DNA of 63,981 nucleotides, counting the filler, from Octopus bimaculoides (lineage: Eukaryota): NCBI RefSeq assembly GCF_001194135.2. It is 9 parts of 8 records of this genome, joined end to end, with 100 filler letters (N's around TTAATTAATTAA, not from the genome) between each part and the next. Parts side by side here need not be neighbours in the genome. Positions count along the whole stretch, not along the records: positions 29,284 to 35,032 come from NW_026387200.1; 8 more parts are not named here. The stretch is one strand, 5' to 3'. The position numbers were made by a program, and so were the translations under genes. Below are positions 1-63,981 of this stretch, piece by piece. Below the pieces are notes generated by a model. It searched no databases, was not told the DNA's origin, and saw only the letters and a list, made by a program, of their open reading frames with translations. Every line of letters starts with the position of its first letter. Within the stretch, counting starts at the first letter, position 1.

Positions 1-35
1 AGACGGAGGCATGGCGGGAGAAAGATCATCATCAT

Positions 36-76
<41 letters not shown>

Positions 77-164
77 CATACATACACTCACATACACACA
101 CATACACTCACACACACAGACATACACACATATGAGTATATGATGATGATGATGATGATGATGA

Positions 165-280
165 TGATCATCCATGCTGGCAGAAATTGGATGGTTTGAT
201 AGGATTTGATGAGTCTAAGAACTGCATCGTATGCTGGCATCTGCTTTAGCATAGTTTGTACAGCTGGATGCCCTTCCAAA
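165..280 (-). mobile_element. RTE-type LINE 3' end or derived SINE, decayed
   Basis: catccatgctggc... and tacagctggatgcccttcc match the other copies of this family (850-1318, 10945-11090, 17880-18075). Confidence 0.6.
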
Positions 281-699
281 TATCAATCACTTTATAGCTA
301 TTTCTGGGTGCTATTTTAATGCCACAAACACTAATGAAGTTACCATGCAGCTCACAAGACTATGGACCCTGAATGGGCCATTTTATTCTCGGAGATGAGT
401 GGTTGATATGAGAGAGAAGTAGCCAAAGCAGAATAGGTTTCTTGGTGTAAAGAAGCTATGTAGCTACTCATATTTTAGAATGTGAGAGTATTGGATAGAG
501 CATGTACCATGCTTTTGCTCATTGTTTTAGGTGTTTAAGTAGTCACAAGCAAACATAGACACCATCTTAGTCTCCCACTCTACATTCAGTGAAATATCCA
601 GGAATCAAATTATGACCTTATGATTGTGAGTCAAACACACTAACCACTAGACCACATGTATGTATTGATGAATGTATATATGTTCTTCTCTTTCGCTTT

Positions 700-845
700 T
701 TAACTTGGTTTCAAATTTTGGCACAAGGCCAGCAATTTTGGGGGAGGGGCTAAGTCAATTACATTGATCCAGCATTCAACTGGTACTTATTTTATCGACG
801 TGAAAGGATGAAAGGCAAAGTCAATTGAAATCGTAATTGAACCAT
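700..845 (-). mobile_element. SINE family A (tRNA head, Nin-like central domain), 3' part, CpG-decayed
   Basis: ggcacaaggcc...ggtacttattttatcgac...ggatgaaaggcaaagtc aligns to the intact copies at 21761-21977 and 46220-46425. Confidence 0.8.
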
Positions 846-849
846 ATTT

Positions 850-1318
850 GATGACTGGCACCTGTGCCAGTGGATCACTAATAGCACCATCTGAGCATGA
901 TCATTGCCAGAGCAGCTGTCTGGCTTCCATGCCAGTGGCACGTAAATAGCACCATTTGAGCATGATCGTTACCAGCGTCACCTTACTGGCACTTGTGCCG
1001 GTGGCACATTAGAAAACATTTGAGCAAGGTCATTGCCAGTGCTGCTGAACTGGCTCCTGTGCAGGTGGCATGTAAAAAACACCATTTTGAGTGTGACCAT
1101 TACCAGTACCACCTGACTGGCCCTCGTGCCGGTGGCACATAAAATCACCCACTACACTCTCAGAGTGGTTGGCGTTAGGAAGAGCATCCAGCTGTAGAAA
1201 CTCTGACAGATCAGATTAGAGCCTGGTGCCGCCATCTGGTTCACCAGTCCTCAGTCAAATCGTCCAACCCATGCTAGCATGGAAAGTGGACGTTAAACGA
1301 TGATGATGATGATGATGA
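850..1318 (+). mobile_element. RTE-type LINE 3' UTR or SINE with about five ~60-bp internal tandem units and a (GAT)n tail
   Basis: Repeated ctggc..tgtgcc(a/g)gtggcac units, then gttaggaagagcatccagctgtagaaa and catgctagcatggaaagtggacgttaaacgatgatgat. The ggatgcccttcc motif is typical of RTE-clade 3' ends. Confidence 0.75.
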
Positions 1319-1539
1319 ATGAAGAGACAGATAAAATCCACCAAGCATTTTGCCCATCACATTAACTAATCTGCCAGCACACCACTTTCTTTCTCTTTTT
1401 AATTTAGAGTAAATTTTGACCTGCCACTAACTTGGTAGCAAGGTTGTAAAGGAAAGTATTTTGTTTTTTGCATCATCTTTTAAATCTTTAAGATTTAAGA
1501 AAATCTGCAAGACCTTTAAATCTTAAAGATTTAAAATTC

Positions 1540-1728
1540 AAAGGTCTTGCAGATTTTCACAATCCCAGATATTGTGATCAATTTGTAGTATATGAATTAA
1601 GGATTTGCATTTTGTCCCCATGATCCCAAGTTCAGTCATTCTTTGCTCTGGATGAGTTAGTATGTATCCTGTTGCTCCAATAATGATAGGTATGAAGCTG
1701 AAAGTGTATCTTGGGTACTGGATTTGCA
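1540..1728 (-). mobile_element. R4/Dong-clade LINE, C-terminal fragment
   Basis: Minus strand reads YTFSFIPIIIGATGYI...LG...VKICKTF across a frameshift, homologous to GTMKMCKTF at ~28140. Confidence 0.6.
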
Positions 1729-2529
1729 AATATATGTATGTATGTATGGATGTACGTATGCATGTATGTCAGGCCACTTGTGAGGTCTTTCATGAGTGCC
1801 GATGGTAACATGAAATCCAGTACAACTTGCTTCATGGCTGAGTCATTAGTGACTAAAGTGACACACCCACTAGGCTAACTAGTTGAGAAGGGTTGCTAGA
1901 AACCGTGCAGGACTAAAAACAAGATCTGTCAGAAGGATGGATGAACCAAGTGTAGGTTTAGCAGCTATCTATCAATAGCATGGGCACTCAGAAATTCTGG
2001 GCTGGTATCCAGCATGCTGGAAGGCCACTAGGAGTGAAGCATCCCTCATCTCAAGAAGTGACACTCATATAAAACCAGATATGCAGGAAATGACATTGGT
2101 CATTCTTGGGGATATTTTGCTTGTACCTAATATCCCATTTCTGAGTTTGTGACCCATATTGGCAATAAATATCTTGTAATAACTTATCTCTGGATCATGT
2201 CAATAGTGTGGAGAGTGTCTATGAGATGTTGTGCAAGCTTTATTGGACCTAAAATTTTACATAGGCATTGCTTTGTTAGTGATGGTTATACTTGTCTACA
2301 AGTTTACTGCTCTCAAGTATGTATACATGAATACAAGCATATATACATATGTGCCATTCAAGCATGCACAGATGGATGTATATGTGCATATTTTGGGAAT
2401 GTATATTGGTGAATGATGTAACCATTGGTCAAAAAACCCAACACAAAAATGATAAAAATCCCTTGTCTGATATCTATTCTATCTGATTTGCAATTGAGTA
2501 TTACTCATACAAATTTAGTTCTTTGAGAT

Positions 2530-2870
2530 TAGTTTGTTACAACTCTATCTGCTTCTACCAAAGTTACTTCAACTGCCTCTATCTCCACCTGTCTCTTTCT
2601 ACCTCTGTATACTTTTACTATCTCTGCTTCTGCCTGTCTCTAATTATCTCTGTCTACTTCCATGAAAATCAACTTGATCTGACTCTACCTGTCTCTATCT
2701 ACGTCTATCTACCTCAATTGAAATCGCTCTATTTGCCTCTGCCTCTAACTGTCTCTTTCAACATCTGTCTACTCCTCACAAAGCCACTCTATTTGCCTCT
2801 ATATGTCTCTATCTGCCTCTACATGCCTCTATCTGCCTCTTTCTATTTTTGTCTGCCCTTGTTGGCCTCT
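2530..2870. repeat. Degenerate CTCTAT/CTGCCT low-complexity tract
   Basis: Repeated tctatctgcctct-like units. Confidence 0.7.
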
Positions 2871-3691
2871 ATTAAAAACATTTTCTTCTCATTCTTCCCT
2901 GTTAACCATAAATTTTCATTTTTGCTTCATCTTTTTAACTTTAATTATATTTGATGTTCATCCTTAATTAGCAAACATTAAATTGAGTAGACATTAAGTG
3001 GCAAGTCTCTAATGACAGAGCAGTTCTCTTGGTCTTTACTGAGTGGAAACTGTGGGGGTAGACTGGGGCAATTTATGAGCAATCGTTGATTAAAAAACGA
3101 CAGCTTATGAAATTGTATTGAGACAGGAAATTTATGAAGCCTACTGAGTGTTTGTGCATGTGCGCATGTGTGTGTGTGTATGTGTGGGTGGGTGTGCGTG
3201 TGTGTGAGTGAGTATGTGTGTTTTTCAGTGTGTGTATGTGTGTGTGTGTATAGTGGGGGATAGGTGTATAAGGAAAAATGTAATAAAATCATTTAATATT
3301 TTGACTCTAAGAGAAGTATTTCAAATGAGGAATAATCTAGAAATGACACGGAAACTGTTAAGACATATAGTGTAGAGCCATACAAGCAACAAGGCAAGGA
3401 TATGATATTAGTTTGAGGAGTGATTTCTAAAATCATGCATTAGACTATTGACAGTTAAGAATTTCTTAGTAGTTTTTTGTTTTGTATTTCATCTGTTATA
3501 TGGTTCTTTAATATGTATATTAACAATGTTTCCATCAAAAATCCCCACTACTGTATTATGGCAGCTGTCGTGATTCATTTCAACAGATGAGACTGACATA
3601 TTCCTCAAATCCCTAATGTCTTTATGTAGTATAAAGAGATGGTACTTCTTTCATAAAACTTGTTATATTTCATGCATCAGCAATGAAATAA

Positions 3692-3692
<1 letters not shown>

Positions 3693-3730
<38 letters not shown>

Positions 3731-3774
3731 CACACACATACATAAATACACACACACTCACACACACACACACA

Positions 3775-3862
<88 letters not shown>

Positions 3863-4005
3863 CATACATTTGTTTTATTATCTAACATATATGTGTGTGT
3901 GTATGTGTGTATATGCATATATATATGTAGATAGCTATGGATAGATAGATACATATACATGTGTGTGTATGCATATGTATCCATGAACATATATACATGC
4001 ATAGC

Positions 4006-4038
<33 letters not shown>

Positions 4039-4086
4039 GTGTGTGTGAGTGTGTATTAATATGTATATATTTTTGATATATACTTA

Positions 4087-4128
<42 letters not shown>

Positions 4129-4130
4129 AG
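3693..4130. repeat. Compound microsatellite cluster (TA)n, (CA)n, (TCTA)n
   Basis: Seen directly, with near-pure (CA)n at ~3760-3856. Confidence 0.95.
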
Positions 4131-4563
4131 TGTATATAACTTTATATATATGCATACACATTCAGTGCATGCACATACACACACATGCGCATAGTTGTCA
4201 TAAGGGTATATGTGTTATTTTCCCCACTTAGTTCTCATTCAAATTTCACTGTTCAAAATATAGGCTTCTAAAAGCTAGAAGACAGAATAAATTTACTTTT
4301 TTCCAAATTTGCATTGTTAAGTGGTTGTTCCCATTCCATGTGTGTTTCTGTTCTTAAATGAACAATACTACATTATACATGACATATATATGACAATACT
4401 ACATCAGAAATGACATATATGCATGACAAGACTGCATCAAGTTAACTTTTGATTCCACAGTTATAATAGTTTCTTCATACAATACCATTTCTGCTGAAAC
4501 AGTATTGTGTGTGATAAGCATTATAATAAGCATTTTCAATTTTTTCTATAAAATGTCAAATGG

Positions 4564-4800
4564 TTAAACCTCTTTGTTTGTTACCATATCTCTGCTAAAA
4601 TACACTGTTTTTGTTTCAGTTAATTTTGAAAGTAATGAAAGATGCAATAAAATGACTTTGTCGTGATTTAGCTTGTATTGTTTGGGACATAGATTAACTA
4701 GAAATTTTTATGAAACCTTTTAACATAGTCCTCTTTAGAACAATAAATTTGTATCATCTAGAGGTGGTCTTAAGTGGGTTGGTATCAAATAGGCTGAATT
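4564..4800. mobile_element. piggyBac-like MITE, decayed
   Basis: Starts ttaaacctctttg...ttacc and ends ggtatcaaataggctgaa, a degenerate inverted terminus of the ttaaccct...agggttaa type. Confidence 0.45.
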
Positions 4801-5077
4801 AGTTGTTTTTTATGTGACAAATATCAACATCCCTATTGACGTACCACCCCCAAAAAGATATTTGAGAAAATTTTTGTCCCCTTCCCATCACTTTATTAAA
4901 TAAAAAGTCAAAATAGAGTTTGCATCCAAAGGATTCTTCTTTATTCTCAATAGTAGTGTATGAGCTTTAAATGTTTAAAACCATCTCAATTTTACTAAAC
5001 ATGGCAATTTGTCAGTCACCACCCCATTCCAGTCCTCACAAAGATGGGCAGCACCAACTCCTATGATGAACACTCGC

Positions 5078-5302
5078 TTAACCTTTTAACATTCAGATTA
5101 CTCAGGCAAATGTAATGCTTATTTATTCAAACTGTTTTGAAATAATTCTGCATTATCTCATAGCTTCAAGACTTTGATGATGTGATTGTCTATATTTGGA
5201 ATAACATTGAAGGGTAGGCGTGAAATGCTAGATCTGGCCAGTTTGAACATAAAACAGGTGGAATATTTGGGTCAGATATTGGTTTAAATATTAAAGAGTT
5301 AA
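5078..5302. mobile_element. piggyBac-like MITE
   Basis: TTAA at both ends with inverted termini ttaaccttttaacatt / aatattaaagagttaa. Confidence 0.65.
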
Positions 5303-5593
5303 ATGATTGTTATGCATTGCCTCTGTTGTTGTTGTGTAGCTTCTGATCAACCCTGGCTGAGTACACTTATGATCAAAAATTTTCCAGTCACAACCATCCT
5401 GACATATGTAGGACAATATTACCCAATGTATCCTTCATTATGTAATTTTGAGGGAAATTCGGTTGCTGTTTTTAGCTGGACAAGTGACTATACAGACGCT
5501 TTCCCATTGATTTGTTTTGCACAATGTTTATAAACGGTGTAGAAAGTAGGAGAAGAAAGTGTAGATCTGTATTACTTAGGTGTTCTGGGTATA

Positions 5594-5790
5594 CAGGGTA
5601 CCCATAAATGACCTTTACAATTTGAAAAATTAAGTAAAAAATAAAAAAATAATAATATTGGAAAATAAATAAAGTTTTATAAGAAGCAACACAACACTTC
5701 CATGTGGGCTTCAGTAGTTGCACACAGCATATCAACGTGATACAATACAATTAGTTGTGGAAATTGTAAAGCTAATTTATGAACACCCTT
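5594..5790. mobile_element. Tc1/mariner-type MITE
   Basis: ~30-bp imperfect TIRs (cagggtacccataaatgacctttacaattt / aaattgtaaagctaatttatgaacaccctt) flanked by TA on both sides. Confidence 0.75.
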
Positions 5791-6019
5791 TATGATGTTG
5801 TTATGTACACATACCTATTGTTCTTGCTTTTGTTGTTGTTAAACCTCCCAGGTCAGCCCTGATATGTTTAAGATTTTCCAGTCTTGACCATTCAACTTCA
5901 AAAGTTTTCAACTACTTGGCTATACCAGTGGATATTTGTACATGTATATCATGGGATTATGTATATCAAGAGGGCCATCAGTATACAAATATCATCATCA
6001 TTGTCACCACCACCACCAC

Positions 6020-6113
6020 CTTCTTCTTCTTCTTCTTCTTCTTCTTCTTCTTCTTCTTCTTCTTCTTCTTCTTCTTCTTCTTCTTCTTCTTCTTCTTCTT
6101 CTTCTTCTTCTTC
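6020..6113. repeat. (CTT)n microsatellite
   Basis: Pure trinucleotide run, immediately followed by an RTE-type 3' end on the minus strand (6117-6200). Confidence 0.97.
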
Positions 6114-6569
6114 ATTGAATGTCCGCTTTCCATGCTGACATGGGTTGTACGTTTTGACAGGAGCTGGCAAGCTAGATATCTGCACCAGGCTAGTACACAA
6201 CTCTCTTTCCCCTCCAGATGTCACAACCTTCATATTCCACCACATCAAGAATGGGAGAGCCATGAAGGTGTCTATGTTTGTTTAAGACTCCATAGACAAT
6301 TAGCAAAACTATGGTACGGGATACCAAGTTATACATACTTGCAAGTGATTGCTATGGCTTTTAGTTTTTCATTTTGGTTTTCATTCACTACCTTATTAGT
6401 AGGTTTGTCAAAAACTTTCATTACCATCAGTAATATTCTTAACAAGTTCTCCCAAATTGTTTCTGTTTGGATGTTTGGTCGTTAGGAATTAGTGGTGGTG
6501 AGTCTCTGTGCATAAGGATTAGTATGGATGTATTTCAGGTTGTGTTCAGGTGTGGTGTTATGCATAATG

Positions 6570-6591
6570 CATAGGTTCTGTGGTGATGTGG

Positions 6592-6635
<44 letters not shown>

Positions 6636-7060
6636 ACATGTGAGTGTACGTGTGAGTGTGTGGTGTGTGTGTCTGTGTGTGTGTGTCTATGTGTCAGTGT
6701 TGTGGTGGGGGTGTAACTTTATATTTAATTTTTCTCTTACTTGGATTATGATGGTAGTAAATGACATAACAGTTGATGTCTAAATTCCAATTAAAGTGCC
6801 TTGTTTATGGGTTGGAGGTAGATTCTTTATGGGAGGGAAATGGGAAAAATTGAGCCAGAAGATACATAAGATACATAGATGTGTACATACAAACATACAT
6901 GCACACATACACATGCATACGTGCACATTACATACGTGCATGCATGCATACATAATGCATACATTACATATACACATACATGCATACATACATACATGCA
7001 TACATGCATGCATAAATACTTCCATAATACATTTATATTTACATAGATTCTTACATACAT

Positions 7061-7092
<32 letters not shown>

Positions 7093-7433
7093 GCACACAC
7101 ACACACACATATACATAGATGCAAACATTACATGCACTTATGCTTGCAAATGTTACACACAAACGTACATACATGCATGTACACAGGCCTAAGGTTTATA
7201 AGGAAATGGGAAATACGATTGCATGATACACATGTTTTTCCCAAATCCATTACTAATCTAAGTGAACGGAAATATTTACACCTGGGAATCAAATCCAGGC
7301 TGCAGAGTTGCTTTGCCTGCAGCCAACCTCTTTCTCTGTGGTGTTTAGGCTGGATAAATAAAATATAACACGTACACACATGCACACACATATACACACT
7401 CAGACAAACATGCACAATCACAAACCAATGCAT

Positions 7434-7486
<53 letters not shown>

Positions 7487-7600
7487 TACATATATACATA
7501 TATATATACATATGTGTATATAATACATATATATACACACACACATGTATATATTTGTATGCATATACATATGTATATATTACACACACACACACAGACT
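6570..7600. repeat. Compound (TG)n/(CA)n/(CATA)n tracts
   Basis: Seen directly; source of several spurious ORFs. Confidence 0.85.
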
Positions 7601-8389
7601 TAAAGTTTTGCAGGCTTCAAACAGAAACCTGGCTCGTTTAGGCTTAGATTACCATAATCTAAGTCACATGGAGCCAAATAAATAATGTTTTAAATAATAA
7701 TGATAATAATAATGTACACACATATATATATAAATATATATATATATATATCAACCACATGCACACATACAACGAGAACAGTATCAACAACAATGGACAT
7801 ACACATGCATGCTTTTGCATACTTGTGTGACTTTAGCTCTGTTTATAGCTATATCATCATAAATATATAATTGGACTCACTTAAAAACCTGTCTCTCTTC
7901 TCGTTATCAACTCACACATGCATATACACACATACTCAAATATGCACAAGCTCACACACATACTCCGTCCCCATGTAATATACTCAAGAGATCACATAAA
8001 AGAGCCTCGAGATCAACACACGACCAGCTAGAAATAGCAGCCAAATTTTCCTTTAATCATATTTCCAGCATCTTTAAGTAAAGTCAATAGATCTCTTAGG
8101 TTGTTTTTCAGTTTTCTCAAACAATTGAAATATCTATGCACAAAATTATACATAAGTAACTGATATACATATGTACTCTTAATGTAATTCTGAAACAAAC
8201 TTAGAGGTACAATACATATGTGTGTGTGTGTGTGTTTGTGTGCATAAATGTGTATGCGTGTATATGTATATAAACATATATGCATATGTATGCATGTATA
8301 TTTATATTAACCTGCTTTAACTTGCTCAAATTTAAACCTCTTGAGCACTACTGTGTTCTATACAGAGAATATCTGATTCTCATCTGGAG

Positions 8390-8990
8390 ATAGAAATGAT
8401 GTTCGGAGATTGCAAAATGAGGATGCTCACTTGCAAACTGATTACCCTAAAGCAGGAGCTAAAAGCTGTCAGTGAAAAACTCGGACATCAGAAGAGAATA
8501 ACCAAGAGAAGAACAATAAACAAAAACCTTAACTGCGACCAGGCAGCAGTATACAGAGACATGAGAGGAGGAGCAATAAACATCACAGAAGCTCCTTCAC
8601 AAGAAGACATAGACTCCTTCTGGAGGAAAATCTAGAGTGAAGGGAAGGAATTTAACCAAGATGCTCTGTAGTTGGAAGAAATCCGGAAAAAGTTATTGCT
8701 CCTGCGTTACATCCAAGACATACAACGTTGATGGTGAAACTCTTGCAATTGTGATCCAGAAACTCCAGGATGGAAAAGCACCTGGAAGAGACTTCATTGT
8801 TGGATATTGGTACAAGAAGCTAACCTTATACCGACCACATCTTATCAATTTGTACCAGCAAGCTTTCATTAGGAATAGTAGCAGACCACACTGGTTAGCT
8901 CTGGCCGAGACAAAATTGATCACCAAATGCAGAACCACCCACATGGTAAAAAGACTACCAGCCAATTGCATGCGAAAAATTAATGTATAA
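8390..8990 (+). mobile_element. R4/Dong-clade LINE, fragment just upstream of and into the RT
   Basis: DSFWRKI, KAPGRDFIVGYWYKKLT, PHWLALAETKLITK match the R4-type KAPG.D....W.KKL and P.W...G.T.LIPK motifs. Frameshifted. Confidence 0.8.
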
Positions 8991-9002
8991 GATAATACCA
9001 GC

Positions 9003-9190
9003 ATGTTTAAACCTCTTCGTTATTTTTAGCGTAGAATAAGGCTTTCCAACGTAAACGGTAGGTGAAGTCTGTTAATTTCGCAGTCATCTTTTAGTGGAAT
9101 TGGTAAATTCTTTAATGGTGTTTCTATTGTTATTTGCTCCATTTTACCAACTTTTGAGTTTTTTCAGGCTAATGTTGCTTAGCAAGAAAT
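9003..9190 (-). mobile_element. Naiad-type Penelope-like element, N-terminal coding segment in inverted orientation
   Basis: From ATG at 9142: MEQITIETPLKNLPIPLKD, then RLRWKALFY in a shifted frame, matching the KNIPIP...RMRWKA..F N-terminal signature. Confidence 0.65.
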
Positions 9191-9194
9191 ATAT

Positions 9195-10850
9195 ATGCTA
9201 AAATTGCTATAGAAGAACTTACTACACAAGCTGAAAATTGCAAAAGAGAATTACTGCACACTCTGACAAAATCTGGAACTCATATAATTTGGATATTAAT
9301 TTATACCACTGGTTATTGCATAAAGAAATAACAAAAATATACAAAATTGTGCCTAATAACACTTTAAGATCTTTGAGCTTATCCGCCAAGAAGATTATGA
9401 CCAACTTACAACATAGAAGAGCAAACTGAACCTTTCACACCTTCCAGACACCTCATAACAATTAAGAACCATAAAAATAATTTCTTAACAGACATGAAAG
9501 TTAGACTAATCTGCCCTAATAAATCTGATCTATATAAGCTAAGTAAATTAATCTTAGATGAATATATCCCTACTATAAAAAACAAAATCTCTCTAGAATT
9601 ATGATCAAATACCCATGATGCCATTTGTTGGTTCTCCAATATCCAGAATAAAAATAGTTATAAGTTCCTACAAATAGACATAGAGAACCACTACTACAAT
9701 TCTAAATAGCACTCTGATGTTCACTAAAAACACACTAAATTGACAATGAATGAAATTAAGGTAATCATAGAAGCTAGGCAATCTATAATAAAATTCAATA
9801 ACAAACTATGGGTAAGGAAGGACACCTCCAATTATTTTGACATCACTATGGGAGCCCCAGACTCAGCACAGGTATCTGTCTTAGTGGATATTTACCTATT
9901 ATCACATTTACATGAAGAATTCCCAGAGATTAGAGAAGGCCTTACAGAGATGATGCATTATTTATCCTTAAAAACATCTCAAATAGGAGATTTGAACTAC
10001 TAAAGAAAAAATATATAAGTTCTTTAAATGGTTTGGATTAACCATCACGATAGAAAAACAGCATAATTCTATTAACTATTTAGACGCTAATTGTAATTTA
10101 ATCACCGGATTACATGAACTGTGCATTAAACCTAACATATTAATCCACATAGCAGCCACCCAAACTTTATTAAAAGTGGACTTGTATGGGGCATTAGTAA
10201 AAGAATTTTGTATCTCTCGTCCAATGAAGATATCTTCTATAAGTATAAGGAACACTAAAACATTGCATTGGAAAAAGCGGGTTATAAGCAATTAAGTATC
10301 TTTACTGGGAGCCTTATAAAAATAACCCAAATAACATGAATCTTCAAAATTATAATAATATGAATAATAGCCAAAATATCTATAATAATAATAATCACAA
10401 TAAGAATAACAATGACAATAATAGTAGTAATAATAATAATACCAACATTAGATATGATAACAATAGAAATACTAATAATGGGAATGATAGGAATACCCAG
10501 AAAAATAATAATAACAATAAAAATTAAAATAATACATCTAAAAGAATCAATAAAGTCCCTGTTAGTAATTATAATATCAAGATAAATAAAATACATAAAT
10601 CGAATGGTAACAACCCTACCAAAGCTGATAGCTATAATAATAAAAATAACAATAGAAAGAATAATAGTTATACCCATAACTTTACGATCTACAATAATAA
10701 TGAGGGCAGTTTTTACATCAAAACAAAAATATTAAAAATAACAAGTGGAATAAAGATAACATCTGGCTAATAATCCCCTCCACAATACAACTAAAAACCA
10801 GTATAGTTAAATCTATAATAAAACTTATAAATAAGCACTTCAATATGAAG
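9195..10850 (+). mobile_element. Naiad-type Penelope-like element, degenerate RT and thumb
   Basis: ITKIYK, FDITMGAPDSAQVSVLVDIYLL, decayed YRDD (tacagagatgat, ~9946), GISKRILYLSSNE...ALEKAGY, and a decayed IW..PP...KT.I...LINKHF at ~10760-10840. Confidence 0.8.
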
Positions 10851-11084
10851 TCAAACCATTCCACCTATGCCAGCATGGAAGGCAGACGTTAAATGATGAT
10901 GATGATGATGATGCTGTTGATGATAATATATATATATATATATCATCATCAACATCATCATTTAACCTTCATTGTCCATGCTAGCATGGGTTCGATGGTT
11001 TGACCAGGACTGGCAAGCTCAGAGGCTGCACCAGACTCCAGTTTGATTTGGCATGGTTTCTACAGCTGGATGCTCTTCCTAATG

Positions 11085-11090
<6 letters not shown>
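10850..11090. mobile_element. Two RTE-type 3' ends, tail to tail
   Basis: Plus copy ends in (GAT)n at ~10910; minus copy starts with (CAT)n at ~10945. Confidence 0.75.
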
Positions 11091-11119
<29 letters not shown>

Positions 11120-11376
11120 ATTTATTGATATTTGTGTTTATGTTCAATTATAATAAAAAGAACTTAACAATTTTACCTTACCTTACATACATTTGTAGAG
11201 TACAAATTTATTCTGCACAATGGGTTAGCTGGCCAAAACTTTGAAGTCCCTGTCAACAGGATTCTTGTATAAGAATAATGAATATATATAAAGAACAACT
11301 TTGTATAATATTTAATGTATATAATCACAGACAGGCATGATAGTATGGCTTTTGTCTGGGTACTTGGGTACAACAA

Positions 11377-11413
<37 letters not shown>

Positions 11414-12252
11414 TATCTATAGTCTTCCTACAGACACCTGCTTCTTTAATGTAAATCTCATACAGAATTAAGGTAACAATACATAATAAAACTGATATTT
11501 TGAAATGCAGGTACAGTCAATCCCATGGGATTTCACATAGTTTCTATCTCCACAATTTCATCAACAAAGCTTAGGTTGAGTCCTAACTATGGTAAAAGAC
11601 AATTGATCAAACAAGATTGAACCTGGGACCTTGCAATTGTAATGTGAAAGTTTTAACCACATAGAAGACCATGATACATTTAATATTGTATTATTATATA
11701 TTAAATACCCTTAAAAATGGATGGATGATCACAGCTGAAATGTCTTTGATCAGAGGTTTGCTGTATTAAGGTTGACCTAGAATTAAAATAACACTACGAC
11801 GATGACAACCACCACCACCACCACCACAACAACAACAAAACAACAACAATAATAACATATTGACACATGGCCTGTTTATCCTGCATTGAAAGTAATATTT
11901 TCAGTTTAAGAACCATTCCATCAATTAGTTACCATTTATGGCTTGAAGTAACAATAAGACTCTAAGACTGTAATTTTCCTGGTATTTGAAGCATGCCTCA
12001 TAAAAATGTTGATCATGCAGTTAGAGTGTGAACAATTCATTTAATCATTAGAACTTCTATTAGACTACTTTAGTATCAAATCATTGGCAAGGAATTTCTA
12101 CAGAATGCTATATAATCACACATTTACCAGTTCCATGAAAATATTTATGTGGCAGATCAGTTTTTCTATTGAACCATTTAATGGTGCGGTGCCGTAGCAC
12201 TATAGCATCCCACTCAATGCTAGTGTTTCCAATACATTTACTAAATCTAAGA

Positions 12253-12276
12253 TCTATCTATCTATCTATCTGTCTG

Positions 12277-12355
<79 letters not shown>

Positions 12356-12383
12356 GCTGTCTGTCTGTCTGTCTGTCTATCTG

Positions 12384-12420
<37 letters not shown>

Positions 12421-12436
12421 ATATATATAGAGAGAG

Positions 12437-12469
<33 letters not shown>

Positions 12470-12470
12470 T
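12253..12470. repeat. (TCTA)n/(TCTG)n/(GATA)n microsatellite
   Basis: Seen directly. Confidence 0.95.
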
Positions 12471-23876: not shown

Positions 23877-24187
23877 TGTGAAGGCGCGTGGCTTAGTGTT
23901 TAGGGCATTCGACTCGCGATTGTAAGGTCTTGAGTTCAATGCCCGGCGATGCGTTGTGTCCTGGAGCAAGACACTTTATTTCACTCAGCTGGCAAAAATG
24001 AGTAGTACCTGCATTTCAAAGAGCCTGCCTTGTCACACTCTGTGTCACGCTGAATCTCCCTGAGAACTACGTTAAGGGTACACGCGTCTGTGGAGTGGTT
24101 AGCCACTTGAACGTTAATTTCGCGAGCAAGTTGTTCCATTGATCGTATCAGCCGGGACGCTCGTCGTCGTAACCGACGGAGTGCTCC
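23877..24187 (+). mobile_element. SINE family D (tRNA head, CORE-like domain)
   Basis: ggcgcgtggcttagtg (A box), gagttcaatgccc (B box), gtgtcctggagcaagacacttt...ctcagctggcaaaaatgagtagtacctg. Confidence 0.8.
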
Positions 24188-24548
24188 TTTGTAATAGGAG
24201 ATACTTGCCGAAGGTGTTACACAATGGAACTATATCGGAAATCACACAACCGCGCTGATCATAAGTTTAAATATTGGTTTCTGGTGTGTTGCTTGCGGTG
24301 TTTATCTGTAGACTTGTTCCAGTACTTTCTGACAGGTGTGTAGCTTTTAGTTGGCTTATTTCTTTCCTTTCTAGATTATAGACAGTGTGCACGTGTAAAG
24401 CACATACTACACCAACACATATCCTTCTGAGAACATATGCACACACGTGTATACACATGCAGAGACATTTACACATGCAGCGACATTTACACATTCATGG
24501 ATACGTCCAAAGATAGACATATAGGTAGATAAATAGATAGATAGATAA

Positions 24549-24621
<73 letters not shown>

Positions 24622-24801
24622 CTGACAGTCAAACAGACAGATGTATAGTTAGACAGACAGGCCACAGACAGATTAATAGATAAATAAATCGATCAATCGA
24701 TCGATAGATAGGTAGATAGATAGACAAGGAGTAGATTATATATATATACAGATAGATAGATAGAAACACACCACACACACTCTACACCATAGTATTCACA
24801 C

Positions 24802-24844
<43 letters not shown>

Positions 24845-25404
24845 TACACACTACACAACAAGAACACACACAGTACTCCACACATACATACAATCACTTA
24901 CAGATTCTCACATACAGACACACACATACATATACATACATACACACGTTTCTATAAACCTACACATCAAACACACACACACACACACACACAAATACAC
25001 ACTTTTCTATAAATAAACACTTTACAGATAGACACACACACGTGTTTCCATACCAATGTACTTTACATACACACACAACTCCTTCATCTCCACCTCACAG
25101 CTCCCTGTTGCAGAACACGTTTCGCGAATGAAATTACCCATCATGCCTAGCGCTTCATTCACATGTCTTGCCGCCCCGTCACGTGTATGTACTGCCAGTT
25201 CGTGTGGTGAGTGCCGACCACGACTACGATGACCATTTCAATCGTAGACTGTTTCGCCATCAGCAACACCACCACCAACACCAGCAACAACAACAACAAG
25301 ACAATGCACCATCAACAGCAGCAGCATCATCGACATCACCATCATAACCAGCACCAAACCAGCAATAAGCCATTCATAAATAGCACCGATTCTTAATTAT
25401 ACCA

Positions 25405-25433
25405 CCACCGCCCCCACTACCGCCCCCACTACC

Positions 25434-25506
<73 letters not shown>
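25405..25506. repeat. (CAC)n/(CTA)n microsatellite
   Basis: Seen directly. Confidence 0.95.
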
Positions 25507-25573
25507 TTTTGTTCTAGATCTATCCATCTGTCTAACCTCTCTCTCTCTCTCTATCTCTATATATATATGTATG

Positions 25574-25606
<33 letters not shown>

Positions 25607-25706
25607 NNNNNNNNNNNNNNNNNNNNNNNNNNNNNNNNNNNNNNNNNNNNTTAATTAATTAANNNNNNNNNNNNNNNNNNNNNNNNNNNNNNNNNNNNNN
25701 NNNNNN

Positions 25707-25775
<69 letters not shown>

Positions 25776-25777
<2 letters not shown>

Positions 25778-25935
25778 GACGGACTTCTTCCAGTTTTCAC
25801 CTATCAAATTCACTAAAAAGACTGGTTGGCCTGAGGCTATAATGGAAAACTCCAGCGCAAGGTGTCACGCAATGGGACTGAGCTCGGACCCATGTGGTTG
25901 GGAAGCTAGCTTCGTACTACACAGCCACACCTGAT
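25776..25935 (-). mobile_element. SINE family B head region
   Basis: acgacggacttcttccagttttc...tacacagccacac. Confidence 0.75.
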
Positions 25936-26173
25936 CCTATGTTCATATTTTGAAATATCTTAACTCAGGAAAATATTTTGTAACAGTTGAATTTACTTTG
26001 ATCTATTGCGTAATGATCTGAAATATGCGTATTAAATGCATTCAAAATAACATATCTTGTTTTGACGTCATTACAGATATAGCTAGCTAGACAGATAGAG
26101 AGATAAATAGATACATACATACGTAAGTATATATGTATGTCTATACATACATACATACATACAAATAAATAAA

Positions 26174-26784
26174 TCTAATAAACACGTCTCAAGGACAGTC
26201 TCTCAAGGTTGTTGGACTTCACCTTGTTTCTCTCATGGACAATTATGTAAGATGTTCGCTAGTTAGAAGTCCCCAAAATCTTTTCATTTATACATCAATT
26301 AAAGGACACACTCAAAACGTTATGTATTTAGAAGCCCTAGATAATTAAACTGTGAATGATTTCCGGATTTGTTTCGATCCATTTGTTTATACTGACGTCA
26401 TCTGATAGGATTATTGTTATTAATAGGAGAGGAGCGCCCGCAGACCGGTTCTTCTCAAATTTATGCCTTTTCATGTTCAACGTGTTTCCAATAATTACTG
26501 ACAATTGAAGGTGTTTGCAAAGACAAAGACCTACCTGATTTTATTTTAACAATTTTAACAGTGAGAACATCGGACAAAATATGCTATTGACATTAACAGT
26601 TTGTACCTCAGCTAATTACTATTCAAAACTGCGTAATCCACGCTTCATTTCAGTTAAAGATTTAAAAGGTATACTTAAATTTCATTATATTCAATAACCA
26701 GGGAAACACCGGGTTATTAACGTATAAAAGCCATTTTTGAATTTCATTATTTTCTTTATCCCGGGCAACGCTGGGTATTTCTGC

Positions 26785-26787
<3 letters not shown>
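26174..26787 (+). mobile_element. Putative non-autonomous Helitron
   Basis: Canonical 3' end: cccgggcaacgctggg hairpin, short spacer, CTAG|T. Candidate A|TC start at 26174. Confidence 0.6.
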
Positions 26788-26854
<67 letters not shown>

Positions 26855-27419
26855 NNNNNNNNNNNNNNNNNNNNNNNNNNNNNNNNNNNNNNNNNNNNNN
26901 NNNNNNNNNNNNNNNNNNNNNNNNNNNNNNNNNNNNNNNNNNNNNNNNNNNNNNNNNNNNNNNNNNNNNNNNNNNNNNNNNNNNNNNNNNNNNNNNNNNN
27001 NNNNNNNNNNNNNNNNNNNNNNNNNNNNNNNNNNNNNNNNNNNNNNNNNNNNNNNNNNNNNNNNNNNNNNNNNNNNNNNNNNNNNNNNNNNNNNNNNNNN
27101 NNNNNNNNNNNNNNNNNNNNNNNNNNNNNNNNNNNNNNNNNNNNNNNNNNNNNNNNNNNNNNNNNNNNNNNNNNNNNNNNNNNNNNNNNNNNNNNNNNNN
27201 NNNNNNNNNNNNNNNNNNNNNNNNNNNNNNNNNNNNNNNNNNNNNNNNNNNNNNNNNNNNNNNNNNNNNNNNNNNNNNNNNNNNNNNNNNNNNNNNNNNN
27301 NNNNNNNNNNNNNNNNNNNNNNNNNNNNNNNNNNNNNNNNNNNNNNNNAGAGAGAGAGAGAGAGACTTATACATATATAAACAAGTAACTATTTTTATGC
27401 ATACAAAAGACTATAAACA

Positions 27420-28180
27420 TACATTCTTGCCTCACGTACATTATAAAACTCGGAAGGCAGTTCTTTATGCAGCATTCCTTGTCTGATAACCTTAAATTAT
27501 ATGCTCAAAGAAGTCGCACGAGTCTACAGCAACACATCATCAGATGAAAGCATGAGCGTATACGAGCAGAAGACCATGCATGTATCTGTTAGTAGAAATC
27601 TCTGAGACGATAGTAACAGTGATCATCAAAGCAGTCTATCGTGGACCAACAACCGGGTTACTACTTCCCGCTTTGAAGGGTATGAGTTTGCAATCTAGGA
27701 ACAGCAAACATCAACCAAATAACTAAGGCACACAAGGGATAGAGATGCAGGAAAAGCAGTAAAATATGACAACAGTTTCAGATTTTGTGGAGTTAGCACT
27801 GAGATATCACCCACTTCATAAGCAGTTGTCCGAAAATGTCATCACGGTATGAGACACTGTATACACGAGATCCGTCGAAAGGATAACCCGGAAATAAGAA
27901 CCCACAGTATGATAAAAGCCATAGCCACTCATAATAAAAAGGAGTACATGTGGATTGTCCCCGTAAAAACCTCAGTAAAATGTAACACAATAGACCTGAT
28001 ATAATGATTTGCGATAGAGAAGAGAAACTGTGTGCAGTTGTAGAAATGAGCTGCCTAAATACCAATCTTGAGAAATTAGCCTTCTCAAAACCAGAAAGGA
28101 GAAAGCTGATTCGAAGACTATAAATCCAAGCCATAACTGGAACTATGAAAATGTGTAAAACTTTCCATAAACTTATAATT
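27420..28180 (+). mobile_element. R4/Dong-clade LINE C-terminal region (zinc knuckle plus endonuclease remnant)
   Basis: FRFCGVSTE.ITHFISSCPKMSSRY, HNRPDIMICDREEKLCAVVEMSC, GTMKMCKTF. Confidence 0.75.
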
Positions 28181-29024
28181 TAAGTATATATGAACACGTG
28201 TAGGCAAGCAAGTATATGCGTGAAATGACATACATAAAACAAAAACATACAAATCTGAATATATACATATATACATACATACAAACATGCATACATACAT
28301 ACATACATACACACATGCATACAAAAATACCCTGTTATTTGTGTTGAAATTCCAATGAAGGAGTATTGGAACTAGGTTAGAAAATAGAAACCAGCTCTTT
28401 CTCTATTGGCAAGAAATCATGAAAGAAAACTGAATCATGACGTACATACATATCCTCATGCGTACGCAAAGATTAATACGTGCAAATATACATATACACG
28501 TGTGTACATGCGCATATACACTTGCACAAAAGTTCACACAAGTAAATTAGCAATAAACAAGTTAAACCTACAAATAACCCACGAAAAAGAATTAATAAAT
28601 ATAGCAGTCTTAATAATAGAAATTTATAGTAATCTAAGAAAAGTTTTTGATTGATGAATGTAAATTGAATTTAACATCAACATTTTAGATCCAGCAATAA
28701 AAAATACCAGTAACAAATTAAATCTTATCATCTTTACTGCTCATACAAATACACAGCAATACTGATCGCTTCAATCAAGAAATAAAACCGAGGAAGCCTA
28801 CAAATGCAAATCAGCCTTCGAGCACTAATCTTCCTAATTAAACATGATGACATAGGAAATTCGAAAATTTAAAAGTACATAGTTTCAGCTAAAATATATA
28901 TGAATCATCAGTTTGAAAGAAAATCTGTTTCCACAAAAACATACATACGCATATGCACACACGCAAGCATACACATACATACGCAAGCAGGCGCGCGCAC
29001 ACATACACACGCAAGTACACTCAC

Positions 29025-29183
29025 AAAGATATCTTTTTATTATAGCCACACAGGGTTAAATACAGAAAATGGACAAATTACAAAGTAGAGCTTTTCTTGG
29101 TGGGGGGGATAATTTCGATCAAAAGGGATCGCGGGAAAAAAAGGTGGGGATTTCGATCAAAAGGGATCGCGGGAAGAAAAAAA
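29025..29183. repeat. Interspersed repeat end with CGATCAAAAGGGATCG units, second copy at 61790-62160
   Basis: Shared ccacacaggg...acaaat.caa.gtagagcttttc and the 16-mer units. Confidence 0.8.
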
Positions 29184-29283
29184 NNNNNNNNNNNNNNNNN
29201 NNNNNNNNNNNNNNNNNNNNNNNNNNNTTAATTAATTAANNNNNNNNNNNNNNNNNNNNNNNNNNNNNNNNNNNNNNNNNNNN

Positions 29284-30535
29284 GTGTTTTTTAGTAGAAG
29301 AACACTGTTTCATGGATGAATATTGCCGTCATACCAAATAATAAACATCGTCGTTCACGTACTTTTGCCATTTACCGCTTCTCGCAACTTTTATTTTTGT
29401 TCTGATAGTTTTATTAGTTTGAAATATTTTGTGTTGCACTTTGTTTATGTTTTTAGATCGAAGTGCTACTATAACAAACAAATTCGCATTTTCATTTCGG
29501 GACTTTTAAACTATCGACCAGTTGAACATTACCGTACTCACTAGAAATGGCAGTCAAAATCTGCCGAAAGTCATCATTTGTTGTCTTTAAACAAAGGAAT
29601 GATACATTTGAACATTTATTCTTTGATAAAGAATGTTTTACATAGAGTTCGGATACAAATCTGGGTACTATTAAAGCAGCGCGGACCCGAACGCGCAGTC
29701 GCGCGTCCGAGCTAGCTAGTCGTGAGTGGTCGATCCTAACCCTAACCCTAAACACGTATTCATTTGCACACGCGGGATAGGGTTAGGGTTAGGGTTAGGG
29801 ATAGGGACAGGGTCAGGGTTAGGGTTAGGGATAGGGTTAGGGTTAGGATCGACCACTCAAGACTAGCTAGCGCGGACGCGCGACTGCGCGTTCGGGTCCG
29901 CGCTGCTTTAGAAGTACCCAAATCTGTACTCGAAGAAAATATACAGTGAAAAAGCAAAGGCATTTCTATTGTTATTGACATCCACGGAGGAAAAGGTGGT
30001 TTCACTGCATTCGTGGTTTCACTAATTGAATAGGCTTGTTTTACATATAGACGAAAATTTGTATAGCACATTTGCTGAGAATTTCCATCTTTTAGTGGAA
30101 TTGATGTTTGATGAATGGATATTACTATCAAACGTCATAATAAACACCGCCTTTCACGTTCTTTTCCCATCATCGTATATCGCTTCTCGCAACTTTTACT
30201 TTTGTTCTGATAGTTTTCATGGTTTCTGATATTTGTGTTGTACAATGTTTATGTTTGACGACGGAAATGCTGCTTTAAGAAACAAATTCGCATTTTCAGT
30301 TACGAACTCATCACCAAGCGACCACGTGAATATCACCGCGTCCGCTAGAAATAACAGTCAAAATCTGTCGAAAGTTATGATCTGTTGTCTTTAAACAAAA
30401 GAATGAAACATTTGAATATTTATTCCTTGATACACAATGCTTCACAAAGAATTTGGATACTCATATATCGCACAAGTCAGTACTCATTGAAAATATACAG
30501 AGAAAAAGCAAATGCATTTCTATAGTTATAGATTA
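29284..30535 (+). repeat. Diverged tandem duplication, unit ~560 bp; the first copy carries a 257-bp insertion
   Basis: cgcttctcgcaactttta at 29376 and 30181; ttgtctttaaacaaa.gaatga and aaatatacag.gaaaaagcaaa.gcatttctat occur in both copies. Confidence 0.9.
29663..29919. mobile_element. Fold-back MITE-like element with 89-bp TIRs, internal telomeric repeats and 6-bp TSD AAATCT; superfamily unknown
   Basis: GGGTAC...GTACCC termini; arms 29663-29751 and 29831-29919 are reverse complements with about 5 mismatches; aaatct at 29657-29662 and 29920-29925. Confidence 0.88.
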
Positions 30536-30949
30536 AGAATATTGTTGATGGTAATTGGCTTCCAGGGTTGGTAATTGGCTTCCTGAAGATGCGAGTAAGA
30601 AGGGAGTGTGTGTAACTCGGAATGAAACAAATACGACAAGGATTTTAATACTGCTTTTGTAATTATTTTCACATGAAAGTTTAGTAGATTTACTTCTATA
30701 TGTCATTGAATAAGGTACACGTACATATTATACGGCATTACTACAGATGTGTCTCCCCACACACACCGTGTTTGTTCTGAAAATTCACGCGAAGTGGCTT
30801 TCTGTACTCATAGCTGTCAGAGAGGTGAGTGAAATTTTAAAATGAAAGTTCCTATTAATACGTTTCAGAATCTGTAGTTGACGATAATACCGGAATCTAA
30901 CATGAAAAAGTAAATTTACTTGACTCATAAAGATACGTACTGACACATG

Positions 30950-31026
<77 letters not shown>

Positions 31027-31295
31027 NNNNNNNNNNNNNNNNNNNNNNNNNNNNNNNNNNNNNNNNNNNNNNNNNNNNNNNNNNNNNNNNNNNNNNNNNN
31101 NNNNNNNNNNNNNNNNNNNNNNNNNNNNNNNNNNNNNNNNNNNNNNNNNNNNNNNNNNNNNNNNNNNNNNNNNNNNNNNNNNNNNNNNNNNNNNNNNNNN
31201 NNNNNNNNNNNNNNNNNNNNNNNNNNNNNNNNNNNNNNNNNNNNNNNNNNNNNNNNNNNNNNNNNNNNNNNNNNNNNNNNNNNNNNNNNNNNNNN

Positions 31296-31367
<72 letters not shown>

Positions 31368-32414
31368 ACATACATACGTACGTCCGTACATACATACATA
31401 CATTCGTTCATCAAAGGTGATAAACATACAATCTTAGGTACAGGTGCACCAAAGAAGTTTGCTTTCCAACCGAGACAGTCTTTCATTGAATCTATACAAA
31501 AAGAATAGCGTCGGATATTATTCAGATCGTCGAAAGCCAGTATTCCTTGGAATGAATACCATCCAAGCATCGTAGACTGCGATTTCGCAAACAATAAAAC
31601 ACGGATTGCCTATGTGGGTGATTTTACCTCGCGTCTTTCTCGATAATCTTTCGCTTTAACATTTTCCGAACTATTTAAGAAATTTATTGTTAAAAGTTCA
31701 GCGTATATTTATGAAACATAGTCTCAAATTTTTCGAAGTAAACTTAAAACTAGAAAAGTACGGAAAGAGAATAGGAATAAGATGAAAGACAAGAACCCTC
31801 TTCTATTTTGTTTCTTCATACGCGATGCTTAAACAGTACTCATCTAAGTGCATAATTTCTTCTAGTATACTGTGTAATTTCCCACTCTATTCTGTGGGTT
31901 TGCTCGTCTCCAAGTATGGTTGGTTCCTTGAAGAAAGTTTATAGCATAAAATTTCTTCTAAAAAAAAATTCTGCATTTCAGACAAAGTGTTAGAACATGC
32001 TTCGGTGCCTATCCATTATTTATAAAACGTAAGGTTTATGGTCGAGCCTGTGTTAGCGGAGCCGTCCAGCGTTTTTGGCTTCCGGACCATATCCCTGCTC
32101 ATAGCTATCCGAAAGTGTAAGCCCTATAAGTCAGAATGCCTTTTTTTTTTTAGCGCATCTGCCTCGCTATCCTTCTGGACAACACCTTTTCCATTTTCTG
32201 TTCAGTACCCAGGGAGGTACTTGTGACAGCATTTAACTAAAAATTTTATTCATGTATTAATTCGTTATCGAATAGTTTCTCACAAGTGGAAAATATATAA
32301 TTTTAGAAATTTATATGCTCATCTTCCAATTTGGTGACGTGTAAGTTTCTAAATCCAAACACTAAATTTCTTTCTTATTCGAAAAAAGCTAGCAAAGATA
32401 TAAAAGTTGTATTA

Positions 32415-33410
32415 CACTGGTCAACAAAATAAAACTTCTATTTTCTGGCATAAATCTGAGTGTTGTTTTAGACTAATTTTTAGGTGCTTATTCCAAAACT
32501 GACCTCAGATTTCCTCAGTCACATTAGATTTTCGTGCTATCAGCATATAACTATATTTATCTGGAACACACCAAAAGTTAACTTTGCACCGCAATTTGCG
32601 AGTATTTTGGCTGGATTGTCACACTAATTTTGAATGTGTTGAAGCTGAGTTTTGCTTTAAAGCCCTTCTTTTTTTAGGTGTGAACTGAACTACTGTAATC
32701 TAGTTATGGCTGCATCAGTAAGAAGGACGTACTGTAATGATCCCGATATCCTCTGGTACGTCTGTGGAAAGGTCCTCAAAGGCGCAACATTAATAACTTT
32801 GCCGAGAAGCTTTATCTTGCTTACTTTAAAGTAAAACTTGCAGACCAGGACAATACCTGGGCTCCCCACAAAATTTTCTAAACCTGTGTTGAAACTTGGT
32901 GAGCAATTCATCAAATCTCTTCATCGCCGTGGAGATTGCTTTAGATATATATGTACAACTTTTCCAAGTCTCAGTGACGGAAAAAAAGAAGGCAGGAATA
33001 TTTGATGCACCTCAAATAAGAACACTCTTCAGGGATCCACATTTCGTTACAATAATGAGTGTGGCGGAGGCTAGAACTTGGAATGCCTTCTTTGATGTGG
33101 TGCAGAATTTTCTTGGAAACAGTAAAGCTGACAACTATCAAAAGTATGTGAAGGAGCTGCTTCTGAATTTGCAAGAACTTGGATATAGAATGCGCATAAG
33201 CTGCATTACTTACACAGTCACTTGTGTGAGTTTCCAGACAACCTGAGTGGTGTTAGCAAAGAACGAGGTGAACACTTTCATGAAAATATAAAAGTATTGG
33301 AAGAACGTGACCAACGAAGATCGAACATAAACATGACGGCAGATTACGGCTGGAGCTTGATGTGAGATATTCCAGAAGCTGTAGACAAGAGCTAAATTCT
33401 GAAAATTCTA
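32415..33410 (+). mobile_element. Chapaev3-like (CMC) DNA transposon, internally deleted, right end not seen
   Basis: TTA|CACTGGTCAACAAAA left end; CNDPDILWYVCG...LAYFKVKLADQDNTWAPH; AGIFDAPQIR...FLGNSKADNY...; decayed NL.GVS.ERGEHFHE...MTADYGWSL. Family name is from recall. Confidence 0.7.
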
Positions 33411-33479
33411 TGGAATTTGACAGGAAAATGGAAATGGTTCTCTTTCTTATTGAGAACTACTGGGACAGTTAGCTAACCC

Positions 33480-34020
33480 TATAGCGAGCCACGAACTCAA
33501 AACCAAGCCTAGAATATCTCATCGGTGGCGTGAAGGTTCAGGGAAACTTCAACTATGTGTAGGAGGATATGGTGGTTGAATTGCAATGTAGTGAAAACCA
33601 TCAAGAAGGAATTTGAGAACACAGACTCCCACGAGGCCAAAGTTAAAAATATGAACAGACTTGGAATTTATTGAGCCAGCATTTTGCATGGTCTACGCTT
33701 GAAGTAGATGTAAAGTTCTTCTGGTGTATTGCATATCTGATGCGATATGACCGTTAAGAAGAGAATGAAAATCCACTACAAGTATTCGGAAAGTAGTTCA
33801 CTGAAAATGGTGTATACTGAGACAGAGGGTAAGGGGGATGTGTTAGATATATACGTCTGGGAAAGGAGAAATATAGATGCCAGACGTCCGCGGTATAAAA
33901 CCGATAATGTTGATTGATGTAGCAAGATGGTGTTGAGGCGGTGCGTTGGTGTACTTTGGGGAACAAATGTTATTGGATTTTAGATTTTATGTGATAGCAA
34001 TCGATGTGTTAGGTGTGAAA
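33480..34020 (-). mobile_element. Possible LINE apurinic-endonuclease fragment, heavily decayed
   Basis: Weak resemblance only (INIIGFIP..., ILVVDFHS ~ GDFNAH). Confidence 0.3.
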
Positions 34021-35284
34021 ATACACTCAGTTTAGAGCGGTAGATGATTTAGATGTCTTTCAACGATTCTAATGTCTCAGGAGCCATCTGCAGCTTCACG
34101 AAACCATTTGGTGAACAGGTGAAGTAACATGAACTGCCCTTCACCTGTTGATCAACTTTGTGGGCTCCGCCAGAGACTTTACGTAGTCTTAAGATGAGTA
34201 AGCTATGTTCGTAATAAAATGATGACCGACGGTCTCTATGTACAAAGATGTGATTAACTATATTTCATTTCAGAAATATTCTTTTATATAATGATGAAGA
34301 TGTAATTGTAATACATTTCAGCTTACAAAAATCACTAGCTTTCTACGCTATAAATTGTAGATTTGAAGCTGTTATTTGTACTTGTGAAAGATATCTGCAT
34401 TTTCTTCTTACACCTTTCACTTTTATTCTTATAACAGAGTGAAAGAAATACAGTAAAAGCCGTTTATTCTAATCATGTATAATATTATTAGCATATAGTC
34501 ATGTAACTGATTTTTTTTTTCACGCAAATCCTAGGTTGATTCAGTTGAAGATTAATAAGCGGCTTCCACTCTAAGGTTCACTTTGGCATCATTAGCTACT
34601 TTACCTTGGGCTCTTATGCTTCCTCTCCGATAAACATATCTACTTGTTTACTGTAGAAGTTACCTGTTTATTTTTAAAAAGAAACTTGCAACAAAACAAC
34701 AAGGAATAGCATGCATAAACATACGAGTAATATTTCATATGAAACAAGAAATAAACGAATATAAAATAACGACGAGACTCTTGTGAAATAAAATATCAAT
34801 TATATTCTTCTAAAAATACATACAAAGATTTTGGAGATTGTTTTACAAAATGTGAATGGGATGAATGAATAAATTATGAAAGTTCACAATGTTGTTGAAC
34901 TGATACGAATGAGAATAATTTAAGAAATCACATAAAGTGATGTAATATGAAAAGAGTACTGAGAAATAGATATATCACAGTATTTTATCAAATGTTCGTA
35001 TGAGTAAATAAGATATTAGTCCATTTCTTCAANNNNNNNNNNNNNNNNNNNNNNNNNNNNNNNNNNNNNNNNNNNNTTAATTAATTAANNNNNNNNNNNN
35101 NNNNNNNNNNNNNNNNNNNNNNNNNNNNNNNNTATATGCGTGTGTGTGCGTGTGTGTATGTGTGTATGTATGTGTGTATATATATACATATATATATATA
35201 TATAAACATTTAGACGCACACACACACATATACGTAAGTATGCATGCATGCGTATATGTATATTTAAGTACAAACGTTATCGTT

Positions 35285-35314
35285 GCTGCTAATGCTGCTA
35301 CTGCTGCTACTACA

Positions 35315-35353
<39 letters not shown>

Positions 35354-35470
35354 GCTACTACTCTTACTACTACTATTGCTGCTACTGCTGCTGCTGCTGA
35401 TGATGATGATGGTGATGATGAAGATGATGATGATGATGATAATGCTGATGATGGCGACGAAGTTGATGAT
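35285..35470. repeat. (CTA/CTG)n and (GAT)n trinucleotide tract
   Basis: Seen directly. Confidence 0.9.
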
Positions 35471-36194
35471 GTTGTTACGACCACTAACTGCACTTTTTGC
35501 CCACAGAGTATGATTTTAATTTTTAAATTCAATTTGACAATAATCTGCACAGTCTTTATATTTGTTCTTTTGCCTAAGTATTATTTTTATTGCTCATCTG
35601 CATTAGCATCTCATGAACGATAAATTGCTGATCTGTTCGGTGGATTTGGTCTTTGTATCTGTGAATGCATGTGCGTGTGTTTCTGTAGGTGTGTTTGTTT
35701 GTGTATATGTGCTCGTGTGTATGTGACCGCATATGTTTCGGTGTATATGAAGGTGTTTCTTTGTGTGTGTGCATAGCTGTCCTTATGCATGCTTGGAGCA
35801 ATTTATTTCTCTCTTATCGTCTCTATGTGTGTATGTATCTAGATATATATTTGCGAGTCTGTAGCAAAATGTGTGAGCAAAGTGACGTGTATGAATACAT
35901 CTTTCCGCGTACGCCAATCTATTTGATATGCTTGGTTGGTTATGCATCTGTATGTAAGTCAACATGTCTAAGTGTTTTGAAAACGCAAATGAGTATTTGT
36001 GCGCATTCATCCAGTTTGAGCCTGTGTGTCAGACTTTTGTAATAGTTTTACTAGACACTCTTGTAATGGTTCTAGCGGACTCTATAATCTGATTTCCCAT
36101 ATATTTCTCTCGATACAATCTGATACTGTCTCCACCGACCCAACAATAATTAGCAATATCTTCGCCTTCGTTTTCCATTTCCGTACATACATAT

Positions 36195-63981: not shown

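Follow-up and report, generated by a model that had tools for sequence, protein, structure and literature searches.

The genome of Octopus bimaculoides (RefSeq assembly GCF_001194135.2) holds a short fold-back element with telomere-like hexamers in both orientations, which raises the question of what kind of repeat it is and whether the hexamers define it. The original prediction described a young, unclassified transposon with a 6-bp target duplication that spreads interstitial telomere repeats. Here, we report a 255-bp gene-less element with GG...CC ends, an 8-bp duplication, and about a thousand copies. Its movement was likely driven in trans by a Merlin (IS1016-related) transposase (our rough probability, 0.8), and the copies probably form a new non-autonomous (MITE) family within the known superfamily Merlin/IS1016.

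Raw reads and contigs from four public runs were aligned to positions 29350-30250 of the window (the whole stretch of DNA analyzed, 63,981 nucleotides). Run X19 (1,934 million letters read) gave 2,584 reads aligned to the element region; the read alignment skipped 29769-29853 as repeat, and figures on unit variation refer to the left hexamer tract.

The window is AT rich (GC content, 0.37) and crowded with microsatellites and transposon scraps. A microsatellite at 28891-29038 drew five sub-threshold Rfam matches. Just before a gap, a 31-bp sequence recurs almost unchanged in direct orientation, the two copies 38 bp apart (29112-29180), as a result of either duplication in place or overlap in the assembly. 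Transposon remains include a broken mariner-type transposase (38223-38680; N-terminal piece matching Pfam HTH_48, E value 8.9e-16), a Tc1/mariner-like transposase fragment (17379-17675; weak DDE_3 match under the curated cutoff, E value 0.005), and short frames at 8345-8990, 9728-10295, 19268-19564, and 40163-40659, which resemble decayed LINE/Penelope elements by eye, with no supporting Pfam match. Recurrent gap blocks, each with a 12-bp AT-only spacer between two runs of 44 N (18544-18643, 21255-21354, 29184-29283, and others), are assembly filler and nonbiological.

Ends of the element and its target site

The ends were set by raw reads of the same species. In X19, 320 reads are loose ended before 29664 and 110 behind 29918 (among the rows listed, 13 of 163), and consensus agreement of the loose ends is 0.35 in each set, i.e., the flanks are unrelated. 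Contigs of run X2 break at the identical two positions (12 at 29664 and 14 at 29918). Read depth in X19 is 46 at 29663 versus 660 at 29671, and the G at 29663 is present in at most 35 of 366 junction reads (about 10%). Because of these read ends and the low depth at 29663, the outer G and C are assigned to the target, and the element spans 29664-29918 (255 bp, GGTAC...GTACC), in place of the 257 bp and GGGTAC...GTACCC first proposed.

Exactly abutting these ends is an 8-bp direct repeat, CAAATCTG, with its left copy at 29656-29663 and its identical right copy at 29919-29926 (both plus strand); the chance of such a repeat is about 2e-5. The AAATCT noted earlier on either side is there, and the 6-bp duplication and GGG ends read from it arose because one target base was counted into each arm. 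The 8-bp duplication is known from this single copy, 150-nt reads being too short for a 255-bp element, and a single copy alone permits nested 4-, 6-, or 8-bp direct-repeat readings because the target is semi-palindromic. At 29647-29935 the semi-palindromy exceeds the duplication, with 7 of 9 bases pairing on each side of a central hexamer; the flanks thereby stretch the apparent arms to 103 bp and make the boundary ambiguous.

A 6-bp duplication thus stays formally possible on one copy, and the hexamers are present, but the reading built on them (an unclassified element with GGGTAC ends, IS3EU/Polinton-like or telomere bearing in the manner of ciliate TBE) is highly improbable: the outer G is in at most a tenth of junction reads, IS3EU ends are TA..TA (PMC10045372), and TBE has telomeric repeats at its outer ends, an ANT duplication, and three open reading frames (PMC4724952). 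Each named relative was also rejected as a candidate in its own right. IS3EU/GingerRoot requires TA..TA ends and a 6-bp duplication and Polinton a 6-bp duplication (PMC10045372), against GG..CC and 8 bp here; TBE requires outer telomeric repeats and ANT, against repeats 71 bp inside and 8 bp here. Crypton (tyrosine recombinase) was dropped on the 8-bp duplication and GG ends.

The host segment exists as two diverged direct non-coding copies, at 29306-29978 and 30090-30532, and the element splits the first. The second (plus strand), a diverged paralogue of the interrupted segment of about 430 bp, is 78 to 85% alike in pieces and has an empty site with no insert and one related 8-mer (6 of 8 bases alike to the duplication); 13 additional bases lie immediately left of the site. 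Because this paralogous segment lacks the insert and holds a single related 8-mer, the element is present by insertion. X2 contig depth is low (50 to 205) across the left part of the first host-segment copy, so the host segment is not itself a high-copy repeat. No element-skipping joint representing an empty allele was among those listed, in X19 (depth below 1x) or X2, a search that is uninformative.

A palindrome that contains telomere-like repeats in both orientations, in an assembly with many gaps (4,681 N), could also be the scar of a fused or folded chromosome end or an assembly artifact, with no transposon involved. That account is scarcely credible, as hundreds of differing flanks all meet the element at two fixed bases, the site has an 8-bp duplication and a paralogue that is empty, and a contig of another run equals 29489-29693 with zero differences over the left junction (30 letters in the element, near threshold).

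Architecture, copy number, and age

The left terminal inverted repeat (29664-29750, plus strand, 87 bp) begins with GG and was delimited by self-alignment and reads and compared with bivalve Merlin ends; the right one (29832-29918, minus strand, 87 bp, 4 mismatches against the left) closes at the base behind which 110 reads are loose ended. The fold-back reported before is real, although its arms of 89 bp with about 5 mismatches measure 88 bp with 4 mismatches when the start is taken as 29663. According to the reads, the family-wide portion of the left arm stops near 29738, at about 75 bp. A left telomere-like tract of the CCCTAA type (29735-29751, plus strand, 17 bp, slightly under three units) overlaps the left arm's inner end, a unique non-coding core follows (29752-29773, no strand assigned; 22 bp, as first described), and a GGGTTA-type tract (29774-29847, plus strand, 74 bp, 12.3 degenerate units) has its final 16 bp within the right arm. 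The predicted DNA fold of the element has an energy of -114.9 kcal/mol (z = -20.9; none of 200 shuffles as stable). Pfam gave no match for either of two open reading frames crossing the element, Rfam gave none on the element, and a pattern search and BLAST of the window returned the two arms only, with no second copy.

In X19 the summed depth over both arms is 2,135, compared with a flank depth of 0.76 (based on about three reads' worth of bases), which gives about 1,400 two-armed copies; when a genome of 1.5 to 5 Gb is assumed, the number is 830 to 2,760. Family size is therefore roughly a thousand copies (10^3), and the predicted multicopy, non-autonomous element with terminal inverted repeats and a true target duplication is borne out. 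Short, bounded by terminal inverted repeats, non-coding, present in high copy number, and flanked by a target-site duplication, the element is a MITE.

Most aligned reads are 90 to 99% alike to this copy (at least 99%, 138 reads; 95 to 99%, 935; 90 to 95%, 1,090; below 90%, 421), and three of this copy's four arm mismatches are private to it. C>T and G>A account for 34 of the 66 changes listed; of the 14 such changes seen individually, 12 sit at CpG. The family is moderately aged and decaying, mostly at CpG sites; "young" suits the 138 of 2,584 reads at 99% or above but not the 1,511 below 95%. Arm subfamilies differ by an 8-bp unit at 29692-29703, where 226 reads are loose ended before 29692, with letters repeating the arm, and 54 reads lack 8 letters at 29703.

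Part of the element was found in 18 of 24 listed runs, 16 of which carry the same species label. Runs of the other two organisms (B and C) share 25% of words, hexamers only; organism B yielded one 110-bp contig with two pieces of 24 to 26 bp on the hexamer tract, and from organism C nothing aligned. Neither is counted as a carrier, and absence is not proven. Elsewhere, viral contigs gave no match to a 25-nt end pattern and metagenome contigs none to a 22-nt pattern. Nine metagenome matches to an 18-nt pattern were rejected as chance, because at eight loci 8 to 13 of the next 53 bases were alike, the remaining locus had 2 of 9 alike, and a partner arm was lacking.

Probable assignment to Merlin

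Merlin elements have GG ends, 8- or 9-bp target-site duplications, terminal inverted repeats of 24 to 462 bp, and often internal tandem repeats (PMC8101967). Here, both arms have terminal 5'-GG-3', the duplication is 8 bp (on one copy), and the inverted repeat is 87 bp in this copy and about 75 bp family-wide. As context, Merlin is abundant in octopods: Merlin proteins number 191 in O. bimaculoides (PMC8101967), O. vulgaris has 18 Merlin families, 2 of them recently active (PMC13282606), and automatic annotations show Merlin as largely cephalopod restricted among molluscs (PMC10294476).

The element's first 28 bases, in read-majority form, were compared by eye, ungapped from base 1, with the three Merlins in the bivalve library of PMC10294476 (additional file 31). 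Identities were 18 (Merlin_M.phylippinarum_6), 13 (Merlin_M.coruscus_12), and 12 (Merlin_S.glomerata_5) of 28; four GG-starting MULE or PIF ends printed alongside gave 6, 6, 8, and 8. With GG excluded, the best Merlin match is 16 of 26 (P about 2e-4), and the other two (P about 0.07 and 0.14) are not significant singly. In the 257-bp register the best match drops to 8 of 28. It is the GG ends, the 8-bp duplication, and this in-register likeness to mollusc Merlin ends that make the fit, so that an element described as unclassified finds a place once its ends are corrected.

Positions 18 to 25 carry a motif, GCGG(A/T)CCC. As GCGGACCC it stands in the left arm (29681-29688, plus strand) and at the same positions in Merlin_M.coruscus_12, and as GCGGTCCC it stands there in Merlin_M.phylippinarum_6; in the octopus reads the T form (29685 A>T) accounts for 374 of 1,095, or roughly one-third. 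Each form occurs once in the library text searched (354,229 characters, one strand, about the first 400 letters of each of 762 entries), both times at a Merlin end. The motif is support and not proof, because it was chosen after the ends had been viewed. Repbase assigns non-autonomous elements on positions 1 to 11 with at most one mismatch (PMC4455052); against the three bivalve Merlins, which are distant, the best comparison has five mismatches. Among 16 chosen open reading frames of the window (of 161 listed), none matched DDE_Tnp_IS1595.

Long composite arms with variable short internal repeats would also be expected of a non-autonomous Mutator/Foldback element (MULE) moved by a MuDR-type transposase. 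The three bivalve MULE ends seen (of 39) begin with GGT, as this element does; Tm1 and similar Mutator/Foldback families have variable internal arm repeats and 8- to 10-bp duplications (PMC3169594); MuDR duplications range from 4 to 10 bp (PMC10045372), with 8 bp inside that range; and 21 Mutator families have been active recently in O. vulgaris (PMC13282606). Tm1 duplications are, however, mostly 9 bp (PMC3169594), and past the first three bases the likeness to those 3 of 39 MULE ends is at chance (6, 6, and 8 of 28). The motif at positions 18 to 25 is likewise confined to Merlin entries in the library text searched, and we regard a MULE origin as unlikely.

The superfamilies hAT, Zisupton, Novosib, and P generate 8-bp duplications, and the ends of hAT, P, and Novosib usually begin with CA or TA. 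The element begins with GG, unlike those ends. Membership in one of these four is decidedly unlikely, even though hAT, with 21 families, is active in O. vulgaris (PMC13282606) and cephalopods are reported to have Zisupton and Novosib (PMC10294476), for in the library text searched the motif occurs in two Merlins only, and that library has 133 hAT entries but no Zisupton or Novosib.

For Merlin, the preferred assignment, a course of events can be proposed by analogy with the established behavior of DDE cut-and-paste transposons. The element likely derived from a longer Merlin via internal deletion. A Merlin DDE transposase encoded elsewhere would bind the outer part of the arm, with the GCGG(A/T)CCC motif probably among the bases contacted, and excise the element. 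It would then cut the target with an 8-base stagger and insert the element there, repair filling in the gaps. In one branch of the family, slippage where the arm meets the interior likely added or removed hexamers, which were then carried along, and copies would later have decayed, mostly at CpG sites.

Telomere-like tracts and known systems

The inner arm ends had been called telomeric, and a CCCTAA-type tract is present on the left; the right tract is longer and more degenerate than first described, with 7 of 12 units perfect and a longest pure TTAGGG run of three units. Where depth is 1,975 (at 29729), 518 reads (about 26%) diverge from the arm at 29738, short of one complete hexamer; about 49% of reads continue through 29745, and 67 reads have one extra unit. 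At least a quarter of arm reads thus lack the tract, an internal and degenerate array whose number of units varies. Because those 518 reads exit at 29738, the tract does not define the family, and of the supposed spread of interstitial telomere repeats there remains a part of the family that carries short tracts. Depth falls from 1,975 to 442 at 29755, so the core is reached by part of the arm reads only; the latter depth suggests some 600 copies with this core, as a rough estimate.

The telomere-like hexamers are probably passengers. Tandem repeats occur inside Merlins, e.g., a 6-bp unit of unstated sequence repeated 39.5 times in Merlin-1_Aplcal (PMC8101967). In the hemichordate Ptychodera flava, shared sequence close to Merlin hits contains short GGTTAG-type tracts (an 11-mer matched 30 times in a supplement file, 5 of these matches seen), near and not necessarily inside elements. 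TTAGGG is the one cephalopod telomere motif determined experimentally (PMC13218726), and it is possible that telomerase-made repeats were captured while the founding deletion was repaired. A bolder version, in which several hundred copies form a branch that took up genuine telomeric repeats and now scatters CCCTAA tract, core, and TTAGGG tract as a tiny chromosome, is very unlikely. If it were true, telomere proteins would bind each tract-bearing copy, which could seed a telomere on both sides of a break, and such copies could steer chromosome healing and rearrangement.

The element is an ordinary kind of repeat and reveals no new mechanism. For repeat annotation, the ends of a family numbering about a thousand copies are now corrected and its likely superfamily is named, and the candidate end motif GCGG(A/T)CCC may aid in classifying other mollusc Merlin MITEs. 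Short interstitial TTAGGG-like matches in this genome can stem from a transposon and mislead telomere-motif scans in assembly. No description of this family was found in the literature; Dfam, Repbase, or octopus libraries may hold an entry. Three element-end motifs were absent from 12 of 33 bivalve supplement files, and two of them were absent from file 24.

Among known systems, the non-autonomous members of Merlin/IS1016 (PMC8101967; Repbase Merlin-N, S1 Table) share the GG...CC ends and 8-bp duplication, and their range of arm lengths, internal tandem repeats, and non-coding state are also as here; the differences are that the internal repeat here is a telomere-like hexamer and that the files searched held no matching family sequence. 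The three bivalve Merlins (PMC10294476) are autonomous consensuses of 1.6 to 1.7 kb that differ from the element at positions 3 to 8 and have no hexamer tract within the first 400 letters shown. Mutator/Foldback Tm1 is a fold-back element with variable short inner-arm repeats, as here, but has asymmetric end motifs and a duplication of mostly 9 bp, with no end similarity to the element shown (PMC3169594). TBE (PMC4724952), the analogy first drawn, resembles the element in having telomere-type repeats within inverted repeats, with the C-rich strand 5'; it differs in being a Tc1/mariner element with three open reading frames, an ANT (3-bp) duplication, and repeats at its very ends, whereas the octopus hexamers lie 71 bp inside and are optional.
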